Notes under the pieces: generated by a model | The model's database searches: none | The model's input: only the letters and a program-made list of their open reading frames with translations | What the model was told of the DNA's origin: nothing | Shown here: piece after piece, positions 1 through 64,000 of the stretch | Layout of the letters: each line of letters begins with the position of its first letter | Numbering within the stretch: position 1 is the stretch's first letter | Made by a program: the position numbers and the translations under genes | Source of the DNA: an uncultured virus (IMG/VR IMGVR_UViG_3300010885_003339) | Lineage: Duplodnaviria; Heunggongvirae; Uroviricota; Caudoviricetes | Strand: one strand, 5' to 3' | Length of the DNA: 64,000 nt | Virus record (IMG/VR): IMGVR_UViG_3300010885_003339

Positions 1-2064
1 GAAAGAAAAGGTGATCCTATCAATGTATCTAACTTTGGTAAGGGTAAGATTGATGAGGCCTGTTGGGATGGTTACAAAGCTGAAGGTATGAAGAAAAAAG
101 GTAACAAGATGGTGCCTAATTGTGTGCCTGAGAAACAGTATCTAGAAGAGAAGAATGTACCTACAAATCCAGAACTATGGTCTCGCGCCAAATCTATGGC
201 TAGATCGAAGTTCGATGTTTATCCTTCAGCCTATGCAAATGGTTGGGCCTCTAAGTGGTATAAGTCTAAAGGTGGTGGTTGGAAAAGCCAAGCCGACGAA
301 TCTTACATCAATGAAGGTAAGAAAAAGATAAAGTTGAAGAAGAAACTTAATCAAGAAGATAACTCACTCGCTCTCGGTTATGAATTTGGTAACAATGGTA
401 TCGGCGATGAGTTTGGTGTTGTTCGCTCACCAAATGGTCTAGGTATGGGCTATTCATTACCAATGGGTGGTGTATCGTCCATGTCTGAATCAGTTCAGAA
501 GTGGATGAATGATGAGAAAACAAAGGTCAGATTTGAAAAGAAGTATGGTGGTCTTGCAGAACTCAGATTGATGGAAGCGGCTAACAACCTCAATAACTCA
601 CTATCTAATGACGCTAAGTCGGGTCCTAAGTCCTTCACCAATATCCGCGATAGTTGGGAAGCATTAGGTGGTCGTGATATGGGTACCGTTGCAAAGCAAG
701 GTAAAGATGAACTCGATGAAGTAGCAGATGACTCCAATGACATGGCCGATCAAATTGCTAAGAAGCTCGATCAACTTAGATCAAATGCTAAACCTATCGA
801 AAAACCTGATGATATTCCAGATATCATAGGGAGAATGAAGATCAACAAGGCTATGGATACATTCAAAGCCGGCTTGAAGGATGTGAAGGAAGGCGTGGCC
901 GTATCATCACCTGTTAGTAAAGCTAGTGTGCAAAAACCAAAGGTAAAATATAAGCCTGTTCAACCACCAAAAACTAAAAATGTTGATCCGGATATTGAAG
1001 TGCCGCAGACAACGGTAATAAATGCAATTGGAAAAGCAAGAACGCCTGATAGCGTAGAGCCTTCAAATCCTACATCTTCTGGTTCTTCAACATCATCAAG
1101 CTTCATCAAAAAAACATTGAATGTTGGTACTGGTGATAAACCTTCATCTGCACCACAGTCTCAAAGAACAGATAAAGATAATTCAACACCTAGAACGGAT
1201 AAATCATCCGCACCAAATGCAACACCTACACCTAGTACCTCGACAGCTTCCACACCTAGTGCGGCACCTAAGAGTCCAAGCAAACCGTCCAGTAGTGCTG
1301 GTGATATGTCTGATCCTGCAACTCTAATCAAGAAGAGAGAGGGTTATATTTCTCAGCCAAAATGGGATGTAAATGCTCATCGTGCCGGTTATGGTTCTGA
1401 TACGGTAACTAGAGCCGACGGTACAATTGAAAAAGTAAAACCCGGAATGAGTGTGAGTAGAGAAGACGCTGATAGAGACCTACAGAGACGTATACCTGAG
1501 TTTCAGAAAAAAGGTGTCATCGATCATGTTGGCCAAGATGCATGGGATAAATTACATCCACATGCTAAATCGGCAGTAACTTCACTAGCCTATAATTATG
1601 GATCAATAGGTAAAGATTATCATCAAGGTTTAAGAGATGCCATTAAAAATAATGATAATGAAGGAATGGCTCGTGAGATTGAGAAATATAAGGGTCATAA
1701 TAATGGTATTAATGCTGGTCGTAGAAAAGAAGAAGCTGATATAATTAGAGGTGCTGGTAGATCCGATAGCGAGGTGAACGAATCATCACCTGCATGGCAA
1801 CGCTCAGCCGGTAAGAATCCTGAAGGTGGTTTGAACAAAAAAGGTATCGCTTCATACCGTGCTGAACATCCGGGGTCTAAGTTATCACTGGCTGTTACAG
1901 AGAAACCATCTGAATTAAAGGCAGGCTCCAAGAAAGCCAAACGCAGACTGTCATTTTGTCGTAGAATGAAGGGCATGAAAGCCAAGCTGACCTCAGCTAA
2001 GACCGCTCATGATCCTGATTCACGCATCAACAAATCACTTCGCAAATGGAATTGCGAAGAATAA
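1..2064 (+). CDS. Modular putative internal head protein (5' end outside window) with an embedded GH24/T4-type lysozyme domain
   Basis: Frame 1 is open from base 1 (ERKGDPINVSNFGKGKIDEACWDGYKAEGMKKKGNKMVPNCVPE), so the ATG at 88 is internal. Lysozyme-like segment at about 1315-1752 (KKREG..WD..AGYG..SLAYNYG..RRKEEA). Other modules are flanked by IDE/LEE/INE/LDE/VKE/VNE sites. Confidence 0.7.
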   Translation, partial: ERKGDPINVSNFGKGKIDEACWDGYKAEGMKKKGNKMVPNCVPEKQYLEEKNVPTNPELWSRAKSMARSKFDVYPSAYANGWASKWYKSKGGGWKSQADESYINEGKKKIKLKKKLNQEDNSLALGYEFGNNGIGDEFGVVRSPNGLGMGYSLPMGGVSSMSESVQKWMNDEKTKVRFEKKYGGLAELRLMEAANNLNNSLSNDAKSGPKSFTNIRDSWEALGGRDMGTVAKQGKDELDEVADDSNDMADQIAKKLDQLRSNAKPIEKPDDIPDIIGRMKINKAMDTFKAGLKDVKEGVAVSSPVSKASVQKPKVKYKPVQPPKTKNVDPDIEVPQTTVINAIGKARTPDSVEPSNPTSSGSSTSSSFIKKTLNVGTGDKPSSAPQSQRTDKDNSTPRTDKSSAPNATPTPSTSTASTPSAAPKSPSKPSSSAGDMSDPATLIKKREGYISQPKWDVNAHRAGYGSDTVTRADGTIEKVKPGMSVSREDADRDLQRRIPEFQKKGVIDHVGQDAWDKLHPHAKSAVTSLAYNYGSIGKDYHQGLRDAIKNNDNEGMAREIEKYKGHNNGINAGRRKEEADIIRGAGRSDSEVNESSPAWQRSAGKNPEGGLNKKGIASYRAEHPGSKLSLAVTEKPSELKAGSKKAKRRLSFCRRMKGMKAKLTSAKTAHDPDSRINKSLRKWNCEE

Positions 2065-2070
2065 GTTTCG

Positions 2071-2078
2071 AATAAATA
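2071..2078 (+). promoter_or_regulatory. T4-type late promoter (AATAAATA)
   Basis: One mismatch to TATAAATA, intergenic, upstream of the ATG at 2108. Confidence 0.65.
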
Positions 2079-2107
2079 TAGAATAGGGATTACAAAGGAA
2101 TAAAACC

Positions 2108-5100
2108 ATGTTCAATAATAGAAAAGACCCACTAATTGATTCCGTAAAGAAAGTTATGGCCGAGAACGAAACTCGTCGTCAGGCTGAATTTGACTTGAAC
2201 GAAGAACTTGGTATTGCATCGAAGAGAGCATTACCACATGAACATCACGCAAACTATGATGCTTTGCTTGAGCAGAAGATTGCTGAAGCATTACATCCCA
2301 ATCAGCAGAAGCTTGATGTTCATGAACCAGAAAAAGATAAGTTGACCGCACAAGATTTCAAAATGCTTCGTGCTAAGAAGAAACCAATGGAAGAAGCTAT
2401 TGGTGACAAAGAAGGTACTGCTGGTACTTTGAGAAAGAACGGTAAACCTTTTGTTCCTGATACACTTGCAAATAGCCCATTTATGCAGGCTTCACCTGAT
2501 AAGGCACCTATGCCTCCCGAAAGACCAAAAGATTTAGATAAAGAAACTCCAACGCCTCCTGCAAGACCAAAAGACTTGAACGAAATCTCTCGTGACCTAG
2601 CTCGTAGGGTTATCCGTAAGGCTTCTGATGAAAAGGAGATGGGTTATTCAAATAAAGATAGATCAAAGGCTGTCGTGATGGCTGGTAAGAAAGCTTACAG
2701 CATTCCATCTGAACCTAAAGTCCGCGCAACAAATGAAGAAACTCTCAGTGAGAACTTAAAGTCACACTTCAAAAGCTGGACCAGTAGTGAAGATGCTCCT
2801 CGTGATGATCAATCAGGTGATGACAATGCCGTTAATCGTAAAGCCATGAGTTATCTTAGAGGAACAAAAGTTCCTAAAGAGAATCATGATGACATGGCTG
2901 AAAAATTAACTAACATGTTTCATGGTATGAAAGAAAGCATCAACGAAAATCATGTTCTCTACACTCACCCAAAGGCTGATATCAAGGTCGTTCGCAAGGG
3001 TAAAGGTTCTAAAGAAGGTGCGGCTATCGAAGTCCATAAGGGCGGCAAAAAAGTAGCCTCTGGTGACTATGATCATGGTGCCGATGCATTCTTTGTTAAT
3101 GTCGGTGGTAAAGGTCAGAAATCATTCGACTCAGCTAAAGATATTGCTAACCATTTCCATGGTATGTCAGAACAGTTTCAGCAGATCGATGAAGTCTCGG
3201 TTGACAAGTTAAAGGCTTATGTCGCTAAGAGAGCCCCACAAAGATACTCAACACCAAAAGGTGAAAAGGCTCAGGCTAAACATGCAAGAAGTCAAGGCAT
3301 GGTTGACAAGGCTAATGCTAGAATTGACAAAGACGATGAAAAGAAAACTGGCAAAAAAGTTTTCAGATCAAACTCACCACTCTATGACTATGATGAAGAA
3401 ACTCATATCTCAGGTGATAACATCTCTGAAATGGCTCCTAAGGGTGCCAAGTATGAGCGCATGGTAAAGCACATCAAAGATAAGTATTCTAAGGATGGTA
3501 AACTGAGCGACAAAGAAAAGTCAATCGCCTATGCTACTGCATGGAAAGCTAAGAATATGAAAGAAGGTCTCACTGCTGAACAGGTGATGGCTGAAATCCG
3601 TAAGAATCTTGGTGAAGCTAAGATGAAGAAGATTGAAGAATTTGTTGGATCTTTACCCGTTGATGATCCAAACAAACCTACCAAAGAAGTGAGAGATGCT
3701 ATTCAAACAAGAATAGACAACAGTGATGTAGCTACAAAAACTGTTGTGCCTGGAAAAACACCAGAAGATCCTTATTCAATGGGTGGTTCTCAGACTACTA
3801 CTAATAAGACAGCTACCTCGTCAGACGGACCAGCACCCGCAATGACTACTCCTAATAAGACAGCTACCTCGTCGGATGGTCCTGCGCCTGCAATGACTAC
3901 TCCTAATAAGACTAAAGGTTATTCAGGAAACGTCGGTGATGGCGTAGGTTCTGAAAAGGCTAAAGGTTATTCAGGAGACGGTGGTGACGGCGGTGGCGCT
4001 ATGAACAGGCCGGCTCTAGGCCAGCAGCGTTCGCGGGGCGACCAAGAACGCTCTGACGACAAGATCATCGCTAAGCCCGCACAGGCTCCAAGATCTGCGG
4101 GTGAGCAAGAACGCTCAGACGACAAGATGACTGACTCCGGACGTGCCGCACAGGCATCTGCCGCTGCTCAGAAAGCTTCTTCAGACGAACGCTCGGATGA
4201 GAAGAAGATCGGTGCAACTGATACCGGCGCAGCTAAGCCAGCTTCTAAATTACCAACTTTTGCGACTGGTGCACCTGGAACACCTAAAATAGCGCCTACA
4301 CCAACTGTAGACAAGAATGTTCCTACCGGTGGTGCTCCTGCCGCTGGTGCTGCGGCTTTGACAAAACAAACGACTAATAAACCAGCGACACCTTCTGCTA
4401 AGTTCCAAGGTACCATCAAGGACTTCCAGGCACAGAACTCAGGCGCATCCGTTGGACAGGCACTTAATGCTATCCAAGGCAAGACTGCTCGTCAGGGCGG
4501 AGCGAATGATCCATCTGTGATCCAGGGGAACATAGACAAGCAGCAAGGTTCCAATCCTGGCGCAGGTCCCAAGGCTTATAATCCTGGAACACCTCTTGCT
4601 CCAGCTACACCTTCAGCATCTAGACCTGCGGCTCCTAGGCCTGCTACACCAAGTGCCGGTTCATCCTCTCCTACTGGATCATCTACCATGCGCGATGCGG
4701 CTATGTCTGACCGTGGGGGTGGCGGTACTTCAAGCACCTCTCAAAATGGTGGTAGTGCCATGCCTAGCGGTGCCGGCGGCAATGCCGCATTGAGAGCCGC
4801 TAAACGAGATGGAGATGGAACGACGAGCGATACTTTCAACCGCTTCCAATCCAATAAACCTGGAACGACGAGCGATACTTTTAACCGCTTACAATCCAAT
4901 AAACCAGGGACCTATACAAGAGCGTCTCAGACTCCATCAAACGAAGTTGGTTCGCCAGCAAATGATACAGTAGGAACATCACAAAATCAGAATCGAACAC
5001 CAGCTTCAGATATATTAGCTAGAAAAACTAAACTTACTTCAGCCTTGAATACTCAAAGTAATAATACATCAGTAGCAGAGAGTTTCACGGATACCATCAT

Positions 5101-5119
5101 GAAAGTTTTGAAGGGTTGA
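2108..5119 (+). CDS. 1003-aa modular low-complexity putative internal virion protein
   Basis: Long ORF with RBS AAGGA. Short basic modules separated by LNE/IAE/MEE/LSE/INE/IDE/ISE/MKE sites. P/A/S/T/G-rich repetitive C-terminal half. Confidence 0.6.
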   Translation: MFNNRKDPLIDSVKKVMAENETRRQAEFDLNEELGIASKRALPHEHHANYDALLEQKIAEALHPNQQKLDVHEPEKDKLTAQDFKMLRAKKKPMEEAIGDKEGTAGTLRKNGKPFVPDTLANSPFMQASPDKAPMPPERPKDLDKETPTPPARPKDLNEISRDLARRVIRKASDEKEMGYSNKDRSKAVVMAGKKAYSIPSEPKVRATNEETLSENLKSHFKSWTSSEDAPRDDQSGDDNAVNRKAMSYLRGTKVPKENHDDMAEKLTNMFHGMKESINENHVLYTHPKADIKVVRKGKGSKEGAAIEVHKGGKKVASGDYDHGADAFFVNVGGKGQKSFDSAKDIANHFHGMSEQFQQIDEVSVDKLKAYVAKRAPQRYSTPKGEKAQAKHARSQGMVDKANARIDKDDEKKTGKKVFRSNSPLYDYDEETHISGDNISEMAPKGAKYERMVKHIKDKYSKDGKLSDKEKSIAYATAWKAKNMKEGLTAEQVMAEIRKNLGEAKMKKIEEFVGSLPVDDPNKPTKEVRDAIQTRIDNSDVATKTVVPGKTPEDPYSMGGSQTTTNKTATSSDGPAPAMTTPNKTATSSDGPAPAMTTPNKTKGYSGNVGDGVGSEKAKGYSGDGGDGGGAMNRPALGQQRSRGDQERSDDKIIAKPAQAPRSAGEQERSDDKMTDSGRAAQASAAAQKASSDERSDEKKIGATDTGAAKPASKLPTFATGAPGTPKIAPTPTVDKNVPTGGAPAAGAAALTKQTTNKPATPSAKFQGTIKDFQAQNSGASVGQALNAIQGKTARQGGANDPSVIQGNIDKQQGSNPGAGPKAYNPGTPLAPATPSASRPAAPRPATPSAGSSSPTGSSTMRDAAMSDRGGGGTSSTSQNGGSAMPSGAGGNAALRAAKRDGDGTTSDTFNRFQSNKPGTTSDTFNRLQSNKPGTYTRASQTPSNEVGSPANDTVGTSQNQNRTPASDILARKTKLTSALNTQSNNTSVAESFTDTIMKVLKG
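3793..3912 (+). repeat. 51-bp in-frame tandem repeat (about 2.3 copies)
   Basis: Units start at 3793, 3844 and 3895; encode TT(T/P)NKTATSSDGPAPAM. Confidence 0.9.
4816..4905 (+). repeat. 45-bp in-frame tandem duplication
   Basis: Units start at 4816 and 4861; encode GTTSDTFNR(F/L)QSNKP. Confidence 0.9.
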
Positions 5120-5691
5120 ACATGAAAAAACCATCACTAGAGGACACCGTATTAGGTGTCCTCTCAGAACAAAATATAGAAGAGCTTTATGGCAAAGGTA
5201 AACTTCCTGGAATGAAGGCTCATTACGAAAAGAAAGCGGCCGAATCCGAGAAAGCCGCAGAAAAGATTTCTACAACTCCTCGTTTCGCAAAAGATAAGTC
5301 TGCGGTGAGACAGGTTCTTTCTAAGTTTGCAACTTCAAAAGATATGGAATCAAAGGCTAAGAGAGCCGAGAAATTGATGAGCAAAGATATCGATGAAGAT
5401 TTGAACCGTAGCGTAGGTCATGCAACTCCTGGTTTAGGTGCTAGACACTCTCCTAAGAAAAATTCTTTTAAAAATTCTCTCGGCGCTTTAAGTTCTAGAC
5501 GTTGGGGTGGTAATCAAGGTAGAACACCTAGCACCTACAACGCAGGCACCAAATTAGCTGAGGCTAGAGAAGAAGTTATGAAGAAGATCAGTAAGAAAGA
5601 TGAAAAGGTCAGAGGTAAAACTGATACTGGACAATCTGCTGATCCTGTAGACTTTAAACCTAATAAACCAGAATTAACCACAAACCACTAA
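5116..5691 (+). CDS. Basic hypothetical protein, putative internal virion protein
   Basis: ORF overlaps the upstream stop; LSE/IEE/IDE/LAE sites. Confidence 0.55.
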   Translation: MNMKKPSLEDTVLGVLSEQNIEELYGKGKLPGMKAHYEKKAAESEKAAEKISTTPRFAKDKSAVRQVLSKFATSKDMESKAKRAEKLMSKDIDEDLNRSVGHATPGLGARHSPKKNSFKNSLGALSSRRWGGNQGRTPSTYNAGTKLAEAREEVMKKISKKDEKVRGKTDTGQSADPVDFKPNKPELTTNH

Positions 5692-5719
5692 ATAGTAAGA
5701 ATCAAAAGGAGTTACTACC

Positions 5720-6043
5720 ATGCCTCTATGGGGAAACAAAGACTACGCAACAAGCAATAACAAGCCTCTGTATGCAAATACTTCAACAACAACATCAAGC
5801 TCAACGATTAACGGTGCGGCTGCTAATACAAACCAATACTATGGTGTTGTAGTAGGTGTCTCAGCCACAGAACAAAACGCACCTGTAACAGCTTCGAATA
5901 CTCATCCGGGTCATGCTGGTTGGGTTAGCTTGAAGTTCGGCACAGGCGGCCGCGCAGGTCGTGTCCAAGCTGAAACACTCATTGCTATGGGTTCTATGAC
6001 ATTTGACGATCCAAAAGATAACGTATGGTTCTCAACCATCTAA
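5720..6043 (+). CDS. Conserved T4-like virion structural protein
   Basis: MPLWG..HAGWV..GGRAGRVQAETLIAM pattern recurrent in aquatic T4-like phages; preceded by ACTAAATA (5687) and RBS AGGAG. Confidence 0.55.
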   Translation: MPLWGNKDYATSNNKPLYANTSTTTSSSTINGAAANTNQYYGVVVGVSATEQNAPVTASNTHPGHAGWVSLKFGTGGRAGRVQAETLIAMGSMTFDDPKDNVWFSTI

Positions 6044-6060
6044 TTTGTAGGTATTAAGAT

Positions 6061-7812
6061 ATGCTGAACTCAGAACAACTTAATGAAGAAACGAATCCTT
6101 TTGCTGGTACTCCAGAAGGATTAGTTGGTATTGAAGATAGTGCAACCAGAGATTATCTAAATGCTCTACTTGCAGGTATTACAGCCGGACACTTCTTGAC
6201 TCCTTATATCGCTCTAGAGCGTGTGTCGAAGGTACTGGCTAACTATCAAATCTTCCCACCAAGAACATCTTTCCTCGAAGGTGATTCTGGTTCAGCTATC
6301 TGGCCTGTAAATCAGTTTGGTGGTAAGTTTGGAATGAACAACGATGGTGAAGTTGGTTATGCACCAACATCCGACTACTCAATCTATTTTGAATATCGGA
6401 TGTCCGATGCCGGTATGTTTGTGATATACTGTGAAGTCGTAAATCAAGAAGAACTAGATGAAATTCTTGCAGACGTTGAAGATGAAATGAATTATGATGA
6501 TGAGGATGATATCAATGAAGCCACACTAGCTGGACCTGAAACAGGAACTCATAAGATTCCTGGTGCCAGTAAGAATGTTAAATCTCCAGCAGAATATGGT
6601 TATGGCCACGAAGAAGAGGAAGATAAAATGGAACTAGATGAAGCAAAAGAACTTTATCATTCATCATATACAGATGCTATTCAGACAGCCGTAAACACAG
6701 CTAAGAAGCGTGGTTATGAAGTTGATTCGGATGACTATCAAAATAAAGTCTCATCTGGCCCTCGTAAGCCTTCAGAAGGTAAGACAGTCTCTCACAGTCT
6801 CAAGTTGACCAAAGATGGTAAACCTACTAAGAAAGGTCTATCAATTCAGGTCTATAATCGTGGTGGCGATAAGTCACCTTTCGAACTCAACCACTACATC
6901 TCTGAAGAAGCTGAACCCGATGATGGAGATGATATTGTTAGCAGAATAAAAGATACTCGCTCTAAGATGGATGCTACTGATGATCCTTCTGAAAAAGAAA
7001 GATATAAGAAGCAGCATGAAAGAATTATATCGACCGTTAATAGAATTCCCGAGACTCCTTCGTCTAAGAAAGATCTTACATCGAGCTATGATGGAGCTTA
7101 TGGTCTCAGTGAAGTTAATCTCGATGAAGCTATCGGCGATCATGCTGCTTTAGCAAAGTATGCTGATGAGTATGGACGCCTTGACACAGATGATCTTCAT
7201 AGAGCTGCTGAACATATGAAGGATCATAATATGGGTGCATTAAGAAGGCACCTCCAAAATATGGACACAGACCCTAGAGATAAGGCCCTAGAGTATGTTA
7301 AGAAAAAATACTATGCAAAACTAGGTTATACTAATGAAGCAATCGACCTTGCAAATATTATTCAAGATAAAAAAACAGGTCAAATTGCAACTAAGAAAGG
7401 TGCACCACCCATAGACCTTTCTAAAATTACACAAGATAAGAAAACTGGTCAAATATCTGCGGTAAACGAAGTCGTTACCAAGCGTAAGATGACCTCTAAA
7501 GAACTGGTTGCTCGTGCAGCCTATCTCTCAAAGCATAAAGAGAAAATGGCCGCTGCTGATACAGGTATCAAATCTTCTAAGTCATTCAAAGATGTTAACA
7601 CCGAGCGTGGTGATTACGGCAGTGAACCAAGCAAGATGAAGTCGGCTCCTAAGTCGAGTTCAAAATATATGGATATCAAAGAAGAAGATAAGCCTCCTTT
7701 TCCAGGTCCTTATGAGAAAAAAGGTGTAGCAAAAGATAAGAACGTGGCCAAGAATATGGCTCGTAGAGCCATGAAAGCCGCAGTCGAAAAGGCTAAGTCC
7801 AAGAAAAAGTAA
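6061..7812 (+). CDS. 583-aa modular putative internal virion protein
   Basis: Modules delimited by LNE, INE, LDE, ISE, LSE, LDE, VNE, IKE; internal duplication IDL..I.QDKKTGQI. Confidence 0.6.
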   Translation: MLNSEQLNEETNPFAGTPEGLVGIEDSATRDYLNALLAGITAGHFLTPYIALERVSKVLANYQIFPPRTSFLEGDSGSAIWPVNQFGGKFGMNNDGEVGYAPTSDYSIYFEYRMSDAGMFVIYCEVVNQEELDEILADVEDEMNYDDEDDINEATLAGPETGTHKIPGASKNVKSPAEYGYGHEEEEDKMELDEAKELYHSSYTDAIQTAVNTAKKRGYEVDSDDYQNKVSSGPRKPSEGKTVSHSLKLTKDGKPTKKGLSIQVYNRGGDKSPFELNHYISEEAEPDDGDDIVSRIKDTRSKMDATDDPSEKERYKKQHERIISTVNRIPETPSSKKDLTSSYDGAYGLSEVNLDEAIGDHAALAKYADEYGRLDTDDLHRAAEHMKDHNMGALRRHLQNMDTDPRDKALEYVKKKYYAKLGYTNEAIDLANIIQDKKTGQIATKKGAPPIDLSKITQDKKTGQISAVNEVVTKRKMTSKELVARAAYLSKHKEKMAAADTGIKSSKSFKDVNTERGDYGSEPSKMKSAPKSSSKYMDIKEEDKPPFPGPYEKKGVAKDKNVAKNMARRAMKAAVEKAKSKKK

Positions 7813-8201
7813 TGATTGAAAATCTTTGTGATGATAACTTCTTGATCTATGCAATGAAGTCCTATGATAAGCCTAATTGCATTATGAGTGAGTTTGAGGA
7901 AGACCTTAAACGGATCAAGTATGTTAAGAGACTTATTAAGCGTTATAGACTATCAGGTGATTTAAAGGAAAGATTAATCCTAAATCACCTGATAATCCTT
8001 GCTAATGTGTTTGGTGTTGAAGCCAGCGTAAGGATGATATTCTATAGATTCGACCGAGAGGACTTTGATATACTAAAGACCTTTCTAATGTTCCTGAACT
8101 ATATGCCTACCACCGTAGGAGGTATCAGAGGAACCAACATATACTCAGGTGATATCACCATAGATTTATTCGTGGCCAAAAGGTTAAGAGATAATATTTA
8201 A
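7812..8201 (+). CDS. Conserved hypothetical protein of T4-like phages
   Basis: NFLIYAMKSYDKP.C...EFEEDLKRIKYVKRL...ERLILNH pattern. Confidence 0.6.
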   Translation: MIENLCDDNFLIYAMKSYDKPNCIMSEFEEDLKRIKYVKRLIKRYRLSGDLKERLILNHLIILANVFGVEASVRMIFYRFDREDFDILKTFLMFLNYMPTTVGGIRGTNIYSGDITIDLFVAKRLRDNI

Positions 8202-8253
8202 CGGCGGTACATAGCAGTTATAGCATATAGGCAAGAGGTTGGCAATAGGTTCG

Positions 8254-8718
8254 ATGAAAAAGTTTACAAAAAAGATCAGTGTCGAAGAAGAAGCGCCGGC
8301 AAATTCCGTAGGCGGTGGAAACATCGCCGGTCTAGGTGTTGGTGCCAAGGGCGAACCAGGTCTCAACACTAAGCAAAGACTTTCCTATAAAAGAAAAAAC
8401 CAACTCGACGATAAATCTCGTGAAGGTCAGATGGCCACACTCATTCGCCGTTCTACACCTGTGATGGAAGAAACTCAACCAGTATCTAATGTTCGCAAGG
8501 GTAAGTTTGCTGGTCAAGATACCTTCATCGTTCCTTCTGATATGTTCCACAAGGCTCGTAATGAAAAGAGCAAAGGTAAACACTGGAAGACCTATATCGG
8601 TGAGTGTGAGTATGGTCAGGCTATACGAGAGTATGCTAACAAGAACAAGAAAAACTCTATTGTATTGGAAGATGAAAATACTGGCACCATGTGTTATGCC
8701 AGATATGGTAAAAAATGA
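8254..8718 (+). CDS. Putative internal head protein
   Basis: Starts MKKF (capsid-targeting-like), then VEEE-APANSVGGGNIAGLG..EPG motif; ATG 8254 preferred over TTG 8239. Confidence 0.5.
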   Translation: MKKFTKKISVEEEAPANSVGGGNIAGLGVGAKGEPGLNTKQRLSYKRKNQLDDKSREGQMATLIRRSTPVMEETQPVSNVRKGKFAGQDTFIVPSDMFHKARNEKSKGKHWKTYIGECEYGQAIREYANKNKKNSIVLEDENTGTMCYARYGKK

Positions 8719-8728
8719 GGATTGAAAA

Positions 8729-9352
8729 ATGGAATTGACTAGAGACCAGCTTGCACAGCTTCTACCAAAGAATCAATATCTCGACGATTGGTTTGCCGCT
8801 TTATCTAAGTTGCTACCACAATATCAGATCGATACACCTAAGCGTATTGCCGCTTTCGTTGCTCAATGTTCACATGAAAGCGCCGGCTTCACCGCACTAC
8901 AAGAGAACTTGAACTATAGTGCTGGTACACTTAGAAGAATCTTCCCTAGATATTTTCCAACTGATGAGATGGCACAAGAATATGTATCTCTACCAAACAA
9001 GCAAGAAGCCATCGCAAATCTGGTCTATGCAAGTCGCATGGGTAACGGTGATCCTGAATCTGGTGACGGTTATCGCTTTCGCGGCCGTGGTCTCATTCAG
9101 TTGACGGGTCGTGACAACTATACCTTCTTTGCTGGTAGCCTTAGTATCTCAGTCGAAGAAGCCTCTACATATCTTGAAACCTTCGAGGGTGCGGCTCAAT
9201 CTGCATGTTGGTTCTGGGAAACAAATGGTTTGAATCAGTGGGCTGATGAAGGTGATATTCTTACACTAACCAAGCGCATCAACGGTGGCACAATCGGTCT
9301 TGAAGATCGTATTAAACATTATGAACACGCAATTAGCATCTTGGGTGATTAA
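8729..9352 (+). CDS. Endolysin, glycoside hydrolase family 19
   Basis: FVAQCSHES..ENLNYS..YRFRGRGLIQLTGRDNY..TKRINGG are GH19 phage endolysin motifs. Confidence 0.9.
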   Translation: MELTRDQLAQLLPKNQYLDDWFAALSKLLPQYQIDTPKRIAAFVAQCSHESAGFTALQENLNYSAGTLRRIFPRYFPTDEMAQEYVSLPNKQEAIANLVYASRMGNGDPESGDGYRFRGRGLIQLTGRDNYTFFAGSLSISVEEASTYLETFEGAAQSACWFWETNGLNQWADEGDILTLTKRINGGTIGLEDRIKHYEHAISILGD

Positions 9353-9711
9353 TGGCTGAAGAAGTCGCACCTAAAAAAGATGATGATTGGATGCAGAAGA
9401 AATGGCGCCCTGCTATGGGCTGGATGTATATGATCATCTGTATGCTCGATATGGCTATCTTTCCTGTCATTTGGTCATTGACTCAAGTCATCACTAAACA
9501 ACCCATCACACAGTGGCAACCACTCACACTACAAGGTGCAGGTCTCTTTCATCTTGCTATGGGTGCTGTTCTTGGTATTGCCGCATGGGGTAGAACTCAA
9601 GAGAAGGTCGCTGGTAGTGCTGTAAACTCGGCATCGATTAATTATACACCTACACCTTCTCCGGTATATCAAAACAAACCTGTTCCACCACCATCACAAC
9701 CATTACTTTGA
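9352..9711 (+). CDS. Holin (GTA 3TM-holin-like family)
   Basis: KWRPAMGW motif, hydrophobic helices, GIAAWGRTQEK; adjacent to the endolysin. Confidence 0.7.
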   Translation: MAEEVAPKKDDDWMQKKWRPAMGWMYMIICMLDMAIFPVIWSLTQVITKQPITQWQPLTLQGAGLFHLAMGAVLGIAAWGRTQEKVAGSAVNSASINYTPTPSPVYQNKPVPPPSQPLL

Positions 9712-9718
9712 GGTTAAT

Positions 9719-9940
9719 ATGAAAAAGTTTCTGATTGCATCATGCCTTGCTTTGACAACCACCTTCTTTATGCCTTCAGCTTATGCTGTGGAAAAAGAAA
9801 AGGTAAAGGTCTGTGTTGATATAAAGGACAAAAAAGGTAAACCTGTAAAAGATGCTAAGGGTGTTACCAAGCAGAACTGTAAGATGATGAACAAACATCA
9901 AAAGCTTGACGGCAAAAAAGTTCCCACAAAGAAAAAGTGA
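9719..9940 (+). CDS. Small exported basic protein in the lysis cassette
   Basis: Signal peptide MKKFLIASCLALTTTFFMPSAYA; Lys-rich mature part with two Cys. Confidence 0.55.
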   Translation: MKKFLIASCLALTTTFFMPSAYAVEKEKVKVCVDIKDKKGKPVKDAKGVTKQNCKMMNKHQKLDGKKVPTKKK

Positions 9941-9947
9941 ATACAAT

Positions 9948-10319
9948 ATGTTTAGTCTTTTTATGGGTCTAGGGCGAATACCAACTATGATCATAGCCGG
10001 CATGGCTCTCATTGCCGCTTTCTATGGTTGGTTAATGGTACATGATCACAACCTTAAAAATGAAATTATAGCCGAGTTCAACCAGCAACAAGAGCAAATC
10101 TTAGCTGAAAAGCAAAGGGAGTTTTTGTCTCAGATGCAGGAAATGCAAAAACAAAACGATACTTTGCTTTCCAAGATGAAAGAGAAAGACAATGAAGTAG
10201 TTGCGAAGATGACTCAGATTGAAGAGCAGATAAATACTAATGATAAGACTAATGAGGCTCCGAAATACTACATGGAGTTGATGAAACAACTGAACAAAAA
10301 CTTTGGCGAGAAAAAATGA
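9948..10319 (+). CDS. i-spanin (Rz-like)
   Basis: N-terminal transmembrane helix followed by coiled coil; overlaps the downstream lipoprotein gene. Confidence 0.7.
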   Translation: MFSLFMGLGRIPTMIIAGMALIAAFYGWLMVHDHNLKNEIIAEFNQQQEQILAEKQREFLSQMQEMQKQNDTLLSKMKEKDNEVVAKMTQIEEQINTNDKTNEAPKYYMELMKQLNKNFGEKK

Positions 10320-10591
10320 AGTATGTGATTGTTATGTCAGCACTGTTATTGTCTGGTTGTGCTTCTGCCCCTATCAAACTACTACAGCCTGAATACAAGG
10401 TAGTTACGCCACCTGATTCACTGTATGACTGCCCGATTGAAAAGAAGTTTCCTAATTCTGAAAAACTAACCAACGAACAAGTTGGTAAACTCATACTTAA
10501 ACTACAAAAGAACAATTTAACCTGTAAGAACTCTCTGGACAACATTCATAGTTTTATGGATCAAGCGAAAGAGACTGTAGAGAAAAAGTAA
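10316..10591 (+). CDS. o-spanin (Rz1-like lipoprotein)
   Basis: Lipobox LLSGC, Pro-rich segment, two further Cys. Confidence 0.75.
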   Translation: MKYVIVMSALLLSGCASAPIKLLQPEYKVVTPPDSLYDCPIEKKFPNSEKLTNEQVGKLILKLQKNNLTCKNSLDNIHSFMDQAKETVEKK

Positions 10592-11076
10592 TGACCGAAG
10601 ATTTTAACACAAGCACAAAGATTGATATTGAACTCCTTAAAAAGGATGTCAATATCATGACCTCCTTGTGTGAAAAATTTGACAAGACCATCGACAAAAT
10701 GCAAGAGATTGCCTCTAGTCTATCTCGCATGGTATCATTACACGAGCAACGTATTGAAAGCCAAGAGAAGGCTTCACAAGAGGTTCAAAGCGTTCTGGAA
10801 ATGCGTAGAATAGAACATAATAACGATACTAAAGAATTACATTCCCGTATCACGACTGTCAACAGAGAACTATCTGATAAGATAGATGAGACCGAAAAGA
10901 AAATTTTACATGAACTTCACGCACTTAGGGAAGAACTCAAAGCTGAGAAAAACTCTTTTGGTCTAAGACTCAATCAAGTCGAAGCGTGGAAATACACCAT
11001 TGTTGGTGCGCTGATGATTGTCACATGGCTTCTGGCCAAAGCTGATACTGGCGCCATATTCAAACTACTTTTTTAA
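10591..11076 (+). CDS. Coiled-coil protein with C-terminal membrane anchor
   Basis: Heptad-rich body and WKYTIVGALMIVTWLLA tail. Confidence 0.6.
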   Translation: MTEDFNTSTKIDIELLKKDVNIMTSLCEKFDKTIDKMQEIASSLSRMVSLHEQRIESQEKASQEVQSVLEMRRIEHNNDTKELHSRITTVNRELSDKIDETEKKILHELHALREELKAEKNSFGLRLNQVEAWKYTIVGALMIVTWLLAKADTGAIFKLLF

Positions 11077-11105
11077 TTGACCTCCTTAAAATTTAAGTGT
11101 ATAAT
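11077..11105 (+). promoter_or_regulatory. sigma70-type promoter for primase
   Basis: TTGACC-N17-TATAAT. Confidence 0.75.
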
Positions 11106-11135
11106 GACCATTCAAATGAAATGGTGTGGAAAAGT

Positions 11136-12152
11136 ATGTCCCTATACATTGACAAGAAGTTTGTTTCGCTCGTATCAACGAAGCTAGAACGATTCTCTCA
11201 GAAGTCTGAGTTCCTTTGGAACTTCAGATGCCCTATCTGCGGTGATTCCCATAAAAGCAAATTTAAGACTCGTGGATACATCTATCGCCGCAAGAGCGAC
11301 CTCTTTTACACATGTCACAACTGTGGCACATCCATCTCTCTCGGAAACTTTATAAAGACGATTGATCATTCACTCTATCGTGAGTATCAACTTGAGCGAT
11401 ACAAGTGTGAGAGTGCTGGTAATACAGCAAGACCAGACTTCTCTCTGGCTATGGAAAAACCCGTTTTCAAACCAAAAACCATCACTGTTGGTGACTATGC
11501 TGAAAGCCTTGAATCTCTTCCACATAAGCACGCCGCTAAAGGCTATCTCACTGAACGATTGATTCCTAAAGAATCTCTGAACACTATATACTATACTGAC
11601 GACTTCGAAGATTTCGTCAAGAGAATCCATCCTGATTATGAAAAAAAGCTTTGGTCAGAACCTCGTATCATACTTCCGTTCTACGATGAGAATAATGTCT
11701 TACTAGGCTTTCAAGGTCGAGCGATTCTGAAATCTGAGATAAAATATATAACCATAAAGCTCTCTGACGACAACAAGAAGGTATTCGGTCTCAACACAGT
11801 AGACAAAACCAAACTCATCTATGTCGTAGAAGGTCCTTTAGATTCCCTATTCTTAGAAAATTCCATCGCTATGATGGATGCAACTCTATATACCGCTGTA
11901 TCGGTTGTCGGACCTTATGATTATGTTTTTGTGTATGACAATGAACCGCGAAACAAAGATGTGTGCAGGCACATGCAGAAAACTATTGACCTACATCAAA
12001 AAGTCTGTATCTGGCCTAAGCATATCAAAGACAAAGATGTTAATGATATGGTGAGAACTTATGGCCGAACGTTCGTTCAAAGTATTATAGATAGTAATAC
12101 GTTCAGTGACCATAGAGCGAAGTTAGAGTATGAGATGTGGAAGAAGATATAA
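11136..12152 (+). CDS. gp61: DNA primase (T4 gp61-like)
   Basis: NFRCPICGDS..CHNCG zinc finger, FQGR, Toprim VVEGPLDS, DNEPRN, KDVND. Confidence 0.92.
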   Translation: MSLYIDKKFVSLVSTKLERFSQKSEFLWNFRCPICGDSHKSKFKTRGYIYRRKSDLFYTCHNCGTSISLGNFIKTIDHSLYREYQLERYKCESAGNTARPDFSLAMEKPVFKPKTITVGDYAESLESLPHKHAAKGYLTERLIPKESLNTIYYTDDFEDFVKRIHPDYEKKLWSEPRIILPFYDENNVLLGFQGRAILKSEIKYITIKLSDDNKKVFGLNTVDKTKLIYVVEGPLDSLFLENSIAMMDATLYTAVSVVGPYDYVFVYDNEPRNKDVCRHMQKTIDLHQKVCIWPKHIKDKDVNDMVRTYGRTFVQSIIDSNTFSDHRAKLEYEMWKKI

Positions 12153-12192
12153 TAGTTAGCCGCCAAAGAAGATTAAAGAAGAGAGAAAGAAC

Positions 12193-14109
12193 ATGAACAA
12201 TTACCTGCCGACCGAATACCAGCAATTCATTCACAAGTCACGCTATGCTAGATGGTTATACGACAAGAATCGTCGTGAAACATGGGACGAAACTGTCGCC
12301 AGATATTTTAACTTCTTCACAGAACACCTACAGGAAAACAACGGATTCACCGTCGATCCTGCCGTTCGTAAAGAATTAGAAGAAGCGGTTCTTACTGCTA
12401 AAGTTATGCCATCGATGCGTTGTCTAATGACTGCTGGTGAGGCTCTCAAGAGAGAGAATGTTGCAGGTTATAATTGTTCATATGTTGCTATTGACAATCC
12501 ACGTTCGTTTGATGAAATTCTATACATTTTGATGAATGGTACTGGTGTGGGTTTCTCTGTAGAAGAGAAGTTCACCTCACAGATGCCTGTTATCTCTGAT
12601 GACTTCTTCGATACAGATACAACCATTGCTGTTGTTGATAGCAAGCTCGGTTGGGCTAAGGCTCTCAAAGAGTTGCTTCAATTACTATATGGCGGTCAGA
12701 TTCCTCGCTGGGATCTCTCGAAGGTTCGCCCTGCTGGTGCACCTTTGAAGACCTTTGGCGGTCGTGCATCCGGGCCTGCTCCTTTGAACGATTTGTTTAA
12801 TTTTTGCGTTTCCACTTTCAAGAAGGCTGCTGGTCGTCGTTTGACCACACTTGAATGCCATGACATTGTATGTAAGATTGCTGAAATCGTTGTCGTTGGT
12901 GGTGTTCGTCGTTCTGCATTGATCTCTCTATCTGATCTGTCTGATGACCGTATGCGTGTAGCTAAGTCTGGTGAATGGTGGAAAGATAACGTTCAACGTG
13001 CCTTGGCTAACAACTCATTCGTAGCCAAGGATAAGGTTGATGTTGGTATCTTCATGAAAGAGTGGTTGTCACTCTATGAATCTCATTCTGGTGAGCGTGG
13101 TATCTTCTCTCGTACCGCATCACAGAAGCAGGCCGCTAAGTTCGGTCGTCGTGATCCAAACTACGACTTTGGTACCAATCCATGCTCTGAAATTATTCTG
13201 CGTTCTCGTGAGTTCTGCAACTTGACTGAAGTTGTTGTTCGTGGTGATGATAACATCGCAACACTCAAGGAGAAAATCCGTGTGGCCACTATTATGGGAG
13301 TTTTTCAAAGCACTCTCACTAACTTCAAGTATCTATCTAAGAAGTGGAAAGAAAACTGTGAGGAAGAGCGACTACTCGGAGTCTCGCTCACGGGCATTAC
13401 AGACAATGAGTATACTAATGGAAAGACGGGCAAACTGGAAGAGACGCTAGTCGAATTGCGACAGGTTGCTGTTGACACTGCTAAAGAATGGGCCGCTAAG
13501 ATTGGTATTCCAGTCTCCGCCGCTGTCACTTGCGTCAAACCATCTGGTACCGTATCTCAGTTGGTTGATGCCGCTTCTGGTATTCATGCTCGTCATAGCC
13601 CATACTATGTCCGCACTGTTCGTGCTGATAAGAAAGATCCTCTCGCTAAGATGATGCTTGATGCAGGTTTCCCTGTTGAAGATGATGTTACAAAGCCTGA
13701 CCATACCTATGTGTTCTCTTTCCCTATCAAGTCACCAGAAAATGCTATATACCGTAGTGATATGAATGCTATTCAGCAACTTGAATTGTGGCTTGCATAT
13801 CAGAGACATTGGTGTGAACACAAACCTTCGATTACCGTTTCTGTCTGTGAAGAAGAGTGGCCTGAAGTTGGTGCGTGGGTTTGGAAACACTTTGATGAAA
13901 TGTCAGGTGTATCATTCTTGCCTTTCTCTGACCATGTGTATGCACAGGCTCCTTATCAAGATTGCACTAAAGAAGAGTATGAAACACTCTTGGCTTCAAT
14001 GCCAAAGAATGTAGATTGGTCGAAGCTTTCAGAGTATGAAAACCGAGACACAACCGTCGGATCGCAAGAGTTGGCCTGCTCAGCCGCTGGTGGTTGCGAG
14101 ATACTTTAA
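12193..14109 (+). CDS. nrdJ: Class II (adenosylcobalamin-dependent, monomeric-type) ribonucleotide reductase
   Basis: YNCS, GGVRRSA, TNPCSEI, CNLTE, VKPSGT motifs, C-terminal Cys pair; no nrdB adjacent. Confidence 0.88.
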   Translation: MNNYLPTEYQQFIHKSRYARWLYDKNRRETWDETVARYFNFFTEHLQENNGFTVDPAVRKELEEAVLTAKVMPSMRCLMTAGEALKRENVAGYNCSYVAIDNPRSFDEILYILMNGTGVGFSVEEKFTSQMPVISDDFFDTDTTIAVVDSKLGWAKALKELLQLLYGGQIPRWDLSKVRPAGAPLKTFGGRASGPAPLNDLFNFCVSTFKKAAGRRLTTLECHDIVCKIAEIVVVGGVRRSALISLSDLSDDRMRVAKSGEWWKDNVQRALANNSFVAKDKVDVGIFMKEWLSLYESHSGERGIFSRTASQKQAAKFGRRDPNYDFGTNPCSEIILRSREFCNLTEVVVRGDDNIATLKEKIRVATIMGVFQSTLTNFKYLSKKWKENCEEERLLGVSLTGITDNEYTNGKTGKLEETLVELRQVAVDTAKEWAAKIGIPVSAAVTCVKPSGTVSQLVDAASGIHARHSPYYVRTVRADKKDPLAKMMLDAGFPVEDDVTKPDHTYVFSFPIKSPENAIYRSDMNAIQQLELWLAYQRHWCEHKPSITVSVCEEEWPEVGAWVWKHFDEMSGVSFLPFSDHVYAQAPYQDCTKEEYETLLASMPKNVDWSKLSEYENRDTTVGSQELACSAAGGCEIL

Positions 14110-14118
14110 GGAAATACA

Positions 14119-14280
14119 ATGTCTAAAGAAATAGAAAAAAAAGAATGTGATTGTTGCGAGTCTCACTACAGACTCGTTTACAATCTCAGTGATACCTCTG
14201 GATATCCTAAGTTCTGCCCATTTTGTGGCTCTGAAGCCTATGATGACGACAAGATGGTTAGTGACGAGGACGAAGAATAA
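14119..14280 (+). CDS. 53-aa zinc-ribbon protein (not in the ORF track)
   Basis: MSKEIEKKECDCCESHY...FCPFCGS + acidic tail; RBS AAGGA. Confidence 0.7.
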   Translation: MSKEIEKKECDCCESHYRLVYNLSDTSGYPKFCPFCGSEAYDDDKMVSDEDEE

Positions 14281-14286
14281 TAAATA
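14279..14286 (+). promoter_or_regulatory. T4-type late promoter (AATAAATA)
   Basis: Ends 5 nt before the ATG at 14292. Confidence 0.65.
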
Positions 14287-14291
14287 GGTAC

Positions 14292-15230
14292 ATGAAAACA
14301 TTCAAGCAACACACTAAAGAAAAGAAGATGAAAGATGGAGAGGGGTCGGGAGTAATTCCGGCCGCGATCCACTTCAAACACTTTGCAGATATCGATATCA
14401 GCACCGGTGTTATACCGGCGGCTATTCACTTCAAGCATGTTCATAAAAAGAAAAGAGAAAAGCTTGATGAAGTAGTAAGTAAAAATGTGTTTGCGGGCAT
14501 GGTGGCGGCCTCCGCAGAGAAGGTTAAGAATAAGAAACCTAAAGTTGAGAAGAATCCATTTAATAGATGGGTAAACGACACCAGTGATAACGATCATCTC
14601 TCTATTTTAGGCCATGGTAAAAAAGATTTTAATGACCCTCGTCGAGATGATAACCCTCGTCATACAGAGATTGCAAATAAACTTCATAGTACCAACAAAT
14701 TCACAGCTAATCATGAAGATGCCATTAAAGGTTATACCAATGATAGTGAAGGCGGTGAACCTGGAAGTCAAACAATCAACAAGCCTCTCATTAAAGGTAA
14801 GTTTAAAAATGAGACTCATCGAAAAAATGTTGAGTCTCATGCTAAACAGATAGACAAGGCTATTGACAAGAACAAGATCCAACATGATGTTCATGTCTAT
14901 TCTGGAACAAGCTTCAATCCTATGAAGCACATGGATAAAGAAGGTCGTCTACGTTCACCAGCTTATATCTCAGCCACTCACAGCAGGGCTGTAGCTGCTG
15001 GATATGCACAAGATGGTGGTAAAGATTATAATATGAGACACATCATCCATATTCATCTAAAGAAGGGTGATCCTGCAACACATGTCTCCAGAATATCTGA
15101 TTTTAAGGGTGAACATGAAACACTCATAAAGCGCGGTACCACACTACAGCATCACGGCCATGAAGATCATGGTGATAGTGATGGTGAAACTTGGTATCGC
15201 ATCCATCACATGAGCATTGCTAAAGACTGA
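14292..15230 (+). CDS. ADP-ribosyltransferase (Alt/VIP2-like) with capsid-targeting N-terminus
   Basis: AIKGYT..INKPL, VYSG, PAYISAT, GEHETLIKRGT (ExE); N-terminus MKTFKQHTKE. Confidence 0.75.
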   Translation: MKTFKQHTKEKKMKDGEGSGVIPAAIHFKHFADIDISTGVIPAAIHFKHVHKKKREKLDEVVSKNVFAGMVAASAEKVKNKKPKVEKNPFNRWVNDTSDNDHLSILGHGKKDFNDPRRDDNPRHTEIANKLHSTNKFTANHEDAIKGYTNDSEGGEPGSQTINKPLIKGKFKNETHRKNVESHAKQIDKAIDKNKIQHDVHVYSGTSFNPMKHMDKEGRLRSPAYISATHSRAVAAGYAQDGGKDYNMRHIIHIHLKKGDPATHVSRISDFKGEHETLIKRGTTLQHHGHEDHGDSDGETWYRIHHMSIAKD

Positions 15231-15256
15231 CCTATATACTCCACAAGGAGTGTATC

Positions 15257-15655
15257 ATGTGGTTATACGAAGGTAAAGAGATTACAGAAGAAGAGATTGG
15301 TGATCATATCGGTTTCGTCTATATGATCACCAATACCGCCAACAACAAAAAGTATATTGGTAAGAAACTTTTTAAATCAACCCGCACCAAAATCATCAAA
15401 GGCAAGCGTAAGAAGGTCAAGTTGGATTCAGACTGGCAGACTTATTACGGATCAAACGCCGAACTCAAAGAAGATGTGAAGACCCTAGGTGGTCACCTAT
15501 TCAATCGTGAAATCCTCAAACTATGCAAATCCAAAGGCACGGCTAACTACTGGGAAATGAAGTACCAGATTCAGCATGAAGTCCTTGAGAGACCTGATGA
15601 CTACTATAACCAGTGGATCATCGTTAAGGTCCACCGGTCTCACATCAAAAACTAA
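15257..15655 (+). CDS. GIY-YIG-family nuclease
   Basis: GFVYMITN..KKYIGKK..YYGS..E..YYN. Confidence 0.75.
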   Translation: MWLYEGKEITEEEIGDHIGFVYMITNTANNKKYIGKKLFKSTRTKIIKGKRKKVKLDSDWQTYYGSNAELKEDVKTLGGHLFNREILKLCKSKGTANYWEMKYQIQHEVLERPDDYYNQWIIVKVHRSHIKN

Positions 15656-15675
15656 TCTCATAAACACTCAATCTG

Positions 15676-15763
15676 TCATGCATCTGGCGCAGGTCTGCTA
15701 TGCATGATTTCGCTTGCCTTTATTCCACCTGATGCTATAATATGTGTATAGTTAATGAGGAGA
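15676..15763 (+). promoter_or_regulatory. Early sigma70-type promoter with upstream ATGC-N7-GCAG-N7-ATGC box
   Basis: TTGCCT(15714)-N16-TATAAT(15736); TCATGCAT/ATGCATGA inverted repeat; leader TATAGTTAATGAGGAG. Confidence 0.75.
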
Positions 15764-15770
15764 GTGAGTT

Positions 15771-16058
15771 ATGAAGTTAGACAATTATGATTTTGAGCGG
15801 ACCGCCAAGGCTTTGATAGTCATGAACCCTAGTGACCGGTATGAGACCTGGGAAGATTTGGTGAGTTTCATGACCACCATGGCCTATCAGTATTCTTCCA
15901 AGAACAACTCCTTCTCGACCGGTGGGTTCGTTCTGACCGCCTATGATGGTGCTGATGGTGAGCGGAGTGTTCGGGCTAGTGTATCTGCCCATGTTGCTTT
16001 CGAATACGTCAAGAAGGTGTCTGACAGCTATGCATCCTTGCTTGGTCAGACCCGCTAA
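15771..16058 (+). CDS. Hypothetical early protein
   Basis: ORF with GAGGAG RBS behind a promoter. Confidence 0.6.
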   Translation: MKLDNYDFERTAKALIVMNPSDRYETWEDLVSFMTTMAYQYSSKNNSFSTGGFVLTAYDGADGERSVRASVSAHVAFEYVKKVSDSYASLLGQTR

Positions 16059-16116
16059 AATGTTCTTGCCTTTTCCGCCAGACCAGATATAATATATGTA
16101 TAGTTGATGAGGAGAT
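16030..16116 (+). promoter_or_regulatory. Early sigma70-type promoter
   Basis: TTGCCT(16066)-N16-TATAAT(16088); leader TATAGTTGATGAGGAG nearly identical to the 15.7-kb promoter. Confidence 0.75.
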
Positions 16117-16117
16117 A

Positions 16118-16498
16118 GTGATGCGAGAAGCTCTTTCAAAATACCTTGAGGCGGTCAAAACCGACTACGCTCTTTCGAAATACCTTGAGGCGATCAAAAC
16201 CGACTACGCCGAGTTCTACAAATCCAGTCTCGCTTCTGGGCGGGTCTCAAAAGAATATGTTGACCAGCGGATCGCCGAGTTCAATTCTGGCCTGAAAGTT
16301 GAATACGGAAGCAAGTTCATTCGGGTCATCACTCAGGACCGTTCGGCACACTCCTTCATCGCACTGCGTGACGAAGGTAAGTTCAAAGCCGGTGACATTC
16401 TGAAGTCCGCATCGTGGCGGAGCCCCGCGAAAAACTTCGCTCGTGGTAACATTTTCGCCGGTACCCTTGATCGTGTTCAGTGGACAGGAGTTTGCTAA
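16118..16498 (+). CDS. Conserved hypothetical phage protein
   Basis: GDILKSASWRSPAKNFARGNI motif common in phage early genes. Confidence 0.6.
   Translation: MMREALSKYLEAVKTDYALSKYLEAIKTDYAEFYKSSLASGRVSKEYVDQRIAEFNSGLKVEYGSKFIRVITQDRSAHSFIALRDEGKFKAGDILKSASWRSPAKNFARGNIFAGTLDRVQWTGVC
16130..16209 (+). repeat. 39-bp in-frame tandem duplication
   Basis: Units at 16130 and 16169 with two mismatches; ALSKYLEA(V/I)KTDY x2. Confidence 0.9.
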
Positions 16499-16668
16499 TG
16501 TTTGAAGTTTGGTTCATCAATTTCGGATACCTCGCCAATGAGGTGTTCGAGACCCTCGAAGATGCCATCGAATATGGCAAGCAGAAGGGTTTTGAGTTCT
16601 CCGTTTTCTGTGACAACGATCTTGTTGGTTCTGCGACTGGTGTCAGTCTTGGTTGGAAAGAGGTCTGA
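16498..16668 (+). CDS. Hypothetical protein
   Basis: ATG overlaps the upstream stop; RBS AGGAG. Confidence 0.5.
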   Translation: MFEVWFINFGYLANEVFETLEDAIEYGKQKGFEFSVFCDNDLVGSATGVSLGWKEV

Positions 16669-16669
16669 G

Positions 16670-16816
16670 ATGTATTATTTCGGTGTGAAGTTTAAAGATG
16701 GTCGTCGGATTTACCAAGAAAATCTGTCGAAGCGTCAAGCCGTCATTCGATACAACAGGTATCTGAAAGAGATGGCCGTTCTAGAAGTTCAGTTGGTTGA
16801 GTGGGGGTTGCTATGA
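16670..16816 (+). CDS. Hypothetical protein
   Basis: ATG after GAGG, tight packing. Confidence 0.45.
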   Translation: MYYFGVKFKDGRRIYQENLSKRQAVIRYNRYLKEMAVLEVQLVEWGLL

Positions 16817-17028
16817 AGTTTGCATTTGAAGAATTGGTCTTTAAGCCGTATGAAAGTTATGAAGAGATTCCGCTCGAAATCAAAGAGTATGTCTTGACTG
16901 TAGCTGGCTTCAAAGAACAGCCGATTGAGATTTTGCCCTTGTGGGAGATCAACGACTACTTTGTTGGAATGTATGAACATGAAAAGCGGAAGATCGCTGA
17001 AGAATGGGAAGATGGGTGGGTATTATGA
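16813..17028 (+). CDS. Hypothetical protein
   Basis: ATGA overlap with the upstream gene. Confidence 0.5.
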   Translation: MKFAFEELVFKPYESYEEIPLEIKEYVLTVAGFKEQPIEILPLWEINDYFVGMYEHEKRKIAEEWEDGWVL

Positions 17029-17231
17029 GTAAACTGTCAAATAAATATGTTTCTAATCCTAATAAGTCCTATATTGCGAAGCCACGGCTGAACAACTATC
17101 TAGATTCGAAAACGTTTGATACTATCAAAGAAGCTAAAAAGTATCTAGACGAAAAGACTGGTTACACTTCTAGCGCGGCCGATTGGTTCCTGATCGAAAA
17201 GATCATTGAGGTTGATCGTTGTCAGTCGTAA
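17025..17231 (+). CDS. Hypothetical protein
   Basis: ATGA overlap with the upstream gene. Confidence 0.5.
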   Translation: MSKLSNKYVSNPNKSYIAKPRLNNYLDSKTFDTIKEAKKYLDEKTGYTSSAADWFLIEKIIEVDRCQS

Positions 17232-17407
17232 TCATTAGGGTTTTACTGGGCTTCTGTGTGGCTCTGACCGCGGTTGTAATCGCGGTCTTTTCTTGCACAA
17301 TTATCTATCTCTTGGGTATTGACAACGTAATGGTCGGTGTGCTATTATTACTAATACTCGGAGTTTGCTATATGATCGGTGATGAACAACTAAGTAGAGG
17401 GAAATGA
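17219..17407 (+). CDS. Small two-helix membrane protein
   Basis: Two hydrophobic stretches; RBS GAGG. Confidence 0.5.
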   Translation: MSVVIIRVLLGFCVALTAVVIAVFSCTIIYLLGIDNVMVGVLLLLILGVCYMIGDEQLSRGK

Positions 17408-17946
17408 AAATGCCTAATTGGTGTCAGAATAACGTTACGATATCTCATGAAGATCCTGAGATGATGTTGAAGTTTGCAGCCGCTATCAAAGAAAACAAGC
17501 TGTTTGAGACTTTCGTTCCATATCCTAACGGTGAATGGGAATATGGTTGGTGCATAGAGAATTGGGGAACCAAGTGGGATGTAACCGATGGCGACTTCAA
17601 TCTCGAAGAAGATAACAAGTCTGGTATGGGTTTCTTTGATACTGCATGGTCAGCTCCAATTGGTTTCTATGAGAAACTGACCGAGCAGGGCTTTGATGTT
17701 GATGCTACCTATATCGAAACTGGAATGTGCTTTGCCGGTTCATGGTCAAGTGAAGGTGGTGAAGATCATTATGACTATGACTTCGAAGATGAGAACTGGC
17801 GTGAGAACATCTTTAATCCTGATGTTCTAGAGATGCTCGAAGGTGAATACGAAGCTTGGCTCGAATGGCGACAGGAAGATGAGGAATATGATGACGACAC
17901 AGACGAAGGAGTTCCTGTCGAAGGAACCACAGAAGGCACTAAGTGA
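17404..17946 (+). CDS. DUF1281/YubB ferredoxin-like domain protein
   Basis: MPNWC.N, WCIENWGTKWD, FDTAWSAP motifs. Confidence 0.75.
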   Translation: MKMPNWCQNNVTISHEDPEMMLKFAAAIKENKLFETFVPYPNGEWEYGWCIENWGTKWDVTDGDFNLEEDNKSGMGFFDTAWSAPIGFYEKLTEQGFDVDATYIETGMCFAGSWSSEGGEDHYDYDFEDENWRENIFNPDVLEMLEGEYEAWLEWRQEDEEYDDDTDEGVPVEGTTEGTK

Positions 17947-18124
17947 TCTGAAAGATAGGTTGTATGAGCGGCTGGAGTTCTGCCGCTCAATCACCGAATT
18001 AGAATATCCAGAGTGGTTGAATATCCATGACTATGCGTCTGGTCATTGGTTGGCTTTCCATAAGGCCGCATCGAGCGATGTTAAGTGGCTTGAAGAAACT
18101 ATCGATATGATAGAGAGGAGTTAA
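17888..18124 (+). CDS. Hypothetical protein
   Basis: ATG after GAGGA; overlaps the upstream acidic tail. Confidence 0.45.
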   Translation: MMTTQTKEFLSKEPQKALSDLKDRLYERLEFCRSITELEYPEWLNIHDYASGHWLAFHKAASSDVKWLEETIDMIERS

Positions 18125-18343
18125 ATGATGGATGAAATCACCAAACTCAAACGAGAGAACAGGCGTTTGCAGATTTATCGTAAGTTAGCCCATGAGTTAT
18201 GCGGTTACCGGCTGCGCGATGTTGAATATTACGTCATGGTGGTAAAGCAGGTTGTCGATTGGTATGAAGAATTATCTGATGAAGATATGGAAATCAAACT
18301 GAGAGATGATGTTCGTCTCACCAAAAAATCGACATGGTACTAA
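18125..18343 (+). CDS. Hypothetical protein
   Basis: RBS GAGGAG. Confidence 0.55.
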   Translation: MMDEITKLKRENRRLQIYRKLAHELCGYRLRDVEYYVMVVKQVVDWYEELSDEDMEIKLRDDVRLTKKSTWY

Positions 18344-18348
18344 AATAG

Positions 18349-18376
18349 TTGCCAAATCCTGTAAATGTGATAGAAT
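18349..18376 (+). promoter_or_regulatory. sigma70-type promoter, probably giving a leaderless mRNA
   Basis: TTGCCA-N16-TAGAAT, 6 nt before ATG 18383. Confidence 0.55.
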
Positions 18377-18382
18377 AGTTAG

Positions 18383-18763
18383 ATGTTGATTTACACACGG
18401 CAAAGTTCAGGTCGCAAAAAGCGGTCGAAGTCTAAACGCTTCCTACAGGCTCAGGTCGAGCACCAGAAGTTCCTTGAGTCTGTAGGCTTTTTTGGTAAAC
18501 GCAAGAACGTAGATCGGTCATATAACATGCCTGATCTATCCGTAGAGAGTCGAGGTGCATCCACCTCTGACAATCTTCATTTTGATGGTGGCTATAAGCG
18601 GTCGGTCGATGACTACAAGTGGAAACGTGATCGATCTGAGACTGTCGCTACAGCTAAAGAGATTGAACGTAAGAAAACAAAGACTGCACCTTTGTGGAAT
18701 AAAGGTGGAATAATGTATATCACTGACAATGAAGATCCAACAACACTGGGGCGTAAGATATGA
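18383..18763 (+). CDS. Conserved basic hypothetical protein
   Basis: ORF with APLWNKGGIMYI C-terminal motif. Confidence 0.55.
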   Translation: MLIYTRQSSGRKKRSKSKRFLQAQVEHQKFLESVGFFGKRKNVDRSYNMPDLSVESRGASTSDNLHFDGGYKRSVDDYKWKRDRSETVATAKEIERKKTKTAPLWNKGGIMYITDNEDPTTLGRKI

Positions 18764-19428
18764 AGCTTGGTATTTTCTCTGATCTGCATCTGCATACGAC
18801 GAATCCATATGAGTTTGAACCTGAAGATGGTGTGTTCTATATCAATGCAGGTGATGTGTCAGATAATATACATATTCGACAAGCGTTCACGGAGAAGCAT
18901 CAAAAATATATGTTCTCTGTGATGGGTAACCATGATTATTATCATGATACATTTCCAGAACATCCAGTTGATTATATGAGTATGCGTCAAGTCGGTGATA
19001 TCAAGATTGCAGGTGCGACTCTTTGGACTGATGTATCTAATCCTAGTGATTGGCTTGTCTATAAGAATGGTTTGATCGACACTACATATATCGATGGTAT
19101 CACACCAGAGAATATGCAGGAGGCTCATGTAATGCATCGAGACTTCTTGTTTAACAGTGGTGCTGATATCATTGTGAGTCACCACTGCCCCTCGGTGTTG
19201 TCTGTGGCCGGTCATTATAAAGATGATCCTTTGAATCCCGCATTTCACACCGACTACACAGATATGATACTAAATATGTCTAGTCCACCTAAGCTGTGGA
19301 TTCACGGTCACACTCATGATGAATTTGACTATATGATCGGTAGCACTCGTGTTATCTGCCACCCTCGTGGTTATCGTCATGAAAAACCGTGGTACATGGA
19401 ATACAAACCTAAGATTGTGGAAATTTAA
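18760..19428 (+). CDS. Calcineurin-like metallophosphoesterase
   Basis: SDLH, AGD, GNHD, SHH.P, HGHTH motifs. Confidence 0.88.
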   Translation: MKLGIFSDLHLHTTNPYEFEPEDGVFYINAGDVSDNIHIRQAFTEKHQKYMFSVMGNHDYYHDTFPEHPVDYMSMRQVGDIKIAGATLWTDVSNPSDWLVYKNGLIDTTYIDGITPENMQEAHVMHRDFLFNSGADIIVSHHCPSVLSVAGHYKDDPLNPAFHTDYTDMILNMSSPPKLWIHGHTHDEFDYMIGSTRVICHPRGYRHEKPWYMEYKPKIVEI

Positions 19429-19893
19429 ATGCAAATATTCTTAGACTGTGATGGTGTTCTAGCAGACTTCAAGAAAGGTGCTACCAAAGTTCTTGGTATG
19501 GATCCTACGAAGTATGAAGAAAAACATGGCAAGAAAGAGTTCTGGAAGCAAATCTATGCCGCACCAGATTTCTATTACAACCTCGAACCAATGTCTGATG
19601 CACACGACTTGGTGAACGCGGTTAAGCACCTGAAGCCAACCATTCTTACAGGTCGACCGGTTGGTGCATGGTCGACTCAGCAAAAGATGAACTGGGGTAA
19701 GAAGTATTTTCCTGACCTGCCAATGATTGTTTGTCTCGCCAAAGATAAGAATACATATGGTAAGGCTGGTGATATACTGATCGATGATACTGTGAAGTAT
19801 GAACACCTCTGGGCTCAGATGGGTGGTATCTGGATTACTCACACTTCAGCCAGAAACACAATAGCAAAATTAAAAAAGATGAAGGTGATTTGA
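19429..19893 (+). CDS. HAD-family 5'(3')-nucleotidase-like protein
   Basis: DCDGVLADF, ILTG, ILIDD. Confidence 0.8.
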   Translation: MQIFLDCDGVLADFKKGATKVLGMDPTKYEEKHGKKEFWKQIYAAPDFYYNLEPMSDAHDLVNAVKHLKPTILTGRPVGAWSTQQKMNWGKKYFPDLPMIVCLAKDKNTYGKAGDILIDDTVKYEHLWAQMGGIWITHTSARNTIAKLKKMKVI

Positions 19894-20144
19894 TGTATAC
19901 GATCTACACTAAAGAAAACTGTGACTGGTGTATCAAAGTTAAAGCTTTGATGAAAAGCCTCAGCATCCCATATAAAGAATTGAAGCTGGATGAGGACTAT
20001 AACAAAGAAGAGTTACAGGCTCGTCTACCCTTAAGTCTACCCTTAACGGTACCTCAAGTTTTCAAGTTTGGTAGCCGCATTGGTGGTTATGAAGACCTAG
20101 CCGCATACTTTGAGATGCATGGCGTTATGGGCGCACAGCAATAA
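19893..20144 (+). CDS. Glutaredoxin
   Basis: CDWC, TVPQVF, IGGYEDL. Confidence 0.88.
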   Translation: MYTIYTKENCDWCIKVKALMKSLSIPYKELKLDEDYNKEELQARLPLSLPLTVPQVFKFGSRIGGYEDLAAYFEMHGVMGAQQ

Positions 20145-20159
20145 GTTTCTTATAGGTGG

Positions 20160-20188
20160 TTGCAGGTTACACCTAGATGTTGTATACT
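20160..20188 (+). promoter_or_regulatory. sigma70-type promoter
   Basis: TTGCAG-N17-TATACT in an intergenic gap. Confidence 0.55.
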
Positions 20189-20220
20189 AACCTGTATTTT
20201 TATTATAAAGGTGATACACA

Positions 20221-20475
20221 ATGATGGATCGTTATAAACTGAAAGAAACCCTTGAGAGTGGTGTGGCTACTGTGACCTTCGAAAAGGTCGATGGTACTCT
20301 CCGCGAGATGCGTTGCACTCTTCAGTCTGATATGTTACCAAAGCAACTCTTGCGTGAAGAAGGTGATGCCTCTCAGCGCACAACTCCTGATACTGTTCTG
20401 GCTGTCTGGGACCTTGATCAAGGCGGTTGGCGGTCGTTCCGCGTTGACTCCGTTAAGAATGTGGTACTTGGATGA
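20221..20475 (+). CDS. Sm-like/SH3 beta-barrel (WYL_2-like) protein
   Basis: VTFEKVDGTLREMRCTL..VWDLD..GWRSFR. Confidence 0.75.
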   Translation: MMDRYKLKETLESGVATVTFEKVDGTLREMRCTLQSDMLPKQLLREEGDASQRTTPDTVLAVWDLDQGGWRSFRVDSVKNVVLG

Positions 20476-20759
20476 GTGCTGATAATGGAGTCTATGTTTT
20501 ACAGACTTACGGTCCTGAGTTCCGAGTGGCCTATGCCCTCGGAATTGATAACATCTACGGAAAGTTTAATGATGACACTCTACATTGGGATCCTAATGAA
20601 GAGATGATTCACGCCTTCTTCGATGAATCTGTTGTTTTTACGAATGTGGATATGGCACTTGACTTTGCTGAAGAACTCAGTTATAATTATGATTATCTTG
20701 AATACGGAATATGTTTGATTTCCGATTTCTCCGATTTGAAGTTCAACAAGGAAGAGTAA
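20472..20759 (+). CDS. Hypothetical protein
   Basis: MSADNGVY..TEYG-like (LEYGI) pattern; ATGA overlap. Confidence 0.55.
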   Translation: MSADNGVYVLQTYGPEFRVAYALGIDNIYGKFNDDTLHWDPNEEMIHAFFDESVVFTNVDMALDFAEELSYNYDYLEYGICLISDFSDLKFNKEE

Positions 20760-20760
20760 A

Positions 20761-21870
20761 GTGGCTAAAGCGGTTCAGAAGTCTCGTGGTAAGTTTCTTG
20801 ATGAGAAATATCTTGGTTCAGAACCCGTTCTGATCGAAGGTTGCACACAGTTAGATTTGGCTAATGCCTATAACTGGTATAACTATTTCTATAATTCCGA
20901 AGATGCCAAAGACTTCGCTCTTGCATATCTGAAGCAAATCAAATTCAATAAAGATAAGTTGAAGCGCCTTTCACAGAATGAAAATTGGCACTTCAATTCT
21001 ATTGGTTGGAGTTGCCGCATTCTTTCAAACAAAGGTCAGTTGCCTGACGGTGTTGAAACCGTCATGTTGCAAAAGGTTGATAAACTGTGTTCGAACAAGA
21101 CTGAACAGGTTGATGATACACAAGTCGAACCGGTCAAGAACGTTGTATCGATTCAAGATCGTATTGCAAACAAAGCGGCCGACCTGATCGGCGATATCGA
21201 AGCTGAACTCGATAAGTTTCTGATCAACACCAAAGATACCTTCGAAGTTAAGAAGTGGTTCATTGCCAAGGGTATCAAACCACAAGTAGCCTCTAAGATT
21301 GCAGACTATTACAGGCCTCTATATGCTGAGGTGTTCGATGCTATGCAAGGTAAAGATGCACAACTGAAAGAAGCATATTCTCTCTGGAAAAAACCTGCTC
21401 TCAAGACATATCTCGAAACACTGAAAGAGATCATTGCACAGGCTGATTTCCAAGCTGAGATTGCCAAGGCTACACGCAAGCCTCGTAAGAAGAAAGAAGT
21501 GCCTGCTTCGAAGGCTGTCGAGAAGTTACAATATCTCACTGCATTTGCCGAGATGGCTCTCACCAGCATCAAACCTGTCGAGATCATTAAGAGTGAACAG
21601 CTATGGGTCTATAATGTGAAAACAAAAACGGTCACCGTCTATAATGCGATGGGGCCTGCTGGTCTAGGTGTTAAGGGGTCAACACTGATTGGTTTTGATG
21701 AAAAGACCTCTATTAGCAAACGTCTGCGTAAACCTTCGACACAGGTCAAACAGTTGATTGATGCTGGTAAGGTCAATCTCCGTAAATATATGGATTCTCT
21801 CACAACCACACCTAAACAAGCGACCGGCCGCATAAATAAGGATACGGTACTTGTAAGGGTGATTAAATGA
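20761..21870 (+). CDS. Conserved hypothetical protein of T4-like phages
   Basis: AYNWYNY, LKEAY, LWVYNVKT, KRLRKP, GRINKDT motifs. Confidence 0.65.
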   Translation: MAKAVQKSRGKFLDEKYLGSEPVLIEGCTQLDLANAYNWYNYFYNSEDAKDFALAYLKQIKFNKDKLKRLSQNENWHFNSIGWSCRILSNKGQLPDGVETVMLQKVDKLCSNKTEQVDDTQVEPVKNVVSIQDRIANKAADLIGDIEAELDKFLINTKDTFEVKKWFIAKGIKPQVASKIADYYRPLYAEVFDAMQGKDAQLKEAYSLWKKPALKTYLETLKEIIAQADFQAEIAKATRKPRKKKEVPASKAVEKLQYLTAFAEMALTSIKPVEIIKSEQLWVYNVKTKTVTVYNAMGPAGLGVKGSTLIGFDEKTSISKRLRKPSTQVKQLIDAGKVNLRKYMDSLTTTPKQATGRINKDTVLVRVIK

Positions 21871-22214
21871 AAAACATAGTCGAGTTTCCGAAGAATAAGA
21901 TATTCCGTGATGCGCCTGTGAACATAGAACTTATAGAAAAAGCCAAAGAAAAAGCACTTGCCAGTTTTGCAGATTCGGTCGTTGAAACGATGATCGATAA
22001 TCTACTCGAAGGCCTCGATAACTTCGGCCTCGATACTCAAGAAGAAACATTCATCAAAGATTTCAGTCTGACCGTTGATGCAATCCGTGCAACCGTATAT
22101 CGTTCATTGGGTATTCCACACCAACTACATGAGTTCATCGATGATAACGTCAAGTTGATCAATCGTATAACAGGTGAGATAATAGACTCTGATGAGGTTG
22201 ACAGTAAAGATTAA
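21867..22214 (+). CDS. Conserved hypothetical protein
   Basis: NIVEFP N-terminus; CATAAATA late-type promoter at 21831. Confidence 0.6.
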   Translation: MKNIVEFPKNKIFRDAPVNIELIEKAKEKALASFADSVVETMIDNLLEGLDNFGLDTQEETFIKDFSLTVDAIRATVYRSLGIPHQLHEFIDDNVKLINRITGEIIDSDEVDSKD

Positions 22215-22226
22215 TTGCTATATAAT
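22198..22226 (+). promoter_or_regulatory. Consensus sigma70 promoter for rnh
   Basis: TTGACA-N17-TATAAT. Confidence 0.85.
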
Positions 22227-22249
22227 AAGTATAGCATGAAGGAAACATT

Positions 22250-23104
22250 ATGACAATCTTGATCGATCTAAATCAGGTACTTATATCTAACCTGATGCAA
22301 CAGATTAACTCAAATCCAAAAGTGAAGTTAGATGAGAATCTGATCCGACATATGGTTCTGAATAGCTTGCGTTCATACTCTAGACAGTTTCGATCCAAGT
22401 ATGGTGAGATTGTTGTAGCCTGTGATAGCAAGAAGTATTGGCGCCGTGACGTATTTCCATTCTATAAAGCTCATCGCAAGAAAGATCGTGAGAAGTCTGA
22501 GTTTGACTGGCACTTGATCTTCGAAACTCTCAATAAGATTCGTGATGAACTGAAAGAGAACTTTCCATATCGTGTTATCGAAGTGGAAGGTGCTGAGGCC
22601 GATGATGTGATCGGTGTGTTGACGGCTCGTCTTGCACCACATCAAGAAATTCTCATTCTGTCCTCAGATAAGGACTTTGTTCAGCTTCAGAAATATCCTA
22701 ACGTCTCGCAATACAGCCCGATACTCAAGCGGTTTGTAAAGACTGAAGATCCACAGCAATACATCCGTGAGCATATCATTCGCGGTGATCGTGGTGATGG
22801 CATTCCAAACTTCCTGTCACCTGATAATACCTTTGTGGCTGGTGAGCGACAGAAGGTTATCAGCAAGAAGAAGTTGACTGAATGGATTGATGCCGATCCA
22901 AAAGAGTTCTGCACTACGGATATTATGATGCGTGGCTATAGGCGTAACCAGATGTTGGTAGATTTAGACTATATACCAGAAGAGATCAAGATACAAATCG
23001 CGGTCTTGTATGATAGCATCAAACCAGCTAACAAGCAAAAGATGCTAACATACTTCATTGAAAACAGGTTGAAAAACCTAATCGAGGTAATAGATGAGTT
23101 TTAA
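22250..23104 (+). CDS. rnh: T4-type RNase H / 5'-3' flap exonuclease
   Basis: WRRDVFPFYKAHR, EADD, SSDKDF.QL, GDRGDGIPN. Confidence 0.92.
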   Translation: MTILIDLNQVLISNLMQQINSNPKVKLDENLIRHMVLNSLRSYSRQFRSKYGEIVVACDSKKYWRRDVFPFYKAHRKKDREKSEFDWHLIFETLNKIRDELKENFPYRVIEVEGAEADDVIGVLTARLAPHQEILILSSDKDFVQLQKYPNVSQYSPILKRFVKTEDPQQYIREHIIRGDRGDGIPNFLSPDNTFVAGERQKVISKKKLTEWIDADPKEFCTTDIMMRGYRRNQMLVDLDYIPEEIKIQIAVLYDSIKPANKQKMLTYFIENRLKNLIEVIDEF

Positions 23105-23106
23105 TC

Positions 23107-23541
23107 ATGTCAACTAAAAATTTATATGAAATCTTCGAAGAGTTTGAAAAAGCTGAGAGTGATTATGATAAGTTATGTGTCCTGCGATTCAACGAAAGCT
23201 GGGCACTGAAGAACGTCCTTCGAGGTGCCTTCGATCCAAACGTTCGATTTGTGATTGAACGTGTTCCATATTACAAACCTTCCGATGCACCTATCGGGCT
23301 AAGTTACACTTCGATCACTCAAGAACTAGGTCGGGCATATCTCTTCGAGGATGGTAATCCGAGAGTAGAACCAACCTTAACATATGATAGAAAAGAAAAG
23401 CTTCTCATTCAGATTCTCGAATCATTAGAAAAGCGTGAGGCTGAAGTCTTTATGAACATGTTATTGAAAGACCTGAGAGTGAAGAACTTGGATTATCGTA
23501 TCGTAACAGAAGCTTTTCCAGATTTAATTCCTCTGCAATAG
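23107..23541 (+). CDS. Conserved hypothetical protein of T4-like phages
   Basis: FDPN..P.YKP..FIQ-like LIQILESL..EA..EAFP pattern, follows rnh. Confidence 0.6.
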   Translation: MSTKNLYEIFEEFEKAESDYDKLCVLRFNESWALKNVLRGAFDPNVRFVIERVPYYKPSDAPIGLSYTSITQELGRAYLFEDGNPRVEPTLTYDRKEKLLIQILESLEKREAEVFMNMLLKDLRVKNLDYRIVTEAFPDLIPLQ

Positions 23542-23550
23542 GGTCAATAA

Positions 23551-23754
23551 ATGAAACCGGTAAAGGTGAATCCTCGTGAAGAAGATGACATTGAAGTCGA
23601 TGACATTTTGGGTAACCGTCATGAGAGGTCGAGAAAAAAGAAAATACATCTCGTACCTGACGAACGTAGACGGCCCGTTAAAAACTGGACGAAAGTTTGG
23701 ACGGATCATAGCACCGATTACGACGAAGTAGACGATTTCTTTCAAAAAGCCTAG
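23551..23754 (+). CDS. Hypothetical protein
   Basis: Co-oriented ORF filling the gap. Confidence 0.5.
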   Translation: MKPVKVNPREEDDIEVDDILGNRHERSRKKKIHLVPDERRRPVKNWTKVWTDHSTDYDEVDDFFQKA

Positions 23755-23847
23755 TCATGCATTCCGTGCATGGTTGATATGCGAAAATAATACTTGACCT
23801 CCGTTCCTAACCGTGCTATATTTACAGCATAAGTTGAGAACGGAGAT
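23755..23847 (+). promoter_or_regulatory. Early sigma70-type promoter with ATGC-N7-GCAT-N7-ATGC box
   Basis: Box at 23757-23782; TTGACC(23794)-N17-TATATT(23817). Confidence 0.75.
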
Positions 23848-23853
23848 TTTGTT

Positions 23854-24474
23854 ATGAGCATCACTAAGACAACCCACAGCTACCAAGGTAGCGAATCAGT
23901 TTCGACCGCCGTCACCTCTGCGGTTGGTACCACCCTCAAGGTCTACTATGACTATGTTCAGGTCATGTCCGATGAATGGGCTTCTACCCTACATGCCAAG
24001 TATTGGGACGGCGAGTTCGTCAAGACTGAAATTTGGGTTGATTCCGCCACTGTGGATGCGACTCCAGAGGTTCTGGCCGCTGTAGAGAACTTCTATTACA
24101 AACATGCGGTCGAGGCTTTGGTCGAGCAAGCCAAAGCGGAAGCACTGGCCATCAAGACTGAATCCGTTGTGAAGGTCGTTGCTGGCCGCGACAACAAAGG
24201 CGTGTCTGGTAAGGTCGTGGTTCAGATTGAACGCCCGTATGGCATGGGTTACCGCTCGGTGCTAGCCACCAAGCTTGGGATTGCTACCAGTGAAGATAAG
24301 CATAATGTGGTTGCCAAGAATGGCAAAACCTACAGTAACTATAAGGACGTGGTATGGGCATGGGCGCGGAACGTAGTTCTGGTGTCTCCTCCTGAGCCCG
24401 ACCTTTCTGGAGTTGAGGAGATAGCCCGTGACAAGGCGAAACGGTCACTTAAAGAAGTCTATAAAGCGGCGTGA
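23854..24474 (+). CDS. Hypothetical early protein (KOW/SH3-like segment)
   Basis: RBS GGAG; VVKVVAGRDNKGVSGKV. Confidence 0.6.
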   Translation: MSITKTTHSYQGSESVSTAVTSAVGTTLKVYYDYVQVMSDEWASTLHAKYWDGEFVKTEIWVDSATVDATPEVLAAVENFYYKHAVEALVEQAKAEALAIKTESVVKVVAGRDNKGVSGKVVVQIERPYGMGYRSVLATKLGIATSEDKHNVVAKNGKTYSNYKDVVWAWARNVVLVSPPEPDLSGVEEIARDKAKRSLKEVYKAA

Positions 24475-24586
24475 CATGCTAGCCAAGGCGCTCTCCAATG
24501 GCGCCTTCCACCAACGGATTGTGAAGTCTAAGAAGCTTTACAAACGCAAGCACCACAATAGTGGCATTCCTGCAACATTAGACTAA
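24428..24586 (+). CDS. 52-aa ArfA-like basic peptide (not in the ORF track)
   Basis: GAGGAG 7 nt before GTG 24428; MTRRNGHLKKSIKRRDMLAKALSNGAFHQRIVKSKKLYKRKHHNSGIPATLD. Confidence 0.55.
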   Translation: MTRRNGHLKKSIKRRDMLAKALSNGAFHQRIVKSKKLYKRKHHNSGIPATLD

Positions 24587-24601
24587 GGTCTAATCTGAAT
24601 T

Positions 24602-24669
24602 ATGCCGATTTTGGTTGCAATCTTCCGTGGTTAGTGTATATTGTTCCTGTAAGTTAGTGATGAGGAGAC
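24602..24669 (+). promoter_or_regulatory. Early sigma70-type promoter
   Basis: ATGC at 24602, TTGCAA(24615)-N16-TATATT(24637), leader TAAGTTAGTGATGAGGAG. Confidence 0.65.
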
Positions 24670-24676
24670 ATTCGAT

Positions 24677-25084
24677 ATGGCATTCATGAATCAAGAAAAG
24701 AAAGCGGCCCTTGCGCCTGCTATCAAAGCGGCCCTTAAAAAGTATGGTATTAAGGGTTCTCTCGCGGTTGACAACTATTCGACTCTGGTGTTGAACATCA
24801 AGTCTGGTCCCATCGATTTCATTCAGAACTATAATGAGACCGTTGGTCAGCAACCTGGTGGTTTTCGTAACGGTAGCCCTGCTGCCAGTTGCATTCAGGT
24901 GAACCGTTACTGGTTCCGTGAACACTTCAGTGACAAGGCTAAGAACTTCTTGACCGAGGTCATTGAAGCCATGATGAAAGGCAACCACAACAACAGTGAT
25001 GCCAGTATCGACTATTTTGATGTTGGTTGGTATATCGATGTTAACATTGGTAAGTGGTCGAAACCATATATTTTGGAGCGTTGA
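24677..25084 (+). CDS. Conserved hypothetical phage early protein
   Basis: MAFMNQEKK..IQVN.Y..NSDASIDYFDVGWY..IGKW.KPY. Confidence 0.65.
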   Translation: MAFMNQEKKAALAPAIKAALKKYGIKGSLAVDNYSTLVLNIKSGPIDFIQNYNETVGQQPGGFRNGSPAASCIQVNRYWFREHFSDKAKNFLTEVIEAMMKGNHNNSDASIDYFDVGWYIDVNIGKWSKPYILER

Positions 25085-25085
25085 T

Positions 25086-25259
25086 ATGAGTAAGATGAAA
25101 GACTATCTGTTGGATATCCAGGAGTTGGTGATCAAAGCGATGTTGTCTGGTGCTAAGACCGACAATGATCTTTTTGCCTTCGTTCAGATGTATATTCCTG
25201 AAGCTACTGAAGGCACCGTCAAATATGCCACACAACAAATCTTCAAAGAAAACGCTTGA
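25086..25259 (+). CDS. Hypothetical protein
   Basis: MSKMKD start after GGAG. Confidence 0.5.
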   Translation: MSKMKDYLLDIQELVIKAMLSGAKTDNDLFAFVQMYIPEATEGTVKYATQQIFKENA

Positions 25260-25300
25260 CTTCTCCACGGAATGATATATAATATCCGTATAGTCAATGA
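25256..25300 (+). promoter_or_regulatory. sigma70-type promoter
   Basis: TTGACT followed by TATAAT and leader TATAGTCAATGA. Confidence 0.65.
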
Positions 25301-25323
25301 TACACACACAAAGGAAAATACAC

Positions 25324-25794
25324 ATGCCAATAGTCAAATCTTCGAACGGCGTTCGCCCTGAGTTCCGCGCTCTTGCGGCCATCAAACTTAATACACCAGT
25401 GACTCCAACCGAGATCAATGATTTTGTTGGAACTGGTGATTATGCCGCAAAATATATCTCCTTTCTTCGCCGTGATGGTTTCGTGTTCGATACCACCAAG
25501 GTCGAGCGTAAGATTGTGTCTTACACCTTGATCGCCGAGCCAGCCAATGCTGAGTATTTCCGCAATTTGCAACCTAAGAGCAAGCCTGTCAAACAGGCCG
25601 TTGCCAAGGTTGGTCGGGTTCAGCCTTCGAAGCCTGTGACTGGTAAAGTTATTCGGTCTAAGCCTGTGTTCGATATTGGGCGAGATGAAGTGTCCAAGAC
25701 TTTTGGTTCGACCGGTGAGATCGCCTCGGCTTACTCGATTGATTCCGATTGGGACTCGATGGATAATGTTGATGTTCGTGACTTCTTGCGTTGA
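25324..25794 (+). CDS. Possible winged-helix DNA-binding protein with SKPV repeats
   Basis: RBS AAGGA before ATG 25324; helix pattern VTPTEINDFV..AAKYISFLRRDG; basic tail. Confidence 0.45.
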   Translation: MPIVKSSNGVRPEFRALAAIKLNTPVTPTEINDFVGTGDYAAKYISFLRRDGFVFDTTKVERKIVSYTLIAEPANAEYFRNLQPKSKPVKQAVAKVGRVQPSKPVTGKVIRSKPVFDIGRDEVSKTFGSTGEIASAYSIDSDWDSMDNVDVRDFLR

Positions 25795-25799
25795 GGTGA

Positions 25800-26003
25800 A
25801 TGATGATCGAAAATGATGCTATTCAAGACTATATCCCCTATATCCCATATAGAGATAAGAAATTTACGGATCTTCAAGAGCAAAATAAAAAACTAATCAC
25901 CATGAACGCCGCTTTGATACATAGTTTAGAAATAAGAATCCGTGAAATGATCGTATTAGTGGAGCAGATGAAGGTACAACTACAGGTGGAGTTAGGTGAA
26001 TGA
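25800..26003 (+). CDS. Hypothetical protein
   Basis: RBS GAGGTG. Confidence 0.5.
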   Translation: MMIENDAIQDYIPYIPYRDKKFTDLQEQNKKLITMNAALIHSLEIRIREMIVLVEQMKVQLQVELGE

Positions 26004-26329
26004 GCTACTACCAACCTGACTGCTGGGTCGTGCTGAAATTGCCAGAGTGCTACAAGGTCCTCGCTGGGTGGTCAGGTGGGTATCTAGACGGCAGTGCATG
26101 GCGCTTGAACAGCGGCATCACTAGTGTCGAGAAGAATATTGACTGGAAAGACGATAAGCACTTTGTGTTCTATGGGCATACAGGATCACAATACTGGTGC
26201 CGCCCCGAGACTTATGGGTTCAACGCCACGGCATTCGGCATCTATAACTCGCTGTGTGAGCAGGCACCGGGTATGGTCGAGTTGATGAAGTCTGATACTG
26301 ATTGGATGAACATGGAGTGGAAGATATGA
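26000..26329 (+). CDS. Conserved hypothetical phage protein
   Basis: YKVLAGWSGGYLDG.AWRLNSGI motif. Confidence 0.65.
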   Translation: MSYYQPDCWVVLKLPECYKVLAGWSGGYLDGSAWRLNSGITSVEKNIDWKDDKHFVFYGHTGSQYWCRPETYGFNATAFGIYNSLCEQAPGMVELMKSDTDWMNMEWKI

Positions 26330-26634
26330 GTCAAGAAGATGATGACGTTGACGTATTAGAATACCTTGAGGATGCATACTCGTTCTTGCAGGATCCTGCT
26401 ATTGGTAAGGCTATCGACGAGATCAAGAAACTTCGCAAGGTTCGCAATGATCAGGCTAACATCCTTCGTCGCCTGACACCAGACAAGTTCCCTGATACAT
26501 ACTTCGTTCATTCAGGTCTAGGTGAGAAAGATAAGAATGGCATGCCTGAAAAATTGCTGGTATGCCCTGCATATGGAGTTGACTTCTCATACATATATGA
26601 GTATACTGGTAAAACAACTACAACGGAGTGGTGA
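26326..26634 (+). CDS. Hypothetical protein
   Basis: ATGA overlap; LLVCPAYGVD motif. Confidence 0.5.
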   Translation: MSQEDDDVDVLEYLEDAYSFLQDPAIGKAIDEIKKLRKVRNDQANILRRLTPDKFPDTYFVHSGLGEKDKNGMPEKLLVCPAYGVDFSYIYEYTGKTTTTEW

Positions 26635-26635
26635 T

Positions 26636-27340
26636 ATGCTGAATAATCCATGGATAGCTACAGAAACCAGCCCTTATCAATACTATGATGCGGGGCTTAG
26701 AAAATATCTATTATCTGTATTCAATTATATGACGATGGCACTAAGTATTAGTGGTATTGTCGCCTATGCGGTTGGAGTCAGCCCAGAACTGATGCAGGCC
26801 ATATGGGGAAGCCCCCTCAAGTGGCTGGTGATGCTGGCACCTATCGGTATGGCACTCGCCATAGGGTTTCTTATCAATGATATGAAAACTCACACAGCTA
26901 AACTATGCCTAGCTATATTTGCAGGCCTGATGGGACTAAGCCTTAGTAGCATCTTTGCCGTGTTCACCATGGCATCTATCTCTCAGGTATTTTTTATCAG
27001 TGCAGCCACATTTGGAACCACTGCAATATGGGGGTATACCACTAAACGTGACCTTAGTAATTTTGGTTCGTTTCTAATGATGGGATTGATCGGTATCGTG
27101 ATTGCTGGATTGGTCAACATCTTTCTACAAAGTAGTGTATTGCAGATGGTATGTAGTGCATTAGGTGTAGTGATCTTCGTTGGATTTACAGCTTATGATA
27201 TGCAACAAATCAAACAAGCATATTATGAAACAGTCGGCGAAGAAAGAGAGAAGTCCGGAGTGATAGGTGCATTGAATCTATATCTTGACTTTGTTAATAT
27301 CTTTACAAGCCTATTGAATCTCATCGGAGACAGGAAATGA
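26636..27340 (+). CDS. yccA: Bax inhibitor-1/YccA family membrane protein
   Basis: YDAGLRKYLLSVFNYM, about 7 TM helices, GYTTKRDLS, TAYD.Q.IK, GAL.LYLDFVN.F. Confidence 0.88.
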   Translation: MLNNPWIATETSPYQYYDAGLRKYLLSVFNYMTMALSISGIVAYAVGVSPELMQAIWGSPLKWLVMLAPIGMALAIGFLINDMKTHTAKLCLAIFAGLMGLSLSSIFAVFTMASISQVFFISAATFGTTAIWGYTTKRDLSNFGSFLMMGLIGIVIAGLVNIFLQSSVLQMVCSALGVVIFVGFTAYDMQQIKQAYYETVGEEREKSGVIGALNLYLDFVNIFTSLLNLIGDRK

Positions 27341-27903
27341 ATATCTTCTATCTTGATAATGACCCTCAGAAATGTGCTGAATATATGGTCGATAAGCATG
27401 TGGTCAAGATGATCCTTGAGACTGCACAGCTTCTATCGACCGCTCACCGTGTCCTAGACGGAGTAGAGTCGGTTGAACAGAGGTGGGTTGACGGCTCATT
27501 GCCTGCTCGATACCGCAAGGTGAGGCGTTGGAAACTTTCGGATGAGCGTGAAGATGTTCTCTATCAAGCTACTCATATGAACCACCCCTCCGCTGTCTGG
27601 TGCCGAGAGAACCACCAGAACTACACATGGTTGTTCAACCATTTCCTGTCACTTATCTCTGAGTATGGTTTTCGCTACGGTAAAGATCACAAGTGCATCG
27701 ATATGGTCAATGAACTCTTTAATCCACCTAAGAACATTTCAAAGAAAGCCTTCACGCCTGTCACACCAGCCATGGCAGCCGAGTATCTTGTATCGAAAGA
27801 TTCGATTGAGAACTATCGAAACTATTATAAGCTAGGCAAAACTCACCTACATAAGTGGACGAAGAGAAATCCGCCTGATTGGTTGAACACTCAGGTTGCA
27901 TAA
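27337..27903 (+). CDS. Pyrimidine-dimer DNA glycosylase (DenV-like family)
   Basis: MNIFYLD..DKHVVKMILETAQLL..TH.NHPS..W..YR.YY. Confidence 0.75.
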   Translation: MNIFYLDNDPQKCAEYMVDKHVVKMILETAQLLSTAHRVLDGVESVEQRWVDGSLPARYRKVRRWKLSDEREDVLYQATHMNHPSAVWCRENHQNYTWLFNHFLSLISEYGFRYGKDHKCIDMVNELFNPPKNISKKAFTPVTPAMAAEYLVSKDSIENYRNYYKLGKTHLHKWTKRNPPDWLNTQVA

Positions 27904-27915
27904 ATAAGGTCAACA

Positions 27916-28179
27916 ATGCCAGTATATTCATTTGAGAATCCAAAGACAGGTGATGAGTATGAACTCACCATGTCCTATAATGAGCTAGAAGCATACCTCA
28001 AAGAACATCCTGAGGTTAACCAGACTTTTCGTATGAACTTAGTTGATCCAGTAGGTATCGGTGTTACCAAACCACCAGCAGACTTCCAGAAGTATGTCTT
28101 GGGTAAGGTCAAAGCCTCTGCGCCTGGTGCCAACAAAGACGTATTCGAGAAGAGATGGCAAATAGCAAAAGAGATTTGA
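27916..28179 (+). CDS. FmdB-like small protein (Cys-less)
   Basis: MPVYSFEN..TG..E..MS pattern; CATAAATA at 27899. Confidence 0.55.
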   Translation: MPVYSFENPKTGDEYELTMSYNELEAYLKEHPEVNQTFRMNLVDPVGIGVTKPPADFQKYVLGKVKASAPGANKDVFEKRWQIAKEI

Positions 28180-28218
28180 TTGAGTAAGATCAATTCAAAA
28201 TATAGAAATCGAAATACC

Positions 28219-28251
28219 AAAAGAAGGTGCACCGAAAGGTCGCCTTCTTTT
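28219..28251. terminator. Intrinsic terminator-like hairpin
   Basis: AAAAGAAGG..ACC-GAAA-GGT..CCTTCTTTT. Confidence 0.65.
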
Positions 28252-28269
28252 GCTTTTAAAGGAGCAACC

Positions 28270-28986
28270 ATGTCCAAGAAGCCTAAAAAGCCAATCAACA
28301 CAAACACACAGCAACAGCACCGTCCAGTGAATCATTTTGAATTGAGAAGCATCAAACCTCTCACAGTTAACCAAGAGAACACCTTTGATGCATATCACGA
28401 TGGTTACAATCTAATGTTACATGGTTATGCAGGCACAGGCAAAACATTCTGCGCTCTATATCTCGCATTGAAAGATATTCTATCCGGCCGTTCTGATGCG
28501 GAGAGAATCATCCTAATTCGTTCTGTGGTTCCATCTAGAGATATGGGTTTTCTTCCAGGTTCTATCAAAGATAAGATCAAAGTCTATGAAGAACCATATA
28601 AAGAAATTTGTGATGATCTATTTGGTCGCGGAGATGGCTATGACATATTGAAGATGAAGAAACTGGTTGAGTTTACAACCACATCATTCCTTAGAGGTTT
28701 GACATTCAACAATGCCATTGTTATCGTGGATGAAACCAATAACATGCTCATGTCAGAACTGGATACAGTCATGACCCGAATGGGCAATAACTCTCGTATC
28801 ATCTTCTGTGGTGACTATCGTCAGACAGACCTGAACAAGCCTCATGAAAAAGAAGGCATCACACAGTTTATGAAGATTACCCATAAAATAAATAGTTTCA
28901 GACACATTGAGTTCCAGAAAGAGGATATCGTCCGCTCTGGAGTTGTCAAGGACTATATCATCCAGAAAACGGAAATGGGACTATGA
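28270..28986 (+). CDS. phoH: PhoH-like ATPase
   Basis: Walker A GYAGTGKT, GFLPG, FLRGLTF, DE, TRMG, GD..Q.DL, DIVRS; ATG 28270 after AGGAG. Confidence 0.92.
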   Translation: MSKKPKKPINTNTQQQHRPVNHFELRSIKPLTVNQENTFDAYHDGYNLMLHGYAGTGKTFCALYLALKDILSGRSDAERIILIRSVVPSRDMGFLPGSIKDKIKVYEEPYKEICDDLFGRGDGYDILKMKKLVEFTTTSFLRGLTFNNAIVIVDETNNMLMSELDTVMTRMGNNSRIIFCGDYRQTDLNKPHEKEGITQFMKITHKINSFRHIEFQKEDIVRSGVVKDYIIQKTEMGL

Positions 28987-29546
28987 AAAAATTCAAAGAA
29001 TATATCAAAGAACAGGCGGATGACCCTATGCTGGCCTTCCGCAAGAAGAAGAAAAAGGAACACCTAGAAGAAGGTAATCCTCTCTCCCGTATGACTAAGC
29101 TTGATGCTGAAGGCCGTCATTCTATCGTCATGTCCGCTGAAAGACATAACTTGACACCTGATGAAAATGGTGCTAGAATGGCTGAGTTGAAGAAGCAATG
29201 GAAAGACCGTGGTTACGGATTTCGCAAGACTGAAGGCAAGTGGGATGAAGGTGGCGGAGTAGGCAGAGAGAACTCCATCCATGTTTTTGCTAAAGGCTCT
29301 AAGAAAGAAGATAGTGCTGAACTGCTAAAACATGCGAAAGAACTTTCGACACACCACAACCAAGATGCTTTCATTCATCGTTCACCGACCGGTAAAGGCA
29401 CTGCGGTCTACACAGGCACAGAGAAGAAGGGTGAGAAGGTTAGCTACGGTAACACTGCTTATAATGCAAGAAACCCATATGGTGAAACGCAATATAAGAA
29501 GAACAAGCCAGAAGCTAAGAGACCATCCTTTACGTTTAAGGAGTGA
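28983..29546 (+). CDS. SAM lyase (T3 SAMase)-like protein with capsid-targeting N-terminus
   Basis: MKKFKEYIKE leader; MSAERHNL..EN..R, GKWDE, RENSI, NQDAF line up with T3 SAMase motifs as recalled; AATAAATA at 28887. Confidence 0.55.
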   Translation: MKKFKEYIKEQADDPMLAFRKKKKKEHLEEGNPLSRMTKLDAEGRHSIVMSAERHNLTPDENGARMAELKKQWKDRGYGFRKTEGKWDEGGGVGRENSIHVFAKGSKKEDSAELLKHAKELSTHHNQDAFIHRSPTGKGTAVYTGTEKKGEKVSYGNTAYNARNPYGETQYKKNKPEAKRPSFTFKE

Positions 29547-29734
29547 TTATGAACATTGGTGATAAAGAATATCGTGAGAAGCTAAAGCAATATTTTGAAG
29601 AGGTGGGTCCAAACACAGGCACTAACATGGCTGGTAAATGGGCTTGGCACATCACTCAAGAGAAAGCATTTCGTAAGACATTGAAAGAACGTAACATCGA
29701 GGTCGGCAAAGAGCATATAAAAAGCAACAACTAA
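29543..29734 (+). CDS. Hypothetical protein
   Basis: Coupled by overlaps at both ends. Confidence 0.5.
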   Translation: MIMNIGDKEYREKLKQYFEEVGPNTGTNMAGKWAWHITQEKAFRKTLKERNIEVGKEHIKSNN

Positions 29735-30489
29735 TGCAAAGATATAAAAGCGTATTCATATCTGATGTTCACTTGGGCACCAGAGGTTCCAAGTCTGAAC
29801 TTTTACTAGACTTCTTAAAAGATGTAGAATGCGAAAATCTCTTCTTAGTCGGCGATATCTTTGATGGTTGGCGACTAAAGAAAGGCTGGTATTGGCCTCA
29901 AGAACACTCAACTGTAATACAAAAGATCCTTCGTATGTCTCGCAAAGGTACGAAGGTCTTTTATATTCCTGGAAATCATGATGAGTTTATGAGACAGTTT
30001 CTAGAGCATTCATTTGGTGCTGTTGAACTGCATGATGAGATGATCTATGAAAGTGTTCTAGGTAAAAAGTATATCATCATTCATGGCGATAAGTTTGACT
30101 TCGTTACTATGAATATGTCTTGGCTCTCTCATATCGGTGATTGGGCTTATACTGGCTTACTAAACATAAACACACTGGTACATAAGATACGTTCATACTT
30201 TAGACTACCTTATTGGTCATTATCAAAGTGGGCAAAGCAACGAGTTAAAGAAGCTGTCAACTTTATAGGTAACTATGAACATTCTCTCACGCATTACGCT
30301 AGAATTAAACACGTTGATGGTATTATCTGCGGGCATATTCATTCGGCTAATATGGATATTATAAATGGTATAGAATATATGAATTGTGGTGATTGGGTTG
30401 AATCATGCACCGCATTGGTTGAACACTGTAATGGTCGATTTGAAATCATTCATTGGAGACAAAATGTCGAAAATCCTGATTGTATCTGA
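29734..30489 (+). CDS. plcP: PlcP-like phospholipase C (LpxH-superfamily metallophosphoesterase)
   Basis: SDVHLG, LVGDIFDGW, W.WPQ.H, PGNHDE, HGD.FD, YWSLS, CGHIH, N.GDWVESCTALVE. Confidence 0.75.
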   Translation: MQRYKSVFISDVHLGTRGSKSELLLDFLKDVECENLFLVGDIFDGWRLKKGWYWPQEHSTVIQKILRMSRKGTKVFYIPGNHDEFMRQFLEHSFGAVELHDEMIYESVLGKKYIIIHGDKFDFVTMNMSWLSHIGDWAYTGLLNINTLVHKIRSYFRLPYWSLSKWAKQRVKEAVNFIGNYEHSLTHYARIKHVDGIICGHIHSANMDIINGIEYMNCGDWVESCTALVEHCNGRFEIIHWRQNVENPDCI

Positions 30490-31459
30490 TACATGGTCAC
30501 CACATATCAACGGTGTGGTGACCACTCTCAAGAAGATAGAAGAGTATGCAAAGGGTGAGGTTGAATTTGTTACACCACACTCATTCAAAACACACGCAAA
30601 CCCATTCTATCCAGAACTCCGACTCGCCTTTCCCAATCAAAAAGAGATTCAAACAGTCGTCGATTCTATTCAACCTGAGTTTATTCACATTGCAACCGAA
30701 GGTCCTATCGGTTATGCAATGCGTAAGTGGTGTGTGAGAAAAAAAGTTAAGTTTACTACTAGCTATCACACAAAGTTTCCTGAATACTTCAAAGCATACT
30801 TTAACATACCCACATGTATCACCTATCCATATTTCAAATGGTTTCATAATGCAGGTAAAGGTATATTTGTTGCAACCGAGTCGCTACGTCTTGACCTTGA
30901 GAAGAAAGGTTTCAAGAACTGCATGGCTTGGGCAAGAGGTGTTGATACGGAATTGTTTTGGGATTATGATAACCAACCAAAAGCAGATCCTAAATTTGCG
31001 TTGTTTGTTGGTCGAGTATCTAAAGAGAAGAACATCGAGGCGTTTCTCAATCTCAAGTATAATGGTGTGAAGGTCGTTGTTGGTGATGGACCGCAACTCA
31101 AAGAACTCAAGAAAAAGTATCCTGATGTTCAATTCAAAGGTTCGATGACGGGTGAGTTTCTTGCATGGTATTACCAGAATGCTGAAGTGTTTGTTTTCCC
31201 TAGCAAGTCAGATACCTTTGGTTTGGTTATGCTAGAAGCACTGGCCTGTGGAACACCTGTAGCCGCATATAACGTAACGGGACCAAAAGATGTGATCATT
31301 CCATCTGTTGGCTGTGTTGATGATGACTTGCAAAAAGCACTTGACACAGCCGTCCATTGTGATAGAATGGTCTGTAGAAATTATGCGGAACGATTCAGTT
31401 GGAAGAAAGTGGTTGATATCTTTATCAAGAAAGTGAAATATGAAAACGTTCCGTCATAA
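30464..31459 (+). CDS. GT4 glycosyltransferase, Agt-like diacylglycerol glycosyltransferase
   Basis: D.W.P.INGVV.TL, YPELRLA, HIATEGPIG, FTTSYHTKFPEY, RGVD, VGRVSKEKN, DTFGLVMLEA. Confidence 0.8.
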   Translation: MSKILIVSDTWSPHINGVVTTLKKIEEYAKGEVEFVTPHSFKTHANPFYPELRLAFPNQKEIQTVVDSIQPEFIHIATEGPIGYAMRKWCVRKKVKFTTSYHTKFPEYFKAYFNIPTCITYPYFKWFHNAGKGIFVATESLRLDLEKKGFKNCMAWARGVDTELFWDYDNQPKADPKFALFVGRVSKEKNIEAFLNLKYNGVKVVVGDGPQLKELKKKYPDVQFKGSMTGEFLAWYYQNAEVFVFPSKSDTFGLVMLEALACGTPVAAYNVTGPKDVIIPSVGCVDDDLQKALDTAVHCDRMVCRNYAERFSWKKVVDIFIKKVKYENVPS

Positions 31460-32126
31460 GACAAACTTGGTCAAACTAGAACCGCTGCCAGACGAGATCA
31501 TTGATGGTAAGCGGTTCTACACTGCACCAAGCGGTAACAAGCTACCCTCCGTCACCACCGTGCTAGGTCACTTCAAGAAGCAAAAACTTGTCGAGTGGCA
31601 GGACAAGGTCGGCTTAGAAGAAGCTGAACGTATCAAGACTCGTGCAAGCCTTCGTGGTACCAAATTTCATAACATGATGGAAAAGTATCTGCTAAACGAA
31701 AGCAAGCGTATCATCTTTGAAGATGTTATGCCTGATATGAAACAGGCCTTCAATGATGCTAGACCATATATTGACAAGATCGACGAGATACATTATATTG
31801 AATCTCCATTGTATTCGGAGGCTCTCGGATTGGCTGGTCGAACCGATGTGATTGCCGAGTATGATGGTGTGCCTTCAATCATCGACTTCAAGACCTCGTT
31901 GAGGATTAAGAAAGAATCGTGGATCGAAAACTACTTTGAACAGGGAACAGCCTACTCACTAATGTATGAAGAACTAACTGGTATCAAGATCGAACAGATT
32001 GTGATTATCATATCGGTTGATCATGAGGATAAACCTCAAGAGTTTATCAAGAACCGAAATGACTATGTTGACTCACTGATGGATAAAATCGAAGCCTATA
32101 AAAAGGAACATTCTAATGTATATTGA
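31440..32126 (+). CDS. PD-(D/E)xK exonuclease of T4-like phages
   Basis: PSVTTVL, RGT.FH, AGRTD, IIDFKTS, Q..AY. Confidence 0.85.
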   Translation: MKTFRHKTNLVKLEPLPDEIIDGKRFYTAPSGNKLPSVTTVLGHFKKQKLVEWQDKVGLEEAERIKTRASLRGTKFHNMMEKYLLNESKRIIFEDVMPDMKQAFNDARPYIDKIDEIHYIESPLYSEALGLAGRTDVIAEYDGVPSIIDFKTSLRIKKESWIENYFEQGTAYSLMYEELTGIKIEQIVIIISVDHEDKPQEFIKNRNDYVDSLMDKIEAYKKEHSNVY

Positions 32127-32307
32127 AATTTGGGCTATCCCTATCTTCGCATGTCTCTTCGGTTATTGTGCTTTGTGGAATAGAAAGCATGGTAAGATTG
32201 ATGGCATTGAGTTAACGGTGAACTACCTATGTGATAGGGGTATCATCAAACTCCCCGGTGAGCAAGTCTTAGAGGGAATGGGCTTTCGAGTTAAAATTAA
32301 AGAGTGA
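32116..32307 (+). CDS. Small membrane-anchored hypothetical protein
   Basis: N-terminal hydrophobic helix; RBS AAGGA. Confidence 0.5.
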   Translation: MYIEIWAIPIFACLFGYCALWNRKHGKIDGIELTVNYLCDRGIIKLPGEQVLEGMGFRVKIKE

Positions 32308-32314
32308 GATTATC

Positions 32315-32494
32315 ATGAATATGACTTGGAAATTGTTCAGTGGTTTTGTAATCGGGTTTCTGTTTCTTCCACTGATAGTGATGCTTGACAAATATGTAGG
32401 ACCTGGAGCAGGATCCATCGCTATTGCTATGCTTGGAATGGGTATCTGCGTAGCGGCCTGTGTTTGGTTGATTGAAAAGATGAGTAAACTCTGA
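32315..32494 (+). CDS. 59-aa two-helix membrane protein (not in the ORF track)
   Basis: MNMTWKLFSGFVIGFLFLPLIVMLDKYVGPGAGSIAIAMLGMGICVAACVWLIEKMSKL. Confidence 0.5.
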   Translation: MNMTWKLFSGFVIGFLFLPLIVMLDKYVGPGAGSIAIAMLGMGICVAACVWLIEKMSKL

Positions 32495-32519
32495 GGTTGC
32501 CAACAGAGGCCACTTGTGA

Positions 32520-32527
32520 TATAAATA
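32520..32527 (+). promoter_or_regulatory. T4 late promoter driving the tmRNA
   Basis: Perfect TATAAATA. Confidence 0.75.
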
Positions 32528-32532
32528 TAGAT

Positions 32533-32830
32533 GCTAAGGTTGTTGATAATGACATAATATACGGAAGAGACCTCGGGGCAGTACCGAGCGGGTCCACCAT
32601 AGATACATAGAAGGTTGTTGACCTTTTAAGGCAGTTAGCTAATGCCACCTGAGTAGAAGTCTCGGCTATGTATCTTTGATGGGCCCGAAATAGAATCGAT
32701 CTACGAGTAAAAGTCAGAGTAGACCAAGGCAAAACATAAATGCAGCAAACGATAACTTTGCATTTGAGACACGCCTAGCGGCTTAATCTCATTGGGTATG
32801 GGTTCCACCTCGAAACAGAACGGGCCCACT
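32533..32830 (+). ncRNA. ssrA: Circularly permuted two-piece tmRNA (alphaproteobacterial type)
   Basis: Acceptor piece first: T-arm CTCGG-GGCAGTA-CCGAG then CGGGTCC-A-CCA ending at 32599. Coding piece starts GGGCCCG at 32681 and gives a G3-U70 pair. Tag frame 32742-32786 reads AANDNFAFETRLAA*. Outer ends approximate. Confidence 0.93.
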
Positions 32831-32834
32831 TTAT

Positions 32835-32905
32835 GTCGCTGTCGGTGTTGATGGGAAACACAGATCGATAAGACTAGGACTTCCGTTCGAATCGGAACAG
32901 CGGCG
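32835..32905 (+). ncRNA. tRNA-like RNA with degenerate anticodon arm and no encoded CCA
   Basis: Acceptor GTCGCTG/CAGCGGC, D-arm GTGTT-GATGGGA-AACAC, T-arm TTCCG-TTCGAAT-CGGAA. Confidence 0.7.
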
Positions 32906-32933
32906 CTTTGACACACAAACACAGGAGACTATC

Positions 32934-33167
32934 ATGTCAAAAACACCATTCGAGATTCGTTTAGAACTCTTGAACCTCGCTAAAGATATCCTCACAGAAA
33001 AAGCATTCAATGAACGTAACCGTCTTGAACAAGATTGGTTTGCGAAGCGTGAAATTTGCACGAAAAACAATGATTCTGTGCCTGCTTTTCCAAAGACGCC
33101 CACTATTGATGAGGATGAAATTGCACAACTTGCTAAGAAGCTGAACGACTTTGTATCCAACGGATAA
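32934..33167 (+). CDS. Conserved hypothetical protein
   Basis: MSKTPFEIRLELL..AK..A.KLN.FVS; RBS AGGAG. Confidence 0.65.
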   Translation: MSKTPFEIRLELLNLAKDILTEKAFNERNRLEQDWFAKREICTKNNDSVPAFPKTPTIDEDEIAQLAKKLNDFVSNG

Positions 33168-33174
33168 GGAGATT

Positions 33175-33200
33175 GGGAGAGGTGAAAGCCTCTCCCTTTT
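33175..33200 (+). terminator. Intrinsic terminator
   Basis: GGGAGAGG-TGAAAG-CCTCTCCC-TTTT. Confidence 0.75.
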
Positions 33201-33205
33201 ACATC

Positions 33206-33439
33206 ATGGCAAATAAAGAAGAAATCACCAACTTTTCATTAGAGATCGAAGAACTTGTATGGGAAAAAGATATTTCATATATGGAAGCTATCGTCTTGCA
33301 CTGCGAACAAACAGGCCTTGAAATTGAACTAGCCGCCAAACTAATCTCTGGTGCGCTCAAGTCTAAGATCAAGCTTGAGGCTGAAGAACTGAACTTCTTA
33401 CCTAAGTCTAATACTGCGAAACTTTCTATCTGGGGTTAA
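33206..33439 (+). CDS. gp33: Late transcription coactivator (T4 gp33-like)
   Basis: FS.EIE.LV....SYMEAIV..CE...EIE...KLIS..LKSKI..EA..LNFL; synteny with gp59/gp32. Confidence 0.85.
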   Translation: MANKEEITNFSLEIEELVWEKDISYMEAIVLHCEQTGLEIELAAKLISGALKSKIKLEAEELNFLPKSNTAKLSIWG

Positions 33440-33442
33440 AAC

Positions 33443-34177
33443 ATGGCTGTAGATATTGACAACTTGATTCGAACTAAAACTGTAGGTCCCGCCATATGGA
33501 CTTCTACAGGTACAGGTGGTACACCTCCGAACACTGGTGTTGGTACATCACTAAACGGTATGAGTGGACATTATCAGACCTATGATGACCCTATGAAACC
33601 TGCATCAGCGTTTAACTCTATGGAAGAATTTAACATTAAGCTGGTCAAAAGTCGAGCCAAAGAAATTTGTGCCGATCTCGACTTCACTAGACAGATGTTC
33701 AGAGGTATGCAACCAAGGTATACATTAGCTGGTGGTTGTTTTGCTTCTATGTTTCTCAACGAACGACCTAAAGACTATGATATCTTTTTTCTAGACTGTG
33801 ATGAAAATATGGCTGTGGCAGAAAAACTCAACACAAATGAAATTAAATTTAGTGTAATAAGAACCAAAGAACAACTAGACTATCTCAAGAACAAGAACAT
33901 CACAGCAATCGTCGATCATAGTATTGGTGATATAGATTACCAATTCATCTTCACCAAGTATAGAACTCGTCAGGAGTTGATTGCTCACTTCGACTTCTTA
34001 CATGCATGTGTTTCATATGTTCCACATGATGATAAACTTTATATCTCAAGATCCACATACGACTCGATAATGAGTAAGAAGCTGGTACCTAATCCAACAG
34101 CACCTTATCCTAGCACATGGCGTTTCGACAAATTCTTAAATAAAGGTTGGATTACCGATGAGACTTTCAGCCTTTGA
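33443..34177 (+). CDS. Nucleotidyltransferase (CCA-adding/poly(A) polymerase head-domain-like)
   Basis: LAGGC..S...PKDYDIF, IDYQFI, FDF.H. Confidence 0.65.
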   Translation: MAVDIDNLIRTKTVGPAIWTSTGTGGTPPNTGVGTSLNGMSGHYQTYDDPMKPASAFNSMEEFNIKLVKSRAKEICADLDFTRQMFRGMQPRYTLAGGCFASMFLNERPKDYDIFFLDCDENMAVAEKLNTNEIKFSVIRTKEQLDYLKNKNITAIVDHSIGDIDYQFIFTKYRTRQELIAHFDFLHACVSYVPHDDKLYISRSTYDSIMSKKLVPNPTAPYPSTWRFDKFLNKGWITDETFSL

Positions 34178-34835
34178 TACATTCTGCATGTTCATGGCTC
34201 TCAAGAACCACTTTACAACCGAGAGTTATGACTTTGTGAAATATAAAGGTAAGGTGAGGTTTACACAAGAAACCTTCCTGTCTAATAAAGATAAATTGCA
34301 CTATCAAAGACTCTCTAGGATTTGTGACGAGAACGATATGCACGATTATCTTATCGCCACATTCATTGCAGATAAGAGATGGATCGGTCACTTTCTAGAT
34401 GAAGAGGCTAAAGACCGCTTCACCGAGTATCGTAAGCGCAAGCAATCACTAGGATATATGTTTGGTAATGAACTTGATAAGTTGTTCTTTATACAAGCAC
34501 CTGAACTGGCTTTCAAGCCTACCGACAACTATGCTCTGCCTATTCGAATGTATATGCAGGGTGATATGTCACTTGAAACCTTTGCACTGCTAAGTAAGTA
34601 TCTAGGCCTCACAGAATCCTATGATGCTAAGTATGGAAAAGATGATATTGTTTGGGGTAGGATGAGTATGCTTATCAGAAAATTCACATCGTTCTTAGTG
34701 TGTGATGATAAGAAGATGAAATCCATTTTGAAGGATAAGATCAATGAAAACATTTCCAGAAAAGAACAAGAGCCGAGCCAAACGGCGTATATCGGAAGCC
34801 AAGAAGTTCAAAAAGGCCATGAAGGTTGCCGATGA
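34158..34835 (+). CDS. gp59: Helicase loader (T4 gp59-like)
   Basis: MALKNHFT...YDF.KY.GK, SLET; lies between gp33 and gp32. Confidence 0.85.
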   Translation: MRLSAFDTFCMFMALKNHFTTESYDFVKYKGKVRFTQETFLSNKDKLHYQRLSRICDENDMHDYLIATFIADKRWIGHFLDEEAKDRFTEYRKRKQSLGYMFGNELDKLFFIQAPELAFKPTDNYALPIRMYMQGDMSLETFALLSKYLGLTESYDAKYGKDDIVWGRMSMLIRKFTSFLVCDDKKMKSILKDKINENISRKEQEPSQTAYIGSQEVQKGHEGCR

Positions 34836-35004
34836 TGTATTCCAATACACAAACAATGACGAATGGAAACTAGCATGGGTTCGTAGGCATGCCAACAACT
34901 TAAAAGCCTGCTCATGCTGGATGTGCTGTAACTCTAGAACCAATGGTGAGATTACGGTGCAAGAAAAGAAATTTAAGGAAAGCCTTAAATGCGAAGCCGA
35001 ATGA
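34744..35004 (+). CDS. Small basic Cys-cluster protein
   Basis: CSCWMCCNSR..T.QEK motif; RBS AAGGA; overlaps the gp59 tail. Confidence 0.55.
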   Translation: MKTFPEKNKSRAKRRISEAKKFKKAMKVADDVFQYTNNDEWKLAWVRRHANNLKACSCWMCCNSRTNGEITVQEKKFKESLKCEAE

Positions 35005-35005
35005 G

Positions 35006-35044
35006 GCTAAATAACTTGACAGAACGAGAAAGTTCTGTTACTAT
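35006..35044 (+). promoter_or_regulatory. Tandem late-type and sigma70 promoters for gp32
   Basis: GCTAAATA (35006) and TTGACA(35016)-N17-TACTAT. Confidence 0.65.
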
Positions 35045-35079
35045 ACAACATATACACTGTAACATACGGAGAACATACT

Positions 35080-36003
35080 ATGTCAAACTTTGCAACACTC
35101 AAGAAGTCCTCAAACTCCCTCGACCGTCTCACCAAAGAAATCGAAAAGCTGAACACACCTGCATCCTCAAATGAGAGCAAGGGTGATGACCGCTTTTGGA
35201 AACTCGAACGTGATAAGTCAGGCAATGGTTCAGCGGTCATCCGCTTCCTGCCTACTCCTGCGGTAGATGGTGATGATGGTCTGCCTTGGGTTCGTTATTT
35301 CGACCATGGATTCAAAGGCCCAACCGGTAAGTGGTATATCGAAAACTCTCTCACCTCTCTTGGTGATAAGACAAAAGATCCACTCGGTGAGTTCAATTCA
35401 TATCTCTGGAATCTTTCAGATGATGACAACTCGTGGTCTCGTAAGCAGGCCCGTGCCCAAAAGCGCCGCTTGCACTATGTTTCAAATATTATGGTCATCT
35501 CTGACCCTAAGCACCCCGAAAACGAAGGCAAAATCTTCCTCTATAAGTTCGGTAAGAAAATCTTTGATAAGATCACTCTTGCAATGAACCCTGAGTTCGA
35601 AGGTGATAAGCCAGTCAATCCATTTGATTTATGGAAGGGTGCAAACTTCAAGCTTCGCATTCGGACTGTTGATGGTTATCCAAACTATGATCAGTCATTG
35701 TTTGATGCTGTTAACCCATTGAATGATAATGATGATGAACTTGAGCGTGTTTGGAACAAAGAGTATTCTCTGAGGGAGTTTACTGATAGTGGTGCCTATA
35801 AGTCATATTCTCAACTCAAGGCTCGCCTTGATGAAATCTTGGCTGAAGATCGTGGCTATCAAGACTTCTGTGGTAATACTCGCCCTGCGGCACCTGTTGC
35901 GGCCCCAGTCGCTAAGGCGGTTGCAGCAAGTGAACCTTCATGGAATAATTCATCTACTGAAGATGATGACGACCTTGAAGCCTTCCGTAAATTGGCGGTC
36001 TAA
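35080..36003 (+). CDS. gp32: Single-stranded DNA-binding protein (T4 gp32-like)
   Basis: DDRFWK..DKSGNG.AVIRFLP, WYIENSLT, YKFGKKIFDKI, GANFKL, acidic tail. Confidence 0.95.
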   Translation: MSNFATLKKSSNSLDRLTKEIEKLNTPASSNESKGDDRFWKLERDKSGNGSAVIRFLPTPAVDGDDGLPWVRYFDHGFKGPTGKWYIENSLTSLGDKTKDPLGEFNSYLWNLSDDDNSWSRKQARAQKRRLHYVSNIMVISDPKHPENEGKIFLYKFGKKIFDKITLAMNPEFEGDKPVNPFDLWKGANFKLRIRTVDGYPNYDQSLFDAVNPLNDNDDELERVWNKEYSLREFTDSGAYKSYSQLKARLDEILAEDRGYQDFCGNTRPAAPVAAPVAKAVAASEPSWNNSSTEDDDDLEAFRKLAV

Positions 36004-36007
36004 GATT

Positions 36008-36034
36008 AAAGGGGACCTTCGGGTCCCTTTTTTT
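36008..36034. terminator. Bidirectional intrinsic terminator with UUCG loop
   Basis: AAAGGGGACC-TTCG-GGTCCCTTTTTTT between convergent genes. Confidence 0.88.
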
Positions 36035-38180
36035 ATGATACTGTTGCTGATGATGAGAAGTGATTGCCTGATGCGGAATCACCAGAGATATCAAATCTAG
36101 CCCTTGACATAGCACGATGGAAGCTAGGGTCTTTGAACATGTTATCGGTCAGAGTTAAGGTTGTATCAAAAGAACTCATGCCGCTACTCTCTGGGATTGG
36201 CACTTGCGACTGTTTAAAGGTAGACTGCTGGTCTAGTGACAGTTCTTGGCCGCCATCATCTTCTTTTTTGGCATTATTATTAGTGGCATTATTATCAACA
36301 TTCTCTTTCTTGGCATTAGGATCAACTGAGACCTTGCCTGTATTTGGATCGTAGTTAGCAGATTCTTCTTTGGTATTCATGGTGAAGAGTGGTTTACTGT
36401 CTTTATCTACAACGACCGAGTTATCGTTCTTCATAGCACCAATTGGTAGTGCTTTAATCTCACCTTCATTGACATTAGCCTCACCACCTTCAGCCATTGC
36501 GGGGATAGGTTCACCGGTTTGAGGTTCTGGTTGAGGCATGCCACGAGTATACAAATCTTGATATGCTCTCTTTGACATATGAACACCGTCTTGTGCATCG
36601 GCTGTCACAGATGAGTTGTCAACATATCTGAATCCATTGGTTCTAGCTGAATCACCTAATAGCTGATTAACAGTACCAACATTGCCTGACCATTGTTTAC
36701 CATTCGATTGGTGCGGACCATGAATACTTACATTGAGACCGCGCTCTTCGGCAATCTGTTTGAGTTCCGCCATTCTAGCTTCATAGGTTTTAGGATCTAG
36801 TCGATTGCTGGCCGCATCATTGGTACCAGCATAAAGTTGGACTGTAGAACCCTGTGGCACATTCTTTAATTGTTGAACCATTCTAGGGTCAGTAAACATT
36901 AGACCACCTTGAGCCACACTCGGTGTTTTATTTGATTGACCTACACCCACACCAATACTATCACCAGCGGTGTAAATGGTTTGACCTGTTGTTGCACGTT
37001 CTCTACTCTGAGGGTCAGTATTATTGTTTCTCTGAGTATATTCTTGTTTCTGACCCTCATTTCTTTGGATGGATAGAGCCAGATTCTTCTCACGTTCTAG
37101 ACCCATCTCACCTTTTCTCGCGGTGATTTGTTCCTGCGTAGGTTCAGCACCTGTTGGTATAATAGTGCCTTCCTGAACCGACATTTGTTTCAAATGGCCC
37201 ATACGGTTTCTTACACCACCGGCCACATCTCTAGGTCTTTCGAAGTCACCTACAACCGTATTCATTCTTTGTTCGGTGGTGAGATTTTCATCGTTCAGGT
37301 CACGCCATGATTTACCGTAATGAGACTTCATTTCCCAAATAGCCGCTTTAGTCTGTTGAGCGACTGTCATCTCTTGTGGGTATTGACCAAACTGTTCTTT
37401 GATTCTTGCCGCACGAGTTTGATCCCACTGAGCAATACCATGAGCTTTCTGATTTGGATTACTACCAGAAGGATCGGGGTGAACATCTTGAGGTACATGT
37501 AGACCTTCACCAGATAGGTTAGCAACTAGAATCTTAGCCGCACTATCAGATAGACCTTCTTGTCTGGCTGCCGCATAAGCCTCTTGCTGGTTCTGCTTTA
37601 ACGTGCCACCTTTGGTGCCTGCTGTTCTATTCTTTAAATCTTCGGTAACTTCAGCTTCGGATATCTGTGTTCCTTTATATGATAACTTACCATCTTCACC
37701 TGTAATTTTTTCAATACCAGCCTTCTTCAAATCTTCAGGTGATAGCTTCTCTAAGAATTTCAATCGAGGATCGTCGGCGGAAACTTGACCATTTTTCAAT
37801 TCTTCGTAAACTTTTTTCTGTTCATCGGAAAGATTTGCCAGTTTTTCTTTGGCGGCTACTGTTGAAGTTTTTTTACCTGTAGAAGGATCAAATTTAGATC
37901 CGGATTTATCCAACTGATCGACACTCATCTGTTGATTGGCTTCACGACGACTCAATGGTTTAAACTCATCAGACATAACACTCTTCAGAGCCTTACCAAC
38001 GTCAGGCAGTTTCTCTTGATAGTATCTTGGAAATAGACCAGGCAACTGAGAAGGATCTACATTCGCTAAGATGTTTAGACCATCTTGTGATTGAGCTAGT
38101 CTCAGCCTCTCGGTAACGGACATTTTACCGAGCATAGTCTTATAATCTACAGATACCGTAGACAGTCTTTTAGTAGCCAT
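36033..38180 (-). CDS. Baseplate-hub/tail-associated protein with phage tail lysozyme and SGNH hydrolase domains
   Basis: GLS..AA..LVANL.GE, AHGIAQW..R, FERP (tail lysozyme); GDSIG, GTND, DGVH (SGNH); follows gp26/gp51. Confidence 0.75.
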   Translation of the reverse strand: MATKRLSTVSVDYKTMLGKMSVTERLRLAQSQDGLNILANVDPSQLPGLFPRYYQEKLPDVGKALKSVMSDEFKPLSRREANQQMSVDQLDKSGSKFDPSTGKKTSTVAAKEKLANLSDEQKKVYEELKNGQVSADDPRLKFLEKLSPEDLKKAGIEKITGEDGKLSYKGTQISEAEVTEDLKNRTAGTKGGTLKQNQQEAYAAARQEGLSDSAAKILVANLSGEGLHVPQDVHPDPSGSNPNQKAHGIAQWDQTRAARIKEQFGQYPQEMTVAQQTKAAIWEMKSHYGKSWRDLNDENLTTEQRMNTVVGDFERPRDVAGGVRNRMGHLKQMSVQEGTIIPTGAEPTQEQITARKGEMGLEREKNLALSIQRNEGQKQEYTQRNNNTDPQSRERATTGQTIYTAGDSIGVGVGQSNKTPSVAQGGLMFTDPRMVQQLKNVPQGSTVQLYAGTNDAASNRLDPKTYEARMAELKQIAEERGLNVSIHGPHQSNGKQWSGNVGTVNQLLGDSARTNGFRYVDNSSVTADAQDGVHMSKRAYQDLYTRGMPQPEPQTGEPIPAMAEGGEANVNEGEIKALPIGAMKNDNSVVVDKDSKPLFTMNTKEESANYDPNTGKVSVDPNAKKENVDNNATNNNAKKEDDGGQELSLDQQSTFKQSQVPIPESSGMSSFDTTLTLTDNMFKDPSFHRAMSRARFDISGDSASGNHFSSSATVS

Positions 38181-38380
38181 TAGTTTCTCTTATTCTGTTT
38201 GATTGAGGCTTGATCACGCATTTGTTGTTCTACCTGTGCTATATGTGCCTTCAGAAGGCTTATATAGATATATCTTTCCCATGGTATCATGTTTTCCAAG
38301 TCTGAAAGACTATATTTGTGGTGGTGCATCAATGCGAAGTTGGTCTTATAATAAGATTCCAAATTCTCGTAACCAAGCAT
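38180..38380 (-). CDS. gp51: Baseplate hub assembly protein (gp51-like)
   Basis: YYKTNFALMHHHKYSLSDLENMIPWER.IY. Confidence 0.8.
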   Translation of the reverse strand: MLGYENLESYYKTNFALMHHHKYSLSDLENMIPWERYIYISLLKAHIAQVEQQMRDQASIKQNKRN

Positions 38381-39105
38381 TAGTAAAAAAAACTTTCGAA
38401 ATCCGAGTATTCGATAGAGTGATTATAACCACACTTACCACATATCTTTTCTAGATTGACGGCAAAATATGGGAAGTTTGAAGTGAAACTCTCCAGCTTC
38501 TTATAGTTCTCTTCAGTTAGATTCTCGACGAACTCTCTCAAATCTTCTTTGGTGTAGTCTTTGGTTGAATAGACCTTCTCACCCTTGACAATCTGATCGA
38601 TACAGTTAACGATGACATTGATCTTACGCTCAAGCGGATTACCCTTTGCATCAATCACCTTTAAGATAGAATAGCTAGGGTATTTCATCTTGACAGAGAC
38701 CTTACCACCTAATTCAAACACCATTGGTGTATCTGGTTTAATGATCTCTGCATTGGAGATATCAATCTCCGCATTAAATTCGTGATTACATGTAACACCT
38801 GTCTCAGGTACCACATGTTTACAGGCGAAACCAATCTCAACCGATTCTGATATAGACTTGGCCCTCAATGCAATGAACAAGTAATCAATATCAAAGAACG
38901 GCAGCTTATCTATATCCACATCACCTTCAATTACACAGTTACTAATGATCTGCTTGGTTGTTCTGATGATCTCGTTAATGTCATTAGATTCTGCTGCCAT
39001 TAACAGTAGTTTTTCTTCTTTAACCAGAAAAGGTCTAATCGTGATCTCTTTTCCGCTAGATGGTATTCTCAACTCATAGGTAGGTACATCGACCGTAGGT
39101 AGCAT
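38380..39105 (-). CDS. gp26: Baseplate hub protein (gp26-like)
   Basis: LP....PTY.L.IPS, RPFLVKEEKLLL, FDIDYLF..LRAKS. Confidence 0.85.
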   Translation of the reverse strand: MLPTVDVPTYELRIPSSGKEITIRPFLVKEEKLLLMAAESNDINEIIRTTKQIISNCVIEGDVDIDKLPFFDIDYLFIALRAKSISESVEIGFACKHVVPETGVTCNHEFNAEIDISNAEIIKPDTPMVFELGGKVSVKMKYPSYSILKVIDAKGNPLERKINVIVNCIDQIVKGEKVYSTKDYTKEDLREFVENLTEENYKKLESFTSNFPYFAVNLEKICGKCGYNHSIEYSDFESFFY

Positions 39106-39134
39106 TATAAATCAACCTCTCATTAAAAAACGTA

Positions 39135-39776
39135 TTAAACGTATTTGTTATAGTATGTTACGATATCAGGTACATTTATGGGACCGCCACTAGCCAACTT
39201 ATTGGTCGAGTCATCCATGCGAGGCCTGACCCATTTGTTATATGTGAATGTGATACCGAGTCTAAGGAACTGGTCATCTGCCCATGTTAATTGCTGTGGG
39301 TTAACTAGCACTGGAAATGCATCCAGTAGTGAGAACTGATAGTTAACTTTATTATCATCACCATACTGAAATATCTGAATCTCACATGAGTATTGGTCAC
39401 GATAGCTAAAGTCATATGTAGTGGTTGGATTGATGAGGTTCATCCAGTCATCAAAGAACTTACGCTCAGGTGACTCAGCGCGACACAGAAAGGTCAGCGT
39501 CATATCTTCGTATGAGGTCTGAAAAGGCACCTTGAAATTGCTACCGTAGTAGCGGACATCCATTGTATTCAGACCACGACCTGGATATTCAGCCGCCTCA
39601 CACAGATATATAAGGTCTCTTATGATATCACCATATTGGGCTAAGTATGAACTGGATGGTATAATACGAACAGCAAATTTACATGACTTAGCCAAGCCAC
39701 CAAATTTTTCAGAAACAGACTTGAAGTCAAGCATGTTGAAATCTTTATGCACATTTACAAAATTAAATATTGCCAT
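39135..39776 (-). CDS. Tail-tube-fold protein (gp54/gp19-like)
   Basis: GGLAK..F.V, LCE.AE.PG, ERKFFDDW, AFP pattern. Confidence 0.7.
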   Translation of the reverse strand: MAIFNFVNVHKDFNMLDFKSVSEKFGGLAKSCKFAVRIIPSSSYLAQYGDIIRDLIYLCEAAEYPGRGLNTMDVRYYGSNFKVPFQTSYEDMTLTFLCRAESPERKFFDDWMNLINPTTTYDFSYRDQYSCEIQIFQYGDDNKVNYQFSLLDAFPVLVNPQQLTWADDQFLRLGITFTYNKWVRPRMDDSTNKLASGGPINVPDIVTYYNKYV

Positions 39777-39788
39777 TTGTTTTAACCT

Positions 39789-40295
39789 TTATTTCCTATA
39801 AACAAATTGTGCTACAGGTAGATTGATAGCTTTTTCCCACTCTTCTGGTAGCACCTCAATAAACTTACTATAGCAATGGTCAAACAGATAACGCTTGATG
39901 CATGGTCGAGTGGTATTGGACAGTTTCTTGGTTGATTGAAGAAGGTCATAGGTCAGATTCAATACAGTGGATCTGTCAAACATAGCATTATTTGAGAATT
40001 TTGACAGACGCCCTAACAACCATGATCTTTCACTCTCAGCTAGATAGTGTAGATTCAATCCTAAGAAACCATTACCATATCTCTCAATAGGGAATACCAA
40101 AGGAAAGTTATCATATACTGGTAGCTTATCCTTATACTTCGGATCATATGCAAAGAAATACATCTTACCAATAACGGTGTGATCACGACCACGAGTATCG
40201 TTATGGATAATGTTCTTTCTATAGCCAGCCGCAGAGCGAGCCTTGTCTATAAACCAGTCAGTAGATTCTTTTGTTTTTTGCGTTTTTGTAGCCAT
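39789..40295 (-). CDS. gp2: DNA end protector (gp2-like)
   Basis: GKMYFF.YDPK.K..LP.YD.FPLV, GFLGLNLHYL, CIKRYL; minus-strand AATAAATA at 40300-40307. Confidence 0.88.
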   Translation of the reverse strand: MATKTQKTKESTDWFIDKARSAAGYRKNIIHNDTRGRDHTVIGKMYFFAYDPKYKDKLPVYDNFPLVFPIERYGNGFLGLNLHYLAESERSWLLGRLSKFSNNAMFDRSTVLNLTYDLLQSTKKLSNTTRPCIKRYLFDHCYSKFIEVLPEEWEKAINLPVAQFVYRK

Positions 40296-40302
40296 AATCT
40301 AT

Positions 40303-40749
40303 TTATTTAATCCCTAGATGGTCTTCCGTGATAATTGCAAATTCCCAGCCTCTATTCTCACAAAAATCTCTAGCATACTGCCACTTAGCTTGGTTCACAG
40401 CCCATGTAGTGACCTCTGTGATATATCGCCTGGTTTTATTGGCCTGCACTTTAGGTTCTTTGGTCTGTGCCTTTGGTTTGACCTCAATGACGACAGTCTT
40501 GATACCACCATCTGGCTTACGCATCTTAGCCACAAAGTCAGGGAAGTATCTATGCTTCATACCATCAACTGGTGAGATATAAGGCACGATTAATTCTTCG
40601 CTAGACCACTCAAGGACGTTAGCGTTTTCATCTAAATATCTCATGACCCTAAGTTCCCATGTTGATCGCCAGATGATATTCATCGGATCACCATTGTATT
40701 TGGCTGGATTCTTTGGGCTGAATCTTCCTTTGTATGCTTTGTGTGCCAT
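40303..40749 (-). CDS. gp4: Head completion nuclease (gp4-like, TnsA fold)
   Basis: YKGRF.PKNP.KY.GD, RS.WE, WSSEE, RYFPDF, IEVKP, N.AKW. Confidence 0.9.
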   Translation of the reverse strand: MAHKAYKGRFSPKNPAKYNGDPMNIIWRSTWELRVMRYLDENANVLEWSSEELIVPYISPVDGMKHRYFPDFVAKMRKPDGGIKTVVIEVKPKAQTKEPKVQANKTRRYITEVTTWAVNQAKWQYARDFCENRGWEFAIITEDHLGIK

Positions 40750-40762
40750 ATAAATATGTATA
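40749..40762. promoter_or_regulatory. Overlapping divergent late promoters
   Basis: TATAAATA on + (40749-40756) and TATACATA on - (40762-40755). Confidence 0.6.
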
Positions 40763-40788
40763 ATACGAGAAAAGGATAAATCCCTTCA

Positions 40789-41883
40789 ATGCTTATTTTA
40801 GATGCTTTAGAAGAATATGCTCGATCTGGTCAGGTTCCATTGCCAACCGCTGAGATGGCTGGTAATAACGTAGCACCAAACCTTAGTTCACCAATCTTAG
40901 GTAGATCCAACCAGTATGATTTTGAGTACCGTGTATTCCCAAGCGATCTTGGTACTGATGCAAACAAACACTATGTGGTGTTCAATATCAATGTACCAAT
41001 TCATTCTACAGGACCTAATAAAGGTAAACCTAAAAATGGATCATATGATACGGCCGACTTCACATCTATAAAAACAACAGGTGATTTTTCTAAGGTCGAT
41101 CAATTAAGAGGTGCTAGTTTTTTTTCTAACCTTGGTGCCGATGGCGCCAACGCCAATGTACCGAGATACACTATGCGTATTGCAGAATCTATTGCAATGC
41201 ACATGCCAACACCTTTAACATTCACATCAACCAATATATATGAAGATATTTCATTGACACAATTTGCTGCCGGCACTGGTAAATTTGCAGCTAGTCTGGT
41301 TGGTAAAGCGATGATTGAAGGTGGCAACGCAAGAAAAGTGTTTGATCGGTTTGGTAATGTTATTTCTGCTAGTGGTGACCTTCTTGGTTCCGCATTGAAA
41401 TTGGGTGGTAATCCAATCAATCCTCGTATCGAAGTTCTATTTGCTAATACATTACAGAGACAGTTTGCATTCGAATTTCTAATGGCTCCTCGCACAGAAG
41501 AAGAGTCATATGTGATGGACAGAATCATCCGCACATTCAAATTTCACTCGGCACCGGCTATTAATCAGGCGAATCTAGGAGATGTTGATTTTTTAGACTC
41601 GGCACCCGGTAGTTTCGAGGGTCTTATTGCTGAGTTCGGCAAGTATCTCATTCCTTTCTATGTACCTCCAGCAGAATTTGATATTACATTCTTCAATAAT
41701 GGTGTAGAAAACGATAGAATACCGCGCATCAATACATGCGTCTTAGAAAGAATTGAAGTGGATTATGCACCGCAGGGTATGTATGCGACCTTCAGTAATG
41801 GTTATCCAGTAGCCTGCCGTCTATCCATGTCATTCAGAGAAACCGAAGTTGTTCATAAACAGCGCGTTGCACAGGGCTTCTAA
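40789..41883 (+). CDS. gp48: Baseplate tail-tube cap (gp48-like)
   Basis: I.MHMP, NP..EVLF, RQF.FEF..APR..EES, FKFHSAP, VDYAP, F.E.E. Confidence 0.8.
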   Translation: MLILDALEEYARSGQVPLPTAEMAGNNVAPNLSSPILGRSNQYDFEYRVFPSDLGTDANKHYVVFNINVPIHSTGPNKGKPKNGSYDTADFTSIKTTGDFSKVDQLRGASFFSNLGADGANANVPRYTMRIAESIAMHMPTPLTFTSTNIYEDISLTQFAAGTGKFAASLVGKAMIEGGNARKVFDRFGNVISASGDLLGSALKLGGNPINPRIEVLFANTLQRQFAFEFLMAPRTEEESYVMDRIIRTFKFHSAPAINQANLGDVDFLDSAPGSFEGLIAEFGKYLIPFYVPPAEFDITFFNNGVENDRIPRINTCVLERIEVDYAPQGMYATFSNGYPVACRLSMSFRETEVVHKQRVAQGF

Positions 41884-42821
41884 TGTCTAATTTTTTTGAT
41901 AAGTTCCCAAAAATACCATATAACATCTCAGGTGATAAGCTTGGTAATTATCAGGCTGTCACCAATATTATGTTCCGTTTTGGATTTCTTCGAGATGTTA
42001 TTAATAATGTGTCTGCATATGAAAGCTATGAGATTCAAGAAGGTGATACACCCGAAATCTTGGCTCACAAGTATTATGGAGGATCTGAAGCCTACTGGCT
42101 CATTCTCTATGCTAATGACATATATGACCCACAATATGACTGGCCACTAGACCGCAGAAGCTTTGTTAATTACATCGAAAGTAAATATGGTTCAACAGCC
42201 AATGCACATGCTCAGATACATCATTATGAAAAGGTTGTTGGTCGTCAGGTAGAAAACACACAAGAGTTCTTCTTTGATAAGTATGAGATTGATTATACAC
42301 CTGTGACTATTACAATCATTGATGTGGCCACATATACTGGTGCATTAGATCCTAATGATATTGTATATCAGAGTGCAGATCGAACCTATGCAAATTCATC
42401 TTTCACCGGCAAGATTGTAAACTTCTCAGGCTCGAACAATATCATGTTCTTAGCCAATACAGTTGGTAATTACTTAGTTGCATTGCCTACATATAACTAT
42501 ACAAAGGCTGGTTCACCGGCGGCTAATGTTTCATCTCTAGGGTTCACATCTAACGAAGTATTATACCCAGACCCCGATGTTCCTCACGATTTCTATGTCA
42601 ATCTACCAGCCACACCAACCTCTACTGATTATACGCTAGATGGTAAGACAATCACCGAAGTCATTGGTCGCCGTGCTATAAGTTGCTATGACTATGAGAA
42701 TGAAAGAAATGAGGCTAAGCGTAGTATTAAACTTATTCATAAACAGTATCTAGGTCCAATTATGTCCGAATTTGGTAAACTTACTAATTCTATTCCAGGT
42801 TATTTAAGAAGGTTGAAGTAA
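41883..42821 (+). CDS. gp53: Baseplate wedge (gp53-like)
   Basis: FF..FP.I.Y, GDTPE.LA..YYG, WLIL..N.I.DP.YDWP, HHYE, YE...NE.KR.I. Confidence 0.85.
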   Translation: MSNFFDKFPKIPYNISGDKLGNYQAVTNIMFRFGFLRDVINNVSAYESYEIQEGDTPEILAHKYYGGSEAYWLILYANDIYDPQYDWPLDRRSFVNYIESKYGSTANAHAQIHHYEKVVGRQVENTQEFFFDKYEIDYTPVTITIIDVATYTGALDPNDIVYQSADRTYANSSFTGKIVNFSGSNNIMFLANTVGNYLVALPTYNYTKAGSPAANVSSLGFTSNEVLYPDPDVPHDFYVNLPATPTSTDYTLDGKTITEVIGRRAISCYDYENERNEAKRSIKLIHKQYLGPIMSEFGKLTNSIPGYLRRLK

Positions 42822-44054
42822 TTGGCAGGCTTAACTGAACCCACCAACTGGAATGAGGTAATGGCTCATTGTGGCATCGAGATTACCGGTGCCACTGAAG
42901 CAGAAATGGAAGACCTCAGCGTTGTCGAAGTCATGCTGGGTGAGAGTCTATTAACTCCAGGGTTACAGACCTCGGTGAGAGTGCAAAGCTACACACAGAA
43001 TTTGCGTGTTAAGAACTATGATAACTTTAAGAAGTCTGATTTATCGATATCGATAAAGAGGCCTATTCTAGAGCGTTACAATTTCATAGATACTATTGAT
43101 GTTATACAGACTGTTTATCGTGTTGATAAACGTAGGTTGATCAGTAATACTACAGAAGAATTTACTATTCGTGCATGTGACCCTTCGTTGCTTAATGATG
43201 CTGAAACACTGGTGTCCAAGTCATGGAAATGCACCACACCATCAGAGATTGTTCAACATGTATTGGGATCATGCGTAGGGGCCACTAACCCTGATATTGA
43301 ATTTTCAGATCCGGCCAGAGATTATATCGCAGAGAATATCCATCCGTTTCAGGTTATTCAACAGCAGGCTAATTATGCTCTAGCAGATGGTTATGATCCA
43401 TCATTCTTGCATTATATGACATATGAAAACTACGGTACGCATCACTTCAGGTCATTATCAAGCCTTTGCTCAGGTAACCCTATCGCTACATTTATCTATA
43501 ACGAAACTGGTTCAACCTATCAGAATCCGCACTCAGCACTCACATATAATTTCCCATGCGATTTTGATATCTTAGCTGATATCCTTAACGGTGTCGATGC
43601 ATCTGGCCGTAATATCAGCACCGTAGCACTGTTTGACCCTAATCTCAAAGCGTTCAGTTTGATGGGTGACACCACATTTGGATGCGGTAATGGTGCTGGC
43701 GTATTCAGATATGCTATTACCAATCAAAACTCAGCAATGAGTATGGATGCCTGCCCCGATTATGCAAAAGAATACCTGCTAAAGAGGCAGGCTAGAATGG
43801 GCCTACTAGAGAAAGATCGCATCGCACTACGCTTGGTTGTACCATTCAATGCATCACTCCATGCTGGCAAGATCATCCGTTTCGAGATATATAATAAAGA
43901 CCAGTTACTACAAGGAAATGGTGGTGATGAGACATATAATTATGGTTCAGGCGATTATCTAATATTAAATATGTTTCATCATTATACGGCTGGTGGTTAT
44001 GCAACAACTGTAATGGATTGTGTATCGACCAATATTGGATTTACTGGGTTATAA
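42822..44054 (+). CDS. Putative baseplate hub protein (gp27-like position)
   Basis: Synteny between gp53 and gp5; SGDYLI C-terminal pattern. Confidence 0.5.
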   Translation: MAGLTEPTNWNEVMAHCGIEITGATEAEMEDLSVVEVMLGESLLTPGLQTSVRVQSYTQNLRVKNYDNFKKSDLSISIKRPILERYNFIDTIDVIQTVYRVDKRRLISNTTEEFTIRACDPSLLNDAETLVSKSWKCTTPSEIVQHVLGSCVGATNPDIEFSDPARDYIAENIHPFQVIQQQANYALADGYDPSFLHYMTYENYGTHHFRSLSSLCSGNPIATFIYNETGSTYQNPHSALTYNFPCDFDILADILNGVDASGRNISTVALFDPNLKAFSLMGDTTFGCGNGAGVFRYAITNQNSAMSMDACPDYAKEYLLKRQARMGLLEKDRIALRLVVPFNASLHAGKIIRFEIYNKDQLLQGNGGDETYNYGSGDYLILNMFHHYTAGGYATTVMDCVSTNIGFTGL

Positions 44055-44065
44055 GGGAGTAGAAT

Positions 44066-45283
44066 ATGTTACCAAGAAGTTCAGCGAGTAGTTCACAGGT
44101 ATATGGTATCGTTGTTGGTGGTCATGATAATGATCCTGCTGGTGATGAATCAGGCAATCTTCGTGTTTATTTTCCCGGAATACATGGTAGAGATGTTAAT
44201 GTTCAGCACTTGAATTTCAGCCCACGATTGATGAGCCCAACTAAGTCAACTCAGCAAGAATTTCCAGGTGGTCTAGACCCCGGTACTCTAGTTGTGGCTA
44301 TGAAAGACACTGGTTCCAACTATTGCCAGATCATCGGTGTGGCTAATGATACCAACCTCAGCGAGAATCAGATTGCTGGTAATACAGACTTATTACAGTT
44401 TGTTCGTATGTTTCTCAGCACCAATATTAATGTTCGCATACCTCCGACCATTCAAGAAACTATGGTGGGTGGTGTTAGAGTTCGTAAGGCTGTAGAAAAA
44501 GGTCAGTTGCATAATCATAATCTATTGCAGGGTTTGCCAACTCACGGTGCATTATATCCAATGTCTGGCTCGGTGCTACCTCGTGTGTCTGGTGTTAATA
44601 CCGCACAGACTGGTTTTGATAGCCTCATGTCAGGCGATATTCTTGGTGCAATTCCAGGTGTATTCATGACACTAGGTAAGATGTTCAGCATCTTACAGTC
44701 AACAGGTGCATTGAGAAACCTGAAGGTATCGAGAGAAGTTGGTCTAGCATTAGGTAGTATTAGCCTGCTTATTCAGCAAGTTGAGACGATGGAGAAGGCT
44801 GGCTTCAATGTTGGTGGTCGTGTGCATCAAGATACATATCTTAGCAATGCCACGCAGTTACTATCACAAGCTCAAACCGTATCGGATATCACACGTTCAC
44901 TAAGCAGACTACAGAATGATAGAACATTATTTGGCCACAGTAATCTAAAAAATGGTATCAAATCTCAGAATACTCATTATGGAAGCAGTAAAGTGTCGAT
45001 ATCACCTACTGGTTCTATTATGCGCTACTTACCACCTCAGACTAGACAGGCTATCAGTGCTGGTTTCCAAGTTCTATCATTGATTAATAGTGTATATCCA
45101 GGTCAGAAGATATTTGGTGATTCGGCCGCTAAGATATACAGGATGATCAACAGGCTTACACCATTATCTCTAGCCTTTCTGTTATTCAATCTAGCAAGGC
45201 AGAATGTTGGACCTCAGGCTATCCGACACGGAACTATTAATACTATCACCAATACGGGTGGAAACCCGTTTCTAATACCATAA
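44066..45283 (+). CDS. gp5-like N-terminal OB-fold protein
   Basis: GIVV...DP....G.LRVY.PGIH..G.LVV..IIG resembles the gp5/VgrG OB fold. Confidence 0.55.
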   Translation: MLPRSSASSSQVYGIVVGGHDNDPAGDESGNLRVYFPGIHGRDVNVQHLNFSPRLMSPTKSTQQEFPGGLDPGTLVVAMKDTGSNYCQIIGVANDTNLSENQIAGNTDLLQFVRMFLSTNINVRIPPTIQETMVGGVRVRKAVEKGQLHNHNLLQGLPTHGALYPMSGSVLPRVSGVNTAQTGFDSLMSGDILGAIPGVFMTLGKMFSILQSTGALRNLKVSREVGLALGSISLLIQQVETMEKAGFNVGGRVHQDTYLSNATQLLSQAQTVSDITRSLSRLQNDRTLFGHSNLKNGIKSQNTHYGSSKVSISPTGSIMRYLPPQTRQAISAGFQVLSLINSVYPGQKIFGDSAAKIYRMINRLTPLSLAFLLFNLARQNVGPQAIRHGTINTITNTGGNPFLIP

Positions 45284-45292
45284 AGGTTTATA

Positions 45293-46495
45293 ATGGCTAC
45301 TGAGAGTGAAATTGCACAGGTAAAAGAGTATTACGGCAATCAGGCTGAAGCTGGTACCTATCAGCTTGATGGTAAAAACATTGAATATGGTGGGCCATCC
45401 GCTCAACCAACCGCAGATAGCACCGCTGAAGATATAGATAAGAAAACCACACCAGATTCATGGGATGGCCCTGAAGATGCTCGTTCGATGGAAGGTGCTG
45501 GTCAATACCCTAATTATTATTCACATAAGACCCGTTCTGGTCATCTCTTTATGATGGATGATAGTAATGGTGCAGAGCATGTCACAGTGCAACACCGCAC
45601 CGGTTCTATGATACAATTTGGTCCTGACGGTAAAGTTAATATCACCTCACATAATGGTCAGTATAATATTGTTTTTGGTGAGAATCGTATGCTAGTCACA
45701 GGCGCACATGATATTACCGTTAATGGTGATGCCTCACTCAGAGTTGATGGTGATTATAATGTGGCTGTTCAAGGTGATGTTAATTTCTCAGCGCAAGGTG
45801 ATATAAACTTCACCTCTAAGAATGTCAATACAGTCGCTCGTGGTAATATCGATATCTCAGCTATCAACAGAAGCGAGAAAGTATCAGGTTCTATTACACA
45901 GCAGGCTCAGGGTGCTATGAGTATTCTAGCCGAGACTGGTATGACTATTGGTGCAACCACTGGTGGTGTCGCCATAATGGCAGGGACGATGATTGGTATG
46001 GTTGCTAAGGCTGGTGCCATCATGATGAAAGCACTGGCCTCTATTAGTATGAAAACCGAAGGTTACTTCTCTAGTGAAGCTAAAGGTGCAACCTCTATTG
46101 AATCTATAGGTGCCGTTATTATCAATTCTGGTGCTGAAACTTCTATTGGCGCACTAGGTGCAGTAGCGATTGAAGCAGTCGGTGTAGTGTCCGTTTCATG
46201 TGAAGGTGCTATTGGTATCGAGGCATCAGGTGCTGTAGATATTCTGGCTGGTGGTATAGCTTCTTTCGGAGCCGAAGGTGTGGTCAATATCGATTCGGGT
46301 GCGGCCTTAAATCTATGGGGAACTCCAATATTACAGAATGTGGCTCCCGCCACAATAGGACCTATCTATATACCAGCTTTACCTTCTATACCAGCATTAG
46401 ACCCACTGGTAGCTTTCGTTCACTTGCCTGCACCACCTGCTATCCCGGATCCAGAAACAGTCTTATCGGCCGCTGGTAAGTTCGGTCGAAACTAA
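45293..46495 (+). CDS. gp5-like C-terminal beta-helix spike protein
   Basis: YPN....TRSGH....DDS.GAE....HRTGS....PDG followed by 8-residue V.G repeats. Confidence 0.8.
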   Translation: MATESEIAQVKEYYGNQAEAGTYQLDGKNIEYGGPSAQPTADSTAEDIDKKTTPDSWDGPEDARSMEGAGQYPNYYSHKTRSGHLFMMDDSNGAEHVTVQHRTGSMIQFGPDGKVNITSHNGQYNIVFGENRMLVTGAHDITVNGDASLRVDGDYNVAVQGDVNFSAQGDINFTSKNVNTVARGNIDISAINRSEKVSGSITQQAQGAMSILAETGMTIGATTGGVAIMAGTMIGMVAKAGAIMMKALASISMKTEGYFSSEAKGATSIESIGAVIINSGAETSIGALGAVAIEAVGVVSVSCEGAIGIEASGAVDILAGGIASFGAEGVVNIDSGAALNLWGTPILQNVAPATIGPIYIPALPSIPALDPLVAFVHLPAPPAIPDPETVLSAAGKFGRN

Positions 46496-46522
46496 CCTCT
46501 AACAGGTAATCTAAATAATCAT

Positions 46523-46921
46523 ATGGCAATCACAGCAAGAAAATACAATTACTCTGATCTGGATCTAGACTTCATCGCACACCCTGCCACAGGTGATGTG
46601 GTTCGTAAGTTTGGTCAAGATGCTATCAAGCGTTCACTTCGTAATCTTGTTCTTACAAACTTCTATGAGAAACCATTTAGACCTGGTATTGGTTCAAATG
46701 TAACCAAGCTATTGTTCGAGAATGCTACACCGATTGTATCTAATCTTATTTCCGATGCTATCAGAAACATAGCTATGAACTATGAACCTCGTATCGATAT
46801 TCAGCAGGTATCAGTGAAGTTTAGTGATGCCGAAAATGGCTATAATGTCTCAATCGTTTTCGTCATACTTAATAGAAATGAACCAGTAAATATAAACCTT
46901 TTCTTAGAGAGAATCCGTTGA
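46523..46921 (+). CDS. gp25: Baseplate wedge / sheath initiator (gp25-like)
   Basis: YSDLDL.F..HP, AIKRS.RNL.LTN.YEKPF.P, YEPR; TCTAAATA at 46510. Confidence 0.92.
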   Translation: MAITARKYNYSDLDLDFIAHPATGDVVRKFGQDAIKRSLRNLVLTNFYEKPFRPGIGSNVTKLLFENATPIVSNLISDAIRNIAMNYEPRIDIQQVSVKFSDAENGYNVSIVFVILNRNEPVNINLFLERIR

Positions 46922-46922
46922 T

Positions 46923-49001
46923 ATGACTACAGCAAACACAGCACTCAGAGTCACAGAACTGGACTTTGATTCAATCAAGAACAACCTCAAGACCTATCTA
47001 AGAAGCCAGACAGAGTTTCAGGACTTTGACTTTGAAGGTTCTGGTATGGGCGTATTGCTGGATATCCTAGCCTATAATACACATTATATGGGCTACTATC
47101 TCAATATGACAGCCAATGAAATGTTTCTTGATACCGCACAGCTTCGTGGTTCGGTTCTCTCTCATGCTAAGATGATCAATTATATTCCTACAAGTCGCCG
47201 TGGTGCGAAGGCTGTGGTCAATATTCAGGTCACACCTTCAATCACAGAAGATAGATTAACCAATACAATTACCATACCAAAATATAAGAAGTTTATCGGC
47301 AGTGATATCGACGGTCAGAACTATGGTTTCGTTACACTATCAGCAAACGTTGCATCAAAAAGTTCAAACACATTCATCTTCAGCAATGTAGCCATCTATC
47401 AGGGTGATGTTGTTACACGACAGTTCATCATGGATCCAGGCAATACAAAAAGATCATTCCCCTTACCATCTGCTAACATTGATACTAGCACACTTACTGT
47501 AACAGTTCAAGAGTCAACATCAAATACATTCACATCAGAGTATTTCATTGTAAATGATATCACTAGCATCACATCAAATGCTGAAGTATACTTCATCGAA
47601 GAAAATCAAGATTTAAACTATACCATATATTTTGGTGATGACGTTATCGGTAAGAAACCTAAGAATGGTAGCGTCATCACCGCTACATATCTAGATACAA
47701 TCGGCGAGAGAAGCAATAACATCTCTAAGTTTGTGGCCAGCGGCGGTATTGCACAATATACTGATAATGTTTCTATCACCTCTATTCAGTCATCATTTGG
47801 TGGTAGAGAGAAAGAGACAATCGAGCAGGTTAAATTCCGCGCACCATATTACTTTGCAACACAGAATCGTGCGGTTACCGCTGATGACTATGCGGCTATT
47901 CTCACCAAAGACTATCAGAATATTGATTCGGTATCTGTATGGGGCGGTGAGCAGAATGATCCACCTGTATATGGTAAGGTCTATATCTCACTCAAGATGA
48001 AGAATAACTTCTATCTAACTAATATCGAAAAAGAAACCATCAAGCAAGAGTTGATCAATACCAGAAACGTCTTGACAGTTACACCCGAGATTGTCGATCC
48101 AGATTATACATTCATTCTTGTCAATGGTAATGTTTATTATAATCCAGCACTGACAACGGCCAGTGTCGATACTATCCGCCAGTTTGTTGTTGCATCGGTT
48201 GTCGATTATGAAGCGGCTGAATTGAACCGTTTTAACTCTACATTTAGAAAGTCGAAACTACAGAACTATGTGGAGGCGGCTGAGAAATCTATTACAGGTT
48301 CAGAAATCAGAGTGTATCTACAAAAGAGAATAGTTATTGATCCTACCATTACAACAAACTATTATATCCAGACAAAGGTACCTATTAAGAGGGGTGATCT
48401 TGTCATATCTCGTATCTCGTCATTCCCACAGGTTAATGTGTATGATGCCAGTAGTGTTCTTCGCCCAGTATTCTTCGAAGAAGTTCCGGAAGTTCTAACA
48501 GGTTTAGATTCGATTACTGTTAAAACAACTGGTCAAAGTTATAGATCAGTACCAACTGTTACCATTATTGGTGATGGGTCAGATGCTACGGCAGTGGCTA
48601 AGGTGGTTGGTGGTCGTGTTACAGGTATTGTTATCACAAACCCTGGAACAAACTATACCAGAGCCGCCATAAGTATTACTGGTGGTAATGGTTCTGGTGC
48701 ATCAGCCACATCTATTCTACAATCAAAAACAGGTAGACTTAGAACATATTATAATAAGAATACTGGTGAAAAGATCATTGTAAATGGAAATGCTGGTTTG
48801 ATCAACTATGACACAGGTCTTATTCAGCTTACTGCACTAAACACAACTGGTACAGTCACTAACGATCTATATGATACTAATGTATTAACATTCAATATTC
48901 CTATTGATAGAGAAGTTATTTCACCGTTGAGAAATCGTATTCTGTCAATCGACCAGAATAATCCATTCAGCGTTCAATTACAAGTCGTACCTGAAGCATA
49001 A
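46923..49001 (+). CDS. gp6: Baseplate wedge (gp6-like)
   Basis: LDFD.IK.NL, DFDFEGS, LAYNTHY, NEMFLDTA, QNRAVTADDY, WGGE..PP.YGKV. Confidence 0.92.
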   Translation: MTTANTALRVTELDFDSIKNNLKTYLRSQTEFQDFDFEGSGMGVLLDILAYNTHYMGYYLNMTANEMFLDTAQLRGSVLSHAKMINYIPTSRRGAKAVVNIQVTPSITEDRLTNTITIPKYKKFIGSDIDGQNYGFVTLSANVASKSSNTFIFSNVAIYQGDVVTRQFIMDPGNTKRSFPLPSANIDTSTLTVTVQESTSNTFTSEYFIVNDITSITSNAEVYFIEENQDLNYTIYFGDDVIGKKPKNGSVITATYLDTIGERSNNISKFVASGGIAQYTDNVSITSIQSSFGGREKETIEQVKFRAPYYFATQNRAVTADDYAAILTKDYQNIDSVSVWGGEQNDPPVYGKVYISLKMKNNFYLTNIEKETIKQELINTRNVLTVTPEIVDPDYTFILVNGNVYYNPALTTASVDTIRQFVVASVVDYEAAELNRFNSTFRKSKLQNYVEAAEKSITGSEIRVYLQKRIVIDPTITTNYYIQTKVPIKRGDLVISRISSFPQVNVYDASSVLRPVFFEEVPEVLTGLDSITVKTTGQSYRSVPTVTIIGDGSDATAVAKVVGGRVTGIVITNPGTNYTRAAISITGGNGSGASATSILQSKTGRLRTYYNKNTGEKIIVNGNAGLINYDTGLIQLTALNTTGTVTNDLYDTNVLTFNIPIDREVISPLRNRILSIDQNNPFSVQLQVVPEA

Positions 49002-49004
49002 AAA

Positions 49005-51608
49005 ATGACAGCAGCCAATACACGCATATCAAATCTCATTAGTAGTCAGGTACCGTTTTATGTTAGAAACGATCACCCGAACTTTATCCGTTTCTTAGAG
49101 TCATACTATGAATATCTAGAACAAGAGAACAAAGACCTTGATACACTCAAGAGTATGCGTGAATACTCGGATATTGATACAACACGAGATGATTTTCTAA
49201 ACAAATTCTATAATAACTTTATGAAATTGTTTCCTGATGGTACAGTTGTCGATAAGACTCTTGTCCTGAAACATATCAAAGAGTTCTATCAGTCTAGAGG
49301 TTCAGCTAAGTCCGTTAAGTTCTTACTTCGTATTCTCTATAACCAAGAGATTGAAGATATCTATCTACCAAAGCAAGATATTCTTAGAGCCTCTGATGGT
49401 AAATGGCATATCGAGAAAGTATTGCTGTTAGGTGATGTTCAGGTCAATAACATATCTAATTCGATGGCCTCAACGATTAATTACTTCGTGGCCAACCGAG
49501 TTGTAGGTCAAACATCAAACGCATTTGCTATTGTTGAAAAAGCATCATCATACTATAACCGTGACTTTCTAATCAATGAACTTTCTATCTCAAACAAATA
49601 TAGAAACTTCGATGGCGGTGAGAAAATCTATTGCTTCTTTGAAGAGAATGGCCAACAGAAATTTCTCTCAGCTAACCTATTCTCTGGATTTATCGACACT
49701 GTTAGTGTAATCTATGGTGGCACCGGCTATTCGGTTGGTGATAATGTTGTCATCGAAAGCAATACAGGCTCAGGTGGTCTTATCGTTGTCGATACAGTAA
49801 TGACAGGTAACGTTAAGACGATATATCCTGATGTTAATCCTGAATTGCGTGGTGCAGGCTTTCAAGTCAATCAACAGATATTGTTTACTGGCGGTAGCGG
49901 TGGCTTCGGTGCTAATGCTCGTATCTCAGCCGTATTAGCGGATTCATCTGTTCATCCTAATTCATATGTTATGATCGCATCTGTTATCTCAGATGAGGTC
50001 AATACACGCATCGGAAATACTATTATCTCATATGAAACTTTTGCATATCAAAACCTAGCTACTCAATATATTCGATCATCAAATCTAACGATTGGCACAG
50101 GCACAGGCAATTCTGTTAACGTAATCAATCTCAGCGCACAGAAAGCTAACTCAAATACATTCTTTGAAACATATGATAGTTTGAATGTCAATGGTGTTAT
50201 TGTGTTGGTTACATCATCCAATACAATCGCCAATACGATTACAGTAAGACCTGGTCTCACCGGTAATTTAATAGCCAATTCTTTCATTGTTATTAAGAAA
50301 GCTAATGATTACACCACTATCGCTAATGCGGTTGTGAGTTATGTCTATGCTAATACTGGCCCTATGGATCAATTACAGCTAGTAGCACATGGCGATTATT
50401 ATCTGACCACTCCAGTAACTTCAGTTGTAGCCAATACACGAATTAGATCACTTGGTGTATTAGGTAGAATGAAGATTCATAATGGTGGTACCGGATATGC
50501 GGTTGGTGATACGATTACCTTCACTAATGTTCCATTTGGTTATGGAACTGGGGCGGCCGCCAATGTTACGAGTGTGGCTGCAAACGGTATGATTCGACAG
50601 GTTAGATTTAAACCTGTCACAGGTCAGATCACCGGTGGTTCTGGTTATGAGATGAACTTCTTACCTCTGGCTAGTGTAACATCCGCTAATGGTAATGGCG
50701 CCAACATTATGGTGACAACACTACTAGGTCAAGGTGAATCTATATCAACCATCATGAATAAAGCTGGCACATTGATGACACTAGCTGTTGTGGCATCCGG
50801 ATCTGGATATGATACAATACCGACTTTGAATCTATCTAATAGCGGTGACGGTACCGCTCAGGCGGCCGCCACAATAATCAAGGGTGAATATAATTACCCC
50901 GGTCGTTACCTCAATGATGATGGCCATATATCTGGTTATAACTTCATTGAGGATAGAGATTATTATCAGTCCTTCTCATATGTTGTTAAGTCTCGCCAGT
51001 CCGTAGATTCATATCGTCAAGCACTTAATCAGCTTGTTCATCCATCAGGTATGAAGCTATTTGCCGAATATCTATATGATAATACTGGAGACAATAATAA
51101 CGTCTCTATCCAGTCGTCCAATGGTATATACAACCAGTCAACACGCAGTGGTAAATATGTGGCGACAAGTAATGCCAATGGTATCACAATCGTGGTTAAT
51201 GCCGACTCTAATACAATCAATTTGACCTCATTATCGAACGTATATATCGAGTTTGTTACAGGTGATATGGTTAACTTGAGCAATGCAATCTATAGAGCGA
51301 ATGTCATTAATACCACCTCATTCAGCGTCTATAGGGCGAATGTTCGAACAGGTACCGTAAGAGCTAACTCAGGTAATGGTAACACATTCTCACTAATGGG
51401 TACCGGAACAAACTTCAAGTCTGATCTAGCTGTTGGTGATGTGATCAAGATTGGTGGTTGGTCTAATACATTCTATGTTGGTGTTTTATCGAACGCCAGC
51501 AATCTGTATGTTACAGATACATTACCTCCATACATCACAGGTAATACATATGGTAGAGTTTACACTCCTTCGAACAGTAGCGGTACAATCTACTTTACCA
51601 GCATATAA
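49005..51608 (+). CDS. gp7: Baseplate wedge initiator (gp7-like)
   Basis: F..FL..YYEYLE, K.IKEFY.SRGS, ILRASDGKW, D.DYYQ.FSYV, HPSGM. Confidence 0.8.
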   Translation: MTAANTRISNLISSQVPFYVRNDHPNFIRFLESYYEYLEQENKDLDTLKSMREYSDIDTTRDDFLNKFYNNFMKLFPDGTVVDKTLVLKHIKEFYQSRGSAKSVKFLLRILYNQEIEDIYLPKQDILRASDGKWHIEKVLLLGDVQVNNISNSMASTINYFVANRVVGQTSNAFAIVEKASSYYNRDFLINELSISNKYRNFDGGEKIYCFFEENGQQKFLSANLFSGFIDTVSVIYGGTGYSVGDNVVIESNTGSGGLIVVDTVMTGNVKTIYPDVNPELRGAGFQVNQQILFTGGSGGFGANARISAVLADSSVHPNSYVMIASVISDEVNTRIGNTIISYETFAYQNLATQYIRSSNLTIGTGTGNSVNVINLSAQKANSNTFFETYDSLNVNGVIVLVTSSNTIANTITVRPGLTGNLIANSFIVIKKANDYTTIANAVVSYVYANTGPMDQLQLVAHGDYYLTTPVTSVVANTRIRSLGVLGRMKIHNGGTGYAVGDTITFTNVPFGYGTGAAANVTSVAANGMIRQVRFKPVTGQITGGSGYEMNFLPLASVTSANGNGANIMVTTLLGQGESISTIMNKAGTLMTLAVVASGSGYDTIPTLNLSNSGDGTAQAAATIIKGEYNYPGRYLNDDGHISGYNFIEDRDYYQSFSYVVKSRQSVDSYRQALNQLVHPSGMKLFAEYLYDNTGDNNNVSIQSSNGIYNQSTRSGKYVATSNANGITIVVNADSNTINLTSLSNVYIEFVTGDMVNLSNAIYRANVINTTSFSVYRANVRTGTVRANSGNGNTFSLMGTGTNFKSDLAVGDVIKIGGWSNTFYVGVLSNASNLYVTDTLPPYITGNTYGRVYTPSNSSGTIYFTSI

Positions 51609-51611
51609 ATA
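51604..51611 (+). promoter_or_regulatory. T4 late promoter
   Basis: Perfect TATAAATA before gp8. Confidence 0.7.
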
Positions 51612-51634
51612 TAATGGAATAATAGGATATAAAA

Positions 51635-52966
51635 ATGCCGTCCATCTTTACTGAAAATCTTCGTGTCTATAATGCTGAACAGTTCAAACAGTCAATCTCT
51701 GATGTGGGACCGACTAATATCTATTTGACATTTGGTAGAACTAGACCTTGGGATAATGAGAGTGTTCCACCTCAGGCCAACTCATCTGTTGAAGGGTTCA
51801 ATGATGTATGGAGAAACATGATCGGTGCAAAACTGGTCACAGGTAATGATGTTCGCCATGCTATTCCTAGACGCGATTGGACCTCAGGTACAACTTATGC
51901 TATGTATGATAACGAAGAACAGGTTGGATATCTATTTTCTGATAATGTATCTTTTTTCGTTGTCACATCGGATTGGAATGTATACAAGTGTCTGATGAAT
52001 AACTATGGTAAACCATCGACGGTCATGCCAACTCAGACCATTCTGAACTCACCTGTTAAAGAATCTGATGGTTATATTTGGAAGTATATGTATACTGTTG
52101 CGGCTGAAGAAAGACTTAGATTTACAACCAGTGCATATATTCCTGTTAGAACACTGGTCAATAATAACAACTCGATGCAGTGGAGAGTCCAACAAGCCGC
52201 AAGAGAAGGCACTATTGATGTTGTAGAGGTGATCAGCGGTGGTTCTGGTTACATGAATGCTAATACGATCATTGTCACTATTACTGGTGATGGTCTCGGC
52301 GCTCAAGCATTTGCTAGTATCAATACTATATCAAATACAGTTAATACTGTTACAATCACAAATCCAGGTACCAATTATACATATGGTTTCGTTGATATTG
52401 TTGATTCAGGAACAGGAGCTAATGCTATTGCTAAACCTCGCATTCCTCCTCCAGGTGGTCATGGTAGTGACCCTATGAGAGAATTAGGTGGTTCATATAT
52501 CATTATCAATCCGAGAATCATTAGAACTGAAGATGGTCAGTTACCTGTCACGAACGAGTTCAGACAGATTTCTATCTTGCAAGACCCTCATGAAAGAGTT
52601 GCAGATAACGTAGCTAATTCTCTAGTCTATACACAGACAACTAGAATGATCCTAAGTACCGGTTCAGTGGACTATTACCATGATGAAACGGTCTATCAAG
52701 GTTCATCTCTAGCTGAAGCATTATTTACAGGTATCGTATGTGCATGGGATGCTCCAAATAATTTCATTCAATTAACAAATACAACAGGAACTCCGGCAGC
52801 GGACGTTCTTGTTGGTGCTAATAGTGCGGCAGCCCGATTCGTCGAATCTATTACAGATAAAGAACTAAAAGACTACTCAGGTCATCTACTATATACCGAT
52901 AATATCAGTCCTATCACTCGTGCAAACGATCAGACCGAGGACTTTAAGATCGTATTGAAATTCTAA
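51635..52966 (+). CDS. gp8: Baseplate wedge (gp8-like)
   Basis: VYKCL.N, DGYIWKYMY, GGHG.DP..ELG, R..DQTED.K. Confidence 0.88.
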   Translation: MPSIFTENLRVYNAEQFKQSISDVGPTNIYLTFGRTRPWDNESVPPQANSSVEGFNDVWRNMIGAKLVTGNDVRHAIPRRDWTSGTTYAMYDNEEQVGYLFSDNVSFFVVTSDWNVYKCLMNNYGKPSTVMPTQTILNSPVKESDGYIWKYMYTVAAEERLRFTTSAYIPVRTLVNNNNSMQWRVQQAAREGTIDVVEVISGGSGYMNANTIIVTITGDGLGAQAFASINTISNTVNTVTITNPGTNYTYGFVDIVDSGTGANAIAKPRIPPPGGHGSDPMRELGGSYIIINPRIIRTEDGQLPVTNEFRQISILQDPHERVADNVANSLVYTQTTRMILSTGSVDYYHDETVYQGSSLAEALFTGIVCAWDAPNNFIQLTNTTGTPAADVLVGANSAAARFVESITDKELKDYSGHLLYTDNISPITRANDQTEDFKIVLKF

Positions 52967-52983
52967 AAAGGAACGATAAGAAA

Positions 52984-55900
52984 ATGGTTGATCCAGTATT
53001 AACAGCCGCACAGAACGCCTCTGGGAACACTACGAATCTAGGAAACACGGGGTTAACGACTAACTTTAACGTCACACCCTATTATGATGATTATGATCCC
53101 AATGATCAGTATTATAGAATCTTGTATAAACCAGGATTTGCAGTGCAGGCTCGTGAACTCACTCAGATGCAATCAATGTTGCAGAGCCAAATCTATAGAA
53201 TGGGTCGGCATGTATTCAAAGATGGTACTATTGTTCTTCCAGGTGGTTTTCGCGTTCGCACCAATGCTGGTGAGAAAAAAGGTGAACCCATCGACTATGT
53301 TAAGATTAAGACAACGAATGCTTCAAACGTTTCTGTGAATGTTAATGATCTTGTTGGTTCAACGCTTACTGGTGCAACCAGCAATATTAAAGCCTATGTT
53401 ATTGATGTGGCCGATAGCGATGGTACAACACAAAATACAAAGACAGTCTACGTCAGCTATATGAGTGCGTCATCCGTTGATTCAAATGTTCGCACATTTC
53501 TTGCTGGAGAAACTCTAACAAGTGCAAATAATGGTGGTGCTATTGTTCTCGATAGTGATCCTGTAGCCAACACAGGATATGCTGGTTGGTTCCAGATTCA
53601 AGAAGGTGTTTACTTTGCTAAAGAACATTTCATCTATTTCCCAACTCAGTCGGTGGTTCTTGACCGCTACAATCCTAATCCAACCTGTAAGGTTGGCTTC
53701 ATTGTATCAGAAGAAATTGTCAACTATAACCAAGATTCAAATCTTCTTGACCCCGCTCTTGAAGCATCTAACTATTCTGCCCCAGGTGCTGACCGATTTA
53801 AACTTGCATCAACACTTAGCGTTCTAAGTATTGATGATGCAGCCGGTCTACCAGATTTCGTGACATTGTTTACCATTAAAGATGGTATTATGCAAATATC
53901 TCGTGAAAAGACTGATTATAACATACTTGGTGATGCTATTGCTGAAAGAACCTATAATGAGTCAGGCGATTATGTTGTTCGCGGACTTAACGTTCAGGTT
54001 CAAGAGCATGATCGTGTAGAATCTCCTGTCAATAACCAAGGGAGATATGCTAACGGTAACAATCAACTTCTTATTGTTAACGTAGATCCGGGTATTGGCT
54101 ATGTTAAAGGTTATCAGATCAGCAACCAAGACATTGTTTCTATCGAAGTTGAAAAACCTACAGAATATAACAATGTCGCATCTCAGATCACATCAACTTC
54201 GATGGGTCAATATCTAAGAGTTAATGAAGCTGTCGGTTCATGGCAACTCGATCAAGGTGCTAGAGTTAACTTTTATGATGTGGTTCAGAAAAGAATCACT
54301 AATAATGATGTGACAACAGGTCAAAAATGGTCAGTTGGTGCCCAGACTGGTAACCTTATCGGTTCCGCTGTCGTTAACTCTGTCCAGTATACGGGTTCAG
54401 GCACCCTTGGCTATGACGCTCAATATGATATCTTCTTATCAGATATCAAGATGATCGGCGCTAATAGCACAGCAAACATTCGAAGCCTGTATTATGATAA
54501 CACTCCACACTCAGATGTTGGTGCTGACGTTGTTGGTGCAAGTAATTCAACATCAAATACTACGCTCAGAGGTCTTGATCAAGCAGCATTACTTTATTAT
54601 GTAGGATCAAACTCTGTAAAAACTGCTAGAGATATTAATGGTAATCCTACTACAATCTATAACTTCAATAGAACTGACGGTATTGCGGCGGCTCTGACAT
54701 TCAGCACAAGCGGTACAACAACTATCACTCTTTCGGGCAACACAACTTCCCAGATTCCATATGGAACTGTAGCGTCATTGTCACAGGCCGATAAGACACA
54801 AGATTTCTTAGTGACACTGAATCAGACCTTTAATATTGGACCTCTCTGGTCAGCAACTATAACATCAAACGGTACAAGATATCTAACTAGTGCTAATGCT
54901 AACTTCACTAGAATGAATGTCGGTGATAAGATCGAACTTGCAGGAAACCCAAATACATGGTATATCTCAGCTATCTCTGATGATAATCATATCATGGTAT
55001 CAAACACAGTTCCTTCATATGCTTCAGGCAATCTTGCTTTCAAAGCCTACAAGACCGGCGACATTATCAATATGTCAGGTAAAGGTGTGCTTGTTGGTAC
55101 TGAAAGAAATATTGCCGCAACACCGACTAGCCTCGCATTTGATCTGAAAGAAACTTTCCCATCAACTGTAGCGGCCACAATCACATATCAGATTGCATCA
55201 AAACAGTCTACAGAAGTTGCTAAAATCTTGAAACCAAACCGCTTCGTCAAGATTAACTGCTCAACGGCAGGTACATCTGGACCATTCTCTCTTGGTTTTG
55301 CTGATGTGTATCGGATTCGTAATGTTATTAAGAAAACTGGTTCAGCACCGAGTTCACTATCTGATGGTACAAACGTAACTAGATACTTCACTCTCGACAA
55401 TGGTCAGAAAGATACTTTCTATGATATTGCCAAGCTGAAGAAATTTAATGGCTACACTCTCGGCGCCACAGACTTCTTGCTAATCGAACTCGATTACTTC
55501 GAACCAAGTTTCTCAGGTCGTGCAGGTTTCTTCACTGTAGATTCATATCCAATTCAGGATAATGATGCTAATAGTTCAAATTCAACTATCAGAACCGAAA
55601 ATATTCCACTATACATCTCACCAACTACTGGTCAGAAGTATGACTTGCGTAATAACATCGACTTCAGACCTATTAAGGCTGCAACTGCTACCGATACAAC
55701 TGTTGTCGCTTCTGCTACAATCAATCCATCATCTAACTCATCTACATATAGCTTCGGCGCAAGTGGTCTAAAATTCCCTGTGCCTTCAACCGAAGTTATC
55801 TATGATTACTCATACTATCTCGGTAGAAAAGATGTTGTTATAGGCACAAAAAATAATAGATTTGCTGTTGTTAAAGGTGCATCATCAGCGACTCCATTGA

Positions 55901-58900
55901 TTCCAGAAACATCCGATAACAATATGATTCTTGCGGTTATCAATGTTCCTCCATATCCAACTGTATCACCAACATATGGTAATAATCTTGGTAGAAGAGA
56001 CCTTGCCTGTTCTGTTCAGAAGGCCTCAAATCGTAGATATACCATGCGTGATATTGGTGTTCTAGAAAATAGAATCAAAAACCTTGAGTATTATACAGGG
56101 TTAACGATGCTTGAAAAAGATGCATTGAATCTGAAGATCACTGACGATGCGGGTAATGATCGTTTCAAAAACGGTATCTTCTTAGACACATTTAAGGACA
56201 CCTCGCTCTCTGCTAAAGGTGCGAATCCAGATTTTAGAATTGTTGTTGATCCTAATGAATTGAGCCTTGTGCCTCTATATGTTCAAGAATCATGGAAGCA
56301 CGAATATCTTTCAGGCTCTACAACTGGTACGGCTGTTGCTGTTAATAATAATATCATAACCTTTGCATATACAGAAACTTCACAGTTCGTGCAACCAAAA
56401 GTTACTGATCATAGATTGCTTGAAAGAGGTACGTTCCTTTATAGAGGAGCATTAAATATTCTTCCAAATCAAGATATGTGGATTGATACGACTTATGCTC
56501 CTGATGAAATAGTTAAAATTGAAGCAAATAACTCCGGACTAAGTATCAGTGTAGGCAATTCAGCAAACGGCTGGACTGATGATAAAGACGCACAGGTCAC
56601 TAAGAGTCTTCTGAATACCGACTGGGAATCTTGGAAACAACACATTACTGGTTATAAGCTCTATAAAGGTGAAGGCGCTTCTAAGGTTCTTTATGGAACG
56701 TATGCAAATGAAGAAGAGGCTAGGGACGCTGCCGCTACTTGGACAACAAAACAAAATCAAGGTTCGGCCACACTCGAAACACTTTATTATAATGATAGAA
56801 TTGGCACAAGCTACTACGCCAACTATAGCACAGATGATGCCGCCGGCTCATATAAGATGATCTCAAGCACGAAGATTCCATATATTAGACCTCAGACACT
56901 CTATGTTATAGGTGTAGGTCTGAAACCTTATAGTAAAGTCAAAGTATTCTTTGATGGCGTTAGCGTATCTGCTTATTGCAGGCCTTTGACCTACAAACAA
57001 TTCGCGGTGCTTGCGGCCGGTTATTCGCCTATTGTAGGTGAATATTATGGAAGTCTTGGTGATCCGCTAATTGTTGATGATATTGGAAGAACTTTCTTTG
57101 AGTTCCATCTCACACAGGATGGTCCTCGTTTTAGAACTGGCGAAAGACGACTGTATGTTCTCGATGGTGATCAGATTGATCCTCAGCAAATCTCAGCCGA
57201 ACTCGATGCATCTACAACCGCATCCGGTATCTTCGTTGCTGATGGTACTGCTCAGACATTACAGAGAACAGTCTATTCAACGTCAGGTTATGAAAGAACA
57301 TATGGACCTGCATATGACAGGGCAAAAGAAGAATCTTCATATGCGGTTATGCCTAATACATGGACACCACCACCCAAGCATGGTCACTGTTGCTTCAATC
57401 CAGAAGCTAAGGTTCTCATGGCTGACAAGACATGGAAAGCTATCCAAGATATTGTAGAAGGTGAAAAAGTTCTTGGTGATAATGGTCAGGTCAATACTGT
57501 TCAGAAGGTTAATGCACCTCGTATCGAAGATAGAAAACTGATCAAATTTGAAGGTATTGATGGTACCACATTCTTCTCAACCGATGATCACTTGTTTATG
57601 ACCGACAAAGGTTGGAAAACATGGGATATTGAGGCTGTTAAGAAGTCTTATGATGATGGATTCAAGATCGATTATGTGTTCTTGGAAAATGACAACAAGA
57701 CATGCAGCATCGACCATAATGACAAACTGAAAGTTATTAAACCTGAAACTCTATCTTATGACTTCGTTCCTTATGAAGGTGAGATAGGTATGCATGGTTA
57801 TACCTCAGAAGATTTGGTCTATGACTTGACTCTTGACGGTAATATGACCTATATCGTTGAAGGTTATGTCGTTCATAACTGTTGCGTAGCATATGTTGTG
57901 TTCATCAAAGCACCTGATGAAGAAGAAGGTATATTCGTAACAAGTATGGATGTATTCATACATTCCAAATCTACAACAAGAGGCCTATGGTTTGAAATCA
58001 GGGAAGTTGATAAGGGTGGAGGTATTACACCTACAACAATTCCAGGAAGTTCGGTACACTATGAGAATGCAGATATCGTCGTTTCACCAAACGGTAAAGA
58101 TAGCCCAATGCATGTTGTGTTCCCAAGACCAGTATTCTTGTTCAAGGACACCAACTATGCATTTATCGTCCATTCCGATAGCCCAAGCCCGCTTGACGTT
58201 GATCCTGACACTTCAATCTGGATCTCTAGACTTGGTGAGACTGATATTAACACTGGTCAGAAGGTATCTGATAGGCAAGCTACAGGTACATTCTATCAGA
58301 CACTCAATAACCGCTCATGGGATCTAATTGATGGTCTAGACTTGACCTGCAACATCTATAGAGCCGTGTTCCCGAAAGATACTACAGCCAACTTCATCAT
58401 TGGTAATGAACCAGTCGAAAAGTTCTTCATGGCCAATGCTTCTACTTCACTGAGTGGTAAAGTTGGTAGCTGGTTTACAACAGGTGATACTCTGACTGTA
58501 ACTGGTGCTAACGGAACTATCGCTCTAACAGATAGAGTTCAAGGCAATACCTCAGTAGCTAATGCTAACGGTAATGTCGTAAATGTTATTAGTGCGACAC
58601 AGTTTGCTGTATCTAAAACAAGATATCAGATTGGTGAGAAAGTAAACATCTACTATTCATCAAATAGCACATACAAGTGTTCTGCTACTGTTACAGCCAT
58701 CTCAAACAGTTCAGCTAAGTTGTCTTACTATAATGAATCGGCCTCTAGTATCTACGGTGAGTTTAAAAATTCTACTGGCGGATTCAAAGTAGGTTCTGTG
58801 ATTAGTGATATGATAGAAGGTACTACATATAGTGCCCAAGTAACTACTATTGATGATTATGCATATGGCGCCTTCAGTTATGAGCCAACTGTTCTCGACT

Positions 58901-59619
58901 TTGTTAAGACAAATATAAAATATGAAATGAGAACATATGCTAACGGTTCAACCTCAGTAGGCAGCTATAATTATATCAGCCCTTCTGATACAACATATCT
59001 CTCTGATGAAAGGTCACTCTATAGCAGAACAAATGAATTGATCAATATTGGTGGTAACAAGTCAAACCAAATCAGAGTGACTCTTATCACAAACTCTGAA
59101 TATGTTTCACCCGTATATGACCTAGATACTTCACATACAATTTTCTTAGATAGTCAGATTAACTCAGACTACTCAGGTGAAGATGGAAAATCTGGTGGTA
59201 ATGCCATCAATAAATACATCTCACAGATTGTAACTCTTGCTGATGGTCAAGATGCGGAAGACCTGAAGGTCTATCTGACAGCATATAGACCACCAAATAC
59301 AGATGTTAAGGTCTATGTCAAGTTGCTTCATGCAAGTGATACCGATCCTTTCGACCAGAAATACTGGATTGAAATGACCAAAAATGGTACTGGCGAGTCA
59401 TTATATTCATCTATCTCCGATAGAAATAACTTCAGAGAGTTTGTATATAACTTACCAACCTCAGTAATGGTCGGACCTGATGGGCAATCTCAATATACTA
59501 GCAATGGTATAGCGTTTAACGGCTACAAACAGTTCGCTGTTAAAGTTGTATTGCTTGGCGACAACTCAGCCGTCTATCCAAGAGTTGCTGATTTGAGATG
59601 TATCGCGGTACAGATGTAA
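52984..59619 (+). CDS. 2211-aa baseplate/tail structural protein (DUF4815/VrlC-like) with an embedded mini-intein
   Basis: NV.PYYDDY, PG..VQARELTQ.Q, APGADR, RTY.ESG.Y, RYTMRDIG.LE.RI.NLEYY, RFKNG. Confidence 0.8.
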   Translation: MVDPVLTAAQNASGNTTNLGNTGLTTNFNVTPYYDDYDPNDQYYRILYKPGFAVQARELTQMQSMLQSQIYRMGRHVFKDGTIVLPGGFRVRTNAGEKKGEPIDYVKIKTTNASNVSVNVNDLVGSTLTGATSNIKAYVIDVADSDGTTQNTKTVYVSYMSASSVDSNVRTFLAGETLTSANNGGAIVLDSDPVANTGYAGWFQIQEGVYFAKEHFIYFPTQSVVLDRYNPNPTCKVGFIVSEEIVNYNQDSNLLDPALEASNYSAPGADRFKLASTLSVLSIDDAAGLPDFVTLFTIKDGIMQISREKTDYNILGDAIAERTYNESGDYVVRGLNVQVQEHDRVESPVNNQGRYANGNNQLLIVNVDPGIGYVKGYQISNQDIVSIEVEKPTEYNNVASQITSTSMGQYLRVNEAVGSWQLDQGARVNFYDVVQKRITNNDVTTGQKWSVGAQTGNLIGSAVVNSVQYTGSGTLGYDAQYDIFLSDIKMIGANSTANIRSLYYDNTPHSDVGADVVGASNSTSNTTLRGLDQAALLYYVGSNSVKTARDINGNPTTIYNFNRTDGIAAALTFSTSGTTTITLSGNTTSQIPYGTVASLSQADKTQDFLVTLNQTFNIGPLWSATITSNGTRYLTSANANFTRMNVGDKIELAGNPNTWYISAISDDNHIMVSNTVPSYASGNLAFKAYKTGDIINMSGKGVLVGTERNIAATPTSLAFDLKETFPSTVAATITYQIASKQSTEVAKILKPNRFVKINCSTAGTSGPFSLGFADVYRIRNVIKKTGSAPSSLSDGTNVTRYFTLDNGQKDTFYDIAKLKKFNGYTLGATDFLLIELDYFEPSFSGRAGFFTVDSYPIQDNDANSSNSTIRTENIPLYISPTTGQKYDLRNNIDFRPIKAATATDTTVVASATINPSSNSSTYSFGASGLKFPVPSTEVIYDYSYYLGRKDVVIGTKNNRFAVVKGASSATPLIPETSDNNMILAVINVPPYPTVSPTYGNNLGRRDLACSVQKASNRRYTMRDIGVLENRIKNLEYYTGLTMLEKDALNLKITDDAGNDRFKNGIFLDTFKDTSLSAKGANPDFRIVVDPNELSLVPLYVQESWKHEYLSGSTTGTAVAVNNNIITFAYTETSQFVQPKVTDHRLLERGTFLYRGALNILPNQDMWIDTTYAPDEIVKIEANNSGLSISVGNSANGWTDDKDAQVTKSLLNTDWESWKQHITGYKLYKGEGASKVLYGTYANEEEARDAAATWTTKQNQGSATLETLYYNDRIGTSYYANYSTDDAAGSYKMISSTKIPYIRPQTLYVIGVGLKPYSKVKVFFDGVSVSAYCRPLTYKQFAVLAAGYSPIVGEYYGSLGDPLIVDDIGRTFFEFHLTQDGPRFRTGERRLYVLDGDQIDPQQISAELDASTTASGIFVADGTAQTLQRTVYSTSGYERTYGPAYDRAKEESSYAVMPNTWTPPPKHGHCCFNPEAKVLMADKTWKAIQDIVEGEKVLGDNGQVNTVQKVNAPRIEDRKLIKFEGIDGTTFFSTDDHLFMTDKGWKTWDIEAVKKSYDDGFKIDYVFLENDNKTCSIDHNDKLKVIKPETLSYDFVPYEGEIGMHGYTSEDLVYDLTLDGNMTYIVEGYVVHNCCVAYVVFIKAPDEEEGIFVTSMDVFIHSKSTTRGLWFEIREVDKGGGITPTTIPGSSVHYENADIVVSPNGKDSPMHVVFPRPVFLFKDTNYAFIVHSDSPSPLDVDPDTSIWISRLGETDINTGQKVSDRQATGTFYQTLNNRSWDLIDGLDLTCNIYRAVFPKDTTANFIIGNEPVEKFFMANASTSLSGKVGSWFTTGDTLTVTGANGTIALTDRVQGNTSVANANGNVVNVISATQFAVSKTRYQIGEKVNIYYSSNSTYKCSATVTAISNSSAKLSYYNESASSIYGEFKNSTGGFKVGSVISDMIEGTTYSAQVTTIDDYAYGAFSYEPTVLDFVKTNIKYEMRTYANGSTSVGSYNYISPSDTTYLSDERSLYSRTNELINIGGNKSNQIRVTLITNSEYVSPVYDLDTSHTIFLDSQINSDYSGEDGKSGGNAINKYISQIVTLADGQDAEDLKVYLTAYRPPNTDVKVYVKLLHASDTDPFDQKYWIEMTKNGTGESLYSSISDRNNFREFVYNLPTSVMVGPDGQSQYTSNGIAFNGYKQFAVKVVLLGDNSAVYPRVADLRCIAVQM
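57391..57879 (+). other. 163-aa mini-intein / Hint domain
   Basis: Block A CFNPEAKVLMAD, block B T.DH.F, blocks F/G VYDLTLDGNMTYIVEGYVVHN followed by Cys; no endonuclease. Confidence 0.85.
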
Positions 59620-59622
59620 GGT

Positions 59623-59826
59623 GTGATTATGAGTATTAAGACTGATGTTCCTGGTGTCTATAAAGATGGTGAGGGAGTTCTTATAAATAAAGATAACGAA
59701 GCCCTTCGCGCTTATAGACACCAGAAAATGCAACGAAATAAGTATGTTGAGATTGAAGAAGAGGTGAAGGTCATCAAAAGTGACCTTCACGAGATAAAAG
59801 AACTTCTAAAAGGATTGATAAAGTAA
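59623..59826 (+). CDS. Small conserved coiled-coil protein
   Basis: LIN.D..A...Y..IKSDL.EIKELL pattern. Confidence 0.65.
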   Translation: MIMSIKTDVPGVYKDGEGVLINKDNEALRAYRHQKMQRNKYVEIEEEVKVIKSDLHEIKELLKGLIK

Positions 59827-60471
59827 ATGGCAATCGCAAATGTAACGCTTAATGATACGTTCGATGAGTGGAGAACGAAAACTAACCAGCTTATCAATAT
59901 CTATGATGAGACAAATCTTCTTGCGAGATCGTCATACAATGCTACCAATCTGTCTGTTGCAACAGCGGCTAATATTGCGGCTAACATTCTCGTAACAAAC
60001 ACTATCTATACAAATATTATCTATACTGCTACGAATACAGCACTACCAATCGTTCTAACATCTAATACACTACTGATTGCTACGATTGGTTCTTATGTCA
60101 ATACAGCGGCTAACAACTTCCTATCTAACTCGAACCTAGGGCTTGCATGGCGTGGTGCCAATACCGCTCAGACAGTTGCTAATCTAGCATTTGATAAGGC
60201 CAACACCGCAGGTCTCATCGCTAACCTAGCCTATGACAAAGCTAACACAGGCGGAGGTGGTGGAGGTGGTGTTGGTGGTTACTTCGTAGGTAATGATGGT
60301 CGTGTTGGTGCGGCTAATACGGTCAATAACATCTTCACTATTACAACACCATATCTAAACACTAATGTATACTTCTCAACTGCTGAAAACTCATTCGCTG
60401 TTGGTCCTATCTATTTGAATGCGAATGCTTCAATCACAATCAATACTGGCGCCAGAGTCGTTATTATCTAA
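59827..60471 (+). CDS. Tail fibre-type structural protein
   Basis: DTFDEWR.KTN anchor motif, AFDKAN repeats, Gly linker, AVGPI C-terminal motif. Confidence 0.65.
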   Translation: MAIANVTLNDTFDEWRTKTNQLINIYDETNLLARSSYNATNLSVATAANIAANILVTNTIYTNIIYTATNTALPIVLTSNTLLIATIGSYVNTAANNFLSNSNLGLAWRGANTAQTVANLAFDKANTAGLIANLAYDKANTGGGGGGGVGGYFVGNDGRVGAANTVNNIFTITTPYLNTNVYFSTAENSFAVGPIYLNANASITINTGARVVII

Positions 60472-60488
60472 AGAGGTTATAGAAACAA

Positions 60489-61268
60489 ATGTCAATTTTA
60501 AGAGTAGATAGTTTACAACTCAATGCCGCAGGCAATGCTGGTGTTTCTATATCAAATACTTGGAATGTATCGATTAGTGCAGGCGGTCTAGAAGGTCTAG
60601 TTGTTCAGACAACTGGTGATGTTGTTGTTAATAACCGACTGATCATCAAAGCATCAGGTCTTAACTATGCTGTCAACACAGCTATCGAAAGCGCATTCAG
60701 CACAGCAAACACAGCACTATCTGTAGCCAGCAACTCTGGTGCAACTATTGCTATTGCGGCTTTTAACCAAGCAAACGTAGCATCTGCATCAAACCCTGTG
60801 GCGAATGCTGCATATACTCAAGCCAATGCGGCTTATGCTCAGGCTAACCTTGGCGGTAACAAACTCGGTGTTTCAGGTTTCTTCAACTTCAATGATGTTG
60901 AGCTTGGTGAAAACGTAAACATTTGGTCTAAGAACTTCACAGTAAGCATTGTATCAGCCAACAATGGTTCAGGTAACATCACAGCAAACGCTCATACATT
61001 TGTTGTCAATGATGTGGTTCAGTTCACCTCAACAGGCGGTACACCAGCTAACGTTAATACGAATGCTAACTACTACATCGTAACATCTACCTCCAATGTC
61101 ATTCAAGTGTCATCGACAAGAGCAGGTTCAACACTAAATCTACAGAACATTGGTTCAGGAACAATCGTAATCTACAAACCAGTCAATGCTTCTGCTGTAG
61201 GTCCAGTTTCACTCGCTAACGGATTTACTATCAATGTGGCCACTGGCTCCACACTAGCTGTATTGTAA
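60489..61268 (+). CDS. Tail fibre-associated structural protein
   Basis: AY.QAN repeats, beta-rich domain, AVGPV C-terminal motif shared with the upstream gene. Confidence 0.6.
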   Translation: MSILRVDSLQLNAAGNAGVSISNTWNVSISAGGLEGLVVQTTGDVVVNNRLIIKASGLNYAVNTAIESAFSTANTALSVASNSGATIAIAAFNQANVASASNPVANAAYTQANAAYAQANLGGNKLGVSGFFNFNDVELGENVNIWSKNFTVSIVSANNGSGNITANAHTFVVNDVVQFTSTGGTPANVNTNANYYIVTSTSNVIQVSSTRAGSTLNLQNIGSGTIVIYKPVNASAVGPVSLANGFTINVATGSTLAVL

Positions 61269-61277
61269 GAGGATTAA

Positions 61278-61670
61278 ATGAGTACCTTTAAAGTAGACGT
61301 ATTACAAAGCAGAAGTGGTGGAGCTACCACATTTACTGGTCAATATACAGCAAAAGCATGGGTAAACCTTAATGCTTCATCAGGAACACCTACCGCTCGT
61401 TCTAGTGGAAATGTTACCAGTTTAACCGATAATGGTGTTGGAGATTTTACTACAAATTTCACAAACGCACTTTCAAGCGCAAATTATTCTGTGTCAGGAT
61501 CTGCTAGTGTTTTTTCCGTTGGGGCTGGCGGGGCTACTGTTGTGGAAATATATGATGCGGCAGGAGGAGGGACTAACCCTACTACGACTACCCTTCGGAT
61601 TTATGTTCATCGTAGCGGTGTAAGTGCTGTAGACCAAACATATGTTTGTGTTAACATTATAGAAAATTAA
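61278..61670 (+). CDS. Tail fibre-associated protein (AKAWVN family)
   Basis: AKAWVN..SS.N.TS.TD.GVG..T.NFTNALS. Confidence 0.6.
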   Translation: MSTFKVDVLQSRSGGATTFTGQYTAKAWVNLNASSGTPTARSSGNVTSLTDNGVGDFTTNFTNALSSANYSVSGSASVFSVGAGGATVVEIYDAAGGGTNPTTTTLRIYVHRSGVSAVDQTYVCVNIIEN

Positions 61671-61679
61671 GGAACCGTT

Positions 61680-62069
61680 ATGTCTACATTCAAAGCAGAT
61701 TACATCATCGCAAGACAGGAAGAAATAGCTGGTAACACCAGCTCTATTCCAGTGAAAACCGTTGTCAATGGTACAGCAAAAGCATGGGTAAACTTTAACG
61801 GAACTGGTACGATTGCGATTAGATCGAGTTTCAATACTTCAAGTATTACAGATGGTGGTGTTGGTATATACACATCAAACTTCACAAACGCATTGAGTGA
61901 TGCTAACTTTTGCCCAAGTGGTTCTGCCGGAGTGCCAGCAGGGTCAATAGGACAATTTCAGACTTACTGGGTAGCACCCACCGCATCGACTTGTAGTGCT
62001 TCTAGTCGCAACAATGCCGGTTCGTTTGCGGATTTTGATTATGTTGCCTTGTTGATTATGTATCGCTAA
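61680..62069 (+). CDS. Tail fibre-associated protein, paralog of the upstream gene
   Basis: MSTFK start and AKAWVNF..NFTNALS shared with 61278..61670. Confidence 0.6.
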   Translation: MSTFKADYIIARQEEIAGNTSSIPVKTVVNGTAKAWVNFNGTGTIAIRSSFNTSSITDGGVGIYTSNFTNALSDANFCPSGSAGVPAGSIGQFQTYWVAPTASTCSASSRNNAGSFADFDYVALLIMYR

Positions 62070-62099
62070 TAAATATAAGAAAGATTCAGGAGTAAGTTA

Positions 62100-63737
62100 A
62101 TGTCAATTACAATTAGTGGTTCATCAGGTATCGTAGGTGCAAACGGAAGTGCAATCGCACCAGCCTTAACTGGTGGTGATTTTGATAGTGGCATTTTCTT
62201 TCCAAATCCAAATACAGTGGCCTTTTCAGCAGGTGGTACTGAAGTGTTTCGGGCGAATACTGGCGGGCTTTTTTCATCAACGACTGGTCTAATAGTTGGT
62301 GCCTCAACCAGTGTTATAGCCGATTATTTTAACGGTACAGGCTCTCAGACAGCATTCACACTTTCTGGAAATCCAGCAACTAAAAACAACACAAGCGTGT
62401 ATATTAGTGGCGTGTATCAGGCTAAGTCAACATACAGCCTAAGCACAACAACATTGACCTTCTCGACAGCACCTCCTTCTGGCACATCTAACATTGAGGT
62501 TGTGTGGAATCTACCGCTTTCTATTGGCACACCTAGCGATGGCACAATAACAGACGCAAAGATCAATTCTTCTAGTAAACTTTACAATCGAGTTAATGAT
62601 ATTATTAGCGTTAAAGATTACGGTGCTACGGGTGATGGAAGCACAGATGATTCTGTTGCTATTCAAAACGCTATTAACGCAGCCGCAAATAAATGCTTGC
62701 ACTTTCCTGCTGGAATTTATTTTTGTGGAACAGCATCGTTTTCAATTACATCGCCAATTGAAATTAAAGGTGTTGGCGGTCCAGCTTCATGTAAATTAGT
62801 CAGAAGTTCAAATTCTTTTGGCAATTCATTATTTTATGCAACTAATGTTACTGGCGTTAACATCCGTGATATATGGTGTCATTATTCAAATGCTGCAACT
62901 GTTGTAAGCGCAGATCATGCAGCCATTCAAACATACACTTGTAACAATGTTCTTATTGAAAACGTATGGGTTACTGGCCTTTGGTATGTTGGCATTGAAA
63001 TAAGCAATTGCACAAAATCTGTAGTCAATAAATGCTCAGTTCGCGGTGTCCATAATCGCGCAATATATTGCTACCAAGCCTGTAAAGACACTATTTTTTC
63101 CAATAACCATATAGATGGCGCAATTTATGGTGGTTCAACAAAGACAACAAGTTACGGAATAAATGTCAATCCAGCTTTAATAGGTACTATAAATAACATA
63201 GTAATATCAGATAATACAATTCGTAATACAGTTTCTCAAGGAATTTCTACTGCTGAACAAACTTATGGAATAACTATTGTTGGCAATTCAATATCTGATG
63301 TTGGCACTTCTCATGGTATTCTTGTGCAAAAAGCTAATGGTTTTTCTACTACTCAAGTAATAGTGGTTGGTAACAACGTAAGTGGATGTGGGCAATATGG
63401 AATTTATTTGACCGAAAGTTATTACGTTACTTGCACTGGAAACGTATCACAAGGAAACACATTAGCAGGAATAGCTGGTAATTTTATTCAAAATTCTGTA
63501 ATAAGCGGGAATATATTAGATGGTAATGGTGGAGATGGAATTTATTTAGGTAATAATTCTAATCGCAACATAGTTACTAGCAATATGTGTGTTGTGAATG
63601 TAGGTTATGGGTTAAAAATAGATGGAGCTACTAGTTTTTACACTAGATATAATGATAACTATTTTTACACAAACACTGCTGGATCAGTTTCCGATACAGG
63701 AACAGGTTCTAGTGCCGGAACAAATCTAACAGTTTAA
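62100..63737 (+). CDS. Tailspike / receptor-binding protein with pectate-lyase-like right-handed beta-helix
   Basis: SVKDYGATGDGSTDDSVAIQNAI..FPAG.Y followed by PbH1-like repeats; AATAAATA at 62068. Confidence 0.8.
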   Translation: MSITISGSSGIVGANGSAIAPALTGGDFDSGIFFPNPNTVAFSAGGTEVFRANTGGLFSSTTGLIVGASTSVIADYFNGTGSQTAFTLSGNPATKNNTSVYISGVYQAKSTYSLSTTTLTFSTAPPSGTSNIEVVWNLPLSIGTPSDGTITDAKINSSSKLYNRVNDIISVKDYGATGDGSTDDSVAIQNAINAAANKCLHFPAGIYFCGTASFSITSPIEIKGVGGPASCKLVRSSNSFGNSLFYATNVTGVNIRDIWCHYSNAATVVSADHAAIQTYTCNNVLIENVWVTGLWYVGIEISNCTKSVVNKCSVRGVHNRAIYCYQACKDTIFSNNHIDGAIYGGSTKTTSYGINVNPALIGTINNIVISDNTIRNTVSQGISTAEQTYGITIVGNSISDVGTSHGILVQKANGFSTTQVIVVGNNVSGCGQYGIYLTESYYVTCTGNVSQGNTLAGIAGNFIQNSVISGNILDGNGGDGIYLGNNSNRNIVTSNMCVVNVGYGLKIDGATSFYTRYNDNYFYTNTAGSVSDTGTGSSAGTNLTV

Positions 63738-63749
63738 AAGGAATATGCT

Positions 63750-64000
63750 ATGTTCGCTCTTGTAAAAGATCAAAAGATATTAGCGGTTGAGCATAGTGAA
63801 CTTGCTCTTGCCCCTGAGATAGAACTTCATGGCGGAAAAATACTTCCTGTAATTCAATTTGTTCCACCGACTGATCATATTGCAGATGGTTCTGCTTGGT
63901 ACGAATTATCAGGTGATACAGTCTATCAAAAAGCAAACTCAGTTTTTGCATTTTCCAATTATGCAGAAGCAAGAAAATTAGCATATCCCCCAATCACTGA
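63750..64000 (+). CDS. Partial ORF, possible tail fibre assembly protein
   Basis: Open to the window end; Y...R..AYP.I motif; RBS AAGGA. Confidence 0.45.
   Translation, partial: MFALVKDQKILAVEHSELALAPEIELHGGKILPVIQFVPPTDHIADGSAWYELSGDTVYQKANSVFAFSNYAEARKLAYPPIT

Follow-up and report, generated by a model that had tools for sequence, protein, structure and literature searches.

Does the 3' end of a 206-aa phage gene conceal the start of a second gene, and could that gene encode a ribosome-rescue factor of the ArfA type? The locus lies in a 64,000-nt stretch of DNA from an uncultured virus, hereafter called the window. This DNA comes from a T4-like myophage and includes genes for a primase, an RNase H-like exonuclease, equivalents of gp32, gp59 and gp33, and baseplate and tail proteins. 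A preliminary description of this DNA had proposed a hidden 52-aa peptide acting as an early, constitutively short ArfA-like factor that complements a late tmRNA, or as an mRNA-channel blocker. As a whole, this interpretation stood in part: the ArfA homology was recovered and an early, short product fits the sequence, but two of the motif matches proved weaker, the A18 position is not conserved and the pairing with tmRNA was not borne out.

A conserved gene overlapping its upstream neighbour

The GAGGAG and GTG reported within the 3' end of the upstream gene were found where they had been claimed (Table 1). From the GTG at 24428, the 52-codon ORF runs in the +1 frame relative to the 206-aa gene and overlaps the last 47 nt of that gene; it is hidden because its start sits inside its neighbour. 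The encoded peptide contains 15 Lys and Arg residues and two Asp. The upstream gene itself matched no family at cut-off in profile searches and nothing in the Atlas at 0.9; many of its relatives terminate in AA(A), and it holds the small-gene start in 11 lineages.

Table 1. Features of the small gene, its surroundings and the tmRNA in the window
Feature	Position	Strand	Description
Sigma-70-type promoter before the 206-aa gene	23794..23822	+	TTGACC-17-TATATT, extended TG; 10/12 consensus
206-aa gene	23854..24474	+	Holds the small-gene start in its 3' end; relatives found by search
Shine-Dalgarno (SD) GAGGAG	24415..24420	+	7-nt spacer to GTG; duplex energy -8.6 kcal/mol; doubles as upstream-gene Glu-Glu codons
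52-codon ArfA-like gene	24428..24586	+	GTG to TAA; phrog_20887 / DUF7230-like; conservation and profile matches
Conserved core, residues 16-41	24473..24550	+	Corresponds to E. coli ArfA N14-K42 minus G35-K36-G37
Second in-frame ATG	24476..24478	+	Directly 3' of the upstream TGA (TGA-C-ATG); possible 36-aa product
Promoter-upstream DNA element	24560..24593	+	Two short palindromes; codes last nine residues and stop; outside the protein motif
Sigma-70-type promoter of the next transcription unit	24615..24642	+	9/12; element-to-promoter spacing same in relatives
135-aa downstream gene	24677..25084	+	phrog_10415; profile match
Permuted two-piece tmRNA, alphaproteobacterial type	32493..32830	+	RF01849, 91.9 bits; RF04321 at 32538-32786

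Relatives of the upstream gene were found at 24 loci, 23 of which were examined after one duplicate was dropped. The same +1 overlap ORF was present in 12 of the 23, corresponding to nine distinct lineages including the window, and absent from the other 11, corresponding to seven; two further carrier lineages (L104 and L140) came from a separate search, giving 11 in total. The small-gene frame was open in all 11 carrier lineages, the other frames being often closed, and mismatch rates over 23 core codons were 0.32, 0.27 and 0.60 at codon positions 1, 2 and 3, respectively. With the frame kept in 11 lineages and divergence concentrated at third codon positions, these comparisons confirm the earlier proposal that the 52-codon ORF is a real, conserved gene.

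It is therefore highly improbable that the frame is untranslated, whether as a shadow of regulatory DNA or as a frameshift tail of the upstream protein. The ORF does fall below the length used by the gene caller, GAGGAG can equally be read as Glu-Glu and the 3' end is a promoter element (see below); however, the third-position bias, the frame open in 11 of 11 lineages and the 681 family proteins described below all argue for translation, and a TAG lies two codons before the GTG. A frameshift fusion to the upstream protein was rejected, as no slippery run common to the relatives was seen by eye.

The start codon was considered separately. We counted as SD-led any start codon (ATG or GTG) that lies inside the upstream gene, is in the +1 frame and has an SD duplex energy of -5 kcal/mol or lower. 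Such a start was found in eight of the nine carrier lineages and in both extra lineages (10/11), compared with one of seven non-carriers and a background of 4/54 window genes and 34/288 other ORFs; this enrichment is support rather than proof, because the lineages are related and Glu and Lys codons favour SD-like runs. In addition, the upstream-frame residues encoding the small-gene start vary between lineages, and five of the nine carrier lineages have no in-frame ATG or GTG within 30 nt after the upstream stop. On these grounds, the GTG at 24428 is likely the start of the small gene. The N-terminal 15 residues of the peptide differ among close relatives.

An alternative hypothesis, which concerns the start only, is that the main product is a 36-aa form initiated at ATG 24476, a codon absent from the preliminary description, through coupling to the upstream stop and either alone or beside the 52-aa form. 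The TGA-C-ATG spacing is compatible with this form, database calls start there (P0004, and P0007, which is 92% identical and called from the equivalent ATG), and many family members have just three to five residues ahead of a conserved Asn. Nevertheless, we consider it unlikely: the shorter form would lose basic residues and the D/N preceding the helix, no SD was seen by eye before ATG 24476, and the carrier lineages more often have an SD-led upstream start (10/11) while five of nine offer no start codon after the stop.

Remote homology to ArfA

A profile search against ArfA, proposed in the preliminary description as a check, had a divided outcome: a direct Pfam search was negative, whereas profiles built from phage relatives recovered remote homology. 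Searched alone, the peptide had no match to ArfA (PF03889) even at E 10 and none to PF23876, and nothing was found in NCBIfam or, by phmmer, in the PDB; the near-identical record G002 also lacked a PF03889 match. The peptide alone matched phrog_20887 over residues 13-42 (E 1.4e-5). Other single-sequence searches returned one protein, two representatives and 14 weak phage records, among which gp101 of RHph_N34 is a family member. A match in Xanthomonas JUN5 was rejected as antisense to a gene. In the Atlas, the clusters listed at 0.92 were unnamed ones and those of DUF7230 and ArfA, and the recognition value did not reach the threshold set there.

Two profiles of phage relatives, A2 (14 rows) and A5 (51 rows, leaving out near-duplicates and the GenBank-only L087), were built without ArfA ever serving as a seed. 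Against the PDB, A2 gave six matches, all of them ArfA (E 0.006-0.05), and six E. coli ArfA chains headed the ten matches of A5 (E 2.5e-7 to 1.4e-5), the next match standing at 0.047. Alignment of the family with ArfA by hhalign gave a probability of 96% (E 2.7e-9). With the clade of the query removed (40 rows), the profile scored the query at 57 bits and ArfA at 34 bits, and the best of 2000 shuffles reached 13.6. Of the 51 rows of A5, 19 gave PF03889 matches at E values up to 1, the best being 6e-4. A protein search with A5 returned 681 proteins at E 0.01; among the 120 listed, PF03889 was found in two and PF23876 in four. Taken together, these comparisons support the view that the peptide is a shortened, distant relative of ArfA and, as judged from the profiles, belongs to a large family spread over phages and Alphaproteobacteria rather than being a lone case.

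The same searches also bear on a different reading, in which the product is a small basic protein of ArfA-like ancestry with another job, at other RNA, DNA or another ribosome site, and owes part of its likeness to Lys/Arg composition. Pairwise identity is indeed low, the query-ArfA pairwise score was reached by 4 of 5000 shuffles, the Atlas value is below threshold, and a weak quick tree (112 rows, 58 columns) set 30 of 31 canonical ArfAs apart with support 84, the phage and alphaproteobacterial rows being mixed. Composition-keeping shuffles of ArfA, however, scored at most 8.4 bits against 32.6 for ArfA itself, and loop-bearing, loop-less and KH-bearing members form a continuous series (see below), so that this reading appears rather improbable.

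Residue-level comparison with ArfA

The E. coli ArfA sequence given in the preliminary description agrees with NC_000913.3. In ArfA, residues 31-48 fill the mRNA tunnel and residues 27-30 add a strand to RF2, while L19, L24 and F25 bind W319 of RF2 and A18 packs against I11 and C1914 (PMC5378476). The core of the peptide comprises a helix, F27 (equivalent to F25), Q29-R30-I31-V32 (equivalent to the RF2-binding strand 27-30), K35-K36, Y38 and R40. F25 and the RF2-recruiting strand thus appear, from the alignment, to be retained as F27, Q29, R30 and I31. Across the 51 rows, and in ArfA numbering, the most conserved columns were L20 (Leu in 49), F25 (Phe or Tyr in 48), R28 (Arg or Lys in 51), V29 (Val or Ile in 50) and K33, Y39 and R41 (51 each); PMC5378476 and PMC8012679 describe these residues as contacting RF2 or the channel. 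The Trp in the switch loop of RF2, to which ArfA binds, is retained in alphaproteobacterial RF2s. An AlphaFold model of the peptide was poor (pTM 0.25), with only helix 17-23 formed.

Other defining positions differ. The A18 position is occupied by K20 here and by Lys, Arg or Gln in 43 of 51 relatives, a conserved Ala lying one place earlier, compared with Ala or Ser in 30 of 30 canonical ArfAs (the best 30 of 36 found among 401 genomes). The L19 and L24 equivalents are Ala in the peptide and variable in the family, E30 is replaced by Val, Ala stands at E17, and the ordered N-terminal minidomain (I11, A18) is not conserved in the family. The absence of the GKGS loop, as first described, was borne out, the piece missing from KKGKGSY being exactly G35-K36-G37; none of the 51 phage rows has a GKG loop, partly by construction because the scan pattern excluded it, and L051 and L061 keep part of it. 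In the basic tail, Y38, R40 and K41 are kept and 14 residues follow Y38, but KH lies two positions out of register and is lacking in other members of the clade. Canonical KH spacing was found in 18 of the 30 canonical ArfAs; rows L296-L299, which we take to be Pseudomonas-type ArfAs, lack both the HxKGxI start and KH. Of the motif matches first put forward, L....F.QR..K.KK holds on the alignment; H.K..IK can be kept only with a one-residue gap, in an overlap-coded stretch that differs between close relatives; and Y.RK..H fails as written, the His lying at Y+4/+5 and not at Y+6.

These differences give some weight to the alternative that the peptide occupies the vacant mRNA channel, and may contact RF2 as well, without opening RF2, as a natural counterpart of an A18T-like state. 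It would then plug non-stop or vacant ribosomes and exclude host tmRNA-SmpB or ArfB, or park 30S or 70S particles, in the service of translation take-over or of sparing phage proteins from tagging. The basic channel tail is the best-conserved part and the activating minidomain (I11, A18) is not conserved. ArfA carrying A18T binds and recruits RF2 without release, A18 being needed for RF2 activation (PMC5378476). The lost positions should nevertheless not be given too much weight: most of 34 single-Cys ArfA mutants, A18C among them, stay active (PMC4245945), and the Pseudomonas-type rows also do without the HxKGxI start and KH. Against a blocker, F25 and the RF2-binding strand are kept. With the evidence from cellular relatives and tmRNA given below, we regard blocking as a minority possibility for this gene.

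Relatives in Alphaproteobacteria

A scan of species genomes yielded two alphaproteobacterial loci, both loop-less, with KH and an in-ORF terminator, and A5 matched in 31 of 401 genomes of the class of one of these loci (Alphaproteobacteria). Among 30 alphaproteobacterial loci, some of which may be prophage or stray contigs, a GKGS-like loop was seen in eight, KH spaced as in ArfA in 15 and, under a looser rule, an in-gene terminator in four. The alphaproteobacterial members, loop-bearing or loop-less and KH-bearing, thus appear in sequence as a continuous series that bridges the phage family to ArfA. A published survey found arfA in none of 2,376 Alphaproteobacteria genomes (PMC11633108).

In-gene terminators were found in 7 of 53 family members and in 0 of 453 control ORF ends (with a fixed control window of 60 nt). 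Both arfA and brfA are repressed by trans-translation through an in-gene terminator design (PMC8012679, PMC6881298). Of the independent indications that ribosome rescue is the task of the loop-less family, we consider these terminators the strongest. In the cellular members they would fit a back-up rescue factor and not an inhibitor, which counts against channel blocking, although such feedback control is absent in the clade of the query, a point in favour of blocking.

Several further relatives were observed. L206, L207 and L212-L241 are unannotated-looking alphaproteobacterial ArfA-like genes, which PF03889 misses in the two genomes tested. In Rhizobium phage RHph_N34, gp101 (L087:2480-2671, NC_070884.1), annotated as hypothetical, has a long hydrophobic tail like that of full-length ArfA. 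L091, L092 and L095-L100 have very long Lys/Arg-rich N-terminal runs, with no ordinary in-frame start codon upstream. In many Acinetobacter T4-like phages a weak match recurs at a constant site, around position 2550 of each record, and Sinorhizobium phages phiM12 (weakly, E 0.04), phiM7 and phiN3 and Agrobacterium phages also match the family.

Transcription signals and the 3' DNA element

Eight sigma-70-type sites were found, compared with 5.4 in shuffles, and the match before the upstream gene is weak on its own; similar -35/-10 pairs were seen by eye at the same place in relatives of this gene. As a sigma-70-type promoter precedes the upstream gene and similar ones occur in its relatives, the two-gene transcript can fairly be read as early, in keeping with the early expression first suggested.

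The 3' end of the small gene coincides with a double-palindrome element. This element has a single copy in the window. In related phages, copies stand at several early-type promoters, some 30 nt ahead of -35-like boxes (L104:1311 and 2161, L193:1334 and 2198, L014, L016, L018, L019, L020 and L041); those at L104:1311 and L193:1334 and those in L014, L016, L018-L020 and L041 lie elsewhere than at the end of this gene. It also precedes the upstream gene in L104 and L193, and lies out of frame or behind the small-gene stop in L104 and L140. The element is possibly a site for a phage regulator. Hairpins at this 3' end (folding z -2.4 to -5.6) were rejected as a non-stop regulatory RNA signal, because copies of this DNA also stand in front of other promoters and out of frame. 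From its distribution, we read the stretch of the last nine codons and stop as a promoter element of the next unit and not as an arfA-type truncation signal. A terminator scan found none on the + strand inside the 52-codon ORF. The normal stop and the absence of an in-gene terminator fit the proposed constitutively short product.

The phage tmRNA

The late tmRNA invoked in the preliminary description is present in the same phage (Table 1). A motif of T4 late promoters, TATAAATA, stands at 32520-32527, and a tag, ANDNFAFETRLAA, was read by eye at 32745-32786; ARAGORN missed the tmRNA at 32493-32830. Because this tmRNA is of alphaproteobacterial type, the host is probably alphaproteobacterial. 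That the phage itself carries a tmRNA is a further point against channel blocking.

Co-occurrence was assessed in 28 long phage records, mostly incomplete and partly pre-selected (nine of the 20 carriers were known when the records were chosen). A5 matched in 20 of them and the RF01849 permuted tmRNA in 10, with both in eight; RF00023 was over cut-off in none of the 28. The tmRNA was thus present in 8 of 20 carriers and 2 of 8 non-carriers. With no enrichment, this comparison shows no link of the ArfA-like gene with tmRNA and does not support the functional pairing that had been proposed.

Three other genes in the window were recorded. A 312-aa gene (14292-15230) has an ADP-ribosyltransferase domain (PF03496, E 1e-15) and is perhaps, we assume, an Alt/Mod-like host take-over enzyme. 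The gene at 28983-29546 belongs to the S-adenosylmethionine lyase family (PF23780, E 1e-7), with a possible anti-restriction function, and that at 26636-27340, among early genes, encodes a Bax inhibitor-1 family membrane protein (PF01027, E 6e-56).

Proposed function

The reading that we prefer, with a probability slightly above one half (about 0.55), is that the product is an early, unregulated, RF2-dependent rescue factor. The small gene would be the second cistron of an early transcript made by host RNA polymerase, and ribosomes starting at the SD-led GTG inside the upstream gene would make a basic, mostly unfolded 52-aa peptide. On a ribosome that has reached the 3' end of a broken message and stalled there, the basic tail of the peptide (K33-K41, with Y38 and R40) would enter the vacant mRNA entry channel, while the Q29-V32 strand and F27 would lie against host RF2, and the nascent chain would be released without a stop codon. 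Given a normal stop and no in-gene terminator, the peptide would be made whether or not trans-translation works. It could supplement rescue, without tagging, in the early phase of infection while host mRNAs are broken down; the phage tmRNA would serve late. Translation, timing, ribosome binding, RF2 activation and purpose are all steps that we infer. Several points count against rescue: compared with ArfA, the A18 position is not small, L19 and L24 are Ala, E30 is Val, G35-K36-G37 are gone and KH is out of register; the N-terminal residues vary among close relatives; the peptide alone has no PF03889 match; its structure model is poor; and no co-occurrence with tmRNA was seen.

More tentatively, and as a possibility that we favour less than not, the loop-less family, in which Ala immediately precedes the A18 position, may constitute a second, largely unannotated ArfA-type branch in phages and Alphaproteobacteria, which would open the release factor without the N-terminal minidomain of E. 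coli ArfA or, in phages, block the channel. In T4-like phages it might have escaped tmRNA feedback and be employed early to gain control of rescue and to withstand host mRNA- or tRNA-cutting defences, the phage tmRNA acting late.

If the peptide is active, a large family that as yet has no name (681 proteins at E 0.01, and 20 of 28 long phage records, which were partly pre-selected) would gain a function, phages would be shown to supply their own ribosome rescue, and ArfA-type rescue would be extended to Alphaproteobacteria. It would also serve as a naturally reduced ArfA with which to find the parts that open RF2. The surprise is limited, as phage ArfA annotations are already in print.

Comparison with known systems

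Phage genes annotated as ArfA include gp30 of pelagiphage HTVC027P, with high expression early and late (PMC12753301), and g10 of Citromicrobium phage RXM (PMC8953757); like the present gene these are phage-borne, and they are annotated as ArfA-domain genes in phages of Alphaproteobacteria. Searches of cultured phages with the loop-bearing L230 (no matches) and L150 (two partial matches) did not recover these published genes. Our searches of the open literature turned up no phage ArfA that had been studied functionally, nor did DUF7230 appear in them, and the open text of PMC10914614 does not mention ArfA.

BrfA of B. subtilis and ArfT of Francisella are likewise small basic release-factor adaptors for non-stop ribosomes (PMC6881298, PMC8012679); adaptors of this kind are species-specific (PMC8012679), and BrfA has an in-gene terminator (PMC6881298), as do some members of the family of the peptide. 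No BrfA chain was among the PDB matches of A2 or A5 up to E 10; ArfT may have no PDB entry.

With DUF7230 (PF23876) and phrog_20887 the peptide shares its phrog_20887 match (E 1.4e-5), and PF23876 matches at E values up to 1 were obtained for 18 of its 51 relatives. It differs in lacking a PF23876 match of its own, in starting within the upstream gene and in having the promoter element for its tail.

The closest known system is ArfA itself (E. coli YhdL; PF03889; PDB 5U4I, 5MDV, 5H5U and 5MGP). The two share a short helix, L20, F25, Q27-R28-V29, K33-K34, Y39, R41 and a basic tail, and the length of the peptide is that of the active truncated form of ArfA. In contrast, the peptide lacks G35-K36-G37, has Lys at A18, Ala at E17 and Val at E30, carries KH out of register and has an unconserved N-terminus, and its phage-borne gene ends in a normal stop, with neither a hydrophobic tail nor in-gene hairpin control. 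Because several defining features of ArfA fail, the gene is on its sequence best classed as ArfA-like, a variant of the DUF7230/phrog_20887 type, and not as ArfA.
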